This document shows positions 1 through 64,000 of a stretch of DNA of 64,000 nt, in pieces (positions within the stretch are counted from its first letter, which is position 1; each line of letters opens with the position of its first letter). Location of the stretch: contig RHPI01002262.1 of the NCBI GenBank assembly GCA_009103225.1, positions 186,001-250,000 of the forward strand. Direction: 5' to 3'. This DNA is from Chlorokybus atmophyticus (taxonomy: Eukaryota > Plantae > Mesostigma and Chlorokybus algae). A program made the position numbers and the translations under genes. Under the pieces are notes generated by a model. The model was not told the DNA's origin. It was given only the letters and a program-made list of their open reading frames with translations, and did not search any database.

Positions 1-899
1 TGGATTATAAGGAATTTTTGAGTTGAATTCGGGAGGAATATCACAAATTGAGATAAATTGTGACAGACCTCACTCATGGTAGTGTTGTTTACTACCATAG
101 CCTAGTGGTCAAGCCCCAATTGTCACAATGATGATGTGTATAGCTTTAGCATGCAGCGTCTATGCATTTTCAAAATGTCGCCGCGTCCTCAATTGCGTTG
201 GGGAGTACAGGCGCATTGTTAATGAGTTGGTTACAACTGTTATCACGATTTACACATGCCTTTCTCACGACTTAAACCTTTAATTACGTCAAAGAAAAGA
301 ATCTTTGACATTGTTCAGGATCTAGTGCTTACAATTGTCACCAGCGGAGTGCCGTTTGTGACAGGTTGTATCAATATTTCGGCTACAGTCATAACATATA
401 TATGGATCCGCCGTGAAGTTTACAAAATCCGCAAGTTATGTCCAACTTCGTCCATTACAAAGTTGCAGATCCAGCCTGACTTGCCGAAACCCTTTTCTAC
501 CGATGAAGGACACATGTCCTCACCTTGTGGTTGAAGAGCTTTGGCACCCCCGTGAACGGCCTCTCACCCGAACACCCCACGTGAAGCCCCACACGAGGAA
601 GCACGGCAAGGCAATGTAGACCCAAGTCTCTAATGCCTTGCCTACTGAGCATACTCACTCATTTATATACCCCTGGTGCCTTATCTAGTCACTTAAGGGT
701 GGTGGGTGTTTCCACCAATGGTGCCTCGTTCGGACCCTAATGTAATTTAAGGCCAACCATCTTGTGACAAGCACTCTTGCACTTGCCCTTATTAGGCTTA
801 CACCAATCACCTTGAAGGATATCATACCCCTAAGTATGAGCAAGCAATGAAATTGTACTATAATCTCATGGTATTGGCCACACGGTTTTGTGGCCACAG

Positions 900-1400
900 A
901 TTGTAGATATCAGTCTTTGTGACATCCGTATTGCAGTCTACAGTATCAGCATACTTCTGTGCGATATCCGCATCTGCCTCTTTTAGCACTTTCTAGTTAA
1001 GTGCACATGTAACATCCACAGTGTCTTCCACAATGTGGACATTTGTTGTGATGGTATCCACACCCTTGTGTGCAATATCAATGCTCGACTCTTCTGATAT
1101 TCTCCAGACATAAGTCTCTGTAATATCAAAATCGCAGCTGTGATATGAACATTCGTGTGTAAGATATCCACAGTCATGTACCAGATGTCAACATACTTGT
1201 CTGCTTAGATGTCTTTGTCTACATAATTGACACATGTGTATAATAAACATTTGTGGCTAACTAGCCCACATCAGTGTCTGTCTCATGGACACCTTCATAC
1301 AAGATGTCAACATCTACAATGTAGAGAGGTGTAGCTAATTGTTCCACACCCATCTCTACCTTGTAGTAGCAAGCATACATGCTTGTTGGTTGTCTATGTC
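900..1400 (-). pseudogene. Decayed coding relic (Asp/Val/Thr-rich, several in-frame stops), possibly transposon-derived
   Basis: Minus-strand frames read protein-like for long stretches (EESSIDIAHKGVDTITTNVHIVEDTVDVT*KVLKEADADIAQKYADTVDCNTDV; LYIVDVDILYEGVHETDTDVG*) but are broken by stops. No family recognised. Confidence 0.25.
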
Positions 1401-1789
1401 ACATATGTCCAAGCTCTTAGAGCAAACTGCTAGCCGAGTTACATGAATTGTGTGGATAGGTGGCACCCATCCACACATGTGGGTGGGAAGACCCATTATG
1501 AAGCTTGTAACCACCTCATGCAACATGCCAGTTGTTAAGATACACATGAAAGAGAATGCAGCTGTGAAAAAGAACAAGTGTTGCTATCTGCAAATGGTGG
1601 CAAACCTGGATTGAATTCAGACGATGATGCCATTGAGACACTGCGCTCCCATTCAAATCACTTTCATCTTAGATAAAAGCTTTTGAAAGCAGTGCTTACA
1701 ATAAATACCTCACCTGATTTGGTTAGCTGAGAGAAAAAGAAGACACAGTGATCGGTGATGAGGTTGACCTCCGCCTTATATGCACTACA

Positions 1790-2100
1790 CCTTCTTTCAG
1801 ATTTCTTTAGCCAAAGCAGCCTCCTTCGACCAACATGCAAACAACACATGGTAATCAGCAACATCTTTTAGCAGTGAACATTACTGGAATTCTCAAGAGT
1901 ACGTAGGAGTAGAGTACAAAATCTGCCCTTACGATAATGCATATTTTGCCAAACCACTAATACTTGGCGATTTTCCTCCAGAATTCCCTTCCCATCCATC
2001 GCAACAAGTGTTGTTGCGTGTCCTTCTCAGTTAAACAACACACTTGTCGTGCATGAGACCACGAGTTTGAGTGAGAAGATAACATGAAATGCTCAACGCA
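1790..2100 (-). mobile_element. Possible degenerate non-LTR retrotransposon C-terminal zinc-knuckle (zf-RVT-like) relic
   Basis: Fragments CCLTEKDTQQHLLRWMGREFWRKI and CSLLKDVADYHVLFACWSKEAALAKEI*KKV loosely resemble the LINE CxxC..ET..HL...C.....W motif. Stops are present. Confidence 0.25.
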
Positions 2101-3315
2101 ACACAGCTGACGACTAGAGGTTAGCACGTCCGTGCGGCACCCGTGACAATAAGCTGTTGTTGCATGCTGGCCGGTTTGCGGTTGCTGCAAGCAACTTGGC
2201 ACGCTTTCAAAGAGTCTTCCATTGACAATATCTGCGCTGCTGGCGCCGGGCAATGCAGCTTATTAAGGCCGGATGGTTGCAGCTCTGCCGCAGCTCCATT
2301 ACTTGTTCTTATTGGCAATGCTGCTTGGATGGTGCTTTGTTAATCCTAATTAATTGATATATATATATACAAAAAGTAGTTGAAATTGCATGTATAACTC
2401 AAGGACTGCTTCTAGACCCTTCTAACCACGACTCATGCTGAACAGACTACACATCATGCTGCGCCGCAAGTGCATGTAACTTGACTTGCAAACTTGAAAG
2501 GTTTACGAGTCCAACAAAATCTTACTAGAAAAACATGCTCACATGCTACTTGAAAGCTCTGCAAATGTACCTACCGTTGACAAATTTGTAATGCCCTTGT
2601 GCATGTGGCTGTAAACACCACCGCGTGCTGATTAGTGATTATGGGCGAGGCGGGGTTTAGTCGCACGCGAGCAGCTGGGTTGTTTGCATGTGCGTAATGG
2701 CGAGGCACGCGTCAGGTAGCAATGCAAGGTTGCTGATGGACGTGACGATCACCTTACTGTGAGCAGCAGGTGGTGCAAGAGCGCGCGCGGCTGAGCGGGG
2801 GAAGAGTTGGACTCCAATATTTCGGAAGTACCACAACCACTACCCAGCTGACTTCTTTGTGCTGCTAGCTATGAGACACATGGTTGGTTTGGCCTGCTTT
2901 TGAGATCCATTTGTGCAGCTGCTCACAATTGTGCCACAATGCAGTGCGCGCCGGGTTGTGCAATTGTAGGGCATTCATGCAATACATGGTTTCAAACGTC
3001 GTCTGGATGCCCGCGCCGCAATATTGAGCCATGGTGTAGTACTTCGTGGCACAGTGTGGCTAGCGAGTATCAATGACGCTACAGTACACAACGAGCGCAG
3101 GGGACGGCGGTGCTAGCGCTTGCCGCTGCGGCCACCAGCCGTAAGTGTGTAGGGAAAGACGCCAGTACGCGGCCCCCGCAACAACTCTAGCCGATGTTGC
3201 TGCTTTTACGCATGATGATGTCATGTGAATGTTATACGCATGAGTATGTATTGATGGTTAGGTATAATGTACTGCTAGCCCACAAACCGTCCGCTTCCAG
3301 GTAATACACTTCATT

Positions 3316-3475
3316 CAAGCAACTGAGAAGGACGCTCTCAACAGCTTGTTGCTGTGGATACCTGTCTTAAACGTCACCCTGCCAGTATTCAGGACATCAT
3401 TCCCAAATGCGTGGTGTATTACGGAAGTATTTAGCGGATGCAATAGCCATGGCTACCATCTATGCTTGGAAAGTA
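3316..3475 (+). pseudogene. Frameshifted remnant of RPH1 exon 3, carried in the left arm of the inverted duplication
   Basis: Translates ATEKDALNSLLLWIPVLNVTLPVF and, after a frameshift, DAIAMATIYAWK. The intact copy at 14550-14719 reads AAEKDALNILFLLIPVINVTLPIF...DVIAMATIYAWK. Confidence 0.85.
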
Positions 3476-5171
3476 GCTTTGTCACTTGATTTGATGTACG
3501 TGTCTTGCAACGGTATCACACGAATCTAGCTTACTGGCCATGGTTAGCAAACCGTGTTGTTTGCAAGTGGGTTTGCCCGGTACTGCTGAGGCCAGCAGCA
3601 ATAGCGCCAACAATAGCACATGAATGAAGAATACTATTGTATATCTATCAGTGTTGTATAAAGCCAGTAGAGGAAAGTAGTGAATTTCAAGGTGTATGAG
3701 TACGTAGGAATTGCCATGACCTGGCATGGATGAGACCTGGCATGGATTCAACTTTCAGATATGCCATCGAAGCACTGGTTGCACTGTTGCAACCAGTGCA
3801 AGGATGCAGGTGATGTTGCATGAAGTGTTATGTGCACTGGCTGTTATCTATGTTCTCGTGGTGTGCGCAACTCGGGCAAATCTTTGCCATGCGGAACATT
3901 GCGTTGAGTAAGGGTGCAACTGCACAGGCATATGCCAGTTCATGTATGCACATCTACAGCGGATGCAATCCTCGTAAACCACAGCTGTACGGGGTTGCTG
4001 CATCCGCTACTGTGTGCGTAACTCTCTGTGGGGGTGCACCGTTGACACCCAAGGGGACATACCTACTGCGCTTCCCGCGAGGCCAAGGGCGCCCGGCCAC
4101 GCTCAATGAGGTGTACATGCTCTCATGCGCAAGGCTGGCACTTTCAGTAGTCAGGAGCAAACAGGGTTTCTGCCTGTGTTGCCTAGCGAGACACGGGGCT
4201 GAGGAATGCATAACTTAACTATGGGTGACGCCTTTCGACAGCTGCGGTTGTGTGCACGCCGTCTAGTGCAGATGCGGAGTTGTGCAGGATGGTGGGCTTG
4301 TTGAGTAACTTGGGACAGCGTGTGGTCTGCGTGCTGCAGCGTGCAGTTTTTTATCAATTGAACTTGGTTGAGGGTTGCTGTGAGTAGGTGTGGTCATTTC
4401 ACCGCTATTGAACTTTGCTGTTACTGCTATATACTGGTCGTGGTGTTTTACACAAGCGCCACAACCCTCCCTGTTGAAGACGCAAGTGTTGGGGGCCCGA
4501 GTGAGGCACGCCTGTATTGAGGGCGACAGCATTGTTGCATGGTTGTGACTGGCAGAGAGAGCAGAGAGATGGCACAAGATTGCGCAGTAGTCAGAGTGAC
4601 CCACCTTGCATACGTGCGTGTGCAAGTGAGCTTCAGCGGTGGGTGTGCGCACAGGCTCATGTGTGTGCACAGGCGCATGCGTGCACAGGCATGTACGCGC
4701 CCACGTGTGTGTGTGTGTGTAAGATTGCGTGTGTGCATGCATGTGCGTCTGTGCGCAGGTGATACTATACCTGTGACCTTATGTACCTGGGCTCGTGAGT
4801 ATGAACGTGTGCTTGTACATGTCCTTTGTCGGATGCCATGCATATCCAAAGAGTACATACCCACTCACGAGCAAGTGAGGTGCATCAGAGGATGCACTGC
4901 AACGGCGTTAGCACAATCTGGGGAAGAATTAAAAGGGGATGGTTAATAAAGGTTGGTATGTTCATGTTCTAGACAGCGTATCATACCCATGCAATGAGGA
5001 ACAGAATTTTGACACAAGCAGTAGCGTTATGAGAAATTTATTTCTCAAAACGCTTTATTGGTATCAAACAGCAGTCACAGACTGCAGGCAAAAAATGAGA
5101 GACTTCAACTACGCTACCACACGAACACCTAGGAATTCTAACAAGGTCTAACAAACACACAAACAGCCACT

Positions 5172-6140
5172 CTACTTAATGTTGCCGTTGAGCTTCTTGG
5201 GAAAGAAGCCGCCACCCGCACCTGGCTCACCACCAAGGTACACGATGCGAAGCACAGCGCTGGTAGAAGCAGAGTAGGCCACAGAGTTCTTATCCGCCAG
5301 TGAGAGGTCACACAAGTACGTCTTGTTGTTGAAGCGGAGGCCACGGTCAGTGTCGAGGGGACCGTTGACGGAGTCGCGGAGGTCAGAGATGGCCTGGGCC
5401 ACATCCATCACGTACGCGCCATACGGCTCGATGATGCCCCACCTGTTGTTGTACATCAGCGCGCGGATGGCACCGGCGTGGTACGCCTCAACTGCGAGGA
5501 TACCAGCAGCAGCCTCCAAGTAACCCTTGTCCTGGATCAGAGGGCTGGCACCCTGTGATGCAAAACCGTCAGTTAGTTGACTATGTGGGTATGTGTCTGT
5601 AGTTGTGTCAAGCAACTGTGTGCACCCGCATGTGCACATGTATGTGAAGTGTGGGTGGATAGGTGGGTATGGCATCCTCACCTTGTATGCCTGGACGCCC
5701 ACATCCTCGAAGGTGAAGGCTCCCACGAAGAAAGACCAGTCATTGGCGTAAGGGTTGAACTTGGGGCTGAGGGAGGTGCCGAGGGCAGCATCAGCGGCAG
5801 CACCGAAGGCTCCGAGGAGGTCAATCTCGGGTGCGGGCACGGCAGCAGAGCCGAGGGCGAGGCGTAGGAAGCGCACGTGGTTCAGCTCATCCCTGGCAAT
5901 GGGCCACATGATGGCGTACGTGGACTTCTTCAGGGGAGACTTGCCGCCAAAGTCAGGGGCGGAAGCGCCTGGACCTCCACCCTTGTCAGCACTGGAGAGG
6001 CCATGGCCAAAGACTCCACGGGAGTAGTATTCTCCCTCAAGGTACTCCAGGTTGAGGGCGAAGTTGAGAACATCGATGTCAATCTGGGCTGGGGCTGCAA
6101 TAGGAAATACACACAAAGAAGGTTCTCAGTCGCTGATGTG

Positions 6141-6230
<90 letters not shown>

Positions 6231-6231
6231 N

Positions 6232-6294
<63 letters not shown>

Positions 6295-6372
6295 ACCAGC
6301 GGCAATGGCGGCAGGGATGGCAATGGCCGCCAGCAGGGCGGCGAAGAGCGCCAGGGCGGTGAGGCGCACCAT
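5172..6372 (-). CDS. Desiccation-related protein PCC13-62 family (ferritin-like), secreted; exons 6372-6297, 6094-5682, 5552-5172
   Basis: Hydrophobic signal peptide MVRLTALALFAALLAAIAIPAAIAA. Family motifs DVLNFALNLEYLEGEYY, IARDELNHVRFLR, FEDVGVQAYKGA, AAAGILAVEAYHAGAIR, GGFFP..LNGNI. GT-AG introns restore the frame. Confidence 0.95.
6146..6292. repeat. (GA)n/(CT)n microsatellite filling intron 1 of the left DRP gene
   Basis: About 70 dinucleotide units directly after the splice donor, with one N. Confidence 0.98.
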
Positions 6373-6917
6373 TGGGTGTGTCTTCACCAGTACTCCTTTC
6401 GGAGCTGCAGCAACGCAATGCCAACTCAGTCTGGGCAGGCAAACAAGTACATTGATAACCATGCACAAGGGTGTCTGCAGCGCGTTGTGCACAGCAGCAT
6501 GACAGAAAATGAGAGTAAGAGAAAGACTTTTTGCACCCGTACCTGGATGGCTGGCTTGAGCAGCAGCGTAGACACAGTCACCCTTGCAAACACACAGGCA
6601 GACAAACTCACGCCACGACTCTACCAATGACCGCAGCACCGTGCTTCTTGTACTGTTCACCATGAAGGTTTCACTAGCTTTGAGCGTTTGAGATAAAGCG
6701 TGCGCAAGCGGTCAGTAGTATCTATTTAACGGACAATATATAGTGCTGGACTGGTACAAAAATGAGTACCACGTCAACAGCTGCCGAACGGTGTCGGTCG
6801 TCAAATGTGACTTGCCAGCCAACATCCGGAGGTTGCCGGAACTACGTGATCTGTACATCGCTAGTACGGCCACGCAGTTCGAAAGGGGTGGAGGTGGTAC
6901 GATGTGCTTCAGTGGCC

Positions 6918-6927
6918 GCCACGTCGG
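6918..6927 (-). promoter_or_regulatory. Fused CCGAC (DRE core) plus ACGTGGC (ABRE) element upstream of the left DRP
   Basis: Minus strand reads CCGACGTGGC about 550 bp upstream of the ATG. It is conserved in the paralogue promoter. Confidence 0.55.
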
Positions 6928-7079
6928 AGCAGGAATCACCAACACGGCGGCGGGGTTCGTCCGGGAGCGAGCCCCGCCGGCCGCGGGGTTAGCTGCTGCG
7001 CTGCGCTGACCACGCGTCGGCATGGAGCAGCGCCGAGCGCTGCTCTATGCCGACGAGCTGCGCCGACCAGCCTACATTT

Positions 7080-7353
7080 TATATGTACAGGCATATAGTG
7101 CATGTGATACGTACAGGTCTATAATATAATTTCAATGTCATAATACGGTATTTATGATGTATGATACCAATGTAACTTGGCATAGTGACATGACGTGTGG
7201 GTATGCGTGTGTATATATACATATATATATGTATGTATATATGTATAAATATATATGCATAATAATAAATATACGTATGTAAATACATATATTGATCAAT
7301 ATGCATATACACATACACATATATATAAACATATCATATACATGTATATGTGA

Positions 7354-7425
<72 letters not shown>

Positions 7426-7810
7426 TATTTATATATAGGCATATAGACATAGGTATATAGATACATACACATACACATACATGTATATGTACATATATAT
7501 ATGTACATATACATGTACATATATACATATACATGTATATTTATATGCATATATACATATATATCTGCACATATGTATTATATATATGCATATATATATA
7601 TACACATATAATGATATATATAAATGTACATTTATATATACACAAACATATACATTCATATATGTATATATATAATTGTATATATATGTATGTATAACTA
7701 TCATATGAGTTCAGCACCCCGTGCCAATAATGGCACAAACCCGTGCCATATATGTATATATAAATGTGTGTATGTGTGTGTGTGTATCTATATACATATT
7801 ACATGAGTCT
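7080..7810. repeat. Compound (TA)n/(CA)n/(TATG)n low-complexity microsatellite block
   Basis: Directly visible AT-rich alternating purine-pyrimidine tract with a pure (CA)n run at about 7357-7418. Confidence 0.95.
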
Positions 7811-8007
7811 AGTGCCCTGTCCAGCGCCCAAAAATGACGCAAACCCGTGCCAGTACTGGCACAGACACGTTTTGTTCATACTATCAACCTGCAAAGATCT
7901 TAAGTTAAACTGTGCTGGTATTAGTTTATGATCTATGAACCTCGAGCGGCTCAAAAAATTGTGCTAGCAATGGCATAACTGTCTTGGCTGGCACAAAGTT
8001 TGTGCCA
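7721..8007. repeat. Cluster of GTGCCA/TGGCAC palindromes resembling DNA-transposon subterminal motifs
   Basis: GTGCCAATAATGGCAC (7721-7736), perfect GTGCCAGTACTGGCAC (7847-7862), TGGCACAAAGTTTGTGCCA (7989-8007), and repeated AAACCCGTGCCA. Confidence 0.6.
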
Positions 8008-10389
8008 TCAAGGCTGTTATTAATATAAAACCTAGCACTGGCATATTTACAATATTAAGTGTTTGAACGCTGGTAGCTAACCGTGTTAGCCCGCACCAAA
8101 TAATTGTTTGCAAGTCCATCACCGACGGCAACTTATCTATGCTAGCAATGGCACAAGCTTCTTGTACCCATCCAAGCAAGATTGCTTTGAAACCTTCGAG
8201 ACACACAAAAAAAAGCAGCACTGGCTTTGACTATTGTGTAACCGATGCTGATCCTAAACTTGGTCTACCAGCGTTGCTTGAATTTATCCAAGGCCAACAC
8301 CGATTGCAACCTATATATGCCAGCACCGACACAAGCTACATGTGTGCCCCATACCAGCAAGAGGTGCTTCCAGACTTGCAAGACACAAACAACGCAGCAC
8401 TAGCGACGCCAACCTATCACCTATGCCATTACTGGCTTACAAATCTGAGAGTGCTATTGCAAAATAGGGAAATTCCGTTTATACCCGCAGACCAGGCTAG
8501 ACCAGCATGCATGCGGCTAAGCTATTGCTGGAGCGATTGTAGGACCTTTCTTGGCCCAGTTATTGAGCATCACGTTTTCGTGACTTGTGGCATATATCCG
8601 CGAGTTATGAGTTTGCCGCGGATATCGACCGGGGCCCCAGGACCAGTCCGGAAGGTGCCAGAAAACGGAGGGCCAGTCGAGAAGGGCTCGACCAGACTTT
8701 TGGAAGGGCTTGGCGTCAAGTAGTCAAACTTGACCATATGAGCACCTTATCAGGGGATCTTTGGTGTAAGGAAGGTCGAGAAGTATACTACAAGGTCCTC
8801 CAATCACATCTTAGCATCTAGTTTTGTGTAGCATGGGAATCGTCTAGACAGTAGCATGTGCAGATTGGTAGGTATAAAAGCGATATTCTACAATGTGCAA
8901 TACAACCTTTAGCTCCCTAGTTTCTTGTGTGCAAGCCTGGTGGTGGTTAGCAGGGGTTGCTAGCGTGTGTCCACTGGTGTGTGTGCTTGCTTGTATGACG
9001 ATCCAAGGCGCTACACAAGTCGGTGAATAGCTTCAAGCGCGTGCGTACGCGACTCGCCACTCGGAGTGGCGGGGCGGCCGTGTGTGCTTCGCAGAGGGGG
9101 CAAGGTTCTGGTGTGAATACCGTGCCTTGGTAAGAGGGTTGTTGATTGGACCAACTCACAGGTGACAAGGCACGAGCACCGTCACATGCTTGATCACCAC
9201 ATGCTTGATCATGATGCAGCTAGCGTTCGATCATTGCTAGCTTCGTCTGGCGGGACTGGCATTGCTAGGGGCTTTTCTAATCCGTTCTGTCTACCCGCCT
9301 AACAACAACAACAGCCCGCACAACCATATTAAGCAATGTCAGACAACGGTGAGACCGTAGTCCCTTACGACCAGCTGCCACACATGATGCTCATCGCCAC
9401 AATGGCTACCAACGCAGAACTAAATTATATCCGCTTGCAAAGCTTGTATGGCGTTGAGATGATTGCGGTATCAACAGCATCAACCAGTGCATGTATAGCC
9501 TCAAATGTTTTGCCCTGCATCGCCTTACAATGTTTGACACATTGATCGTATTTGCGATTTATGTATACATGTTTTTTGGCTTTCTGTCAATACGCGGCAA
9601 GTGATCAATGTGCAACAAGCTTTGTCATGTTGAGTGGTTGTGCAATGTGTGCAGCATGCTCTTCTTGTTAACATGTGTTGTCAACATGGGTTTCTTATTG
9701 CATATGTCACCGCTAAAGCTTATCCGCAATGATGCATGAAGAATAAGACTTTAATATGAGCATGCGCAATACAACAATGCGTGTGTGATATGCATGACAA
9801 TGTTACAAGCGTTACTACTGCAACTTATTTGCGACACATATTATAAGGCGAAGATTATTTGAGTGTAAGCATGCGTAAAAGATCAACATGCTTATGATAT
9901 TCTTAACAATGCATTGCTTGCGGCGTTTACTCTCACTTGCGCTGGTGTTGACATTGAAAACGCAGTTGCTCCAGCAAGAACTATGCTTCTAGTCGGAGCC
10001 TTCGGCTAGCTACATTGAGGAGCTGTTGCTTCTTATTGCTTATTATTCTGGTTACTGCAAGTTTTGACGCCTTCACGATCGAACGGTCGCGATCGGACGT
10101 TTCGCATGCAATCGCCCAGTGTGACGCGTCTCGTAATAAATCAATGTTAATAATTCATCACGCTTATACGCGTGACTTTCGTTTTCACGGCCGGCCCCTT
10201 CGGAGCGTTAGAAACCTCGTATGCAATTAACGACGCTATAGCAGGTCTCGCCTGCGCTGTGGAACAGCGATGCCGGTGGCCGCGTCACCCTCGCTAAGTT
10301 ACATCTCGATTGTGTGTTGATTAACCTTGCTTGTCAAGGCCAGTAACTTGACGGCCGTGACACATCACGCTTGTGAGCGGTTTGCGCGT

Positions 10390-10620
10390 GATTATTTTTG
10401 ATACACATGAACAAGTACATATACACAGATATGAATACATACACCGATACACATACATTCAGTTTCGTCAATATATTTATACATACATACATTGACGTAT
10501 GTAAATGTGTATGCATTTATATGTCATCGTAAATGTGTACATATATAGTCATATAAACGTGTAAAATCGTGTATATATACCTATATGTTGACACATACAT
10601 ATGTAGATGTCGGTTACCAT
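10390..10620. repeat. AT-rich (TA/CA)n low-complexity tract
   Basis: Directly visible ATAC/ATAT repeats. Confidence 0.8.
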
Positions 10621-11292
10621 AAACACATTCACGTGTGTCCATTCAATGCCATGTGCACACCGTCCTCATTTCGTGCGATAGATTTCCCTCGATTGCCCTA
10701 TAACTAAGGGATTTCGCAAAATGCGGGTGTACTTCTGACGGCTCAGAATGAGTCAAAATTGACTAAACAGTGGTCAACTGCCACTCGTTGATAGCAACTT
10801 GTATTCGCCGGCTGGCGTTACTGTGTGTTGCCTTGTAGCATGACGTGCCATTGTGACGCGCACCTGAACGATTTCAAAGGTTCAACGCGCAATTTATACT
10901 ATACTACTATACCGTTACCGTTATCGTTATCCCGGGAAGAGTAACCATCACTTCGCGTTCGCTCATGTTATGGTTACCAATTATTATTAGGGAGCGGGAT
11001 GGCCTCGTCCCCATTACTCCGCTCGGCGCGCTAATGTGAAGTACGGCATAGAGCCACCTTGGGCGAGCAGCCGCAATCAGGCGCAAATGTTACTATAGCG
11101 CGCAATGTCATATACTGCGCGCCAAGCATGGGTAATGTGCATTGCACGATGCAGCACGCGCCAAAAGCATTGCGCGCCAGCTATCGTGCAGCTCATGAGT
11201 GATTTTCGGTATTGCGTCACGTCGCACAGGTACAAGTCATCGGCTCGCAGTGCATGCAAGCGAGCATTTCTCGCCGCAACCCTGCGCACGAG

Positions 11293-11303
11293 ACCGACGT
11301 GGC
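11293..11303 (+). promoter_or_regulatory. Fused DRE (ACCGAC) plus ABRE (ACGTGGC) element upstream of the right DRP
   Basis: ACCGACGTGGC about 550 bp upstream of the ATG at 11854. Confidence 0.6.
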
Positions 11304-11853
11304 GGCCAAGTAAGCATACCGTACTATCCTTCCCCCTTCCGAACTGCGTGGCCGTACTAGCTTCGTACAGATCACGCAGTTCCGGGAGATCTCCGGTTCT
11401 TGCGGCTGGCATTCCACATACGAGGTCCGATACCTTTCGGCGTCTACAAGCAGAGCCGCATTGTACCGGTCGACTACAATTCATGAACCGTTACATGGTG
11501 AATCACTGACCGCTTACGCACGCTTGTTTTCAAACGCTCAAAGCATGCTGGCAGTAATAGTTTCACCATCTTGTATAAGAAGCCACACTGCCACAATTAT
11601 CGGCAGAGTTGTGGCGTGACATCGTCTGTCATTGTGTGCAACAGTGATTGTGTCCACGCTGCTCAAGCCAGGTGGGTGCGGATGTAAATGACTCTCTTCT
11701 CATGCTCACTAGTTCTCATTGTCTCATGCTGCTGTGTACACCACTCTGCAGCCAACCCTGTGCATGGCTAACAATGTATTTGACTGCCTGCACAGACTGA
11801 GTTGGCACTGCGTTGTCGCAGCATCCAAAGGAGTACTGGTGAAGACACACACA

Positions 11854-11936
11854 ATGGTGCACCTCACCGCCTTGGTGGCGCTCTTCGCCTCCATGCTGGC
11901 GGCCACTGCCATCCCTACCGCCCTTGCCTATGGTAA

Positions 11937-11995
<59 letters not shown>

Positions 11996-12960
11996 GCCTT
12001 GAATGTTGTGCCCAGACCAGTAACTGACACCCTTTTGTACGTGTCTTCCCTACACAGCCCAAATAGACATCGATGTTCTCAACTTCGCCCTCAACCTGGA
12101 GTACCTCGAGGGCGAGTACTACTCCCGCGGAGTCTTTGGTGTTGGCCTCTCCAGTGCTGACAAGGGTGGAGGCCCAGGCGCTTCCGCCCCTGACTTTGGC
12201 GGCAAGACTCCCCTGAAGAAGCAGACCTACGCCATCATGTATCCCATTGCTAGGGATGAGCGCAACCACGTGCGCTTCCTCCGCCTCGCACTCGGCTCTG
12301 CTGCCGTGCCCGCACCCGAGATTGACCTCCTCGGAGCCTTCGGTGCTGCCGCTGATGCCGCCCTCAAAACCTCCCTCAGCCCCAAGTTCAACCCTTACGC
12401 CAATGACTGGTCTTTCTTCGTGGGAGCCTTCACCTTCGAGGATGTGGGTGTCCAGGCATACAAGGTGAGAATGCCATATCCACCTACCCACCCACACTTC
12501 ACACACATGCGCTTAGCTGCTTGAAGCAACTACAGACACATACCCACATAGTCAACTAACTGCCGGTTTTGCATCACAGGGTGCCAGCCCTCTAATCCAG
12601 GACAAGGGTTACTTGGAGGCTGCTGCTGGTATCCTTGCTGTGGAGGCTTACCACGCCGGTGCCATCCGCGCGCTGATGTACAACAACAGGTGGGGCATCA
12701 TCGAGCCGTATGGCGCGTACGTGATGGATGTGGCTCAGGCCATCTCTGACCTCCGCGACTCCGTCAACGGTCCCCTCGACACCGACCGCGGCCTCCGTTT
12801 CAACAACAAGACGTACTTGTGCGACCTCTCATTGGCGGATAAGAACTCTGTGGCCTACTCTGCTTCTACCAGCGCTGTGCTTCGCATCGTGTACCTTGGT
12901 GGTGAGCCTGGTGTGGGCGGTGGCTTCTTCCCCAAGAAGCTCAACGGCAACATCTACTAG
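11854..12960 (+). CDS. Desiccation-related protein PCC13-62 family, paralogue 2; exons 11854-11932, 12058-12464, 12580-12960
   Basis: Same exon structure as the left copy. Signal peptide MVHLTALVALFASMLAATAIPTALAY, and a near-identical mature protein (DERNH vs DELNH; ends GNIY). Confidence 0.95.
11939..11990. repeat. (CT)n microsatellite in intron 1 of the right DRP
   Basis: About 26 CT units, at the same position as the repeat in the left copy. Confidence 0.98.
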
Positions 12961-14467
12961 AGTGCTTGTTTGTGTTTGTGTGTTAGATCTTTAACTGTAG
13001 TGTGGTACATTAGTAGAGTAACGTCTCTCATTTTTGTCTTGCAGTCTGTGACTGCTTTGATACCAATAAAGTGTTCTGAGAATTGCTGCCTCTCTGCTTG
13101 TGTGAGGATCTGTTCTCCATTGCATGGTCGTGATGTGCTGCTTAGCACATGAGCACCTATCTTCATTGACCAACCCCTATGAGCTTTGATAATTTCTCCC
13201 CCGATATTGTGCCAACACTGTTGCAGTGTCCTCTGATGCATACACCTCGCTTGCTCGTAAGTGCAAATGCACACTCCAGAGTTACATAGCTTCAACCGAG
13301 GACATGCATAGTTACCCATACAGAAGTAAGGTAGTCTCAGCCGCGCGCGAGTGTCTACGCGCATGTTCATACCCACGTGCACAGATGTATAAGCGCATAG
13401 GTACAGTAGCACCTGCATACTCAGACGCACATGCATGCACATTCGCACGTTTACACACGCATGCACATGCGCGTGTACATGCCTGTGCACGCATGCGCCT
13501 GTGCATGCACATGAGCGTGACTCGCTTGCGCACGAACGCACGTGTGCAAGCTAGCTCACTCTGACTACTGCGCCATCTTATGCCATCTCTCTGTTCTCTC
13601 CGCCAGCCACAACAACCATGCACACAACAAGGCTGTCGCCTTCTATAGAGGCGTGCCTCACTCGGGCCCCCAAAACTCGCGCCAAAACAGGGAGGGTTGT
13701 GGCAATTGTATAAACGACACCACCACTACAGCAGTAACAGCAAAGTCCAAAAGCGGTCCAATGGCCATACCTACTCACAGCAACCTTCAACCATGATGAA
13801 TTGATCAATTGAATGAAAAACTGCATGCTGCAGCACGCAAACCACACACTGTTTCAAGTTACTCAACAAGCCCAACATCCTGCGCAACTCCGCATCTGCA
13901 CTACACAGCGTGCACACAACCGCAGCTATTGAAAGGCGTCCCCCAAAGTTAAGTTATGCAGCGCTCAGCCCCGTTTCTCACTAGGCAACACAGGCAGAAA
14001 CCCTGTTGCTCCTGACTGTTGATAACGCCAGCCTTTTGCATGAGAGCATGTACACCTCATCGTGCGTGGCCCAGCGCCCATGGCCACACGGGCAGCGCAG
14101 TAGGTGTGTGTCCCCTTGGGTGTCAATGGTGCACCCCACAGATCATTACGCACACAGTAGTGGCTGCAGCAACCCCGTAAGGCTGTGGTTTACCGGGGCT
14201 TGCTCTGTCTCGTTGTAGATGTGCATACATAAACTGGCATATGCCTGTGCAGTTGCACCCTCACTCAGTGCCATGTCTGTTGGATTACACATCAACGGCA
14301 AGTCCTCCCTACTCGTACACCTTTGAACCTCACTACTTCCCTCTACTGGCTTAGTCAACCAACAAGGATAGATATACAACATTACTCTTCTTTTCCTGTG
14401 ATACTGCTGGCGCTACTGCTGCTGGCCTCAGCAGAACCGGGCAAACCCACCTGCAAACGAAAAGAGA

Positions 14468-15820
14468 TTATCGACCATGGCTGGTGAGCTCTGGAGTCGT
14501 GTGATATTGTTAAAAAGGCACGTATCACAAGTCGAGTGACACATGTTACCTTCCAAGCATAGATGGTAGCCATGGCTATCACATCTGCCGAGTACACCGC
14601 GGCAAATGACTTCCAGAATATTGGCAGGGTGACATTGATGACAGGTATCAACAGGAACAAGATGTTGAGAGCGTCCTTCTCGGCTGCTTTGCAATCACGC
14701 GCACGCAGACCCGGCACCGCTGCAAATGACGGATACACGCGCGCGCACACAAGTACATCAGCATAGCATACAACAGCAAGTAACGACTACACGCAACATG
14801 TTGTTGCTGTTATTGCTACTAACAAGTGCAAGTTTCTCACCAAACATCCAGACGGACCACATGCCGATGAGTCTTGCAATAGACGGCCCTTCTGAGGGGA
14901 AAATCAGGTTGTACGACAGCAGGCCGCCTGCGGCGATGCCAAGTATGCTCTGCCATTCAAAGATGGAATATAGCAGCGTCCCGGGCTGCGCAGGGTTCTT
15001 CTGCTTGGTTGAAGACCTGTGGAATAAATGAATGAAGGAATGAACCTTTATCATATCATATAACAAGCTGCCACTGACTCGTCTTGAGACACCACTCGCT
15101 TATCGCATGCAGCAGCAGTGGCGATCAAGTATGGTTACACAACGCAATATTGAATGTTGCTACCAAGCAACATGCTACAGTGACATGATCAACAAACCAA
15201 TAGCAGTAAAGACAACCACAACAGCCTGCGTGTAAGCACAATGATCGCACACTCAAAGATATATTCACAAACAAACTCGAGTGCACTAACTGAGCACATT
15301 GATGAAGTAGCATACAGGCATACATGGAAATAGAGTTAGTACATGCGCACACACACAATCGTGCGTGCATACTCTTGTGCGCATGCGCACGAGCATGCAC
15401 GCGTACATTCACAACAAACAACCGACACACCAATTGACGAAGTGTCACCACAAGAAATATTGCACAATGCCCAGTACTAGCGCATTCATACACTACAATA
15501 AGCATTCACCTTGGCGCAAATGTGCCGGCAGCTTTGCGGGCAAACCTAGCGACGTCCTTCTCGAGCTCGCTGGCGCCGGCGCCGACCTCGCGCTTCTTGG
15601 CGGAGGTGGAGGCGGCGTCGTTGTCCTCGTCTGTCTTGGCCTGACTGACCTCCGTCTTGGCTGCGGCGGCGGCGCGGCGGGGGCTCAGCTTGTGCTTCCC
15701 GGGAGAATTGGCCTTGGCCTTGTGGCCTCCATGGTAGAAAAGAGGCAGAGGCAGGGTCACCCCGCCTGCAGCAGCCCTCAGTGCACCCACCGCCCCCCTA
15801 CTGCCCATCGCCGCCGCCAT
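14468..15820 (-). CDS. RPH1: RESISTANCE TO PHYTOPHTHORA 1-like chloroplast membrane protein; exons 15820-15510, 15016-14841, 14719-14550, short last exon ~14488-14468
   Basis: Transit peptide, then AAGTFAPRSSTKQKNPAQPGTLLYSIFEWQ..GGLLSYNLIFPSEGPSIARLIGMWSVWMFAVPGLRARDC..EKDALNILFLLIPVINV..PIFWKSFAAVYSAD..A...YAWK, matching my recollection of Arabidopsis RPH1. The last-exon acceptor is ambiguous. Confidence 0.9.
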
Positions 15821-15946
15821 TGCAACTCCTCCACCTCGTCGTCCTGCTCCTCGTCTTCTTCACCCTTCGCACTCTCTCTTCCTTTCCCTCCTCCTTCGCC
15901 GCCGCCGCCGCCGCCGCCGTCAACGCGTCCACGTGTCACGCTAACA

Positions 15947-15954
15947 AAACCCTA
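15947..15954. promoter_or_regulatory. Telo-box (AAACCCTA) in the RPH1/DUF4598 divergent promoter; G-box CACGTG nearby
   Basis: Exact AAACCCTA, with CCACGTGTC at about 15929-15937. Confidence 0.5.
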
Positions 15955-16077
15955 GCCTAAGCGCGATATCATATGCAAGCATGGCTGATATCTGAGTTTG
16001 ATAGAGTAGATTAATAGTAAGTAATATATGCTTGTATGTTACGCCTTGCCACATGCTTTCGGAGTATCGCTACAGCA

Positions 16078-17387
16078 ATGGCGGCGGTGGCGGCGGCGGC
16101 GGCGGAGGAGGGGGGGCCGGGGACGACGGGGTCATCGGCGTCAGCGGGGCCGTCGGTGGGGGTTCGGCGGAGCAAGGAGCTGCTTCAGGCGGAGACGTCG
16201 AGGCCCTTACGTAAGCCTTGGCTTGATTGCAAAAGCCTCTGCCGCAGGTGAATGCATGGCAAGAGACAGCAGCAATCCACATTGTGAGTGGCATAGGTTG
16301 AGAGCACACGCGTAAGGTTGACAAACTTTGTTTGTTGTGCTCTTTTCCAGCAAGTGGGCTGCTGTTGAGTAATAACGGATCAGTCAATGTGATTCGCGGG
16401 TGTGCCCCTGCTGGGGCTGCGCCAGCCTTTAGGACTCCTCAACCCAGCGCAGGTGTGTGTACTGGATATATGTCGAGTAACTTGCTTTATTGCTCCGTTG
16501 TCATTGGTTGGAGCATTTCTGCCACTGCACTGACCTCCAAAGCGACATGTATGTAGTGTGTGTGCATGCATGTGCGTAAGTAGCAGGTGTTTACGTGTAT
16601 GTGAAGTTCGCGGAGTTCTTGTCGACATAAGTCATGCCTGGCTTTGATAGTTATTTTCGTAACATTTGTCTTCCCTTCTCATGCAGTGATGTCAAGGCTT
16701 CAGGCTTTCCTGCCAGAACTTGCGCTGGCAAATGCACAACTGGAGGCAGCCATGCAGGTAATACATTCACGATTGACGCAACAACATTACTAGCAAGCAT
16801 GCAATGGGAGTTTAGAGCATGGTGAAGTTATGGCATGAAAACATTCTAAGTATACCCTATGACCATCCACTCAGGACCGGTCCGCATCTGAATTTGATAT
16901 TGAAGTCGCATCGGACGATCCCGAAGCTCAACAAGTGATCATGGTAAGAACTTCTGTTACGAGCCTACACGATAGACATACATGCCTTGCTGTTGAGGTG
17001 CTTACCACCCTGTACGATCACAAGTAATACTATGCTATGCATAGGATGTTGTCTTGGGAGTCGTATGAAAGCAAGCACAGAAAAATGATGTACAAAACAA
17101 CCACTTAGGATGTTGCGTTGGGAGTTGTGGAGTTGAAGAACGACGCTGCAGTCCAGGCGGCTGAGAGGGCGATATCGGGTGGTGGAGATGTTGATATACC
17201 GGCTGTAAATATGGCCAGTGAGGACAGCAGCAGTGATGATGGAAGCGATAGTGAGAGCGACATTAGTGATGGTGGTGATGTCGGTGAAGGCGAGAAAGAC
17301 CACAATGACGGTGAGGTTGTTGTTAACAAGGCGCAAGCAGGTGCTGATAGCAAAAAGCGCAAGAAGCCTGCCATTGAGGTTTTGTAG
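16078..17387 (+). CDS. DUF4598 / NOPCHAP1 (C12orf45)-like box C/D snoRNP assembly chaperone, multi-exon
   Basis: Spliced exons give VMSRLQAFLPELALANAQLEAAMQ-DRSASEFDIEV...QQVIM-DVALGVVELK, an acidic tract and C-terminal KKRKKPAIEVL, the DUF4598 pattern. The 5' exons are less certain. Confidence 0.75.
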
Positions 17388-18469
17388 GCACAGGGCTTGT
17401 TGTGTGTGTGTGGTTGGAGGTTGAAAGCTGTTTTTAGAGTTTAGAGTTAGGGTTAGCGGAGGTGACGTGTTTTTCTGAGGAGACATCTGTTGCTAGTGTG
17501 TTGTAAATTTCAAAGTTAGGCACACGCTTGTTCAGACGTCATCAACCAGTGCAAGTCATTGACTCTGATGCACAGCATGTCAAGGCGATCTTGCCAACAG
17601 GCCTAGTAACCCTTGGTTCACCTGGATGGGGTGCTTGTGTGCAGTACAGTATGCTCTTGCAACATCTGCCAGTAAATGGACATGAATCATCTAATCAAGT
17701 GACAAACGCCAAGTTTAGGTTGCTTGTTGATTGTTGTTGTTGTTGTTGTCTAGCTTGTGGTTTGTGGTCCAGTCAGCGATTGGTATAGCTAGCTGTGCTC
17801 TGGGCCCCCATATGTATGTCTTATGTGCGTTGTAATGCTATTGCGCTTGCTTGCGCATACTTGAAGAGTATGTTTGCGCACGCACTTTGCACTTGTGAGC
17901 TTTATGCTTGCAATAAACTGACGCTGTGAGTACCTTTCTGTCACCAACAGCGCAATTGCTTCAGATGTCTTGGCTACTAAGTTGCCAAGAGCGAAAAATG
18001 TCGGCTGTAGACTACAAACATTGCTGTGGCATTCACCTGCCATGCTTGTATGCCATGTACAGCTGATTGCGTAACTGTATGCAAGTCCTCCTTGCCGCAA
18101 GGCACCAGCTAATCGGCACAATACTTGAGCGTAGCAACAACCACAGCTGGAGAGCACCAGCAGCAATACTCTCCTTGACGACCAAATGCTTTTGAACTGC
18201 CACTGCTCAAGTACGATGTTGTTGCCACAACATGTAGACCTCGCTTGGCATGCTCCTAAGCAACAACTCCGCAGTGTTGCCGCGTCTGTGTCTCAGCTCG
18301 CATGTCACTCGATACCATGTGCTTGCAGCGCATCTGGCATTGCGAACCTTGCAACAACATAAGCAATGCCACCAACACAGCAACCTAAGCACAACCAACA
18401 CTTGGTTGGCATGCAACCACTACAATGACTTCTAGACGCTAAGCCATTCCAATACAATGACAGCAATCT

Positions 18470-21400
18470 TTACAGGATGAATTTTGAGAGGTCCGTCTTC
18501 AGCAACATGTCACCCACACACGTTTGTATGTGGGCTTTGTCAATAACGACAGCTTGACCCACTTTCTCTGGAGCACTGCACCACAAAGAAGTCCCCTGAG
18601 CAACACACAGGCATACCATATGTGGGTTTATGCACTTGTTGTGTCTCGTTACCTGAAAGAAATGTCTTCCACTACTCGTTCAAGTATTGTGTGCAAGCGT
18701 CGAGCTCCAATATTCTCGACCGACCGGTTGACTTCAGCAGCCACGCGCGCAATCTCTCGGATGGCATCATCGGAGAAAGTCAGCGTGACGCCTTCAGTCT
18801 CCAGCAGCAGCTGCTGTTGCTTTATGAGGTTATTCTCTGGCTCTGTGAGAATCCTGTACAAATCCTGTGCCAACAAAAGAGGAAAGTAAGCCGGAGACAG
18901 CAAGCAACCTCACACGCGGTGTCAAGTGCGTGAACATGCCTATGTGCATCTGACCTGGCGTGTGAGGCCCTTCAATTCAACGCGAATGGGAAGCCGGCCC
19001 TGAAGTTCGGCAAGCATGTCGCTGGGCTTGCAAGAATGGAATGCACCGCTTGCTATAAACAGAATGTGATCGGTGTTGACTGTACCATGCCGTGTCTGAA
19101 TCGCACTGAACACAGAGCGAGGAAGTTGTTGGTATATAACAGCATGAATTCAATTGAAGATACAATGTTACTGTCCAACATGTCATACGCAGGAAGAAAC
19201 CAACAACGGAATACTGGTTCTGCACTGCACCTGCCCTCAATGATGGGTAGCAGGTCGCGCTGCACGCCCTCTGAACTGGCATCAGCACCGTGCAGATGGT
19301 CGGAGGGAGTCACAATCTTGTCGATCTCATCAATGAAGACAATGCCGTCGGACTCGACCAACTGCCAGCACGGCATACCGCTTGGTTATGTTGCAAGGAC
19401 TCATGTACAAAACACATGCACTGCAGACAACCAACAACAAATGTCCACCTGAATGGCCTCCCTCTTAATTGCCTGATCATTCAGCAACCGTTCACCTTCC
19501 AAGTCCTCAAGCACTGGCCGCCACTCTGACACCTGGCATGATCAGAGTCAATGATTCACCGCCACATGCACAAACTCCATAGCATGGTGACAATAAAAGA
19601 CACTTACAGTCATTTTCTGCTTTTCGCCCGTGCCGCGCTTGAGAACCCTCAGCCCTCGTTCCAGAGAGTTCCAAAGCTCTGTGATGTCCCCGCCTTCCCC
19701 AAGCTATGGTCAATTGGCTGGTCAGTCGCGCACAGGTATTGCAATACAAGTCCACGGCGAACAAGTTGAGGCAATGGGAAGGTGTCAAGATGGGTACAGC
19801 TTACATTCACTTGTTTGCTTCGCGTCTCATTGGGAGACAGTTCTATTTCAATCTGCTGAGACTCAAGTCCACCCTGACGGAGGATAGCCCTGCCAGAAGC
19901 AGCGACGATGAGCAAGATTGAGAAATGACTAATCCGGCACAATCAGACCTCTGCATACCTGAAGCTTTCTCTGTCCCGGTCTTGTGTGCCAGCTGAGCTA
20001 TGCGTTGCGCCAACGATGCCATCAAGTAAGCGATTTTCGACAGCCTGCGCTACCTGCTCTTTCAGCCTTGTCTTTGCCTGCAATGCACAGTAGTGACAAG
20101 TAATGCAGCTGCTGCTTGCGTGCAAGCATTATGCAAACATAGTAACCTGCAGTGGTTGAACACCACACCTTTTGCCGCGTCAACTGAATTGCAATGTCTG
20201 CAAGATCACGTATAATCTGATCTACGTCTCGCCCGTGAAAGCCAACCTCTGTGAACTTTGTGGCTTCAACCTGTGATGTGACTGCATGTAAGTTCATGTT
20301 CATAGCACACGTTCAACATAACCACATCACATGCCTTGATGAAGGGTGCGTCAGCAAGCTTTGCGAGCCTGCGTGCAATCTCTGTTTTCCCACAACCCGT
20401 TGGTCCTGAGCGCGGATGCATCGGTTAGGCCTACACACATAAACCCAACAGACACAACGGCATTGCTGCGAGAGGAAATGCTGCACACTAATGCACCTAT
20501 CATCAGGATGTTCTTGGGCACAACCTCGTTGCGCAGTCCAGCTGGCACTCGATGCCTTCTCCAGCGATTGCCTGCGAGTATGTACAACAGCTGTTTATGC
20601 TGACACATGCACTCATGCACAAGCATGATTACCAGGCACTGCCTTGCTGCATTGTTGGCCTGAGATTGGCTTGCATGTGTAGTTTCCAACACATTTCAAC
20701 GTACGCAGAGCGATTGCAACAGCACGCTTGGCCTCGGCCTGGCCAATGATGTGGCGATCGAGCTGCTCCACAACAGCTCTTGGCGTCAGCATATCCAAAG
20801 CTTCACTGTTGCTCCAAGCTGCCGCACCGTTGTCTCCTCCCCGGCCAAAGGTAGGAGGACTCTCGAAGACATTATCAAGCCCATCACTGTCTCCATCATC
20901 CACGTCAACCCTATAAAACAGTAAAACCAATCATGTATAAGCAAACAACTAACGCATCAAATCCGTGACTAGCTGCACTGAAGGGCATGTGTTCTGTACC
21001 AGAGGCGATATCATGTTTAAACAACTGTGTGTAGACGCTGAGTATCATGGTACGCGCGATTGCCTTGCAACTGAGAGTCTCCCATGAACGAAGCACAACA
21101 TGGCACTGAACTGACGCTTGTCTGCGCTGCGCTGCCAGCATGCATGCTCAATTGTCAAGCAACGGAAGACAGCTAGAAATGGTTGTGTAGGTACATAGAG
21201 GCATATGACAACGATTTCAATGCCTGTCACCACCTGATTGCATGAAGATGTAACACCTAGCATGCAAGTATCCCAGTAACTGAATACTCCACGCTTCATG
21301 CATGCCAGCTGTCACACACACCATTGCAATATTCATGTAACACACACCCTGAAGCAGCAAGCGGCCGGCTTGTCGCAACAAAGCTCCTGCTGCTGCGGTA

Positions 21401-21550
21401 GGCAGCGGTAAGCCCTTGTGCTGAAGCCTGCGCTGATGTGGTGGCGGTCGTAGCAGCGGCGTTGCGCAGCACCGCAGACGACGATGATGAAGCCGGCAGC
21501 AGGGCGGAGCGAGCCAGCGCCGGCAGCGCCCTCGCCGCCCGCAACGCCAT
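18470..21550 (-). CDS. hslU: ATP-dependent protease ATPase subunit HslU/ClpY, mitochondrial-type presequence, ~11 exons
   Basis: [121 protein letters not shown], end DLSKFIL*. Confidence 0.97.
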
Positions 21551-21748
21551 GGACGTCCTTCGCCACTCCTTATTGCTTGCTTGCCTTTTGGCCCTCCAGC
21601 GTAACGCTGCACTAGCGTCACGCCAGCATGACGTTGCATCTTGCGTGATGCCATTACTACCACGGCACTATCACGTTGCAGTCGACCCGTCACACCAAAA
21701 CGCAGCAAGTGTGACGCTGGTTGCAGTGTGACGCTTGTCAGGCCAAGC

Positions 21749-24029
21749 ATGGCGAGCAACGGCGGCGGCGGCGGTGGTGGTGGGGAGCTGCTGGCGCTGG
21801 GCATTGAGGGCTCGGCCAACAAGATTGGAGTTGGTGTCGTCCGGCTGGACGGCTCTATCCTCGCCAACCCCCGCAAGACCTACATTACCCCTCCCGGCCA
21901 TGGCTTCCTGCCCAAGGAGACCGCTGTCCACCACCAGCGTGAGGTGCGCCTTGCTATGCTTTATATGCACAGACAAGCTTCACGTTGCATTCTGGAAGAA
22001 TCAGTAGATCTGCGTGCAATTGAAGCATCACCGGTTGAACTGCTCAGCTGCTTGGCCTGTGCCGTTAGGGTGCTTTAGCAGGACATCTTACCTTCTGCAT
22101 GACAGCTGTATGCTGGCTGCATGCTTCTCTCTCAAGCTTTCTCTCCTGTGCGGTTTGGTTGAGTTCTCTGTGGTTATAGTTGCTGCAAGCTGTAATTTTG
22201 CATATCCACCCAAGCTGCATGGCGGTGCGCAGGTGCTCAGTGTGGTGGAGGCGGCGCTAGAGGAAGCGGGCGTCACTCCGCAACAACTGGACTGCCTGTG
22301 CTACACAAAAGGGCCGGGGATGGGCGCCCCGTTACAGGTATGCAACGCATTGTTGAAGGCGCATTGTTGATCTGTTGTAGTAATGCTACGACAGCACTCT
22401 GCTGAATTTCGAGTATGGTCAGGGCCAACTCGGCACTTGCGCTTAGACTGCTGTCAGTTGGTATGCGTGCGCGCATGCATGTGCAAAGTGAGTGGTGGCA
22501 CGTGTGCACGTGAGTGGGTGCGCGCATCAAGGATTACCCTTTTCCATACCAACTACTTCAGCTCACTTAGGAGCCATAAACTATTCCCCTCATTCTGCTT
22601 TCAGGTGGGTGCAATTGTCGTGCGGGTGCTGTCGCAGCTGTGGAACAAGCCGATTATCGGTGTAAACCACTGCGTGGCGCACATTGAGATGGGTCGGATA
22701 GTCACGGGTGCTGAGGATCCAGTCGTGTTGTATGTTTCCGGCGGCAACACACAGGTACTGTAGGCACAAAGCTGCGCACATACTTGTGTAACTGCAGTGT
22801 AGGTGAGGGCGATGCGTGTTTGTTACAGGTCATTGCTTTCGCAGAGGGCAAGTATCGCATCTTTGGTGAGACCATCGACATCGCTGTTGGCAACTGTCTG
22901 GACAGATTTGCCCGCGTGCTGAACCTATCAAATGACCCCTCTCCCGGTTACAACATTGAGCAGCTAGCCAAGCAAGGCAAACAGGTGACCTTATGTCTCT
23001 CATGACTATAATTATGCATATGACTGTATCCGCATATGCTCTGTCGCACATGCTTTCATGTCCTGGACGCATTTTGCAAGGGGTATAACACCCAGTATGT
23101 GCTCGCCTCAAACGTTTCCTTTCACAAGATAATGCAATGTCTGTGTTGGCTGCTACTGTTGAGATTTGATCATTCTCTTGCAGTTTGTGGAGCTGCCATA
23201 TGTCGTGAAGGGGATGGATGTGTCGTTTAGCGGCATTCTGACGTATGCTGAGTCAGTCGCCACGGAGAAGTTGCAAAAGGGAGAGTGTACGCCTTCCGAC
23301 CTGTGCTTTTCCTTGCAGGTGACATTTGCAATTCCCACGTACTTGCGCAAATGCTCAGTCACATGCGTGCACACATACATGCACACATACCAGCTCATGC
23401 ACGCAAGCATCCGCGCACGCAAGCACGCACGCACGTCCATGCGCAAGCCATGTGCATGTATTTGCGCTTTTAAGACATGCTTGTTATGCAGGAAACTCTA
23501 TTTGCGATGCTTGTCGAGATTACAGAGCGAGCCATGGCGCACTGTCGCAAGAGGGATGTGCTCATAGGTAAGCGCTGCATCGTCATTGTTGCACTTCAAG
23601 AAGCCATAACCATCAATGCTCACAAATTGCTTTCGCCTACAGTGGGAGGGGTCGGTTGCAATGAGAGGTTACAGAAGATGATGAGCATAATGGTGTCTGA
23701 AAGGGGAGGTTACTTGTATGCTACGGACGACAGATACTGCGTCGACAACGGCGCTATGATTGCGTACACTGGCTTGCTTGCATACAGGTGGGTGTTACGC
23801 TTGGCTGTCTTGCTTGATTTTGCTTTGTAATAAACTGACGGCTTGCTCTGTTTGTATCTGATATTACCTACTGAGTTAATGTTAACTGTTGATATGTGTT
23901 TTGCACAGTCGGGGCCAAACAACGCCACTCTTGGATACAACTTGCACGCAGCGGTTCCGGACGGATGATGTGCTAGCCGTATGGAGGGATCAACCACCTG
24001 TGTTACCCAAGCCAGTGCCAGCGAGCTAA
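21749..24029 (+). CDS. KAE1: tRNA N6-adenosine threonylcarbamoyltransferase (KEOPS Kae1/OSGEP)
   Basis: [116 protein letters not shown]. Confidence 0.98.
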
Positions 24030-24889
24030 TAACGTGTAAAGTTTGGCACATCAACCTGAAAAGCAGTACGCTCAATAACACACAAGCCAGTGGTGCAGCA
24101 CACCGCAGTACCTGCCAGTTCGCAGTACCTGCCAGCAAGTTAGGAGTGGTGGGGGCAGCCACGTAGCTGTCTTAAGTGGTTCTGATTAAGGCTGCGCGGG
24201 AGTCACTTAGAGAGCGCTTTGTGCTTGGATGCGCACGATGGCAGCAAGCGCTCAGCAAGAACCAAAAACACTGGCTTGCTGCATCATCTGTATTCGTGCT
24301 GACCACTTGCTGAATTCATTGCTTTTGGTACTTTTCAGTTCGGCAAGTTTCGTACAAAGGCTCAGGAAGTTCTACAAAGTTGCGCCCCTATACTAGTAGG
24401 TTGATAAATTGATGGCCACCCTACGCAAAACCACTGCAAGATGGCACACATTCCTGCCTGTAAGCTGCACGCAGCCCTTGTCATTGCACATTGTGTGCTG
24501 GAATGGTGGTGTAAACACATCATATATGTACATAAAGTGCTGCATGCAACTGTGCATGCGCATCATGGTGTCAGCAACTTACAAGGGAATGAGATGCAGC
24601 CACACTACCTAATGCTTTGTGCCCACACTGGCACACCTCTTGTTGCGAGACCTGCAATCATGTAGACTGCAAACCCACTACACCATATACAAGCAACAAT
24701 GGACCATTGCAACAATTTCCACATACACGACTTCAATGCGTCCTGTTAGTCACACCATTTGTGCCCTGCATTGTACCAGTCCGACTGCTGCTGCGACGCA
24801 CCGGCGACCTGCCGCGTTAACAATGTCGAGGTCAGCACCGCATGACCAAGGATTTATTGTCACCCGGATGTTGTTGACTCAATATGTAC

Positions 24890-27800
24890 TTACTGCTTGG
24901 GTGCAGCCTTGCTCGCGCTGGTATTCCCAGTCTCATCCAACTGTTGTTGTTGCTGCTCCTGTTTGCGCGCGGCTCGCAACAGCTCCAGCTCTTGCTCCTT
25001 TTGCGCGCGACACACATCCACAGCCGGCTCAGCATACAACGCCGCATCCATCACCCTGCACGGTACAAGAAACACAGTGAACTGATGAACAGCACTAAAA
25101 CCAACAACAACAGTCCATACATGACAGCGGACATTATACAAACACCAACAATCTCCCACCATCGTGGCACGCGGGATTTTTCTTCGGGTAGAAAGGTGCG
25201 CGCGTAGAGGGCTTGCCATTCAGGGAGTTGGGCGGAGGGTGCGATGGTGTCAGCGGCACCGGGGACATCCGCATTGGCTCCCCTCGGCCGCCCGATGTCA
25301 CGAAACCGATCTGCGCCAGCTGGCACTACCAACGGATTCATGTAGTCCCTTTCAACCACCTTGCACGGCGCCCTGCACCCGATATCAACACCATTACTAT
25401 CAATGTGTGCGGCAAAAAGGAGACCTGATCCCCGACAACACGCAGCAACACCTGCCTGCAATGTTACATATGTATGCATCATACTTTGTGCAAGACTATG
25501 ACCCAATAAGCGCTAATGCTGTGAAGAAGGACATAACCCTCTTCACAGCATTAGCACGTGGTGAACTGAACGTTGTCGTCTCATCTGGTATGCGTGTGCT
25601 CTTGTTCCTTACAAGTTGAAAAGGTGGTGAGCAAGTGTGGCCCTGAAGGCCGTCATGAGGGCACGCAGCTGCGCACCCTGCTTTGGGTCTGTGGAGGACG
25701 GCACAGCCGTCAGCCCACTTGTGTACAGCAGGGACGCGCCGTGCAAATGCGCAACAAAGCGCAAAGCCCTCGCCATAACCTGCAAACATGTTTTGAGTTA
25801 CGCACGCAGCCCTGCAAGTGCAAGCAGAAATGTGCACACACGTGCACGCATGCCCGCACCCATATGCATACACACACAGATTCACACGCACATGCGCATG
25901 CGCACGCACTAACACACCAACATGCACGCATGCACGCACATGTACACGAACACACATCGTATGCACCTTGCGCTCCTCTGCATCTCTGTCCCGGAATGCA
26001 TCCCATTTGTTGGCGATAATGACGATCGGCACCGGAGACAATGTGACAGCATCCTTATCTTCATGGGCAGGACCAAACAACCTCTGGCAGTCGTCACATT
26101 GTCAGCTTCAAGACTTTACAACTCCATAACCACTGCGCTCCGATGGCATGGACGGATGTGTGCAACAACAATGTCTACACTGACTGCAATATGAACGGAA
26201 TATTTTATGTTACCATCAAAGTAGTTTTTCCAGTATTACCAGTTGACAATTGAAACAACACGTGCATGTACGTTGTGTCTAGCATGTATTCGTATGTGTC
26301 ACACAGTGTGCACATGCTTGTAAGTGCATACCTGTAAGTGCATACCATGTACATGTGCCTGTGCGTGTCGTGAATACACATACACACGCACGCACATGGG
26401 TGTACATGTTACAATATGAGTACACATGCAGGCAAAGAGCCCGTACGTGTGCATCTATCGTAGATAAACCATGTGCAAGTATACGTATATACGCAATGCA
26501 TTGCCAAACACCAACAAACCAATCACAAGGAGATGTGACCTCTTACTTGCGCGCGTGCAAGGACTTGATCCGGGAGTCGGCTGCCGTGTCTTGATAGGGA
26601 CTTGACGATGGCGGCGATGCGGCCTTTGATGGCAGCAAGCCACTCCAGCAGGCAACCAAGCGCGTCGCCGGGCCGGCTAAGGTCGAGGACGATCACGCAA
26701 CAACTGCACGCAAAGGCCGCCGGCGCCAGGAGACACCTCTCCCACCTCGCCGCGGGGCCGCCTCCTACCTGATCAGAGGGGTTGGATTGAGATTAGTGTG
26801 TTGACTGCTTGCGCTCAAGAACAATGCGACTGGACAGAACATCCACACGCACACAACATTCTGTACTCGTGAAACAGTCTACAGAAAGAGTTCATGCCGT
26901 CCTCTACTGTGCTTGTGCTATGCGATCAATTGCTGTATCGGGCTCATCATGCGCTAAGACTGCCACTGAAGCTGTTGTCTATGTCCAACATGAAGTTGTG
27001 GATGCTGTGACAATGGTATATCCTTTCTGAGATTTGTGTGCATTCAGTACAGTAAGCATTTGGCGAGCTTGCATGTGCACATCAGTGAGGTTACGTGTGT
27101 GGTGCCTGTGTGGATGCAAATGCACTCGTGCACGAGCAACACGCGTAAGTGTGAATGCAAGGTCATAACCTTATAGGACCCAATAACCAGCACCGTGAAT
27201 AACGCGCACACATATGCGGCCACGCTACAATATCCATACAGTCTATACCTACAGGTGCGTGTGCTCACACGCGCACTCACGCACATGCACGCATACGCCC
27301 GTGGACCCACCCCCCNTGCGAGTGTGTGTGCCACACATGCACATGGGCATGTGCGTGCATGCATGTGGGTGGGCGGTTGCGCATGCGCGCGCATGTGTGC
27401 ATGTGTGCGTGTGTGCGTGGGTATGCGAGCACATACGCACGCACACTCACACACTCACACCCACCCACACACACACACACAAACACACGCGTGCCCCGCT
27501 CCCCGCGCGTGCACGTGTGCACTCGCGCAGACGCCACTGTATGTTGTGGGACTTGTACCAATATACGCATCAGCAGAGTCGAACACACATGCACATTGGC
27601 CAGGTTAAGAGCAGGTACACAATAAATACACTCGTGTGCTTGGCAAAGATTCTTTGCCAAGCACACAAGTGCGTGTGCGTGTGCGCGCGTGGTAGGCGAC
27701 ACGATCTTCTGTGCATGGTGTGAGTGTGTACAACTGTACATTGCGCCAAGAAAGCAGCAATGCAATGCCAAAGTGTTTGCTGTTGTCCATGCAATGCAAG

Positions 27801-28157
27801 ACAAGCAAGTGAAGGGTTTGGTCAAGTTTAATTGCAGGTTGTATGAGTTTGTGTTGCTTTGGTAACTCATCAGATCAGTGGTTTCGATGCTTTCTCATTA
27901 CTTTTCCAAACGCACACCTCCCAGATATGCGCAACGTCCCGGCGGTCAAGTGTGTTGTGGCGGGCGTAGCTGTAACTAAGGCCGTGGGTGGGCTTGTACG
28001 ACGACGACGAGGCGGCGGCGGATCTGTCGTCCCCCTCAGTGAACCTCTGCAGGAGTGTGCTCTTGCCAGCGCCAGCCGCCCCAACGCAATACAAATGCGG
28101 ATCAGGCCTCGCCTTCGTAGCCTTCACCTCCTCAGCAGCAGCAGCCCACAGGTCCAT
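24890..28157 (-). CDS. DYNC2LI1: Cytoplasmic dynein-2 light intermediate chain (retrograde IFT)
   Basis: MDLWAAA start, P-loop GAAGAGKST, KPTHGLSYSYAR, DVAHIWEVGGG, IVLDLSRP, PVPIVIIANKWD, ARALRFVAHLHGASLLYTS, PLVVPAGADRF, YAEPAVD..RAQKEQELE. Confidence 0.92.
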
Positions 28158-28231
28158 ACACTCCTCCTCCTCCTCCTCCTTCACCGCCGCCGCCTCCTAA
28201 ACTGTCCAATCCGTGTACTTTTTGATCTCCT

Positions 28232-28246
28232 AAACCCTAAACCCTC
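28232..28246. promoter_or_regulatory. Tandem telo-box-like AAACCCTAAACCCT in the DYNC2LI1 leader/promoter
   Basis: Directly visible about 75 bp upstream of the DYNC2LI1 ATG. Confidence 0.55.
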
Positions 28247-28595
28247 AACAACAACCTGGATACGGATCGATAAAGTTGGTACCGGTCGTCATCGACAGAA
28301 CAGGTTACCGTCCGACCCGATCAGAGATGCGATCGCTACAGACCGGTTGACGTGGCAGCTGACCTGAATCCGACGCTGTGCATATCTATTGACTCCAACA
28401 TTAGCTTCAAGCTGCTTGAATCGGTCAAAAGAATGACACACACATCGAGTCGCCAAATCACTGCAGTTTGTGCCAAGTGAACTAACCCATACTGCTTATC
28501 TGTGCCTGTGGTGGTCTTGTCGTGCTCGGCTGCGGCGGTGTTGTTGGCGAGGACACCGCCAGAGGGGTTGTCCTGCTGCTTGTTCTTCTGCTGCC

Positions 28596-31500
28596 ATGCA
28601 GCGCTCAGCTGCCAGGGCCAAGGCGCCGGCGGGCAGCACGGAGCTGGAGTCGAAGCTTGCTAGCCCGCGTAAGGTGAGAGGGATTTCAACAGCAGCTGCA
28701 TTGCTTGGCCTTCACTGGCAAGGCATGGCCTAGACTCCATAGGCTTTGCCTGATGGAGTGATGGTGGGTGTCTTACTGACAGGACACATTGGATCCAACC
28801 GATGAGAACTCAGCTGTGCTGCAGAGCCGCCGCCGTCAGGTGTGCACAAGCATGACGATCTGTTACAAGCTTGGTCAATATGCTACAGGACAGTCAGTGC
28901 TGGTTTTGATGAAAGTTGATTGTAGATGACGTCAATCCTGTCATACACAGGCTGAGGCGGCCAGCAAACTTGCTCAGCAGGTCAAGGATGTCGTGTTGGA
29001 AGCCAACTTGCAGACTCTGCTGCATCCTACTCTGATTTCGCTGGCAGGTAAGCATGATTTACCGCATCTACGCTGGTTGTGCTGCTGCGAGTTGTACACA
29101 ACAGCTGTCACATCTCGTATGCACTTTTCTATAATTCTACTGCAGTCTTAATCAAGACAGCTTGTGACCACGACCTGCACTAAGTAGCTCTCATTACAAC
29201 TCTACATGGATGGTGCTGCCAACTGGTAGCGCATGATTGTTCGAACGGTTGTGAAACAAGCTTACAGACTTACACACTATTGCACCTGAGTATAGGTTCA
29301 AGCTTTTAATCTGAGATAGTTGGTCACAGTGCAAACAATGTGAATGCAGGCGTGCTGCTGACATGGCTGCTGGTGCGAGTCGGCCTCGGCCTCGCAGCCG
29401 CCATTGTGGTGGTTGTTCCACTCACTGTCTGGTCGCAGCTGCTGTTTATGACACGCAGGCTCAGGTGAGACATGTGGTGGGATGTGCTTGACGCCTGATC
29501 GTTGAAGTGCTGCTAGATCAAAGAATGTCAGCACCTGCATTTGCAATGCGAGGGATTGTCTGGTGTTTGTACCTCATGATACCTTCCAGGCAGGAGCTGT
29601 TGCAGAGGCTCGATGAGTATGAGCATCCATTGCAGCCCGATCATGAGTCAACGGAGTGGATTAACCACCTTCTCACTCTGGTATTTGCTCGGTCATAACA
29701 TCTCTTCTTTTACGTTCATTATACGCTGTGTGCATGCTGTACAACTGTGTACTTCACATGCACGTGCATGTGAGTCTCTGTGTGTGCATGGGCGCATGTT
29801 GCCTATAGTCATATGCGCATGCGCTAACCGACACACTAACCATACGCTAATGAAGAATGGTGTGCGCATGGCACACCATGCGTACACCATGGATGTGCAT
29901 GGCGTACACAACTTTCTTGCAACTTCTGAGCATATAAAATGTATGTAGTAGTGCGCTCATGGTTGTGCTTTGAACAGGTTTGGCAGAATTATTCAGTGTT
30001 CATAGCAGCGGAACTTGTGAAGACCCTCACTCCCAAGCTGCAAGACACCAAGTCAGAGTTGGTACCGCATGTCGGCATTCAACGACTGGACATTGGCACA
30101 CGCCCGCCCCGGCTTGGCAACTTTAAAGTAAACACGTACATGCACTGCAGTGTCAGGTGTTTGAAGCTCTCACCATGTGATCGATGTCTCACGTACCAAC
30201 GCAGGTGTATAGAGAGGATCCGCGCAAGTTCATGATGGACTTTGATGTCCGCTATGATGGTGACTTGAGCTGTGACATATGGGCCAGACCCGTTTCTTCG
30301 CCGGTTCCGCTTACCGTGCGTGTTAGCGACCCAGTGCTCCACGCTAAGGTAATAGCTTTATCATAAAACGCAGCGTTGTAGTTCGGGTGTTCACAGTAAT
30401 GCATGTTGTTGCTGCCTTGTCGAGCAGATGCGCATAGAAGCTGAGCTCCTACCCAACACATTCCCATTCGTGAAGACATTTGCGCTGCAGATGTTGGAAC
30501 CCCCAACAATTGACGTAAAGGTAACACCGTACTTTTGTTGGAGATAACGTATAGAGAAATTGTTGCTTGGTTGCTGTAAGCTTGCCTTATGTGCAAACAA
30601 GTTGTGTCTATATCTTATCTGCGCAGGTCAATACAGTGGGTGTACCAGTCACAGACATCCCCGGCTTTGCGCAACTCATTCATTCACTCATTGTACGCAA
30701 CATTGCTGCCATACTAGTGCCGCCCAATCGGTTTGAGATCGACGTGCTGGAGGTGCTCGGAGAGGTGCGCCACACTTGCATTGCAAGAAGAGTCCCGCTT
30801 TGGCCCCTTCTGAACTTGTGTACCCTGCATTTGCATTGACATTCATGCATTGCAGGATCCAAATGAGGTGGGCAAGCGTATTGAGGTGGCGCGCCAGAAG
30901 GAGAATATTATCAAGCACACGCAAGGAGCTTTGAGTGAAGCTGCTGCAGGTTGGACACTGACTTCTTCAGTACTATATCTGATCCCTGCTGATGAAGTTC
31001 TTTCATTTATATACACATCAAGCACTTCTCTTTGACACGACTTTCTGAGGTCTTGCGTTTCCGCTTGAGTTTGTCGGGTGTTTGCCCTACCTCTTGCTTA
31101 AAGAGTCCTCCGTTGGAGTGCAGGCGTGACGGGTGCAGTGAGTGATGTTTACGGTTTGGGACTCTCCACAGTGAAGGGTGTTGCGGGCGGGATAGGCACA
31201 CTTGGCGGTGCTGGCCTAAAAGTAGGCAATGCTGGACTCAAGGCAAGCAGCTGGTGTCATAATTAAGCTGACATGCTGATGAACCGCTCACACAGCTTCA
31301 ATAACGTGCAGACTCATTTTGTCTGTTGTCTTGTTTCTGTTGTTTTGTTTGATGTTGTGTCTTTGTGTCCTGGTCCTGGTCCTCTCAAGATCCACAACAT
31401 GCGTTCAGGTTGGGGGAGCAGGGTTGAACTTGGGCGTTTCCAGCATTTCCTCTGTTGGCAAGGGTATTGGCTCACTGTTCGGCTACGGCAGCACCCAAAA

Positions 31501-31754
31501 ACAGCCACAGGCTGGGTAGGGCTACCATTGCACACATCCAGGATGCTTGCAAGCATAGCCTGCCATGTGCTTCTTGGTACAGCTTATTTCATTGTGTGCT
31601 TTTTGTGATCAGTGCGGATTTGCCTGGCCAAGAGCATCAGCTGCAAGAAGGGGAGAACATGGCGCAGATGGTGCAGGATGCAGTGCAAGGACACGATGCA
31701 GAGCAGGCTGATAAAGCCACCGAGAAGATTGATCAGATGTTCTCCGGATGGTAG
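28596..31754 (+). CDS. SMP-domain (synaptotagmin/tricalbin-like) membrane contact-site protein without a recognisable C2 domain, ~13 exons
   Basis: Hydrophobic hairpin exon (GVLLTWLLVRVGLGLAAAIVVVVPLTVWSQLL), then ESTEWINHLL-VWQNY, IQRLDIGTRPPRLGNFK, MDFDVRYDG, FPFVK, PTIDVKV, VTDIPGF..LI..LI...IAAILVPPNRFEI (SMP pattern), then a Gly-rich tail. Confidence 0.85.
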
Positions 31755-34700
31755 ATTAGGTCAGCACATGTTGCTTTGCCAGGCACTGAAATTTAGGGTT
31801 AGGTGTAAAGATAGAGCAACCACAACAAAGCCCGGCTTTGTTGTTTTGTAGAATTGTAACTTGTAACATGAAGCAACCTGCTTTGTAGCAAATGCGTAGT
31901 TGCCTTTGTACCCAACATGCCAACCACACTGGGCCAGATAGAAAAGCAACTTGTGCTCGCGTGCACTTGTACTTGGACAACTACTTAAAAATTCTATCTG
32001 TAAAGGTTGTAAAACTATTGGTTGCACATTTGGGTCATGAGTACAAAAGCTGCAAGCCAGGTTTATGTCGTGGCCCTATTGCAAGCATGCCGCGATGCTC
32101 TGCACCTGCTTCCTTTGCAATTTGCTGCTACCCCTTCCCCCTTCCCTCTGCCCACACGGTTAATGAGAGTGCTGCATTCAGTGTGGTGAGTAAACATCTT
32201 ATGCATGTGTGTGTCACACTCTCATGCATGCCATAATCCTTGCATTCTATTTATTATACACTCCTCCCCCAGTCTATACCTAGTGCACTTAGCTATAGCC
32301 TAGTGAGGCCCCCCACCCCGTTGTTTTTCCCTTGCTTGTACTGTAGTATCAATTGATGCTAAGTTGTGCTTGCTTGCTTGTCTAAATGGCCCCAATCTAG
32401 TTCTTGTATACTTGGACAGCTCATTGCACATGTATAACATTATATGATTGTAAACGGCCACTTGAAAACATTCCCAATCACTTTAAACTTGCACCAATAA
32501 TAAACAATATAATTAGTGAAACATTTAAACCATAAGTTGTGGATGTGAATGCTTAGATTTTTGGGAATTACCGTCATCGTACGACGAAAGTGATCACAAC
32601 GCTTGCGCAAGCATGATGGGGTACAATGGTAATGTTGTTATGTAACAGCCTTTTTCGCGCATTTACATGCAGTGGTGATACTTGCATTATCATGCGTCAT
32701 GTGGGCAACCACGTAATACATGTAGGTACCATGCTACTGAATCAAAAACTGCTGAGCAATTCGTCGCGGACATCATGTTGCTTGCCAAGATTGAATAATT
32801 TGACGTTCAGTGACATTAACCATGGTCATGTACGTCTATCAGTTGTCAAAAAATGCGAGTCTGATTGAGTTCACGCAAACCTCAGAAGTCTTCATAAATG
32901 TGTTGCATTGCAATACAATTGGCGCGTGTTAGTCAAGGCGTGTTGCGCAATCCAAGTGGATTTTCATGAAACGACGACATTAAATGTTGCAAGCATGTAA
33001 TTCGACCGAGTAAACAACAAAAAGTTTCCATTACTGTGTCATTGACCATTAGCTTAACCTAACATAAAACAATATTATTATGTATCTTACGCTTCAAAAA
33101 TCCAACCATACAATGCGTGTATAAGTTGTATTGATTTCTCAGTACAATATCCTTGAAAATTATATTCTCTTTTCAATTCCTCTTCCACTCGCTCATAATG
33201 ATGACTCTATTTGGTTTAATCTTGTGTGTACCGTACCGCGCAGCTAATGAGTAGCGCTATGAGCTTTTTGATTGATCGGTGCCACGTCAGTGGTAGGGCT
33301 TGCATCTGCATGTCATCCTGTGTATAGATGTGACTATGGGCCTTTGTTTGACCACATGCATCCGGCTACAACAAGAGTGCAGATGCTGCATTTTTCACAC
33401 AATAAATTGCTAATCACGAGCACGCAACTTACCACAAGCTTGTAAGACAAATATATTGCAAAGTTGATGAAATTCTGTAGTTGGTTAACATTATCTGTTG
33501 TACTGTGGAAAAGCAGCAGCTGCACTCAACCCTTAGCAAATCAGAAGCGGCTCTGTCAATTGTGCAACGCGCTTCACAAGTATATTTCGTTTATGTATTA
33601 TGCAGACATTTATTGCTTTGACAATCATCCGCTATTCTTTGTTCGACCATTAACGCTACATGTAAGGCTGTTGGCACACCAATGCGAATACAACTTGGGC
33701 CAATGCGCTCAATTGCTAACATGCAGCTATGCCGCAATAAGAAGCCATCAAAGTGTGACAACTTACATGCATTTGTACAAACGTGAATAAAACATGTTGA
33801 CAATGTTTGCACCCTTTATGATAGGAATGCATTTCAAAATGCAAGATTATATCAACGATATTGCACTGGCATTACTTGCATGCTCTATCCAATATTGAGT
33901 GGTTTGCCGTAGGTATTCACTAAAATTTATGCTGATATGGCTATGGTCAGGCCGTAGCCGTAAAGGCACTGTTGTGCAGTGGTTCACCAACTTCGGTAAG
34001 GTGCAACCATGTCATGGTGGCGTATAAAAAGGCAAGAAGTTGTTTAATATCATGCACATAGATGACCTTCACATGCTTTTTACAGCAAGTAAATGCACGT
34101 AACACGTTCAAAGCTCCTTCACAGTTCCTTCACAACCCGCACAAGTGTGTATGTTACATTGTATTTCGGTGGAAAACACAACACTTTGATTGTAGCAATG
34201 GTGTTAAACTTTGCATTATTGGGTATGATGTTTGTGCGGTTCACACTATGGTAAAGCCTTCATCATCTTCACAAACACTGTTTGTGTTTTTTGAACACGA
34301 GCATTCAACAGACAAACTTCCACAAGTTCTAGCCTTAAGGTATTGCATCCCATAATCGCGGTGCGAAACCTCAAATACATCATAATTTGTCAGTTGGTCT
34401 ATACGTTAAACGCGCTATTTTAAGATTACGCCGGCAATCATAAACAAATTAAACACGTAATGTACCGGTTCCGGTTAATGTCTTGGTAGTCATGGTAGCG
34501 CTTTTCGCTACCACGTAATGTGATAGTTTTTATATAATGTATATTTATAGCAGAGCTTAGGCACAAGTTCGAATCCCGTATCGTCCGGATGAGCAGGGAG
34601 GGCAATTACACTTTATGTGAACAAGCGTTGAAGTCCACGCGTGGGTTGCACGACGCGCAGCTGTGCGGTGCTGTGGCCGCGCATAGTTGTGTGGCCATGG

Positions 34701-35125
34701 TCCATGGCGAGGTAAAATACTTCGTCAGTACTGAATGGTTCAGCCATACCGAATACGGAGAAGCAGATGTGGGTTAGCGCCGGGGAAAAGTAATAGCAGA
34801 TTGTAAAAGCGTTCTCGCCTCCTTTCGTGGTGTAGTAGCGCATTTGCTACCATAACCGAGATGGTGGTTACAGTGCATGTGCTCGTTAATCGAGATATAT
34901 CAAATGAGGTTGATAGGTTGAGATGTCTGTGCTTTTACACGATTGAAAGCAACATACGACATTTTGATTTGCGAGTACTCGCATTAATGCAGCAGTATTA
35001 CAAGTTTGGTCGCTCCATCTTACACATCTTCATCACCGCTCTTGAACACCTTATAAATATCTTATCTTATTATCTTTTTATGTGCGTGCAAGATGCAAAA
35101 CTCCAACATTGCCATATAAACTGGT

Positions 35126-35260
35126 GTGATTGCTCTTGACCAGAATTGGCTAGTGATTAACAATGTTTAAATGTGGATCTGCAAGTGCTTGATGTAACAA
35201 GCGCTAATTTGGATATCAATTCAGTTTGCACAAGAGCAATCACTAGCCAATTCTGGTCAA
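35126..35260. repeat. Inverted repeat with perfect 23-bp arms (35136-35158 / 35238-35260) and an interleaved second inverted repeat
   Basis: TTGACCAGAATTGGCTAGTGATT / AATCACTAGCCAATTCTGGTCAA, plus GTGATTGCTCTTG (35126-35138) / CAAGAGCAATCAC (35231-35243). Confidence 0.95.
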
Positions 35261-37074
35261 CTGCGGGGGTTCTATGGTGGACCATGGGAAGGGAAGCCGA
35301 CAGGGCATGATGTCAAGACCATGCTACTGTACCAGCAGTGGTTCAGATGTCAAGGCTTCCTGATGTCCGTGGCTGGCGACGTGCTGATGGCAAGCAGCGC
35401 CGCAGGATTTGTGGCGGGTAGGGCTTCAACACGCCGGGTACGGGTGGGGGCGCCAAAATAAAGCGATCGCGCGGCGGTGAGATACTTTGCGTCCTTTAAG
35501 TCCTGTGAGTCACACAAAGTCAATATCCAGATTCACCCCACCTTCAGCACTAGCCACTGACAACCGGCTACGCGACGGGGCGGGCAACATCTTGTCCCCA
35601 CAAACAGCGCAAGCAGCAGCAAGAGTGTATCAAAACCCCACTTCTCGATTCGCTCGCCGAGCGCTCTCATTGGCCCCTCGGCGATAGACGAATCTCGTCC
35701 ACATAAGAAGTCACCCGCAGATGATATGCGCGGCTCGCACTCGAGCGCGCGATGGAGTTACCCGCCATTTTGAGAGGCAATCAATAACTTTTGTACAGGC
35801 CTTTCGTCGGAGAACAACCACCGTTGGATAAGGCCTAGGTCGAAGCGGTATCGAACTCCACGATCACATCAATCGGCGAGTGAACCTGCGAAGTCGCGGT
35901 TGAATCTTTGGCCACGGCATTCACGCCAGCGCATGACCGGCAAAGGTGGACCGGCGACCGGCCAGTCCGTCACAATTCCACGTCCCCTATCTGTTCATCA
36001 AGCAAGTGTGGCCACTGGCGGATCGCGACTGCCTGCGGATGGCGTCGCAAGGGCTTACGCAAAAGCGTACCGTACAAGCAACTGTGTCCGCGTCGTGCAC
36101 CGCAGGACTGATGCACCCTGCCGTGCACCCTCGGTAAGTGCATACGGTAAGCAGCAAAACAGCTAGTGGCACAACAGATGTTATCTGCAAGCGAATATAA
36201 GGACGCATTCATAAGTGTTGACATGTATACATGTTATGTGTAGCTTAAAGCCACAACCACTGGCTGCCTTGCGCAGCGTCAGAAACACCAGAGTTGCAAG
36301 GCAAGTTCAACGCTTGCATTGTTTGTAACTTGTAACAGCCACCTCGACACAAGTCATGCATGAACTTTGACAGTTGTAAGATGATCATACCATAGGTTGT
36401 AATTTTATAAGGGGCTACGACCCGAAACCTTCTGAAACGTATACAGCTTGTCAGCTATATACGATCAAAAAATGTGGTGTAATTGAGTCAGTTGTTGCTA
36501 CCGATATGCGGATACTGTATGTCAGCATGATGTTTAATTAAATTATGGTTAAAAATTGTGCAACATTCAATTGTTGTGATTGCAAATGGGAAACATATGT
36601 TTAATGTTTAATGTATTAATGGGTATATATTATGTTACTTATGACACTTACAATTTGCGTGTAAAACGGTAAGTAATTTTATGTATATACGTGTGTATAT
36701 ATACATACATATATGCATGTATGTATGTGTATATAATGCTTTTTATTTTACATATATTGTTACATATATTTTAATTAATAATTTAATTCAATGTAATTCA
36801 ATTGCTTATCAACTTTTTATAAGCATGTAAGTAATGGTTGTCGCAAAACATGTTTACAATTACGGCATACACTAAATTCGTTGCAATTTTTACAAGAACC
36901 ACAAGTTCATAATTTCCAATACGCAAGCAACAATGCAATAAGCTTTATACTTTAACTAATTTCACACAACATCTTATTAAGGTACTACACTTAAAGCATA
37001 CAATTGATATGAATTACGCTCATAATGAGTTAGTGAAGACATATTGCACTACACTGGCTGCGAGACGAACCTGT

Positions 37075-37200
37075 CCATGACCCTTGCTGCCAGTTATGCA
37101 GATCATGTGCTTAGGGGCCCACATGGGCGATGTGTCTCGCAGCAAGCCTATTGCTGCAGCAACGATGCAATTGTTATGCGTTTATCGAGGGTTGTACGAA
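37075..37200 (+). mobile_element. Possible relic of a restriction-like-endonuclease non-LTR retroelement
   Basis: YADHVLRGPHG....NDAIVMRLSRVVR resembles the G.HLLRC.HG....HDAIRD motif I recall from such elements. Short and degenerate. Confidence 0.25.
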
Positions 37201-37926
37201 ACTAGGGTACGCAATCATCATCGGCAGTTAAGTGGCACGCCGCACGTCCCATCTGCGCAATCGCGCGCCGCCCTTGCGAATTGCCAGCTGGCGGCTTCGC
37301 GAGCTTGGGCCCAGCATGATAACACCATCAACTAGTCGCCGGACCGGCTGATTCAGTTGAGCGACCGGTCCCAGTGGCCGGGACCCGCGGGGGGCGCCCG
37401 CCGCCGCCAGCGCCGCCAGCCAGCCACGCGTCGGCGGGCCGCGGGGACGCCCGCCGATCGGGTCGATATAAACCCTCAATGGAAATTGCAATGGAAACAC
37501 AAGCTGGAGAGGGGCAACGGACAGTAACCGTCAGCTAACTAACCTAGCAACGGTCAAATGCCTTTCACCATCACCGCGCGGTGCGTTGGCTAACGGAAAC
37601 TAACAGCTGACCATTTGCTGTTTCGAACTGAGAAGATGGTGGTTAGGGTGCGGCAAGTTCTGTTTGCTTTAGCCGTTTTGCGAAGCGAAACTGCCGCAGA
37701 GCCAACGCAACGCCTCAAAACCGCTGTGAGAGCATTCTGCTGGAAAGATTGTGTGAGAAGCAGCAACTGCAGTTGCGGCGGCGGAGTGTGTGGCGGCGGC
37801 GGCGGAGGAACAGGCGAGGTGGTGGCGGAGGCGACAGTGACGGGGTTGGAGTGGGTTGTGGTGTGCAGGGCCTTGTGTGTTGGGGTCCTGTGTCACTTGG
37901 CTTGTTGGGCGGGAACTCAGCCTTGG

Positions 37927-39712
37927 ATGGAGTGCGGCAGCGCTGCTTCCACTGCTGGGGTAGCGACTCTCTCTTCGGCTATGCCCACGGCGCAGCTGGG
38001 GGCAAGGGCGGTGGCTGTTGCGGCAGCTGCACTTGCGGCAAGAAAGGTTTCTACCGCTAGGATGGCGCCGAACACGCTGACGAGGGTTGCCACCTCCGGC
38101 TGGACAGCTGCTGGAAGGGAGGCTCAGTGGAGGTGTTCTGCTGCCCCTGCGTCGGCTGCTTCCATTTCACCGTCAGATCGGTCTGTTGTATTCGCTCCTG
38201 GCGCTGATCATGACGGACTGGTCGTCATCCGTGTTGAAGGTACGCATACGGAGGACACCTGCTCGTAGGGTAGAGTGCCCCCCCCTGCTTGCATGCGAGT
38301 GTAGAGTGAGCAAGCAGTGCAGTTGTCGCAGACTCAAAGTAAGTCATTGCTGATTGCTTGCTTGCTTGTTTGTAGCAGATACCGCTGACGGGGGCACTAT
38401 GTTGGTGTTTGGCACTGAAGACGGTGCGGTTGTGGCAAAGAAGAATGTACCAGCTGCAGTCGACCTGGCGGCTGCTGCCCCGGAGCCAGCTGTCCAGAGC
38501 CCTGAGGCTGATGGGGGCTCACCTCCCGACGAGACTCCTTCTGCGCCCAATTGCACCGACGAGTTGGAGCCCAGATCCGACTCTGAAATGCTCCCTGTAT
38601 CGCTAGCAGCTGAGGCTGAGGTGTCTGCAATTGAGAATACTGAGGGCACCGGAGCAGTTGCCATGGAGGATAGTGAGGTGGAGCCTATGGATGCAGAGAA
38701 CACTGAGAGGCGATGGATCTTTGCCAAGGAAGTTGAGATCCATGAGGCCATGGAGGAGGCCAAGTCGGTAGTGAATGAGATGGCAGAAGGCAAGCGCTTG
38801 TCTGATGACAAGCGGGGTCGGGATGGGACGGGTATGCAGCTGTACAGCGCAGCTTCCATGCTTCCGCACCCAGCCAAGGCCAGACGAGGAGGAGAAGATG
38901 CCTATTTCATCGCTGATGATGGGGTCGCAATTGGCGTTGCTGATGGTGTGGGAGGCTGGGCCGAGCGGGGAATTGATGCAGGGTTGTATGCGCGCGAGCT
39001 CATGGTCAATGCTGAGGTAGGCTTTTTTTCGCTGACATCAAATTTGTTCAGGTATGATGGATGCCATGTACAGGTGGTTGTTGTGTGTTTGTCCTCATGT
39101 TCTGACCATCTTATCGTTCTACAGGAGGCTATGCAGCAGTGTGGACATGATGTATCAGCAGCTCTGGTGCAAGCACATAGGCAGACAAGGGCAGTTGGTT
39201 CGTCCACAGCTTGCTTGATCACCTTGCAAGATGGCGAGTTGAAGGCAGCCAATCTGGGAGATAGCGGGTTCCTGGTCGTGCGGAATGGTACAGTTATCTT
39301 CCGCACTCCCGCCCAGCAGCACGCATTTAACTTCCCCTATCAGATTGGCAGCCATGAGGGAGATCGGCCAGAGGTGGCAGATCTGTACAGTGTCAAAGTT
39401 GAGGCCGGTGATGTGGTTGTGGCTGGCACGGACGGTTTGTTTGACAATGTGTTCGATGAGGAGATTAGGTCCATCATTGGGGATGCTAGCCGCTCAGGCG
39501 CGCGTCCAGATGCTGCAGCCCAGCGCATTGCGGCACTCGCACGGGTTCATGCAGCCGACCGTCAGTTTATGTCACCCTTCGCTGAGCAGGCAGTGCAAGC
39601 AGGCTACCAGTTCAGCGGTGGCAAGATGGACGACATCACCGTGGTCGTGGCATATGTGGAGCACAAGGCTGTAGTTTCTGCAGATGAAGTGAAGCGAGAG
39701 GATACCATCTGA
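37927..39712 (+). CDS. PTC7-type (clade K) protein phosphatase 2C with transit peptide and acidic N-terminal extension; exons 37927-38239, 38379-39016, 39125-39712
   Basis: MLPHPAKARRGGEDAYFI, GVADGVGGW, GSSTAC, ANLGDSGF, QQHAFNFPYQIG, GTDGLFDN, GGKMDDITVVV. All metal-binding Asp residues are present. The start codon could be further upstream. Confidence 0.95.
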
Positions 39713-40380
39713 AGAGGTCTACAGCATGCATTAAGCACTTTGCACAGTTGCACTTGGTTGTGCGACCAGGGGCCCCTTCTGGTTGTACATAGTTTGATAC
39801 CGGGAACATGGGCATTGCACACAGCGCCAGTCAGCCTGTGTGAAGTTGTGTAGTGAGGAGCTTGCTCCATGGCAATCTCTGCCTATTGAACTAGTGGTGC
39901 AGATTTATTCAATTTTGCAGTGTACATCTCAGTGTAGGTAGATTGCCACAAAAGTGTACAGTGTGTAGATGAAATGAAACAGTTCTTTGCAGTTGTCACT
40001 CTTATTGTTCTGGCTCTGTCTTTTTGTCGTGCAGTACACATGATGTTTCTTGAAGGTTTTCACAATCGTGGCTCTGTTCACTGTCTGCTTGCTGCCGCGC
40101 TCTCTCCAAACTGTTCCAATTTGTAGAGGCTCCTTAATATGTTGCCAACTAGAGTATGTAGTAAATATAGTAGTGCATGAAGGGTAAATTGAGTGTATGC
40201 AGGATATTGCACAAACTCACAGCATCACACAAAACATGCAACACTAGCCACTCACCGTACTATCAAGTTATTCACAGTTACCAGTGGTCTGTTCACCATT
40301 ACTTATCTATCTTCACTACTAGCCCAACGCCGTTATAAATGCAGGCATGCATACTCATGCCATTACATGCTGTTGCTTTC

Positions 40381-40517
40381 GAAATCGCTATTGCTTGCAT
40401 ACATTAATCGCGAGGCTTTAACCAAATGCGTTTTCACACCATACAACGAAATCGCTATTGTTTGCATACATTAATTGCGAGGCTTTAACCAAATGCGTTT
40501 TCACACCATACAACGAA
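40381..40517. repeat. 67-bp direct tandem duplication
   Basis: 40381-40447 and 40448-40514 differ at 2 positions. Confidence 0.95.
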
Positions 40518-41903
40518 TAGTTAGCCACACGCACCTGCATGTACGACCACCAATCTAACTCTACCTTTTACTCTCCCCCTATGCTTGCACACCCTATATG
40601 GTCGGGCGTAAGGGCATGTACTGTAAATGACACTGACAATATGTAATCTTTCTACAATGAAAGGCAAGAGCGTCCATGCACACTATGCCACGCTCAGCAC
40701 GTTATGCAGTAACTCATGTGCCTGCACGTTTGCACTGTGCAAGTTGCATTGCAGCCATGTATTCTTAGTGCACAATTCAAACGTGACTGATGATTGTTGT
40801 ATGGATCAGGTTAAAGCCTTGTGCTTGGACTATTAGCCTCCCAACACTTCACTGGCAACATGTTGTGTTACACCTTGTGTACACCCAAAGACAAAAGTAA
40901 ATACAGTAGCAGGGCTTTTGGCATGACCGACTGACTGACTGACTGGGCTTGAACAGCGTTAACTACATAGAGGCTGACATATCTACATAGCATGCAACTT
41001 AAGCTATGGCTGTGGCTGGAGTAGGGTGAGCCTAATGGTGGGCAGGGCCAGATCAGTCTTAGGCAAGCAACGACCAGCGAGTCGCAGTGCACTGTGGCTC
41101 TTCACCAGCACGCTTTGCAAATGAGAGAGCTGCCACAAGAGCGCCTCCAGCCATGTGTGCAGCTCCACATTGACTACCACCAACCTCCTCCCGCGCTACT
41201 ACCTCCATTATGGACACGTACGTGTTGGCTGTCAGTGCTGCACCATGCCTATCCGCACACATCACATACATCACTGACAACCTTAGATAAACACCCACAC
41301 GCGCACGCCACCACGCTACGCGAGCACCGTGTCCGCCTCGGTTGTTGGAGGGCCTTGGGCCACCAGGCTCCATCCTGGCACTGCTGCTACACTTTTCTTT
41401 TGCTACAGCCGCCGCTCCGCGCTCCAAGACCGCCATCGCATGTGCCCGCTGCAAGGCGCATGCCATACGCCACCGGCAGATGCGGATGAAGCCCTCCCAT
41501 AACTACCTTGTCAGATGCGGGGGTGCTCTTGGCGTGAGGCCAACGCAGCTGATGCATACTGTGTGCATAGAGTGACGTGCATGAGTGTTGTTGATGTAAA
41601 GTTGTTGATGTGGCGTGCTGGTTTAGCATAATGGCCTTGCTATTGCTACAATATTACTTTACACTTGTGTCATTTCATACACAAAGGCAGAGCGGCTCCT
41701 CACCTGCACCAGAAAACTCAGTGCATGCGTAGAAGTCACGCACTGAGTTTTGCCACAGTTCTGCACGTGTTTTTAGACAGATCAGCTGACAAAGTGGCTG
41801 GCATCAGCAGGCCACTGTTGGCAGCTGAACTAGCAACTGCCTACACCTACTGAGTCTGCCCCACTCAAGCTTAACTATTTGAGCAGTAGTCAATTAGCTA
41901 AAC

Positions 41904-44296
41904 TCAGGCCTTAGCAGCAAACCCCTTTGCAGCTGTCTTGGCAGTTGACGCCTTTGCCGCCTTCTTCCCACTTTTCTTGGTAGGCGAACCTGCACGTGGT
42001 GTCTTCTCAACCTTTTGAGCCTGTGCGGCTGAGGCCTCAGCGGAAACTGCAGCTAAAGTGGAAGCCGGGGCTGGAGTGGAAGCCAATGCGGGGGCTGGAG
42101 CTGATGCTGGAGCAGCAGCAGGAGTGGATGCGGAGTTTGCTTCCAGAGCTTGCTTCGGGAGCGCAGAAGCTGCAGCGCGAGCGGGTTTGGAAGCAGGAGC
42201 TGGAGTAGAAGCCAATGCGGGAGCCGAAGCTGCAGGAGCGGGTACGGGTGCAGGAGTTGCTTCTGGAGCTGCAGCAGGAGCCGATGCTGCAGCTGCAGCA
42301 GGAGCGGGTTTGGAGGCGGGAGCTGGAGCTGCAATGGAAGCGGGTTCAGTAGCGGCAGCAGCAGAGGGTGCAGGAGTTGCTTTGGCAGCTGCAGCTGGAG
42401 ATGGTGGAGCCGGAGCCGAAGCCGGAGCCGATGCTGAAGCTGCAGCGGGAGCGGGTTTGGTAGCGGCAGCGGGTGCGGGAGTTGTTTTAGGAGATGCAGC
42501 TGGAGCGGAAGCTGGAGATGGAGCTGATGCCAAAGCTGAAGCAGCAGCCGGAGCCGATGGTGCAGCTGCAGCGGGAGTGGGTTTGGAAGCAGGAGACGGA
42601 GTGGAAGCCAATGCGGGAGCTGATGCCGGAGCTGCAGCGGAAGCGGGTACTGCAGTTGCATCGGGAGCTGCAGGTGGAGATGGTGGAGCCGAAGCCGAAG
42701 TAGCAGCTTCAGCAGGAGTGGGAGCGGGTTTGGAAGCGGGAGCCGGAGCTGATGCTGGAGCGGCAGCAGTAGCGGGAGCTGCTTTGGGAGCTGCAGCTGG
42801 AGATGGCGCGGCGGGAGCTGAAGTGGACGACGTAGTGGGGACGGGTTTGGAAGTAGCAGCGGCGGGTGCTGGAGTTGCTTTTGGAGCTGCAGCTGGAGTG
42901 GAAGTTGGAGCAGGAGCCGAAGCTGAAACAGGAGCTGGTGCTGAAGTTGGGGCTGCAGCTGCAACTGGAGCTGGGGATTCATCTGATGGCGCTGATTGCT
43001 TAGTTTTAGCCTTTGATGATGGTGGCTTTGCAACAGCAGCAGCAGCTGCTTCTTCCTTCACCGCCTTCTCGGCCTTGGTCGCACGTGATGGTGCTGATTG
43101 CTTAGCTGTAGCCTTTGGTGATGGTGGCTTTGCAGCAGCTGCTTCTTCCTTCACTGCCCTTTTCCCCTTGGCCGCAGCGGCCTCCTGTGCAGTCGAAGCT
43201 GGAGCGGATGGTGGACTCACTTCGGGAGCTTGCTTTGGTAGCGCCGAAGCCGGAGCTGATGCTGCAGCTGCAGCTGCAGCGGGAGCAGGTTTGGAAGCAG
43301 GAGTCGGAGCTGCAGCGGGAGCGGGTACTGGAGTTTTGGGAGCTGCAGCTGGAGACGATGGAGCTGAAGCCGAAACAGCAGCTGCAGCGGGGGCGGGAGC
43401 GGGAGCGGGTTTGGAAGCGGGAGCCGGAGCTGATGCTGGAGCTGCAGCCGGAGCGGGTTTGGTAGCGGCAGCGGGTGCGGGAGTTGCTTTGGCACCTGCA
43501 GCTGGAGTTGGTGGAGCCGGAGCCGAAGCCGGAGCTGATGCCGGAGCTGCAGCGGGAGCGGAAGTGGAGGCCGCAGCGGGAGCGGGTTTGGCAGCGGCAG
43601 CGGGTGCGGGAGTTGCTACGGGAGCTGCAGCTGGAGTGGAAGCTGGAGCAGGAGCTGGAGTTGAAGTGGGGGCTAACGCTCCAACTGGAGCTGGGGCCTC
43701 ATCTGATGGCGCTGATTGCTTGGTTTTCTTCTCAGCCTTTGATGATGGTGGCTTTGCAGCAGCAGCAACTGCTTCGTCCTTGTCCGCCCTCTCGGGCTTG
43801 GCCGCTTGCGATGGTGCCGACTTCTTGGTTTCAGCCTTTGATGATGGTGGCTTGGCAGCCGCCTCTTCCTTCGCCGCCCTCTCCGCCTTGGCCGCAGCGG
43901 CCTCCTGTGCAGACCCGAACTTGAACACCTTCGTGCCATCCGCCATGTCTGGGACCACACAGATCAGACACATGACGACAAGCATGCATGCATGCACACA
44001 CACGCACGCGTGCATATAACCTCGCATGACTTCAACAGGCGAAACACACAACTAGCAGGCATATGCACTGGCTCACCTGTCACGCTCACAATCTCAAGCT
44101 TTTCCTCTCCATTCCCACCCTTGCCTGCCACAGTAACAACAGCAGGCCGTCGCAGGGCCCTCAAAGGCCTTTTTGGGTGAGAATGCCTCAGAGGTGAAGG
44201 GCGCTGCACTGATGATAGTGATGATGATGAAGTTGATGTGGACGGCCGCAACCGCAACATGACGCAGGAGCTGATTGGCGACACTCGCATTGCCAT
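41904..44296 (-). CDS. Plastid-targeted-like Ala/Pro/Ser/Lys-rich intrinsically disordered protein (~750 aa); exons 44296-44077, 43948-41904
   Basis: Ser/Arg-rich transit-like N-terminus (MAMRVSPISSCVMLRLRPSTSTSSSS). A phase-1 GT-AG intron joins it to a >2 kb open frame of PAPAA/KPAPAA repeats ending KKSGKKAAKASTAKTAAKGFAAKA. Confidence 0.8.
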
Positions 44297-44647
44297 GGTG
44301 ATGGTTGGCAAGGTCTTGTCTGCACGTGAATGCCCTGTTGGTGAAGTGGATTGGCATGAGAGTTCAACTGAGGTTGGGCACAGCATGCATTGGAAGTTTG
44401 ACGCCTTGTTGTTCACGTTCACGCAACACGTTACGTGCGTGCAGTGTATTGCGTGATAATCAAGGACTCACTGGCACAATGCACGAATGTCATGTGCCCC
44501 AGCTAACTAGGGTAGATGAAGACAGAAGACATACCGTCATTCGACAACACGCCACGCCCACAACAACGCACCAGGCCACACCAAACCAGGGCAGGTCAAG
44601 CCAGGCCACAACCATGCACATGCCTGCCCCCTCCCCCCCCCCCCCCC

Positions 44648-44757
44648 NNNNNNNNNNNNNNNNNNNNNNNNNNNNNNNNNNNNNNNNNNNNNNNNNNNNN
44701 NNNNNNNNNNNNNNNNNNNNNNNNNNNNNNNNNNNNNNNNNNNNNNNNNNNNNNNNN
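44648..44757. other. Assembly gap flanked by poly-C
   Basis: N run with C homopolymers on both sides. Confidence 1.
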
Positions 44758-46584
44758 CCCCCCCCCCCCCCCCCCCCCCCCCCTTTCCCCCTTCTTCCTT
44801 CCTTCCTTCCTTTTTGTTCTCTCTCCATCAAAACACGCAACGCAAATTATTTGAAGATTAGGGCGCCACCAACCTTGTCCCTGCTGCTGCTGCGGCGGCG
44901 GCGACGGCGGCGGCGGCGGCGGCGACGCGTGGCCTGGTGCAGTCTCACGCCGCCAATGTACAGCCGCTAGCCGCCCGCAGAGAATTTGGCTCAAAGGCTG
45001 ATTTGCAGCTTTTGTCCTTTGCAGCGAGTGGATCAGGTTGAGAGGAGGGAGTCTGACAGTGAATTCCGGTGGCAGCGTTTTTCCCGTCCTATGCGGGAAA
45101 AACGTGGGGCTCCTGATCAATAACATCACGGGATTTCGATCGGGATGCAGTGAGTGAGTTCTCTTGAACCCGATCCGCGCACGACTAAGTGCCCCTATGG
45201 CTTGATAGTGTAGGTATAAGCCAAATCTAACATCATGGCAAACCAGCATGGGGTAATCGTTGGATCTCAAGGTATCATCAAGCTGAAGTACACGTATAAT
45301 TTGGCACGCAGTTGCGCAACGCAATATTGCAGATTATTCTTTGAGGCCAAGAGTTTTGCGTCATCCGTTATTGAGTGCGAGTATACAAATGATTAACACA
45401 TAATTATCTATGAAAACCTTCAAATCATCAAACTTGTAACACTTTATATGCTTGTATAGCGTATATCAACATCTTTTTGCAAGTTGCGAGCTTTGTCAGG
45501 TATCGCAGTGGCTCATGATGCATTAGCTACCAGAACTGTTCACGTACAAAAACATAAAATATGTTGTGATAAATCAGCAAGTATGGGCGTTATCAACTTC
45601 GTTAAGTTTTATGTCAATGAATTACTTAATGTAACGTATAGGCAAGATCATTATGTATGTATATGATATACCAAGGTGTTGAGAAAGATGTGCTCTCAAT
45701 GATGTGAGTCACCTTATATGACAATCTAACTAGATGCAAATGCAAGAAGGTAAAAATTTGTACAAAAAAATGTGACGTATGAAATTTTTGAATGATGGTG
45801 TCCCCCGCAACAAGAGAGTAGTACACCTTCTCAACCATATACCAAAACTACTTCTTAGCTGGTGGAATGAAGTTATAATACGCTTCCGACCTCATCATGC
45901 ATGTCTGGACCCCGAGGTCATTATACGCATGAGCACAAGCTAAGCTTGGTATATTAAAGATCGTATACTATACCATACCATACCATACCATACAACATAT
46001 AATCAACCTTGTTAATATGTGTAACTCGCATAGTAATTGTCAAAAAGCACATGTGTAGGCAGACAACTACATCTACAATTACACTATCAGCAAGATGGGC
46101 TTGGTGGTTCCGCATCGCACCATTTGACACTGCGAATTGTTGCAAGAGGCCAATCACCAACTTGAAAGTGCCGTTGCTATAACGACGATGCATTTCGTTG
46201 ATCTTTGGGTGCATTTTTATGCAAGTAGCATACAGAATATCTCATTGATTAGCACATCATGACGTGTATGCCTTGTGCCTCACACCACTATCATTGCGCA
46301 GTTATATTATAAGCAGTGATTTCCTTGTCTACTTCTACCTGGCGCCTGTCAATTTGCTGTTTGTTCGCTGGCTGTGCACGACTGCAGGTGCCGTATGCCA
46401 AACACATGCCATAGCCGATGATGGTTCACGAAGTCGCATAATGTGTGTTGGGCAGACACTAATACGCTTGCCAATACCATGCAGCTCATCTGCACTCCAA
46501 CAGCTCACCTCCTCTCCACTCACCCAGACACATGTGACATGCACACGCACAGAACCTCACAACAAACCCACCCTTCAATCACAG

Positions 46585-49664
<3,080 letters not shown>

Positions 49665-50440
49665 CCCCACCGCCGCCGCCGCCGCCGCAGCTCAGTCAAT
49701 GCAAACCGCAGCAACACAAAACCCCTAACCGTGACTGAGCTCGTAACCAGCACTACCTTTGATATCTGGACTTCTCGACATCTCAACCATAACGGATATA
49801 TCAGTGACTAAATCTTCCAGTTACGCCGGTTTTCCCTCGGCGGCGGCGGTTGTCAGCAGTTACGACCGTATCCGCAACGCGCCACGCGCGTGCGTTTATG
49901 CCCGGTTTACGTTGACTATGGCAGCCTACTGGCTGCGCAGCTACCCCCCTAGGGCTTCAAGCACATGCAACATCATTAGCACTGCCAATGTTAATGCCAT
50001 TAACTTAATGGCATCCGCCTAGCAGTCAGTTATGACAACATGTTAGTAGACTTAGGGTTTGAGGCGAGGTGGGTCGGACGCCAACACAGTTGGAAATCAA
50101 GAAATCAAAATAAGCAAAAGGCTTGTCATAGTCCAGGGCGTTGTCGGCAGGGGCGTTGAGGGCGGCGTGGGCGGCGTGGGCGTTATCCGCCTGGCTGTGA
50201 GCTCGGGGCTTCTCCCTTGCACCGATATTGTTCAAATCTTTGCTCGTCTTCTGCGGCTTTCCATTTACCAGCAGTTGGATCAGCTCAATTGGCCTTGTGC
50301 TCTCCTCCTTGTGCTTGTGGCTGTCCTCGGCCTTGTGCTTGTGCGTGTCCTTGTCGTTGCACTTCCCCTCGTAACAGTCGTCTGCGTAGATAGCTCGAGC
50401 TTAGCTTAGCTTTGACCTAGCTCAGTTCTCCACCGCCGCC

Positions 50441-53216
50441 ATGCCGGAGGAGGGAGCTGTGGCGTCCGGGGCGGCGGGGGAGTCGCCGTCGTCGCCGTCG
50501 TCGTCGTCGTCAATGCCTTCGTCGGCGGTGTCGGCGGGAGGCGTCGTCGAAGGGGCCGGCAGGCCCAAGAAAGAGATGCTGGTGTTTTCGCAGGCGTCAT
50601 CCAGCGGGGAGAAAGGCGACACTTTGATGCAGCTCAAACCGCCTGGTACTTGCAAATGTTGACAGCTGACTTACTGAGGTTACCACTATTCTTACTACCA
50701 CTATTCAACTTAACATTCTATGCTCCCATTCCGATTCTTGCAAACACATCCAGTCATTCTAGATCTGTTTTACCAGTATTGTGTTTGGTATTCGTTTGTT
50801 GAATCGTCATTGTGTATTTGAGTCAGGCAATGGCGCAATTGTGTACTACACAGCTGACAGCTGTGTGGTGGCACAACTGTGCCATTGCCTGTGAAGTACC
50901 ACTTGATGGCTACACCTGGTGTGCCAATGCTGTTGACATCATGACTGCAGTGCAGTGCAATGCAATGTGCTTACGAACGTGTAGTGTACTTAGCTTGCAC
51001 TTGTCTACTTGACATGTTGCAACAATGCAATCGCTTGTCATGACTACTTAGAAGCATCCCAAGGGAGCATGTGCAGCTGCACAGCCATATTCGTAAGGTT
51101 GCAACACATGCCGCACGCGCACTCACGCCGGCACACACATACACGTGCACGAAAGGGCAGGTGCAATGTTGCATCAATGTTGCACCATTCCGGTGTGTGC
51201 ACATATGCGTACGTGCTAGTGGGGGGCTCGTATGTGTGATGCGAGCGCGTGCATTACTTTGTAGATGTGCGGGTGGAGTGATGGACTTCTCTCTTCTCTG
51301 TAGGCATGCTGCGCATACAGGCGCACGAGGGCCCTGCCGGCTCGAGCGGCCTCACTCGCCAGCGCACACTCACTTTCGTTGAGGGGCCGGATTCCCCCGA
51401 CCCCCGCGCACGCCAGGTACAACGCTGACATGTGTGATGCATATGTAGTTGTACTCACTAACTGGCCCAGTGTCACTAACAATAACAACCACAACAGGCG
51501 TTGAATGATCTGCTGAGGCGTTCACCGCTGGGCCTCTGCATCATTGACATGCTGTCGTCCGAGCAGCAGATCATATTTGTCAACCAGGTGTTTGTCGACT
51601 GGTCAGGCTACTCCGAAGAAGCTGTCTTCGGACAAACACTGTAAGATTTGTCATACACTTCTGGTTGACTGCGCTTCAGCTACCAGTCCATTGCTCCAAC
51701 CTCCGCTAGATCATTCTTGCACTCATTCCCTCACTGTTTGTTTTGTGCTTTCATTTAGAATTTGGTTTGTTCACTTGTTTTTGTAGACCCAGTCACGCAT
51801 GTATTCATTAGTGACTGCAAGCAGCCATCAATCATACAGTTGGTCCTCCATTTATTGCTTGCATAACTCATTTATGTGTTCTTGGTCTTTTGCTTGACAT
51901 TGGCATATTGTACCCTGTTGCTCAACACAACACCCTCAGGGACTTTTTGTTGGGGGAGGGGACGGATGCAGTGGTGGCAAGGAATGTGCACGAGGCAATA
52001 GCATCAGGGGAGGAGTTTCGCGGGATGGTGAGGACGAGGCGGCGTGCAGGTGTCATAAACAATAACAATGGCACCACGGAGCTGTACAACACGATGCTCT
52101 TGAGCCCCGTGTGGGGCCGCAGCGGCAAAGTCAGCCACTACGCCGTCATCCAGGACTTCAGCCTGCTCCCGCCCGTCACTACACCCGGAGAACCCAGGTA
52201 CGTTGGGACTGCATGTCACTCACAACGCGTAACAACATACCTGGTATGTGTCAATGTTGTTACTATGAGGGACATTTTGTTCACTCTGCTATGGTTGGTC
52301 AATGGTTTACCGCTCAATACGCATACACTGCTACGACACTAGCAGTCAGTCAATTGACTGCTCCAACTTCAGCATGGTAGCACTGTGTACAATATCTTGG
52401 TTGTACTGTGTGTTGCTGGCATACCTCACTTTCCATACTATGTTGGGCACTCTTTTTGGCCATGCCGCTATCCCAGTGTTTCCTGCTCCTAAGCCGTCAA
52501 CCGCTGTGTGATCATGTCTGGTCTCCCAGCATGCAATGCTCAGTCTGTTGCAGCTGTTGGTGCACGAAACCAAGTGTCGTGTCACAGTTTTGTGAGGCAG
52601 CCTTCGGCAAGACGAGAGTCCCGCAGCACCATAAACACCCTCCTGAAGTGGATGCCGTTCCGCCGGCGCAAGTACGCCGTCGAGCCGTCCAACCTTGGCA
52701 GGTCCTCCCTTGGGCTGGACTCCTTGCGAGGCGACGCGCCCTCCAATGACGCAGGTAAGGTGGTAAATATTACATTACATTACCACCACACGTGGAAATC
52801 ACAGCGGGGTATCCTTGGTATTGTTGTGTCTGATGAGTGTCTGTGTGCCTTGTAGGGCAATCTGCTTTGGAGGTGCAGCGCAGCGCGCAGTCACTGACTA
52901 CCAGCACAGCAAGCAGGCGGGCCAGGTACTGTAAGGGGGTTGTCATCAGCAACGTGGTTGCGACTTTCAGGTTGCAAGGGTGCATTGGGTCCTGTTGTTG
53001 TGTTGCTGTGTTAATGCAAGTTGTTTCTGCAGGCGAGTGGGAGGCGTGTGCAATGTTGCACCTGATCACGACGTGTGGAGCGAGCTTGTGATATCGTCGC
53101 TTGGCCCAAAGTCAATTCCTTATTTAATTCACCTCGCCAACCAGGACGAGGGCCCAACGACCACGAATCACGCCGTGCCGATGCCAAACTCGCCTCGGCG
53201 TCAATCTGTTTGCTAA
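50441..53216 (+). CDS. Single PAS/LOV-like domain protein lacking the photoactive Cys; ~7 exons
   Basis: GCCGCCATG start. Spliced PAS region: LCIIDMLSSEQQIIFVNQVFVDWSGYSEEAVFGQTLDFLLGEGTD....VHEAIASGEEFRG...ELYNTMLLSPVWGRSGKVSHYAVIQD. No effector domain recognised downstream. Confidence 0.8.
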
Positions 53217-54312
53217 GAACAAGTATGGTGTACCCGGTGTTGTCTACTTGTAAGATAGGCTGCTCTACTTTGTAGTATTGAGCACGGTAGGTAAGTGTAG
53301 TGCGGATGCCATCTGCATTATAGGTGCAGTGTCCTTGCTACTGCATGGGCGTGCAGTGCTGTTGTATGCGCCATGGACGATACACTACTGCATGCAGTTG
53401 GGCCTTTGGACAATTTGTGCATGGACAAACTATGTGTTTGGGTATTGTGGTGGTGTTATGTTTGCAGTCACGAAGCTTGCAGTTATGTGCAGCTAGCAGC
53501 AGTATGAGTACCTTATTTACCCGTATAGAAATTCTTTGTGCACCAGAGTCCCCGGCAAAAACGGGTTGAGTTTAGGTAAATACCTACAAACTACCACAAT
53601 TGTCACGTGGGGCCATCTGCCCAACAGTCACACTCAATAGGAGCATGTCACGCTGATGATAGTGTCACTACGTTGAGCACAAGCCCCAAGGGAGGGAGCA
53701 CCAAGCTGTTGGTCTTGCGCCCCTTAGCGTCTGACCTCAGCCCCCTAGCTGTAATAATAACAGCGCCACCAAGGGTGGGGCACGTGCCTACTGCAGAACT
53801 AACGACGACTTTGCACATTGAAGTGATGCACGACAGCCACAGCGACATAGTTAGCCCGGTGGTCGTGCATATGGCATTCAGGTGCGTGGGATGTGTTGCA
53901 TAAATTGCATGGCATTGAAATGCATGCTTATAACAGCCTCATGCTTACCCTGTATAATAGCCCCATGACATCCACATCCATTACTTAGATTAAGTGCAAG
54001 TGTTGCAGCTGCTGGCAACATATGCAAGATGTTGGAAAGAGATATGTCGGTCATGTACAATGTACCAAGGGACATTATTCGTACCCTTGTCTTGCAAAAC
54101 CTGTTTGCTGTCATTTGCTTGAGATCGCGTGGGGTTATGGACCTGCCGGCCCAGAGACTACCATAGTAAGCTGCAGCCCAGCCTGTGGCTTCTCAACCAA
54201 AAACTGAATTCCTACAGCATGAGTTACACAAAACGATATTTTGCAAACAAAAGATATCGCAAGCAAGCGTGGTGTAAACAGTCAGCTACGTGGCATATAC
54301 AACAGCATGAGC

Positions 54313-57300
54313 CTACTCATAGGCAAACACTTCAAGAGGCGTGGCGTCAACATATTCATAGAACTCGGTAATCTGACTGCCGTTAAACTTGGCAACGCTG
54401 CCGCGCACAAGTGGTGTCAGGACATTCCGCACACATGCAACGCAAGACCAAGAAGTAGTTGCGGTGTGCGCATCTGTGCAGTCGTTGTCAACGTACCTCA
54501 CAATGGGCAGCACCAGCTGTTGGCCATCAGTTCTGGTGTACGTTGCCTGCAGCTCCCCAATGACAGTGCCGTCAAACTCCCAGACTTGCAGCAAATTGGT
54601 GCGTACACTTGACACACCCTTCACAAGCCTTGAGGCATTGCCGGCAATCAGAGCATTGAGGCCAACGCCAGGAGCAGCATTACCCGACCGCGACTTGACA
54701 TTATCAGAAAACGCCGAAGACATTTGGAATAGATTCCCAGAATCCAACACATTGAGGGCCTCTTGGAACACGTTCACCTGATTGCACACGTGCGTTCATG
54801 TATATGAGTTGCTTGCCTGCCACGCATGCATGAGCTGTGGTTGGTTTATGGTCTTGATGCTGCAACCATGCAAGTCACCTTACCTGGTTGGCTGCGCGCT
54901 GTCCTCTGCCTGAAGACGGTGTTCGGTGCGTGAGATCCCTCCTGAACAGGTCGAGTCCTGGGATGATGTCGGCATACACCTTGTAAGATTTGAACTTGTC
55001 CCCGGCTGTGCGGAAGATGTCCACTGAAGGGATAACGGCAGTGGATCCATCAGGGCGAGAGTACACGCCATCAATGATGGTGATAATGGTGTCACCCTGT
55101 CACATAAGGCCAGTCACTAACTGCACAGTACACCTCTGCAGCCTTTATGATATCTGCAAACCAATGAGGACATTGACCAAGTAAATACCTGAGTGAACAC
55201 TTCGACAAAGTCATGCCACAGGCGAGAGTTGCCTACAAGCGTGTAGAAGTCGAGTCCAAACCGTCGGATGCTGTCTTTGCCGGTAACAGTCATGTTGTTT
55301 CCAAACGTCAAGTCGGCATCCTCTGTGAAGAAGTTGGCAAAGTCATCGGCTGAAGTGGCTGCGTTGAGCATGCGCTCCACGTTGCTCGGCACAGCCACGT
55401 TGCTGGTCCTTGTTGGAGTCGCTGTGGCTGAAGCTTGACCACTAGTACATGACACAAACACACTTCATATGGTGAAGATGCACCCTACGTTGGTACTCAC
55501 ACTCATCACCACGCAATCTCACCTCGTGCCGTATGTAGTTGTGCCGTTGCCGCCGCTTGGGGCAGTTGTGGTTGTGGTTGTACCGTTGGTGCTGGCGTTG
55601 TCTCCGAAGTAGTTGTCAAAGAACGGCTTGTAGACATCTCTCAGGAAGTACAAGTGCTCGTACTTCTTGTAGCACGCGCCCTTGTCTCCGCAGCGCAACC
55701 ACACAACATCGCCAAAAGCGGTCATCTCTGCAGAAGCATGAGTATGGTTGCTGTATGGTTGCTGGTTGTACTTTAGGAAGCACCTGTGCGGCTTACGAAA
55801 AAGCTTACCATGTGTGCACACGTCAAAACAGACCCAATCAAATGACACGTCCTCTTCTGAGAAGGTGACTCGTGGCCACGTCATGCGCACCCTTGCGTTG
55901 CTCAGCATTGCCCACCAGGAGGACTCGTATGCATTGCCCTGATAAACACATCTGTCACTACAGCATCCACATCCTCCTCACACACGGTCCGCATCATATC
56001 ATGCGTTCAGACATGCAGGCACTCTATGAAAAGCACATGCATACTGCACAACCACTGGAGCTACACTGCATTGACCATTGACGATTCAGTGCAATATAGC
56101 CCATAACTTTTGTCCAGACCAGTGAATCAAAGGCACTCAGCACAGTGATTGTGCACGACTGTCAATCCCTACCTGTGTTCTCCCTTCCCATGCACCGCTC
56201 AAACCAGTTGGCACAGCATCAATGCCATGCTGCGAGTCATACAATGAGTCCTTGGTAAAGTATAGCAGCTCGTCCCTGTACTCGTTGAACAGCACCTGCA
56301 ATGTTGTGTCCCCTTCAGATTTTGAAGCAATAAGAGAGTGCTGAGAGCACAAACGAACAGCAGTAGCTCACCGTAAGACCACTGTACTCCTCACGTACAC
56401 CATCGATGGTGAACACTTTGTTGGCTTTGTCCCCATCGCGAAGCGCCTGTCAACAGATGTGCATGTGCGCTTGTATGGTGGTAGGCACACGTGGTGAACA
56501 CACACACAACACTTGTACCTGACAATGTGTCAACCACCAGCGCTTGTTCTCAATCTCAACCAAGTCTTTGGTGCCATACCTAAAAGTGGTGACAACAATG
56601 CCATCATAGTGTCCCGCGCCTTTCAAGCAAGCCATAGACATGCACCCTTGCTTCCAGCATAATGCACGCATGAACACACACACATGGACGTACATTTGCC
56701 GAATTTCAAACAGCGTGCGATCGCGCAGCGTCTTCCTGTAGATGCGAATGCCCTCAACGCGCAACGCGTCCTCAATGACCAGCGGGGGCGCACGGCTAGA
56801 AGCCAGTGTACTGAAGTCCACGTAAAAATCCCGGGAAGAAAGTGCAGGTGGGATGATTACATTGGTGTTTGCAAAGATCTGTCAGTGCAAAGCGGTGCGC
56901 AATCAACACGTGTTGGGCAAGAAACATCAGCAATGCAAAGTCAAACCGACCTTCCTCGCATCAACATGCACATGCATGCTGGCCTCCGCATGTCGCCATG
57001 CTCAAGACCTGTTGAAAACACGACATGGATGTCGTGCAAGTTACCTGGCCGAGGTTCATCTTCAATGCTGAATAGTAGTTTTGGGGGAACCGCTCCTGCC
57101 TTTGGAGGTATTCAAGGGCTTCATTCACCTCGTTTTCAGAATATGTACTAGGTCCAACAGCTGGAGAAGGCATGCACAGCGCAACTAGGTTGAGACAAGT
57201 GCTATATACACATCCTTGCATACTTGTATGATGCCGTTGTGCGAGCATACCAGCTGCAACCGGTGTCTGTTGGATGTAGCTGAGAGCCTTGGCAACATCA

Positions 57301-58106
57301 CTGTCCTTGTCCGTGTCATCGCAGCGCCAATCCACAGCATGCGAGGAAGAGGTGGCTGCTGAAGCGATGGCGCCTGCACCTCCAGCTTTCAAGATAGACA
57401 GCGCCTTTTGCAAATCCTACACAAGAGCAATGCAGCAACACGCACATTACCACATGGATGAAACCTAGCAGCACATGGCAAGCATCAACATTGCAATTAC
57501 GCATACCACATGCTTATGACATGAGCAGCACAATGCGCAGTGCTTGCTTGCATCTTGTTGTGCTGTATACGAACTCACTAGAAGCAACAATGACGTGTTG
57601 ACTGTTAGACAGGCAAGCAAGAATGCTTGCTTGCATTGAGCATGGCAGAAGCAGCGATGGGAAGCTGAATGCAGACGTACAAGCGTTGGTTGCATGCTGT
57701 TAGCATCGCAGATCCTGGGCAAAATGTGTGACAGCTATGCAATGCTCCACCCGCTTACATCTTGTGTAGAGGAAGGGCCAGGGGCAGCGGTGTCCTGGGT
57801 GAGGTACTGAAGTGCCTTGGCGACGTCGGCGTCGACAGCGGAGGTGGAAGGAGCAGAGGCATGGGAAGATGGAGAGGCTGTGCTTATGCCCCCGTTGCTG
57901 CGGCTCTGATCAAGCAGGCTAAGGGCCCTGGCGACGTCGGCGCTGAGGTCGTTGAGGGCGGCAAGCACGACACCACCACGGCCACGCCTGGCAGGCGCAG
58001 GTACACGCCGGTAAAGTGAAGTCCCATAAAAGCTCGTCCTCTTTGATGACGACGACACGGAGGAGGACGACACCCCCACCGCCGCCGCACACTGCACAGG
58101 CTGCAT
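54313..58106 (-). CDS. Plastid-targeted multidomain protein: helical repeats, uncharacterised central domain, two SnoaL/NTF2-like domains; ~12 exons
   Basis: Transit peptide MQPVQCAAAVGVSSSS..RRGRGGVVLAA. SnoaL-like FANFFTEDADLTFGNN..VTGKDSIRRF...GDTII...YSRPDG...IPSVDIFR..GDK...YADI, and a second AFSDNV..GNAAPG...VWEFDGTVIGE..TYTRTDG..LVLP...ITEFYEYVDATPL. One junction near 56620-56695 is unresolved. Confidence 0.8.
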
Positions 58107-58514
58107 TGCTGCTAGCTCAGCTTAGGGGCTTCCAACAGAGCATCCACCGTCTTGGCTTGAGAACACGAGCTAATGCCCAATTCAGCTACTGCTGGGCGAT
58201 GCTGATGCCTGTGCGTGTCGTCCTTGGCCACCGCCGCCGCCTCCGTCTAGCCCGCCTTGCGCATGTCGCTGAGCTGCTGCACAGGTCTCATGAATCCGAG
58301 ACAGAAGCGCTGCAGTAGTCCTAATTCGGGCCCTGGTTTTGCTGTGGAAGACGGCTAAAACGAGTGCCTTCATGAAAAGGGCCGGTCCATACTTACAGAG
58401 GTGGTTACGCAGCAAGGCTACGTGACCATCGCAGGAAGGAATCTACAATACAAGAAAGCGGAAGTTGCTAATATTAGTTATATTATTGCATTTTACCATG
58501 CTCGTCATCCATTG

Positions 58515-58587
58515 GCCGCCCTAGCTCAGTCGGTAGAGCGCACGGCTCTTAACCGTGTGGTCGTGGGTTCGAGCCCCACGGGCGGCG
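58515..58587 (+). tRNA. trnK-CUU: tRNA-Lys (CTT), intronless
   Basis: Acceptor stem GCCGCCC/GGGCGGC, D-arm TAGCTCAGTCGGTAGAGC, anticodon arm CACGG-CTCTTAA-CCGTG, T-arm GGTTCGAGCC, 73 nt, T-run terminator about 33 bp downstream. Confidence 0.98.
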
Positions 58588-60987
58588 CATTCGTGCGCCC
58601 CCTTCTAGGCCGACAGATCTTTTTATGCTTTCACCTGCTCGCTTTGTTGTTGTCAACAGGTATCAAAGCCATTGAAGCCACCCTCTCGCTGGCACCGCTG
58701 CTCGGAATTGACCATGCGCGAAGGCAATGTGCCACGGGGTTGCGCAGACAGGAACACAAGCCCAAACAGCGAAGATCAAGCAATCTCTCACACTCCAAGA
58801 CTTCAGCAAATGCTCGTTGCTTAGACTAACGCACAGTTTATTAGCTAGGCATGCGACATCGTTGATTCACTTGTATCACATATCAAATTAAATGCTCTCA
58901 CAATTTTTAGATGTGCATTGAGCAGGCATCAATAACACCGACATACAATTGTCAAGGTCTACATGACATGAAATTGCAAATGCAAGGGCATGCGTGTGTG
59001 TAGAGTATATGCAATGCTGTGATTGTGACAAACACATGCACAAGCAATTACGGCATGCAACTTGTTGTATAACCATTGGGTTATATATAAGATATATAGC
59101 TACCATTACTGTTGCCCATACCCCATTAGTCAACATAACTTGCATAAAAGCTGCTTGAAAAGAAAGCTCAAGCCGTAAGCGGGTCAGATGCAGGCGCACA
59201 CACACGTAGTATGAATCACAATGGTGGATGAGGCGTTACAGTTTTAAGAATTACACGCACATAGCCTCACCACGCATTGCCCATGACAGGCGCGCTCAGC
59301 TAACATGTGACCCACCTAGTGCGTTCACTTTCCCTCATGGCTGCAAGCTATGCAACAACAAAGACAATAGCAATTAGCTAGAAATGGAGGCAAGGCATAG
59401 CTTTTGATTAATTAAACAACCAAGCTTAGGCTAAGATTCGACTTAGACTAAGCTCGACCCTCAACTTGAAGCAGCATGCAGGGGCAAGTGGGCAGGGTAA
59501 TAAACTCACAACCTGCAGGAGGCTAGCAGAGGGAGAGGTTCCTCGAGCAGACATTTTAATTACGCAGTGCGTAGATACATATACACAAGGCGCGCCACAA
59601 TCGGCTAGCGTTCACGCTCAAGTCGTGGCAGCATCAAACAGCAGATTGACTCCCCCTCCTCTCCCTCCATCCCTCTCCGCCACCTTCTTGTGTACAAGAA
59701 TTGACGTATGGTATATGCATCCTCATTACTCGTAAGCTTAAATGCTAGGTAATGTTCAGCGTGTGCATGAGAGTGCTTATGTGACCAAGCAAGCATGCTT
59801 CTAGCAACATGCACACCACACACCAGGCCGGCATGTTTTTTTTTCTATGTAGCTACTACACCACCTAAACTACTGCCTCCCCGTTGGACATGCATGCATG
59901 CATGCATGCATGTGCCAATGCTGATGGCTGCCTACCCACAAGACTTGATGTTGCTTCTCGTCGACAATCATGGCAACAGCAATAGCAGGCAGATGATATG
60001 CCAGAATGATCACATGCATGATGTGATTATAACGCCACTTACATTTGCAATCAGGATCCTGCGCAAGTTACATTGCGCTGATATTATATGATGCTGATGT
60101 GCACAAGTGTATGTGTTACATGTAACACATGTACTTGCAACGCATTATTGCTGCGGATATAACATTCGCCTCCGCTAATGTATTATGGTAGTTGCAAGAA
60201 AGATTGTAGCAAACACAATGCGCAACAAAGACCGCAATATATGAAAGCATTAAACAGGTGCAACGCACAGAACTTGCAGGCGGCATGTGCAACTCGTAAA
60301 GGAACGAAATATGCGCGTTGATATATAGCATTTGACACATCCGTATGTGATGGTCGAGCCAATGCCCGTTACATCCATCGTTTCGATCTGTTTACCGCTG
60401 CAAACTACAGTACATGTAGAGTCATGTGTTTATGTGATGTTAACAACCATAGTAGTTTTATATCATTATGCAGTATGTCAAACGTCTACATTGGTGGGTC
60501 ACGAAGATTTGCGCGCACTTACATGCACTTACATCAATGTATGTTATTACATGCCATTGCACTCTTATACGTAAAGTTTATTATCATTACATGTACTACA
60601 GAGGTATATATTTATTCTTCACAATAACGCTGGAACATTTTAACATGCCATTTGTTGCTTCCATAATCGTGTACACCGACAATCTTGCTTATTCGACGTC
60701 AAGGCAAGCAGCAATAGCGAGCATGGCTAAGTTGCCCCTGGTTGCGCACACAACCATGCGAGTTACTTTGGAACGTCGTCGGCCAACAAACCTCAATCAC
60801 TTGGACGATAACACTCTATGCACTCATGCTGAGTCTTCACATGGAACACCCATTGCATGACTTGAGAAAATTCTTACGCAATGTACAGCATAATACCATT
60901 TTGCAATTGACATCACCCGCTATATTGCATATCTTGCCTGATGTGGCGGCAATACAACTACACATGACCGTGTGGACCCCACCCCCC

Positions 60988-61105
60988 NNNNNNNNNNNNN
61001 NNNNNNNNNNNNNNNNNNNNNNNNNNNNNNNNNNNNNNNNNNNNNNNNNNNNNNNNNNNNNNNNNNNNNNNNNNNNNNNNNNNNNNNNNNNNNNNNNNNN
61101 NNNNN
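60988..61105. other. Assembly gap preceded by a C-run
   Basis: N run. Confidence 1.
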
Positions 61106-61413
61106 CCGCACTTAAAAAAAAGAGAATATGGCACCGCAGGACGCGCAGACAAACAGCAGATGCTGCATACCCGGGTAGGGATTGCTGCTTGATCTGAATA
61201 TAGTGGCTGCGATTTCTTATATGCCATGAATCCATTATTGAGGACAACTACAGCTGACAGCTGAGTTTCACGTGTTGATGGCACGCAGAACTGCTTATGT
61301 GTGCGCCTCCCAGCAACACGAAACATGTGGCACTATAAGCCCGGCAGCTCTGCAGGTACGCAATGGCCTTACCTACAGTTCTTGTAAAGTGCTAACTATT
61401 GGCACCCATGGTG

Positions 61414-63010
61414 TTACGGCGGGGTTGGTATCCCTGTTCCAGTAGGCCTCCCGGTTGCTACCCATGTAAAGTATGACACCAGAATTCCTACCAAGGCACC
61501 GCCTGCCACCTGTTTGTTACCGAACCCTGAGAGTTGCAATACAGATGATGCGCGCACATTTGCATATCAATGTGCGTGCACATGCCTACACTGTACCATA
61601 TGTACATGCATGAGCAACCATAGACAGTGCGCAGATTATGACTGTCCGTACCCATAGCTGGATTGCAGTTGAACCAACATTGAGACACATAGGCAAGCAA
61701 TTGCGGCATACCTCTGCTCCTGTGTGCCCAAGGTGTTCTCGCAGCGGTCTCGTATCGCTCACAGGATGCTCAGCAGGCAGCTCATAGATGATTTGATTTA
61801 GCACCTGCAACACAGTTACTAAGCAACGAGGACATTGTTTGACACCACCTGGTGTGAACAATCTTTGTTCCGGTCCATAGCACAGTGGAAGCTCGAATAA
61901 GCTGAATTGCAATAGGAAGTGAACAACAACATTGTGCACGGACCTCAGCTTGTCGCCCAGCAGCTAGCCGAACCCCGGCAGCATCGTACATGACAACGGC
62001 GGCAATGACGCAGCATAGCGCAAACAACTCATCGTCCATACCATTGCGCCAGCCAACAGCACCTGTACAATACATGCCAGGTCAGCATTTTGCATGACCT
62101 GCCAATTGCTGAAAATCAAATAGATCAACCAACAAACTAACACAACCACACTCGAGCAGTGTCCTACGCCAGGCATGCTACAAGAGTAATGACAGAAAAA
62201 AAGGGGTTACATCAGTGTAGAGAAAATCCGAACCGAGTGCATACCAGTTATTCCTACAACTAGCGCGGAATGCGACGACGGCATTCCCCCCGAGTCAATT
62301 GTGCGGCGCAAATCCCACCTGCGCTCTTTCAACCTGTGTATGCACAGCAGCAGGGTTAGCGCAGCTCTTGACCCAGAGAACAGATATGTAAAGCGATGGT
62401 GACCAAATGCATGCATGACAGCAATGCTACTGAACACAGCAGAATGTGACTTCATGTCCATTGCGCATGCAATCTCATAGCTTAGCATAGATTGTATGCT
62501 TGTAAAACAATGGTAAGAGTGCAGATATGTGGCTGCACAGCAAAGTCACTGGCTACTGTGGAAATTGGTATCTTTGTGCAGAATAATGTGCCACGTGGTT
62601 TGGTGAATCTCTAACAATCATCCTAAGACTATCTGGTTCTGCACAAAAACCCGCATTGCAAAGATGCATTGACCTATCATCGATCTATCATTAAGTCATA
62701 TCACGCCCCGAAGTCTGTCGTGGTACATTGGGAGCAACATGTGCATCTACTGTAAACAAATAGGTACAACACTGATGACGGCGGAAGTAACGTTCAGCAT
62801 CTGATACAATTTGTCGTCTTACCATGTGAAGAACACTTTGAGGAATTGGGCGAGCGCAAAGGATAGAAAGGCGGCGAGCAGGGGCCCGTTATGGATGAAC
62901 GCCGCAAGAGAGCGATGGCCTCCGGACCAGGTCTCAGCGGTCACGGCGGTGCCGGCAGCGGCTGTCCCCGCCGCCGCCGCCACCGCCGCAGCGGCAGCGT
63001 GCACGCCCAT
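61414..63010 (-). CDS. DUF212 acid phosphatase/vanadium-dependent haloperoxidase-related membrane protein (YuiD-like), 5 exons
   Basis: NGPLLAAFLSFALAQFLKVF, RRWDLRRTIDSGGMPSSHSALV, FALCCVIAAVVMYDAAGVRLAAGRQAEVLNQI, RPLREHLGHT..VAGGALVG. The start codon is tentative. Confidence 0.93.
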
Positions 63011-64000
63011 AGCCAAAGCAAGGAGCCCAGTCAGGCCGATCAACCACCGAGCGTTCAGCCCAATGGCGCTCGCAAGATGCCCAGGGCAAATCGCCTGCTC
63101 TACCTATTCCTCTCGTCGTGCTTGTACCGTACCTCAACGCCGGCTACCTCGACCGTCACCTCGGCCGCCGCCACCACCACCACCGCCGCGCTGGCAGAGC
63201 TATTTTTGCCGTCGCAGTTGTGCGTTAAGCCGCTTAATGCCTGCCCGAAAACGAAAAGCGAGTCGAGCGATGCCCGGCCGCGGCTGACATTACTTCTGAC
63301 GCAGTGCGCATACCTGCACTGAAACACAGCTGAATGCAACGCTGCGTGCGCTGCCAGCTGGCGAGGTCGGGGCGGCGGAGGCGGCAGCGGCGGTGGCGAA
63401 GCAAAGAGCTATGAGAAAGTAGGTAACTAAATCTGGTTGCTTGTCGTGTCTTGCACGGCTGATGGTGCGTTGACAAGAAGGCAAATGTACACACGGGCTA
63501 GTAGGTCCGCACTGCCAGATGAGTTTTGCTGCTGCACCAGACAGGTTAACGTGACTCAGCAAGTGCATGCCAGTGCATGCCAGCATCAGGTGGTAGGCTA
63601 ACAGAAGCATGAGCTATCATATATGGAACACATCACGGATGATGCGATTTACAAAAGCCCCTCAGGATTCGTAGCGTGATCGTTGGGTGTATTTTCCTTG
63701 GCGAGTCTGTGCTGAGCTGCGTTGCATAAGGTATAAGTTGTAGGGCGAAGAAGCAATTTAAATGCACAACAAGCAGCACCACAATTAGCAAACTCGTAAA
63801 GGCATGCAAGAGCAACACTTCAATTATCACAGGGATTCACAACTATGTGCACTACATGCCTTATGCGTTCTAGGCGGGGCGTGGTAGCGGGATACAGCAA
63901 GCGAGAAGCAATCAACCAACCAATCTGAGCACATGCATAGGCGCAAAGTAAGAACCTTGGAGAGCAGCGCATGAGTTTCAACAATAGTGTGAGGGTGCAG

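What the first reader, a model, noticed from the sequence alone, without database searches (positions are those of the whole stretch)
37927..44296. PP2C gene and a facing catalytic-less Ala/Pro gene share an N-terminal motif and an identical intron position
The PP2C reads GLVVIRVE-D-TADGGTMLVFGTEDGAV. The convergent low-complexity gene reads KLEIVSVT-D-MADGTKVFKFGSAQEAA. In both, a phase-1 intron splits the same Asp codon (G|AT at 38239/38379; G|AC at 44077/43948), right after a transit-peptide exon (seen). I recall a similar DGS.VFRFG motif at the N-terminus of land-plant plastid PP2C62-like phosphatases (to verify). Inference: an inverted duplication or exon shuffle gave a paralogue whose phosphatase domain was replaced by a ~680-aa disordered polymer. 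It could act as a decoy or scaffold competing for the same plastid docking site, i.e. an undescribed phosphatase/anti-phosphatase pair.
Basis: partly seen in the sequence, partly recalled or inferred. Interest (0 to 1): 0.78.

Follow-up and report, generated by a model that had tools for sequence, protein, structure and literature searches.

The report
Phosphatase docking motif on a phosphatase-less neighbour
In the alga Chlorokybus, a chloroplast-type PP2C phosphatase gene and the Ala/Pro-rich gene facing it both begin with the same ancient short motif, split by the same intron as in flowering-plant PP2C62-type genes, so the motif can exist and be conserved without any phosphatase domain.

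Summary
In both, a phase-1 intron splits an Asp codon three residues before an invariant Asp-Gly.

Scored ungapped and anchored on the intron, the 31-residue similarity is reached about once in 2 million composition-matched draws.

The motif is the group-specific N-terminal motif of the At4g33500 (PP2C62) group of PP2C7 phosphatases (Kerk et al. 2015, supplement). I found it in PP2C7 proteins of Mesostigma, Spirogloea, Araucaria, Amborella and Wolffia, and a weaker, partial match in a second Chlorokybus PP2C7. In Amborella and Camellia genes the same phase-1 intron splits the equivalent Glu codon.

The twist is that the catalytic-less Ala/Pro gene carries the canonical motif (21.6 bits against a profile of other species' motifs). 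The adjacent phosphatase carries a degenerate copy (0.5 bits).

AlphaFold2 predicts an autonomous small beta-sheet, with pLDDT about 85 whether or not the catalytic domain is present.

Common descent of the 5' module is well supported. Whether it arose by local inverted duplication, and in which direction, is unresolved. The decoy or scaffold function is untested. This is a new architecture for a known but uncharacterised motif.

The parts
37927..38239 (+). PP2C7 gene exon 1. It encodes a transit-peptide-like leader (about aa 1-84) and the first half of the motif (..HDGLVVIRVE plus the first base of Asp105).
   Evidence: Translation. The donor G|gt is read. The splice is confirmed by contigs of X1, X2 and X3. 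The joined product is the annotated protein P0001 (Chlat1 3200, 512 aa).
38240..38378 (+). PP2C7 intron 1: 139 nt, GT..AG, phase 1, inside the Asp105 codon.
   Evidence: (skips 139 nt in three RNA assemblies).
38379..39016 (+). PP2C7 exon 2. It encodes the second half of the motif (TADGGTMLVFGTEDGAVVAK, 38381-38440), an acidic linker, a predicted long helix and the start of the catalytic domain (RRGGEDAYF, DGVGGW).
   Evidence: In the diverged Chlorokybus transcript X3, among the changes listed (76 more were not shown), the motif codons carry only synonymous ones (38422, 38425, 38437), while many changes follow downstream.
39017..39124 (+). PP2C7 intron 2: 108 nt, in frame and free of stop codons.
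   Evidence: skips 108 nt. One search shows the ORF reading through it.
39125..39713 (+). PP2C7 exon 3: the rest of the catalytic domain, with the stop codon at 39711-39713.
   Evidence: Pfam SpoIIE and PP2C match. The model matches PBCP 6ae9 with TM 0.89 and 40% identity.
44077..44296 (-). Ala/Pro gene exon 1. It encodes a transit-peptide-like leader and the first half of the motif (..EEKLEIVSVT plus the first base of Asp).
   Evidence: The splice is confirmed by contigs of X1 and X2.
43949..44076 (-). Ala/Pro gene intron: 128 nt, GT..AG on the - strand, phase 1, inside the Asp codon.
   Evidence: (skips 128 nt, CT..AC on the + strand).
43887..43948 (-). Start of Ala/Pro gene exon 2: the second half of the motif (MADGTKVFKFGSAQEAAAAK).
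   Evidence: A profile of five land-plant motifs scores it 56.2 against a background of -25 +/- 10. An HMM of 12 non-Chlorokybus motifs gives 21.6 bits and rank 1 among about 5,270 decoys.
41904..43886 (-). Rest of Ala/Pro gene exon 2. It holds four Lys/Glu/Ala helical segments (..KEEAAA..KPPSSKA..), two long Ala/Pro/Ser/Thr tracts and a Lys-rich tail. The stop codon is at 41904-41906.
   Evidence: 680 aa, made of A 40%, P 20%, S 12%, K 8% and T 7%, with no Trp. No Pfam match. A contig runs from 41664 to 42477, so the stop lies in this exon.

Best explanation
**Shown: the module.** The two convergent genes share, by descent, the ancestral N-terminal module of At4g33500 (PP2C62)-type PP2C7 phosphatases.
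- Exon 1 encodes a plastid-type leader plus a first beta-strand.
- A phase-1 intron lies in an acidic codon.
- Exon 2 starts with x-x-D-G-[ST]-x-x-F-x-F-G.

**Shown: the two carriers.**
- The + strand gene is a complete, probably active PP2C7 with a degenerate copy of the motif.
- The - strand gene is expressed and has no phosphatase domain. It keeps the canonical motif in front of a 680-residue basic Ala/Pro/Ser-rich tail. I take the tail to be disordered from its composition and the lack of any Pfam match.

**Inferred from models.** The motif folds on its own into a small beta-hairpin or beta-meander.

**Inferred, not shown.** The hairpin is a docking or pairing module that places its carrier at a particular plastid site or partner. 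The Ala/Pro protein would then meet the same partner as the PP2C7s. It could act as a tether, or as a competitor.

**Origin.** The Ala/Pro gene probably arose when a PP2C7 paralogue lost its catalytic part and its linker expanded. Whether that paralogue was a copy of the neighbour is open.
For: - Splice sites and phases.
- Anchored similarity with p about 5e-7.
- The motif is documented for the At4g33500 group in PMC4524716.
- The Ala/Pro motif against At4g33500 scores 62, with 13 identities in 31, and 0 of 500,000 random draws reach that.
- A profile and an HMM built only from other species both rank the Ala/Pro N-terminus first.
- The motif sits at the same place in PP2C7s of Mesostigma, Spirogloea, Araucaria, Amborella and Wolffia; a second Chlorokybus PP2C7 matches it only weakly and in its second half.
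- The phase-1 intron is at the same codon in Camellia (G|AG) and Amborella (G|AG).
- AlphaFold2 gives strands 99-105, 111-117 and 122-128. The pLDDT is about 84 in the full protein and about 85 in the isolated 56-mer.
- The catalytic domain has all invariant PP2C7 residues and matches PBCP.
- Among the changes listed for a diverged Chlorokybus transcript, those inside the PP2C motif are synonymous.
Against: - The PP2C's own motif does not match the cross-species profile by itself (0.5 bits, rank 169).
- No binding partner, localisation or activity has been measured.
- AlphaFold2 confidence for a segment without alignment depth is only suggestive.
- No relative of the Ala/Pro protein was found, so its conservation beyond Chlorokybus is unknown.
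- Other reading frames of the Ala/Pro tract are also open. Its coding frame rests on the splice, the start codon and the motif.
- The 5' end of its transcript is not verified.
Confidence: 0.75

Rival explanations
1. Local inverted duplication. The whole PP2C7 gene was copied tail to tail. One copy kept the catalytic domain. In the other copy the domain was replaced by an expanding low-complexity tract.
For: The genes are adjacent and convergent, with about 2.2 kb between their stop codons. They share the motif and the intron.
Against: - There is no inverted DNA similarity between the 5' parts.
- There is no PP2C relic downstream of the Ala/Pro gene.
- The Ala/Pro motif resembles At4g33500 (score 62) far more than its neighbour does (score 0), and more than it resembles its neighbour (score 43).
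- In an unrooted tree the neighbour's catalytic domain sits next to the motif-less PP2C55/80 and chlorophyte clade, not with the seed-plant At4g33500 group.
Confidence: 0.3
2. The similarity is due to chance, or to convergence between two plastid-protein N-termini.
For: - The motif is short.
- The PP2C copy alone is not significant against the cross-species profile.
Against: - The anchored p is about 5e-7.
- The Ala/Pro copy independently matches a profile built from other species.
- The intron position and phase are identical in four genes of three distant lineages.
Confidence: 0.03
3. The Ala/Pro gene is a decaying pseudogene or a non-coding transcript left over from a truncated PP2C7 copy, and has no function of its own.
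For: - The tract is low-complexity and open in several frames.
- No homologue was found.
- The size of the internal repeat differs between runs.
Against: - The motif is better conserved than in the functional phosphatase next door. That is not expected without selection, given that no DNA similarity is left.
- The gene is spliced and assembled in two independent RNA data sets.
- The 754-codon frame is intact from the first ATG.
Confidence: 0.1

Closest known systems
At4g33500 / PP2C62 group of plant PP2C7 phosphatases and its group-specific N-terminal motif (Kerk et al. 2015, PMC4524716)
   Same: - The motif has the same spacing and the same place just behind the plastid leader.
- The same phase-1 intron lies in the acidic codon three residues before the DG.
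- A charged or disordered linker follows the motif.
   Different: - The Ala/Pro protein has no PP2C domain at all.
- Its tail is basic and Ala/Pro-rich instead of acidic.
- The Chlorokybus PP2C in the window has only a degenerate motif, and its catalytic domain groups nearer to the PP2C55/80 type.
PBCP (At2g30170 group; rice PBCP structure 6ae9)
   Same: It is the best structural match of the catalytic domain: 40% identity and TM 0.89. It belongs to the same PP2C7 class.
   Different: The PBCP group has a different N-terminal motif (PMC4524716). No hairpin motif is present.
Targeting-sequence acquisition by duplication or exon shuffling (for example plant mitochondrial rps11 and cytochrome c1 presequences; from my own knowledge)
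   Same: A leader-encoding 5' exon followed by an intron is shared between genes with unrelated bodies.
   Different: Here the similarity lies at the end of exon 1 and continues about 20 residues into exon 2. The leaders themselves are not alike. What is shared is a folded motif, not just a presequence.
MicroProtein-type or decoy paralogues that keep only an interaction module of a larger protein (for example LITTLE ZIPPER versus HD-ZIPIII; from my own knowledge)
   Same: A paralogue retains the putative interaction module and lacks the effector domain.
   Different: - The Ala/Pro protein is large (about 754 aa).
- No interaction has been shown.
- The module's partner is unknown.

Membership tests
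PP2C7 (PTC7-type PPM phosphatases): the + strand gene | PPM / SpoIIE-type catalytic fold | tested here: met
   Pfam SpoIIE and PP2C match on exon 3. The AlphaFold2 model has pLDDT above 90 over residues 260-500. Foldseek's top hit is PBCP 6ae9, with E 5e-26 and TM 0.89.
PP2C7 (PTC7-type PPM phosphatases): the + strand gene | Conserved metal-binding and signature residues (GGEDA, DGVGGW, the later Asp/Asn residues, GGK.DD) | tested here: met
   All 44 invariant columns of a 92-sequence alignment are kept in P0001.
At4g33500 (PP2C62)-group N-terminal module | Motif [LF]-[DE]-[ILV]-x-S-[ST]-x-[ED]-x-x-D-G-[ST]-x-x-F-x-F-G just behind the leader | tested here: met
   This row concerns the Ala/Pro gene. 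The land-plant profile scores it 56.2. The HMM from 12 other species gives 21.6 bits and rank 1. Against At4g33500 it has 13 identities in 31.
At4g33500 (PP2C62)-group N-terminal module | The same motif, in the PP2C gene of the window | tested here: inconclusive
   The HMM gives 0.5 bits. Its best profile position in the whole protein is exactly residue 96, but the score is only 13.6. Homology rests on its place in the protein, the intron and the match to the Ala/Pro motif.
At4g33500 (PP2C62)-group N-terminal module | Phase-1 intron in the acidic codon three residues before the DG | tested here: met
   Both Chlorokybus genes have it. So do Camellia locus L001 and Amborella locus L002.
At4g33500 (PP2C62)-group N-terminal module | A PP2C7 catalytic domain downstream in the same protein | tested here: not met
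   This row concerns the Ala/Pro gene. It has no Pfam match. The stop lies in exon 2, with a contig running on into the 3' UTR. No PP2C relic is found in the intergenic DNA.
Pyrenoid linker proteins (EPYC1-like) | Evenly spaced repeats, each with a Rubisco-binding W[RK]xxL-type helix | tested here: not met
   The protein has no Trp and only 0.9% Arg. It has only four helical K/E/A segments, arranged in two pairs.
Exon shuffling of a targeting exon | Similarity confined to the shuffled exon and ending at the intron | tested here: not met
   The similarity spans both sides of the intron, and the leaders are not alike.
Decoy or anti-phosphatase partner | Competes with, or binds, the phosphatase or its docking site | not testable with these tools
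   No complex prediction or interaction data were available.

The most novel reading that the evidence does not exclude
The hairpin is a pairing or docking device. The abundant basic Ala/Pro protein uses it to hold or exclude PP2C7 phosphatases at one plastid site. This would be a dedicated, domain-less regulatory partner of a chloroplast phosphatase family whose function in land plants is still unknown. The same logic might act in cis in the long linker of At4g33500.
Probability: 0.15. Interest if true: 0.75.

Novelty: new variant of a known kind. Interest (0 to 1): 0.55.

Why it matters
PP2C62 (At4g33500) is a chloroplast phosphatase without an established function. Its N-terminal motif has so far been only a logo in a supplement.

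This locus adds three things:
- The motif is far older than land plants.
- It has its own conserved intron.
- It is predicted to fold alone, and it is kept under selection on a protein that has no phosphatase domain.

That marks the motif as an independent functional module, most simply a docking element. It also gives a natural separation-of-function pair for finding what the motif binds.

Tried and rejected
- **Word search with the first 100 residues of Ala/Pro exon 2.** Nothing was found, not even the protein itself.
- **ESM Atlas feature searches of both motif regions.** No usable hit.
- **PDB sequence profile and Pfam scan of 14 motif segments.** Nothing meaningful.
- **Regex and ungapped scans of 119 close PP2C55/80-type homologues.** The motif is absent.
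- **The angiosperm internal MAASGS..GD..VD motif.** MAFFT placed it under the Chlorokybus motif. Its HMM scores the Chlorokybus sequences no better than shuffles, so I rejected a relationship.
- **Search with the N-terminus of Camellia 'PP2C71' P0002.** It returned only Camellia paralogues. These later proved to carry a variant motif.
- **Inverted-repeat search between the two 5' regions.** Only low-complexity GCN matches appeared.
- **tblastn for a PP2C relic.** Noise only.
- **Genomic look-ups for P0122, P0227, P0231, P0264, P0169 and P0001.** None is on record. The intron could therefore not be checked in Mesostigma, Spirogloea or the second Chlorokybus gene.
- **Earlier scan notes.** Nothing bears on this locus.
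- **The tree.** One mis-cut Camellia segment sits on a very long branch and should be ignored.
- **The bacterial promoter and terminator scan.** It is irrelevant for this eukaryote.
Full report
**Organism and genes**

The window is from Chlorokybus. The + strand gene's product is the annotated protein jgi/Chlat1/3200 (P0001, 512 aa), found with a stop-free genomic frame as the query.
- PP2C gene: exons 37927-38239, 38379-39016 and 39125-39713.
- Ala/Pro gene, on the - strand: exons 44296-44077 and 43948-41904.

Contigs of runs X1, X2 and X3 skip introns, so I take them for transcript assemblies. X3 belongs to a Chlorokybus about 8-9% diverged from the window. All three runs skip the two PP2C introns, and X1 and X2 also skip the Ala/Pro intron. 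All three introns have GT..AG ends. A DNA run, X5, reads through. Both first introns are phase 1 and split an Asp codon (G|AT and G|AC).

**Is the similarity more than chance?**

Anchored on the intron and without gaps, the 31-residue stretches share 11 identities and score 50 with BLOSUM62.
- The best of about 50,000 positions in 119 homologous proteins scores 30.
- With X at the split codon the score is 43. One of 2,000,000 random 31-mers of matched composition reaches that.
- Within the PP2C, the next-best position for the Ala/Pro motif scores 13.
- There is no DNA-level inverted repeat between the two 5' regions. If the two are related, the event is old.

**What the motif is**

The 119 closest homologues are PP2C55/80-type proteins, including those of bryophytes, ferns, Chara and Closterium. 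They lack the motif. An angiosperm-specific MAASGS motif that MAFFT aligned under it is unrelated.

The paper that defined the 'PP2C7' class (Kerk et al. 2015, PMC4524716) reports group-specific N-terminal motifs. Its supplement gives the At4g33500 (PP2C62) group motif:
- Arabidopsis: EKFDLVSSTQLKDGSHVFRFGDASEIEKY
- Medicago: EELDVISSTERSDGSFVFTFGNASEIREK
- Vitis: DEFGLLSSTDCSDGSILFRFGYASEIAGR
- Ricinus and Aquilegia are alike.

The Chlorokybus Ala/Pro protein reads EKLEIVSVT-D-MADGTKVFKFGSAQEAAAA with the same spacing.
- Against At4g33500 it scores 62, with 13 identities in 31. None of 500,000 random draws reaches this. The neighbouring PP2C's motif scores 0 in the same register.
- A profile of the five land-plant motifs gives the Ala/Pro motif 56.2, against a background of -25 +/- 10. 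It gives the PP2C's motif 13.6, which is nevertheless the best position in that whole protein.

The exhaustive HMMER search with P0001 returned many PP2C7 representatives with the motif at residues 50-100, directly behind a leader and in front of an acidic linker. According to their sources these include Mesostigma viride, Spirogloea muscicola, Araucaria, Amborella and Wolffia. A second Chlorokybus PP2C7 (P0227, Chrsp175S02408) matches the profile only weakly, and only in its second half.

An HMM built from 12 of these, with no Chlorokybus sequence, scores as follows:

| Sequence | Bits | Rank or note |
|---|---|---|
| Ala/Pro N-terminus (X at the split codon) | 21.6 | E 5.5e-9 for one sequence; rank 1 of about 5,270 decoys |
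| Best decoy | 13.3 | |
| P0227 | 6.2 | |
| P0001 | 0.5 | |

**The intron is as old as the motif**

- In the Camellia sinensis gene of P0127 (locus L001), exon 1 ends ..GCA GCA G|gtatgc and exon 2 starts ..tgcag|AG TGT TCC GAT GGT AGC.
- In the Amborella gene of P0268 (locus L002), exon 1 ends ..ACC ACT G|gtaatt and exon 2 starts ..caacag|AG ATC TCC GAT GGC AGT.
- In both, a phase-1 intron splits the Glu codon three residues before the invariant Asp-Gly. This is the column of the split Asp in both Chlorokybus genes (alignment A2).

Motif plus intron therefore form an ancestral streptophyte gene module. The Ala/Pro gene owns a full copy of it.

**Structure**

- AlphaFold2 on P0001, with a 92-sequence alignment that has no informative depth in this region, predicts strands 85-89, 99-105, 111-117 and 122-128 with pLDDT about 84. 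The leader and the linker fall below 50.
- The isolated 56-mer (P0001:80-135), folded as a single sequence, gives the same three strands with pLDDT about 85.
- The motif therefore looks like an autonomous beta-hairpin or meander and not a strand that needs the catalytic domain.
- No coordinates or PAE were available, so contacts could not be examined.
- No Pfam family or solved structure matches the motif.

**The two proteins**

P0001 is a complete PP2C7.
- Pfam SpoIIE and PP2C match.
- All invariant residues are present.
- The best structural match is PBCP 6ae9.
- Among the X3 changes that were listed (76 more were not shown), those inside the motif codons are synonymous, while the linker changes freely.

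Exon 2 of the Ala/Pro protein is 680 aa.
- Its composition is A 40%, P 20%, S 12%, K 8% and T 7%, with no Trp.
- It has four Lys/Glu/Ala helical segments in two large repeats and a Lys-rich tail.
- The repeat length seems to vary between runs.
- Its transcript ends about 240 nt after the stop.
- The intergenic DNA holds no PP2C relic.
- It does not look like a pyrenoid linker.

**Origin**

An unrooted tree of catalytic domains was built from 31 rows. One mis-cut Camellia row should be ignored.
- Motif-bearing sequences lie in several basal groups: the seed-plant At4g33500 group, a Spirogloea group, and Mesostigma with P0227.
- P0001 sits next to the motif-less clade of chlorophytes and PP2C55/80.
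- This fits an ancestral motif that decayed on the line leading to the PP2C55/80 type.

It also means the Ala/Pro module need not come from its neighbour. It may be what is left of a separate At4g33500-type paralogue. Adjacency favours a local inverted duplication, while the sequence relations do not. I leave this open.

**Function (inferred)**

At4g33500 is chloroplastic according to Schliebner et al. 2008, as cited in PMC6056723 and PMC4524716. A review lists it with PP2C26 as dephosphorylating chaperonin-60 (PMC8705820). Kerk et al. proposed a link to starch metabolism from co-expression. Nothing is known about the motif itself.

The motif is predicted to fold alone, is conserved from the deepest-branching streptophyte algae to angiosperms, and is conserved here without a phosphatase. 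The simplest reading is therefore a docking or pairing module. The Ala/Pro protein would then share the PP2C7s' site or partner. Competitor, tether and spacer roles cannot be told apart with these tools.

**Procedural notes**

- The spliced Ala/Pro protein was never joined with real letters. Its exons were searched apart by reference, and scripts used X at the split codon.
- The query was a continuous stop-free genomic frame that reads through the in-frame intron 2. It was not a joined model.
- Five 29-residue motif strings were typed from the cited supplement for scoring in scripts.

Noticed in passing
window 39017-39124: Intron 2 of the PP2C gene is 108 nt long, in frame and free of stop codons. 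Retaining it would insert 36 residues into the catalytic domain without breaking the frame. All RNA contigs seen had it spliced out.
   Followed up: partly
window 40380-40517: A 67-bp unit is repeated in tandem 2.1 times (97% match) in the spacer between the two convergent genes.
   Followed up: no
window 41150-41550: Many RNA and DNA contigs of several runs match short pieces here and then run on into unlike sequence. This looks like a dispersed repeat or a transposon fragment between the genes.
   Followed up: no
window 42440-43400: Contigs of X3 and X5 'go back' about 681-686 nt or skip 756 nt inside the Ala/Pro tract. The number or length of the large internal repeats probably differs between strains, or the assemblies collapse it.
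   Followed up: no
window about 44630-44745: A run of N (an assembly gap) is flanked by poly-C/poly-G tracts, about 350 nt upstream of the Ala/Pro start codon. One 2.3-kb X1 contig continues far beyond exon 1, so the 5' end of that transcript is not settled.
   Followed up: no
P0227 (jgi/Chlat1/2556, Chrsp175S02408; not in the window): A second Chlorokybus PP2C7 carries ..DLNDGSKIFRF.. in front of its catalytic domain. The first half of its motif does not fit, so its annotated exon 1 may be wrong.
   Followed up: partly
P0010, P0026, P0035, P0040, P0077 and others (angiosperm PP2C55/80): These proteins share a conserved internal MAASGS..GD..VD motif about 140 residues before the catalytic domain. 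Many gene models start exactly at its Met, which may point to an alternative start. It is unrelated to the Chlorokybus motif.
   Followed up: partly
L001 (Camellia sinensis OZ007446.1) and proteins P0121-P0129: Camellia has a family of PP2C62/71-like genes with a variant motif (ECSDGSTVFQVGG). Some models carry two PP2C domains, and the predicted first exons differ between models.
   Followed up: no

Follow-up and report, generated by a model that had tools for sequence, protein, structure and literature searches.

A 64-kb stretch of DNA from Chlorokybus atmophyticus, an early-branching green alga, was analysed (this whole stretch is called the window). On its minus strand, an expressed gene encodes a 746-residue protein with five short helices of the pattern [DE][VL]x[KRN/E]ALx[YLI][LI] in its N-terminal part. 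The fifth helix (R5) is the conserved first helix (helix 1) of a middle domain of ~250 residues. The other four (R1 to R4) appear to be extra copies of this helix, carried on an acidic and probably disordered arm. The peptide motif has been maintained among the copies. The N-terminal region is interpreted here, tentatively and with somewhat less than even confidence, as a selected multivalent docking arm, in which helix-1-mimicking copies on drifting spacers would have as partner the surface that helix 1 binds.

Positions 58260..54188 were covered by spliced transcript contigs from two studies (run X1, 2521 nt; run X2, 2474 nt). All 12 joints in these contigs were GT..AG on the minus strand. 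A single ORF is read from the assembled mRNA; it begins with the ATG at 58106, which is preceded by in-frame stops. Coordinates of all features are given in Table 1. The protein consists, in this order, of a leader, the acidic Ser/Ala-rich arm with four helices, the middle domain, a Thr/Ser linker and two SnoaL/NTF2-like domains. An earlier note on this DNA had described the five helices as the N-terminus of a plastid SnoaL protein, joined by splicing to the SnoaL exons. The single mRNA was confirmed by the contigs of both studies, but the middle domain and the Thr/Ser linker intervene between the helices and the SnoaL-like domains. Paralogues P0020 and P0021 start with Ala/Ser/Arg-rich leaders comparable to that of the 746-residue protein. 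Judging by composition and charge, this leader is a probable organellar (plastid) transit peptide, and the protein would be located in the plastid. The computed pI of the mature protein is 4.9. From its sequence, the gene product is probably an enzyme-like multi-domain protein targeted to the plastid.

Table 1. Features of the gene and of the 746-residue protein (positions in the window).
Feature	Residues	Position	Strand	Remarks
Transcribed region		54188..58260	-	13 exons; from the X1 and X2 transcript contigs
Exons 1-5		57759-58260, 57251-57416, 57045-57160, 56694-56878, 56519-56579	-	Spliced contigs
Exons 6-10		56372-56446, 56173-56295, 55809-55938, 55523-55727, 55189-55441	-	Spliced contigs
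Exons 11-13		54884-55096, 54497-54777, 54188-54397	-	Spliced contigs
CDS		58106 to 54316	-	Stop codon 54313-54315; assembled 746-residue ORF
Leader	1 to ~45	57972..58106	-	Ser/Ala/Arg-rich; zero acidic residues; pI 11.7
R1 (SADVARALSLLDQ)	55-67	57906..57944	-	Motif [DE] at 57938 (residue 57); AF2 on exon 1 alone: helix 43-71, pLDDT 66-78
R2 (DADVAKALQYLTQ)	91-103	57798..57836	-	Motif [DE] at 57827 (residue 94); AF2 helix 89-105; in-register match to the family helix-1 HMM
R3 (DDLQKALSILKA)	116-127	57384..57761	-	Motif [DE] at 57416 (residue 117); intron 1 falls between codon 116 (57759-57761) and codons 117-127 (57384-57416)
R4 (DSDVAKALSYIQQ)	154-166	57267..57305	-	Motif [DE] at 57299 (residue 156); in-register match to the family helix-1 HMM
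R5 (ENEVNEALEYLQRQ)	180-193	57096..57137	-	Motif [DE] at 57131 (residue 182); conserved helix 1 of the middle domain, joined to it with no spacer
Middle domain	~177-445	55597..57146	-	Exons 3-9; 46-68% identity to P0017-P0024; motifs FPxNYY, EDALRIxG, YKKYEHLYxLRD
Thr/Ser/Gly-rich linker	~446-488	55387..55596	-	Translated ORF
SnoaL/NTF2-like domain 1	~489-605	54944..55386	-	Exons 10-11; sub-threshold profile matches; alignment with domain 2
SnoaL/NTF2-like domain 2	~626-746	54316..54777	-	Exons 12-13; language-model look-alikes; similarity to domain 1

The pattern [DE][VL].[KREN]AL.[YLI][LI] occurs five times in residues 45-200; 20,000 shuffles gave 0.0001 on average and never more than one. 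The rest of the window, translated in six frames, does not contain it. All five peptides quoted in the earlier note were recovered, on the minus strand. The third peptide (DDLQKAL...) spans intron 1 because exon 1 ends with the codon of its first Asp. The helix starts are spaced by 37, 23, 39 and 26 residues, and the disordered spacers between the helices measure 9-25 residues. The linkers are rich in Ser, Ala, Thr, Gly and Pro, in agreement with the Ser/Ala/Gly-rich linkers first described. The proposed layout of five helices on flexible spacers holds for R1 to R4 but not for R5, which runs directly into the middle domain. Single-sequence AF2 modelling of exon 1 gave two isolated helices (R1 and R2) and low-confidence linkers, with a pTM of 0.25.

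R5 is homologous to helix 1 of the middle-domain family. In alignments, it matches the one N-terminal helix that each full-length relative has ([ST]Y[ST]xx[ED][VI]xxAxx[YF][LIV]xR...FPxNYY), and it scored 16.8 bits against a family helix HMM made only from relatives, the 746-residue protein being excluded. R1, R2 and R4 were matched by this HMM in the same register. Taken individually, R1 to R4 had weak scores (-2.6 to 4.9 bits); residues 45-172 as a whole scored 18.5 bits, and none of 2000 shuffles exceeded 6.5. In the reverse test, a 19-position HMM of the five repeats matched helix 1 of P0018, P0019 and P0021 and nothing else in these proteins. We infer that R1 to R4 arose through duplication of helix 1. 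Convergence is possible instead, the motif resembling the generic N-capped helix starts of designed repeat proteins and of TPR helix B.

Amino-acid identity among the copies was 49% in the core and 7-10% in the flanks and spacers, for a random expectation of 9%. The identity is restricted to 11 residues. Among identical residues, 22/54 shared the codon between copies (19.2 expected at random), and no DNA tandem repeat was found at the helix array. A recent DNA tandem duplication as the source of the copies was thus ruled out by the randomised synonymous sites and by the absence of a tandem repeat. Randomised synonymous sites together with a conserved core indicate that the copies are ancient and that their peptide motif has been kept. 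Maintenance of the helix cores and not of the spacers fits the earlier idea of binding elements on flexible linkers.

The middle domain was compared with its relatives P0017-P0024 over 252-355 aligned residues, in which the three conserved blocks listed in Table 1 are present. About 90 positions are invariant among six members of the family. The members come from Chlorokybus (Chlat1 4697 and 2840), Mesostigma (Mv16629, Mv01578 and Mv10338), the diatom Cyclophora tenuis (A0A6U1NLL7) and ENA contig L001. Full-length relatives carry helix 1 exactly once, directly before FPxNYY, and extra copies were found in 0/8 relatives, the gene model of the likely Mesostigma orthologue being N-terminally truncated (the Mv10338 model begins at the conserved Met within helix 1). 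SnoaL domains are missing from the relatives' models. The C-terminal tandem SnoaL-like pair and R1 to R4 are found only in the 746-residue protein. Three kinds of N-termini occur in the family (none, transit-peptide-like and signal peptide). No match to the middle domain was found in Pfam, PDB or NCBIfam. When 185,579 prokaryotic genomes were scanned with a pattern of moderate sensitivity, no locus was found, and the relatives found are eukaryotic-type records only; a bacterial-looking middle domain is not supported by these results. The comparison defines an uncharacterised, highly conserved domain family, seen here in eukaryotic-type records only. A model of the P0021 paralogue had a helix 1 with pLDDT ~91, but a mean pLDDT of 50 and no contact information. 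With this low-confidence model, Foldseek against PDB retrieved nothing at E < 0.001 and an atlas structure search gave TM scores all ≤0.33. The weak top rows of these searches were NTF2/SnoaL-like, a weak lead that the middle domain may itself be NTF2-like.

Comparable arrays were searched for with the repeat profile, as the earlier note had proposed. The search of 1.84 billion representative proteins yielded no other array protein, in a library that does not hold the Chlorokybus protein itself (107 bits locally), whose coverage of Chlorokybus is uncertain and in which the profile is insensitive to single or double motif copies. The 16 weak matches were unrelated repeats (EF-hand, TPR, kinase subdomain, tail-fibre-like). 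A word search with exon 1 and metagenome scans with exons 1 and 12 gave no match. In PDB, the repeat profile matched designed helical repeats, and parvalbumin at E above 1. The EF-hand reading of R1 (a helix followed by an LDQSRSNGG loop) was rejected on the consensus mismatch, the presence of the loop in R1 only and the parvalbumin E value. TPR repeats were also rejected: helix A and the 34-residue periodicity are absent (spacing 23-39, low-complexity linkers) and there were zero Pfam TPR matches. The local likeness detected by the profile to helix starts of TPR helix B and designed helical repeats (GDYDRALSYLEQSL; SSSDVNEALKLI) corresponds to a generic N-capped amphipathic helix, with no paired helix A in the Chlorokybus protein.

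The four extra copies retain the register and the hydrophobic face of helix 1 ([DE]-V-x-x-A-L-x-Y/L-L/I) while the Ser/Ala-rich spacers drift freely. In the docking-arm interpretation, R1 to R4 would mimic helix 1 and bind whichever surface it binds. The partner preferred here is the site at which helix 1 would dock in this family, whether within one chain, on neighbouring molecules or on the plastid paralogues. Homotypic multivalent contacts might then lead to the formation of an oligomer or network, or to competitive auto-regulation. Packing of helix 1 on the middle domain is putative, given the poor P0021 model. Should the copies compete for, or extend, the contact made by helix 1, they would be a clear natural example of multivalency obtained by amplifying the terminal helix of a folded domain on disordered spacers, and of a simple evolutionary path from an enzyme to a scaffold or a self-regulating assembly. 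The Chlorokybus/Mesostigma lineage is informative on early streptophyte plastid biology.

Docking of short helices or motifs is known for NTF2-like domains: the OCP N-terminal helix on its own C-terminal domain, FxFG on NTF2 and FGDF on G3BP. These systems combine NTF2-like modules with short docking elements, as the Chlorokybus protein may do, and are a possible precedent for its stickers, but they have no sequence relation to it and its docking is putative. Encapsulation peptides of bacterial microcompartments are short amphipathic helices joined by a poorly conserved linker to the N-terminus of an enzyme, which they recruit. They are bacterial, usually single-copy and bind shell proteins, whereas the Chlorokybus protein is eukaryotic and has four or five copies.

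The earlier note had proposed a multivalent tether recruiting the enzyme body to a plastid condensate (pyrenoid, plastoglobule) or to membranes. The helix-and-spacer layout is real and a docking arm is plausible, but the condensate or membrane partner is unsupported. Such a role, RHOP-like, would make the helices stickers for a heterologous plastid scaffold (Rubisco in one Chlorokybus pyrenoid type, or another condensate). EPYC1, CsLinker, Ulva SUPA1 and Chlorella RHOP, PMTT and PMST resemble the Chlorokybus arm in having several short helices and disordered spacers in a plastid protein. Like Rubisco linkers, the arm has at least three short helices on disordered spacers: four free copies and one attached to the domain, behind a transit-peptide-like leader. 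In known linkers, the helical motifs number five or six and are separated by spacers (about 10 residues per helix in CsLinker), and Chlorella RHOP and PMTT have a Rubisco-binding motif array fused to a folded rhodanese domain. Two types of pyrenoid occur in Chlorokybus (PMC8611356). We nevertheless regard recruitment to such a scaffold as improbable. The arm is acidic (net charge -9, pI 4.4), whereas known Rubisco linkers were screened for at pI >8 (FLIPPer filter; PMC11570498) and the linker helices of Ulva SUPA1 are described as positively charged. The arm is without a Trp/Arg-type motif, and its helices derive from or mimic a helix of the protein's own domain. Relatives that lack a leader or bear a signal peptide also have this helix; its ancestral job was therefore not plastid-condensate targeting. 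Known Rubisco-binding motifs recur across several proteins of one alga, whereas the profile search, in a library without the Chlorokybus protein itself, found no sister protein sharing the Chlorokybus motif. Nothing relevant was found in the literature on SnoaL or NTF2 together with pyrenoid or chloroplast. The protein is an orphan and the pyrenoid analogy has no support. A bolder form of the docking-arm interpretation, to which a similarly low probability is given, is that helix-1 mimics and docking sites are self-complementary stickers building a new plastid enzyme network or condensate, or the lineage's own targeting code for one pyrenoid type; a scaffold would then have come from an amplified terminal helix.

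The copies could also lack a specific partner. The arm would then serve as an entropic or solubilising spacer, a remnant of ancient partial duplications of the 5' coding region, with helices persisting through a weak local-structure constraint. Extra copies in none of the eight relatives, an array found in none of the searches and a motif like generic helix starts are all consistent with this possibility, which is unlikely but deserves more weight than recruitment to a foreign scaffold. It is disfavoured because identity confined to the core, with synonymous sites and flanks randomised, would hardly arise unless specific side chains were selected (V, A, L, Y/L and L/I, on one face). That hydrophobic face is consistent across the helices and R5 belongs to the middle domain, as would be expected if the five helices packed together or onto this domain in one chain, forming a folded helical cap or structural arm with the linkers as loops. 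This is very unlikely: the linkers are low-complexity Ser/Ala/Gly/Pro sequences unconserved between copies, the AF2 model of exon 1 has its helices isolated, and one helix suffices in relatives. Anchoring of the enzyme on a lipid surface (thylakoid, envelope or plastoglobule) by amphipathic helices would agree with the hydrophobic moment of 0.5-0.65 at each copy (11-residue windows). However, the copies are about three turns long, with a mean hydrophobicity near zero, acidic N-caps and no flanking basic residues. On anionic plastid lipids, short acidic-capped helices without basic flanks are at a disadvantage. Soluble-looking relatives have this helix too, and a lipid anchor is highly improbable. 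The docking arm is retained as the preferred interpretation.

The C-terminal domains were assigned tentatively, from several kinds of comparison. When exon-sized pieces were scanned, the exon-10 ORF gave sub-threshold matches to Pfam SnoaL_4 (E 0.0013, 19.1 bits for a cut-off of 24) and SnoaL_2 (E 0.007), and to TIGR02246 SgcJ/EcaC (E 0.002, sub-threshold). PDB sequence searches with exon 1, the exon-10 ORF (first half of domain 1) and the C-terminal ORF (domain 2) gave no match. For domain 2, the ten best family-bearing language-model look-alikes were all SnoaL/NTF2 (score 0.94). Domains 1 and 2 are homologous to each other, with a pairwise E of 3e-7 over 124 residues, the full length of domain 1.

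The five peptides quoted in the earlier note were found in three open stretches on the minus strand of the region. The pattern [DE][VL].[KREN]AL.[YLI][LI] matched five times within residues 45-200 of the protein, against a mean of 0.0001 in 20 000 shuffles, and was absent elsewhere in the window by six-frame translation. A run search showed that four sequencing runs contain part of the stretch; the RNA data sets carry the dates 2013 and 2021. One contig of 2521 nt (RNA sequencing run X1) and one of 2474 nt (run X2), from two studies, were mapped on positions 53400-58400 of the window and covered 58260..54188. Twelve segments, each GT...AG on the minus strand, were omitted from them; since twelve canonical introns had been removed, the contigs were derived from RNA. 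The joined exons gave an mRNA of 2520 nt whose single ORF (746 residues) begins at the ATG at 58106, with in-frame stops ahead of it. The helices and the SnoaL exons were thus carried by one mRNA, as had been proposed, and separate splicing of the two is excluded. At position 54319, X2 had G where the window and X1 had A, a synonymous difference between samples at the third position of a Tyr codon, two codons ahead of the stop. Neither contig differed from the window anywhere in the helix array.

The leader looks like a transit peptide by composition. In the arm, the four free helix copies (R1-R4) start 37, 23 and 39 residues apart; from R4 to the fifth copy (R5) the step is 26. For exon 1 alone, AF2 predicted helices at 43-71 and 89-105, the linkers having low confidence. 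The C-terminal half of the middle domain may be NTF2-like, according to weak fold hints. For the C-terminal domains, the exon-10 piece gave sub-threshold matches (SnoaL_4, E 0.0013; SnoaL_2, E 0.007; TIGR02246, E 0.002), a weak profile signal because scans were limited to exon-sized pieces. The language-model look-alikes of domain 2 were SnoaL/NTF2 throughout (score 0.94). With these look-alikes and the alignment of the two domains to each other, a SnoaL/NTF2-like assignment of both, and so the name SnoaL protein used in the earlier note, is reasonable, although the profile matches remain below threshold.

Features of the 746-residue protein and of the surrounding DNA
Feature	Residues	Window position	Strand	Remarks
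Leader	1 to ~45			Basic, Ser/Ala/Arg-rich, no acidic residues, pI 11.7
Arm with R1-R4	~50-175			Acidic, pI 4.4, net charge -9; Ser/Ala/Thr/Gly/Pro-rich
Middle domain	~177-445	55597-57146	minus	
Linker	446-488			Thr/Ser/Gly
Two C-terminal domains	~489-605 and ~626-746			Mutual alignment over 124 residues, E 3e-7
tRNA-Lys (CTT)		58515-58588	plus	Upstream of the gene, ~255 bases from the transcript contig's 5' end
Separate low-depth X1 contig		53400-53566		Downstream of the 3' end of the gene
Short (ATGC)n microsatellite		59890-59912		Upstream of the gene
N runs (assembly gaps)		44648-44757 and 60988-61105		Two in the window

A word search queried with the ORF of exons 8-9 retrieved a 257-residue Chlorokybus paralogue (P0017), and this, used as query, retrieved seven further relatives: one in Chlorokybus, three in Mesostigma, one in the diatom Cyclophora tenuis and two on a eukaryote-like 341-kb ENA contig. 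The Chlorokybus paralogues carry the JGI label Chlat1. Identity to the middle domain was 46-68%. Six members share ~90 invariant positions, among them EDALRIxG and YKKYEHLYxLRD. Judged by sequence, the family defined by the middle domain is highly conserved and has no match in Pfam, NCBIfam or PDB. In all full-length relatives, the mature part opens with one helix (helix 1), [ST]Y[ST]xx[ED][VI]xxAxx[YF][LIV]xR, followed by FPxNYY. It is present whichever of the three kinds of N-terminus precedes it: none (P0017, P0018), a transit-peptide-like Ala/Ser/Arg-rich leader (P0020, P0021) or a signal peptide (P0019, P0022, P0024). On the ENA contig (ERZ25071859), the P0019 coding sequence (6001-7080) is without introns and P0024 is a second copy; both have a signal-peptide-like N-terminus.

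R5 (TYSENEVNEALEYLQRQERFPQNYY) scored 16.8 bits against an HMM made from the relatives' helices alone, which identifies it at sequence level as helix 1 of the family, part of the middle domain. The five copies described in the earlier note are real, but the fifth is not a separate element. The same HMM matched R1, R2 and R4 in unchanged register, and over residues 45-172 (R5 excluded) reached 18.5 bits in total, where the highest of 2000 shuffles gave 6.5. In the reverse test, the five-repeat HMM found helix 1 of P0018, P0019 and P0021 and no other site in any relative, so each relative has exactly one copy. AF2 of P0021:70-346 (12-row alignment) was poor (mean pLDDT 50), with helix 1 at ~91. 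The closest relative, Mesostigma P0023 (Mv10338-RA.1, 68% identity), is likely the orthologue. Its gene model begins at a conserved Met within helix 1, ends in an Ala/Gly-rich tail and looks wrong at both ends; the true N-terminus would reveal whether the helix array is ancient.

The sole evolutionary evidence was the comparison of the five copies in ten pairs, within one gene. Amino-acid identity was 49% at the 11 core positions and 7-10% in the 11 residues on each side (random expectation 9% for both), and 22 of 54 identical core residues shared a codon (19.2 expected). DNA-level similarity was confined to the 22-nt core, and Tandem Repeats Finder detected no tandem repeat. With such core identity, near-random codons and no DNA repeat, the copies are old, or convergent. 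The peptide motif, a V/A/L/Y-L face with an acidic N-cap, is maintained, and the flanks are at random level.

A repeat profile (19 positions from the five copies; 107 bits, local score, for its own protein) was compared with 1.84 billion representative proteins, a library from which the N-terminus of the 746-residue protein is missing. All 16 matches (best 52.8 bits) fell in unrelated families of repeats (EF-hands, TPR helix B, a kinase subdomain, tail-fibre-like repeats), and no natural array comparable to this one was found in this library; its own protein being missing, sister proteins in Chlorokybus may exist outside it. In PDB, the profile matched designed helical repeats whose helices open with SSSDVNEALKLI. 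Queries with exon 1 and with exon 12 gave no match in word and metagenome searches. The motif closely resembles a generic N-capped amphipathic helix, and weak single matches therefore mean little.

Chlorokybus has two pyrenoid types per chloroplast (PMC8611356). In pyrenoid linkers and in tethers bearing the motif, spacers separate five or six short helices, and the motifs are sometimes fused to a folded domain, in RHOP a rhodanese domain. The Chlorokybus arm shares this geometry only. Screens for Rubisco linkers use a pI >8 filter, and for Ulva SUPA1 positively charged helices are described, whereas the arm is acidic (pI 4.4). The Rubisco-linker motif recurs across several proteins within one alga, whereas no sister protein was seen here, in a library without the arm itself. 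The arm helix is, moreover, the family's domain helix, found also in leaderless and signal-peptide relatives. A heterologous condensate or Rubisco as partner, suggested by analogy, is disfavoured by charge and ancestry and appears quite unlikely. Of the multivalent tether proposed in the earlier note, a helix-and-spacer arm that is likely multivalent is retained, while its pyrenoid or condensate role is unsupported.

The acidic arm, the match of its helix to the family's domain helix and the failure to find a sister protein in that library favour a model in which R1-R4 mimic helix 1. They would dock on the surface bound by helix 1; the most economical partner would be the site that receives helix 1 in this domain family, whether in cis or in trans, or else on plastid paralogues, and docking would lead to homotypic multivalency or competitive regulation. 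We hold this model tentatively, at a little below an even chance. That the helices have no specific partner is unlikely; an intramolecular helical cap is decidedly improbable, and binding to a lipid surface very improbable. Short helical motifs on disordered spacers are known; what is unusual here is their origin. Beyond the 3' end of the gene, the separate X1 contig probably marks where a neighbouring transcript ends.

Follow-up and report, generated by a model that had tools for sequence, protein, structure and literature searches.

A transcribed, intron-bearing gene of Chlorokybus atmophyticus that joins a bacterial-type NTF2-like domain to two SnoaL_2-like domains in a predicted plastid precursor

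The window analysed here is a stretch of 64,000 nucleotides of a contig of Chlorokybus atmophyticus. On its minus strand, at positions 54188-58260, lies a gene of 13 exons and 12 introns, which was delineated with spliced transcriptome contigs. In the preliminary description the gene was placed at 54313-56880, a range that is too short, as the gene begins three exons upstream, at 58260 and not at 56880. The four peptide stretches quoted there were all found in the minus-strand translation (exons 5/6, 7, 8 and 9), but residues that had been read as coding before 'YGTKDLVEIENK' and before 'VLFNEYRDE' proved to be intronic. The host is a streptophyte alga and not a land plant, and the nearest paralogues are other proteins of C. 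atmophyticus. The features of the gene are as follows.

54188-58260, minus strand: whole transcribed gene (contigs of runs X1 and X2, intron ends checked)
57759-58260, minus strand: exon 1, with the 5' UTR, the ATG at 58106, the presequence and the first short helix repeats (contigs, composition)
57251-57416, minus strand: exon 2, with more helix repeats of the [DE]VxKALxYL type (contigs)
57045-57160, minus strand: exon 3, start of the central domain, with an alga-specific first helix from about 57149 (tblastn with P0002 residues 88-131; per-exon blastp)
56694-56878, minus strand: exon 4, N-terminal extension of the central domain (contigs, per-exon blastp)
56519-56579, minus strand: exon 5, opening helix of the NTF2-like core, which bears the conserved ENKxWWxTHC motif (per-exon blastp, alignment)
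56372-56446, minus strand: exon 6, ALRDGD and an alga-specific insertion (per-exon blastp, alignment)
56173-56295, minus strand: exon 7, conserved EYRxxLxYFxxD motif and an alga-specific insertion (per-exon blastp, alignment)
55809-55938, minus strand: exon 8, conserved WWA..P.V.MTWP..F..E.V.F.W.C.D strands (alignment)
55523-55727, minus strand: exon 9, final strands of the central domain, which end near 55603, and the Thr/Gly-rich linker that follows them (tblastn, composition)
55189-55441, minus strand: exon 10, Ala/Thr/Ser linker leading into the first half of SnoaL_2-like domain 1 (profile positions 17-67, E 3.5e-9)
54884-55096, minus strand: exon 11, remaining half of SnoaL_2-like domain 1, followed by a basic stretch between the two domains (profile positions 82-127, E 4.5e-10)
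54497-54777, minus strand: exon 12, bulk of SnoaL_2-like domain 2 (profile positions 16-105, E 6.3e-14)
54188-54397, minus strand: exon 13, last strand of SnoaL_2-like domain 2, the stop at 54313-54315 and the 3' UTR (profile positions 109-128)
55603-57149, minus strand: entire central domain, exons 3-9 (homology to a bacterial family of about 188 residues and to P0001)
55627-56578, minus strand: NTF2-like core (mapped from residues 101-266 of the model of P0002:85-365)
54959-55383, minus strand: SnoaL_2-like domain 1, across intron 10 (profile of bacterial SnoaL_2 ORFs)
54334-54774, minus strand: SnoaL_2-like domain 2, across intron 12 (profile of bacterial SnoaL_2 ORFs)

Run X1 (2013) gave one spliced contig of 2521 nt over 54188-58260, and run X2, from a separate study of 2021, gave one of 2474 nt over the same interval; both carry the same 12 joints, with GT..AG ends on the minus strand at 12/12 introns, while no contig over the gene was obtained from runs X3 and X4. 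A reading frame of 746 codons opens with the ATG at 58106 and closes with the stop at 54313-54315. Since spliced contigs from two studies and one open frame connect them, the exons belong to one gene, and the single transcript assumed in the preliminary description is found in both studies as one spliced RNA per contig. The locus is thus a genuine, expressed nuclear gene encoding a precursor of 746 residues, and the intron gain that had been proposed for it is reflected in the 12 spliceosomal introns that it now holds. From the N-terminus the precursor consists of a presequence, short helix repeats, the central domain (about 270 residues), a flexible linker rich in Thr, Gly and Ala, and two SnoaL_2-like domains; the Thr/Gly linker noted earlier after the central domain is indeed present in the composition. 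The first 52 residues contain no Asp or Glu, 7 Arg or Lys, 10 Ser and 7 Ala, and similar N-terminal extensions are borne by the paralogues P0002, P0003 and P0004 but not by P0001. The protein therefore looks like a plastid-targeted precursor, as predicted from composition alone, in line with the transit peptide suggested before, and it would be imported into the plastid.

The fold of the central domain was modelled on a stand-in, residues 85-365 of the paralogue P0002 (67.5% identical), and single exons or database paralogues likewise stood in for the joined 746-residue protein in searches. AF2 run on a 124-sequence alignment gave a model of this stand-in with a pLDDT of 89.8 and a pTM of 0.87 (a model of P0001 from its single sequence, with a pLDDT of 34.6, was not usable). 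All of the top five Foldseek matches and nearly all of the 50 listed by that program were NTF2/SnoaL/KSI/LEH-like, as were all of the top 50 matches of VIA-align, the best structural match reaching a Z of 12.7 with an rmsd of 3.0 over 124 residues. That best match covers the core of the model (residues 101-266), in agreement with the cone-shaped fold of NTF2-like proteins, in which N-terminal helices pack into a curved antiparallel sheet; an extra N-terminal helix and several insertions are peculiar to the algal form. Exon by exon, the window copy shares 68-71% identity with the modelled paralogue group (blastp) and retains the conserved residues, save that a Pro invariant in the 124-row alignment is Ala in exon 8. 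On the evidence of this model, the central domain is a decorated NTF2/SnoaL-like barrel and not a new fold. It had been described earlier as an uncharacterised, bacterial-looking domain rich in Trp and Cys; its bacterial kinship stands, as does its richness in Trp and aromatic residues (8 Trp, 17 Tyr and 16 Phe in 266 residues), whereas its five Cys are an ordinary number and, judged by the fold model of the 68%-identical paralogue, it is not a separate kind of domain. An ESM Atlas search by features returned no usable match, and none of exon 10, exon 12 and P0001 had a sequence match in the PDB. No kinship of the algal N-terminal helix with Nif11 was found; Pfam gave nothing on P0001 at E <= 10.

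In an exhaustive phmmer search of 1.84 billion representative proteins the central domain had 11 matches, of which the eukaryotic ones came only from Chlorokybus, Mesostigma and one unidentified ENA metagenome contig. One further candidate, Haliotis P0008 (E 1.5e-7), is an Ig-like repeat protein in which nine short stretches had been summed into a spurious match. None came from a land plant, so that the widespread plant family named in the preliminary description as a refuting outcome did not turn up in this search. Within Chlorokybus it is matched by the standalone paralogue P0001 (E 3.2e-24) and by P0002 (1163 residues), which has the same plan of presequence, central domain and tandem SnoaL_2 domains, but carries four longer SnoaL_2 repeats (about 190 residues each) where the window protein has two shorter and more diverged ones. 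In Mesostigma P0012 the same domain is fused to a class-I (ascorbate-type) peroxidase.

A profile word search recovered 970 bacterial clusters of about 188 residues, and the ESM Atlas holds a bacterial cluster of 1400 members, in which cyanobacteria are commonest. Members such as P0102, P0024 and P0009 (for example Riv7116_4785 of Rivularia sp. PCC 7116) are homologous to the algal domain over the whole bacterial protein, and the one from Xylanimonas ulmi bears the UniRef name 'SnoaL-like protein'. Among the 120 clusters listed of the 970, identity to P0009 is mostly 63-73% and no Pfam domain was found; when NCBIfam was applied to bacterial and algal members, it recognised nothing of the central-domain family, matching only the EthD part of a fused ORF. 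This bacterial family is highly conserved and most frequent in cyanobacteria, and neither Pfam nor NCBIfam has a model for it. It shares with the algal form the ENKxWWxTHCxALR, EYRxxLxYF and WWA..P.V.MTWP motifs and the C-terminal strands, and of the 79 columns with strong conservation in the algal as well as the bacterial sequences 51 are identical, among them a His-Cys pair, two Trp-Trp pairs and many charged positions. The algal form differs in being only about 40-45% identical, in its fusion to other domains, in its presequence, extra helix and insertions, and in the very long branch that separates it. Literature searches turned up nothing on this family, its gene cluster or the algal gene, and no paper that links a product to these genes.

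The two C-terminal SnoaL-like domains had also been noticed in the preliminary description, and a profile of bacterial SnoaL_2 ORFs matches both. Pfam and NCBIfam gave only sub-threshold SnoaL matches on nine stop-free pieces: on exon 10, SnoaL_4 was matched at E 0.0013 and SnoaL_2 (PF12680) at E 0.007, the latter with 17.4 bits against a gathering cut-off of 27 bits, and exons 11-13, scanned singly, gave nothing with PF12680, each domain being split by an intron. With the profile of cluster ORFs, which is partly circular because these ORFs were picked by their match to the window, exons 10, 11 and 12 scored as given above and in the expected register, while exon 13 alone was in register but weak (E 0.48). 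The scanned cluster ORFs of this type themselves pass the PF12680 cut-off (E 1e-10 to 1e-17), and the P0002 repeats score 77 bits on it. Exon 12 matches the ORF of locus L056 at E 6.6e-11 (blastp), and exon 11 is 36-40% identical to the P0002 repeats (tblastn). Exons 10-11 and 12-13 align end to end with cluster SnoaL_2 proteins (L056:5772-6143, L031:9998-10408 and the tandem L028:8811-9569, an arrangement that thus occurs in bacteria also), with which they share the motifs FTxDAxxxFGN and YxRxDGxxxxxP, but identity over the aligned parts is only 28-47%. It is thereby confirmed, at the level of sequence comparison, that exons 10-11 and 12-13 encode two SnoaL_2-like domains. A database word search with domain 2 (54316-54795, minus strand) found no match at E <= 0.01; within the fetched loci, the cluster ORFs are the closest relatives of the window's SnoaL domains.

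It had been asked whether the bacterial homologues of the three domains are operon neighbours, and this turned out to be so: they lie side by side on the same strand in one cluster, mainly in cyanobacteria. Eighty bacterial loci were read, 54 of them cyanobacterial, a proportion biased by the choice of loci as best matches to one query (P0009). A type-A SnoaL_2 gene was present at 29/80 loci, always in the orientation of the family gene and at a median distance of 2.3 kb from it, and a type-B gene at 11/80; one or the other was found at 34/80, within a few kb and nearly always on the same strand, the gap often being from a few bases to a few kb. In Calothrix an EthD-EthD-family ORF is followed after 4 nt by a 1208-residue ORF with two SnoaL_2 domains and then by a type-B ORF. 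Other neighbours encode EthD/ABM, DJ-1/PfpI, CMD, glyoxalase, GMC oxidoreductase, isoamylase-type, AGE-like and pirin proteins, and partner-switching stress regulators often lie in the cluster. Cyanobacterial polyproteins such as EthD-EthD-family domain (518 residues, L009:5008-6561) and CMD-EthD-glyoxalase-AtaL-SnoaL_2 (1208 residues, L009:6566-10189) resemble the algal protein in carrying small alpha+beta domains of one cluster on one chain. Their fusion partners are different, however, and no bacterial chain read joins the family domain directly to SnoaL_2. The proposal that the algal gene is a fusion of several bacterial genes is thus upheld as regards the bacterial kin of each domain, but in the bacterial loci read the domains reside in adjacent genes or are fused to other partners. 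A tblastn search of all cluster ORFs detected no second cluster-derived gene in the 64-kb window.

We consider the anatomy described here, together with a bacterial ancestry, to be well founded. The domain family is patchy and narrow in eukaryotes and broad in bacteria, as expected of a gene acquired from bacteria, and introns and expression speak against contamination; the gene was very probably acquired from bacteria. The common ancestor of Chlorokybus and Mesostigma may have taken such genes from a bacterium with a cluster of this kind, after which they would have gained introns and targeting sequences and been re-linked by fusion. It was also considered that the genes came in with the cyanobacterium that gave rise to the plastid, and that among the Archaeplastida only the Chlorokybus/Mesostigma lineage kept them. 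Cyanobacteria are the group in which the family and both SnoaL_2 types occur most often, the product looks plastid-targeted, and the very long branch on which the algal clade sits in the family tree would fit an old origin. Yet since no other eukaryote was matched, such a history would require that glaucophytes, red algae, chlorophytes, prasinodermophytes and all other streptophytes each lost the genes independently. In the same tree the algal clade falls outside all sampled bacteria and is not nested in cyanobacteria. The SnoaL repeats of P0002, 57-68% identical to cyanobacterial cluster ORFs (Nostocales, Pleurocapsales, Chroococcales), fall on a short branch among cyanobacterial rows of a midpoint-rooted tree and look younger than the origin of plastids, although the joining fork has a weak SH-aLRT support of 81% under narrow sampling. 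We regard a plastid ancestry as the less likely course.

Read as a Rosetta stone, the fusion indicates that members of the central-domain family probably work together with SnoaL_2 proteins. As the best overall explanation we favor, with moderate confidence, a bacterial-cluster-derived, plastid-imported fusion protein with several NTF2-like pockets. More tentatively, it may be a cofactor-free, multi-pocket enzyme or small-molecule handler in stress metabolism, a functional reading of which we are less sure. Its three NTF2-like cones would then perform or channel acid-base steps (isomerisation, dehydration, cyclisation or hydrolysis), and the substrate would be a metabolite that is hydrophobic or arises from redox stress. 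The two tandem SnoaL_2 domains would probably form a pseudo-dimer within the chain, much as the domains of two-domain NTF2-like enzymes of the Lsd19 kind do. Because of the cluster neighbours and the Mesostigma peroxidase fusion, the pathway is probably one of oxidative or carbonyl stress metabolism and not of polyketide or pigment synthesis; the neighbourhood suggests stress metabolism and proves no substrate.

NTF2-like folds frequently serve in binding or scaffolding rather than catalysis, and the three domains might accordingly be ligand carriers or oligomerisation hubs with the N-terminal helix repeats as docking arms, comparable to the CaMKII hub, NTF2 or the C-terminal domain of the orange carotenoid protein. 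The CaMKII hub and NTF2 are among the structural matches and the repeated helices suggest multivalent binding, but the high identity of the listed bacterial members to P0009 holds across phyla, many invariant charged or polar residues are common to the bacterial and algal forms, and the bacterial neighbours are enzymes, all of which makes a non-catalytic role improbable. The cyclase/hydrolase assembly for a plastid pigment or secondary metabolite that had been put forward earlier fares worse. The tailoring of aromatic polyketides involves SnoaL, ABM and EthD-type domains, and polyketide cyclases are among the structural matches, as are Lsd19 (PDB 4rzm) and MonBI-MonBII (9kw6), in which tandem or paired NTF2-like barrels work on one substrate (Z 9.8 to 9.9, 11-12% identity, without a detectable sequence relationship to the algal protein). 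Both Lsd19 and MonBI-MonBII are polyether epoxide hydrolases in polyketide clusters, a context absent here: no polyketide synthase, NRPS, terpene, carotenoid or pigment gene recurred as a neighbour in the 80 bacterial loci. With no product linked to these genes in the literature searches either, such an assembly is quite unlikely. That bacterial contamination of the assembly or a false joining of separate genes produced the bacterial look of all three domains is extremely improbable, and is ruled out by the identical spliced contigs of two independent studies and the checked ends of the 12 GT..AG introns, the one frame across the junctions and the paralogues in two algal genera also standing against it.

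The gene offers a clean case, verified by transcripts, of genes that adjoin one another in a bacterial cluster and are found again as a single fused gene with introns in the earliest-diverging streptophyte algae, and it bears on the amount of bacterial metabolism that entered the green lineage before land plants. It also defines a large, conserved bacterial family that had no Pfam or NCBIfam model (970 clusters here, about 1400 members in the ESM Atlas), and the algal fusion partners, SnoaL_2 and an ascorbate-type peroxidase, together with the bacterial neighbours provide leads, open to testing, on what an unstudied cyanobacterial cluster does. It is possible, though we would put it at somewhat less than even chances, that several genes of one bacterial stress-type cluster (the NTF2-like family, SnoaL_2, EthD/ABM and DJ-1/PfpI) entered the common ancestor of Chlorokybus and Mesostigma, were scattered, acquired introns and sequences for plastid targeting, and were joined anew in different fusions, of the family domain with SnoaL_2 and with a peroxidase. 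If so, a whole bacterial pathway, as yet unknown, would survive in the plastid of the alga, and the fusions would name interacting partners of a widespread, uncharacterised cyanobacterial pathway.

The gene is covered by single spliced contigs of 2521 and 2474 nt, one from each of two sequencing runs of different studies, X1 (2013) and X2 (2021), in which the 12 joints are identical.

54188-58260, minus strand: gene of 13 exons
58106 (ATG) to 54313-54315 (stop), minus strand: frame of 746 codons, open across every junction

After small alignment shifts were allowed, all skipped stretches were GT...AG on the minus strand. X1 and X2 were presumed to be RNA; as the contigs skip every intron and account for about half of the sampled words, they represent spliced molecules. 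Since the same GT...AG joints recur in two studies and the frame is continuous, the exons form one expressed gene, as the check for a single transcript in the preliminary description had asked, and bacterial contamination is excluded. The four peptide stretches quoted there were all found on the minus strand in a three-frame translation of 54200-58200. The gene had been located correctly from exon 4 onwards, though its upstream limit was wrong, as exons 1-3, coding for a presequence followed by short helix repeats, lie on the same transcript; two short stretches read as coding are intronic. At 54319 X2 has G where the window and X1 have A, a synonymous Tyr change (TAT to TAC on the minus strand) two codons before the stop that is probably a strain or culture difference.

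In database searches the exons were used one at a time, with database paralogues standing in for the joined spliced protein. Stop-free pieces of exons 3-9 had no Pfam or NCBIfam match. A word search with 55522-55977 (minus strand) returned one protein, P0001, a 257-residue model attributed to Chlorokybus atmophyticus by its EukProt name, in which the central domain stands alone without a presequence, and which served as the contiguous query for this domain. With P0001 as query, an exhaustive phmmer search of 1.84 billion representatives produced just 11 matches. Those from Chlorokybus were P0001 itself and its paralogue P0002 (presequence, central domain and four SnoaL_2 repeats), and bacteria contributed three clusters. 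P0005 is encoded on a 341-kb ENA contig (ctg32453_96x_l) and P0007, a 121-residue protein, on one of 597 bp; an abalone match was an Ig-repeat protein and was rejected as spurious. In Mesostigma viride, P0004 consists of the central domain behind an N-terminal extension, P0006 is a divergent match, and P0003/P0012 join the domain, behind a transit-like extension, to a class-I haem peroxidase (PF00141, E 1.6e-42), a second, independent fusion partner that hints at a role in redox stress. A later profile search added Mesostigma P0019 and P0018, the second protein of the 341-kb contig; neither this nor the phmmer search found the domain in land plants or further eukaryotes. The 341-kb contig is metagenomic and eukaryote-like with sparse gene calls, and its two paralogues each have a signal-peptide-like N-terminus; the P0018 gene lacks introns (L087:10001-11080) and is sister to P0001 in the tree.

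Exon by exon, the window's central domain is 68-71% identical to P0002, P0003, P0004 and P0019 and 62% to P0001. Several window-specific residues (IFANTNV, THEM) recur in P0019 (289 residues), whose sequence ends with a Gly/Ala-rich linker; P0019 may represent the orthologue of the window gene in truncated form.

The bacterial matches align with the algal domain over the full length of the bacterial proteins (about 190 residues). A profile word search gave 970 clusters of this family at 90% identity; among the matches listed, members have about 188 residues, are mostly 63-73% identical to the member P0009, across phyla too, and carry no precomputed Pfam domain, while a few have the automatic names 'SnoaL-like' or 'NTF2 family'. 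The ESM Atlas holds a bacterial cluster of the same shape with 1400 members, cyanobacteria being commonest. In species-representative genomes 113 matches were found and 80 loci kept, 54 of them cyanobacterial, a share that is biased since the loci were chosen by similarity to one query; the others came from Pseudomonadota, Nitrospirota, Chloroflexota, Eremiobacterota, a Chlamydiales MAG, Paenibacillus and others. No paper on the family or its gene cluster was found in the literature.

An AlphaFold2 model of P0002:85-365, the stand-in for the window's domain, built from a 124-row alignment headed by that sequence, had a mean pLDDT of 89.8 and a pTM of 0.87. Its top Foldseek matches in the PDB were SnoaL-like, NTF2-like, ketosteroid-isomerase, limonene-epoxide-hydrolase or AtzH-type chains (best 7e85_A, E 1.6e-4, TM 0.72 by target), and VIA-align against 48,161 representatives gave 3f7s_A as best (Z 12.7, rmsd 3.0, 124 residues) and at least 50 NTF2-like entries at Z of 9.7 or more, all on model residues ~101-266. 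On this model, therefore, the central domain, earlier taken for an uncharacterised kind, is a third NTF2/SnoaL-like barrel of the protein. The first ~100 model residues are an extension, partly common to bacteria, with an alga-specific first helix. Among columns strongly conserved in both groups, 51 of 79 are identical between algae and bacteria, including His-Cys, two Trp-Trp pairs and many Glu, Asp, Arg and Lys. The window copy retains the conserved residues except for one Pro in exon 8 (55809-55938), invariant in 124/124 aligned members (ANPRV / AQPGV) and replaced by Ala (SNARV).

At the C-terminus, exon 10 alone gave only sub-threshold SnoaL_4 and SnoaL_2 matches, and exons 10 and 11 are 28-40% identical to the four P0002 repeats, which score 77 bits, above the SnoaL_2 cut-off; the scanned bacterial ORFs of the short SnoaL_2 type exceed it as well. 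Exons 10-13 were compared with a profile of 15 such ORFs from the bacterial loci, selected because they matched the window.

Matches of single exons to the bacterial SnoaL_2 ORF profile
Exon 10: profile positions 17-67, E 3.5e-9
Exon 11: profile positions 82-127, E 4.5e-10
Exon 12: profile positions 16-105, E 6.3e-14
Exon 13: profile positions 109-128, E 0.48, weak alone, in register

As the exons lie in register, the two SnoaL-like domains that had been proposed are both complete, with one intron in each, on a profile of ORFs so picked.

ORFs were called at all 80 loci; clustering covered those up to 4 kb from the family gene.

Recurrent neighbours of the family gene
ABM/EthD proteins: 61/80 loci
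DJ-1/PfpI: 46/80 loci
Isoamylase-type enzymes: 26/80 loci
OprB porins: 13/80 loci
Xylose-isomerase-like barrels: 10/80 loci

Further repeated neighbours are GMC oxidoreductase, pirin, AGE-like proteins, some of them STAS fusions, and SpoIIE/STAS/anti-sigma-kinase regulators; no polyketide synthase, NRPS or pigment gene was among the recurrent neighbours in the 80 loci. The proposed check for operon-neighbour homologues gave a positive result: by a strict count SnoaL_2 genes lie close to the family gene in 34 of the loci, those resembling the P0002 repeats in 29 (always on the same strand, median 2.3 kb) and those resembling the window's domains in 11. In cyanobacteria the small domains of the cluster are strung into polyproteins. 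In Nostocales a 518-residue ORF carries two EthD domains and, at its C-terminus, the family domain; 4 nt downstream of it follows a 1208-residue ORF that combines CMD, EthD, glyoxalase and AtaL-like domains with two of SnoaL_2 type (in Calothrix sp. NIES-2100, L009:5008-10189, this second ORF has two EthD and two SnoaL_2), and some genomes have another ORF with Nif11, SnoaL_2, SnoaL and ABM domains. Nif11 (PF07862) is best known from leader peptides, and the N-terminus of long SnoaL_2/SnoaL/ABM cluster proteins (L020:9785-11290, L078:10510-11325) is an unusual place for it; no relation to the algal N-terminal helix was detected. At four non-cyanobacterial loci (L001, L002, L044, L062; Trebonia MAG, Paenibacillus agilis, Eremiobacterota MAG) the family gene accompanies DJ-1/PfpI, isoamylase-type and AGE-like genes, and the cluster adjoins STAS, anti-sigma-kinase and SpoIIE partner-switching regulators, the Paenibacillus AGE-like protein itself carrying a fused STAS domain. 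Within the 64 kb of the window only the gene at 54188-58260 matches cluster ORFs.

That these genes were acquired from bacteria, as had been proposed, is well supported. All algal sequences group together in the family tree; their clade is highly conserved internally (P0002 and P0004 are 82% identical over kept columns), lies outside cyanobacteria and has a very long branch between it and the bacteria. All four SnoaL repeats of P0002, 57-68% identical to bacterial cluster ORFs over ~190 residues, group together (97% SH-aLRT), and this group has a short branch among sequences of Pleurocapsales, Chroococcales and Nostocales, though the joining fork is weak. The donor was likely a cyanobacterium, and the data are most simply read as one acquisition that preceded the Chlorokybus/Mesostigma split; this may have been a late transfer, or the genes may descend from the plastid ancestor and have been lost many times since.

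NTF2-like enzymes have a hydrophobic cone in which acid-base chemistry proceeds without a cofactor. Polar residues are strongly conserved, which suggests that the central domain holds a putative catalytic site or one for a specific ligand. The two SnoaL_2 domains in tandem may pack as an intramolecular pseudo-dimer, by analogy with enzymes of the Lsd19 type, to which the central-domain model has structural matches. Presequence composition predicts a plastid location, and the neighbouring enzyme genes and stress regulators, together with the peroxidase fusion of Mesostigma, suggest that the protein might handle a metabolite of oxidative or carbonyl stress.
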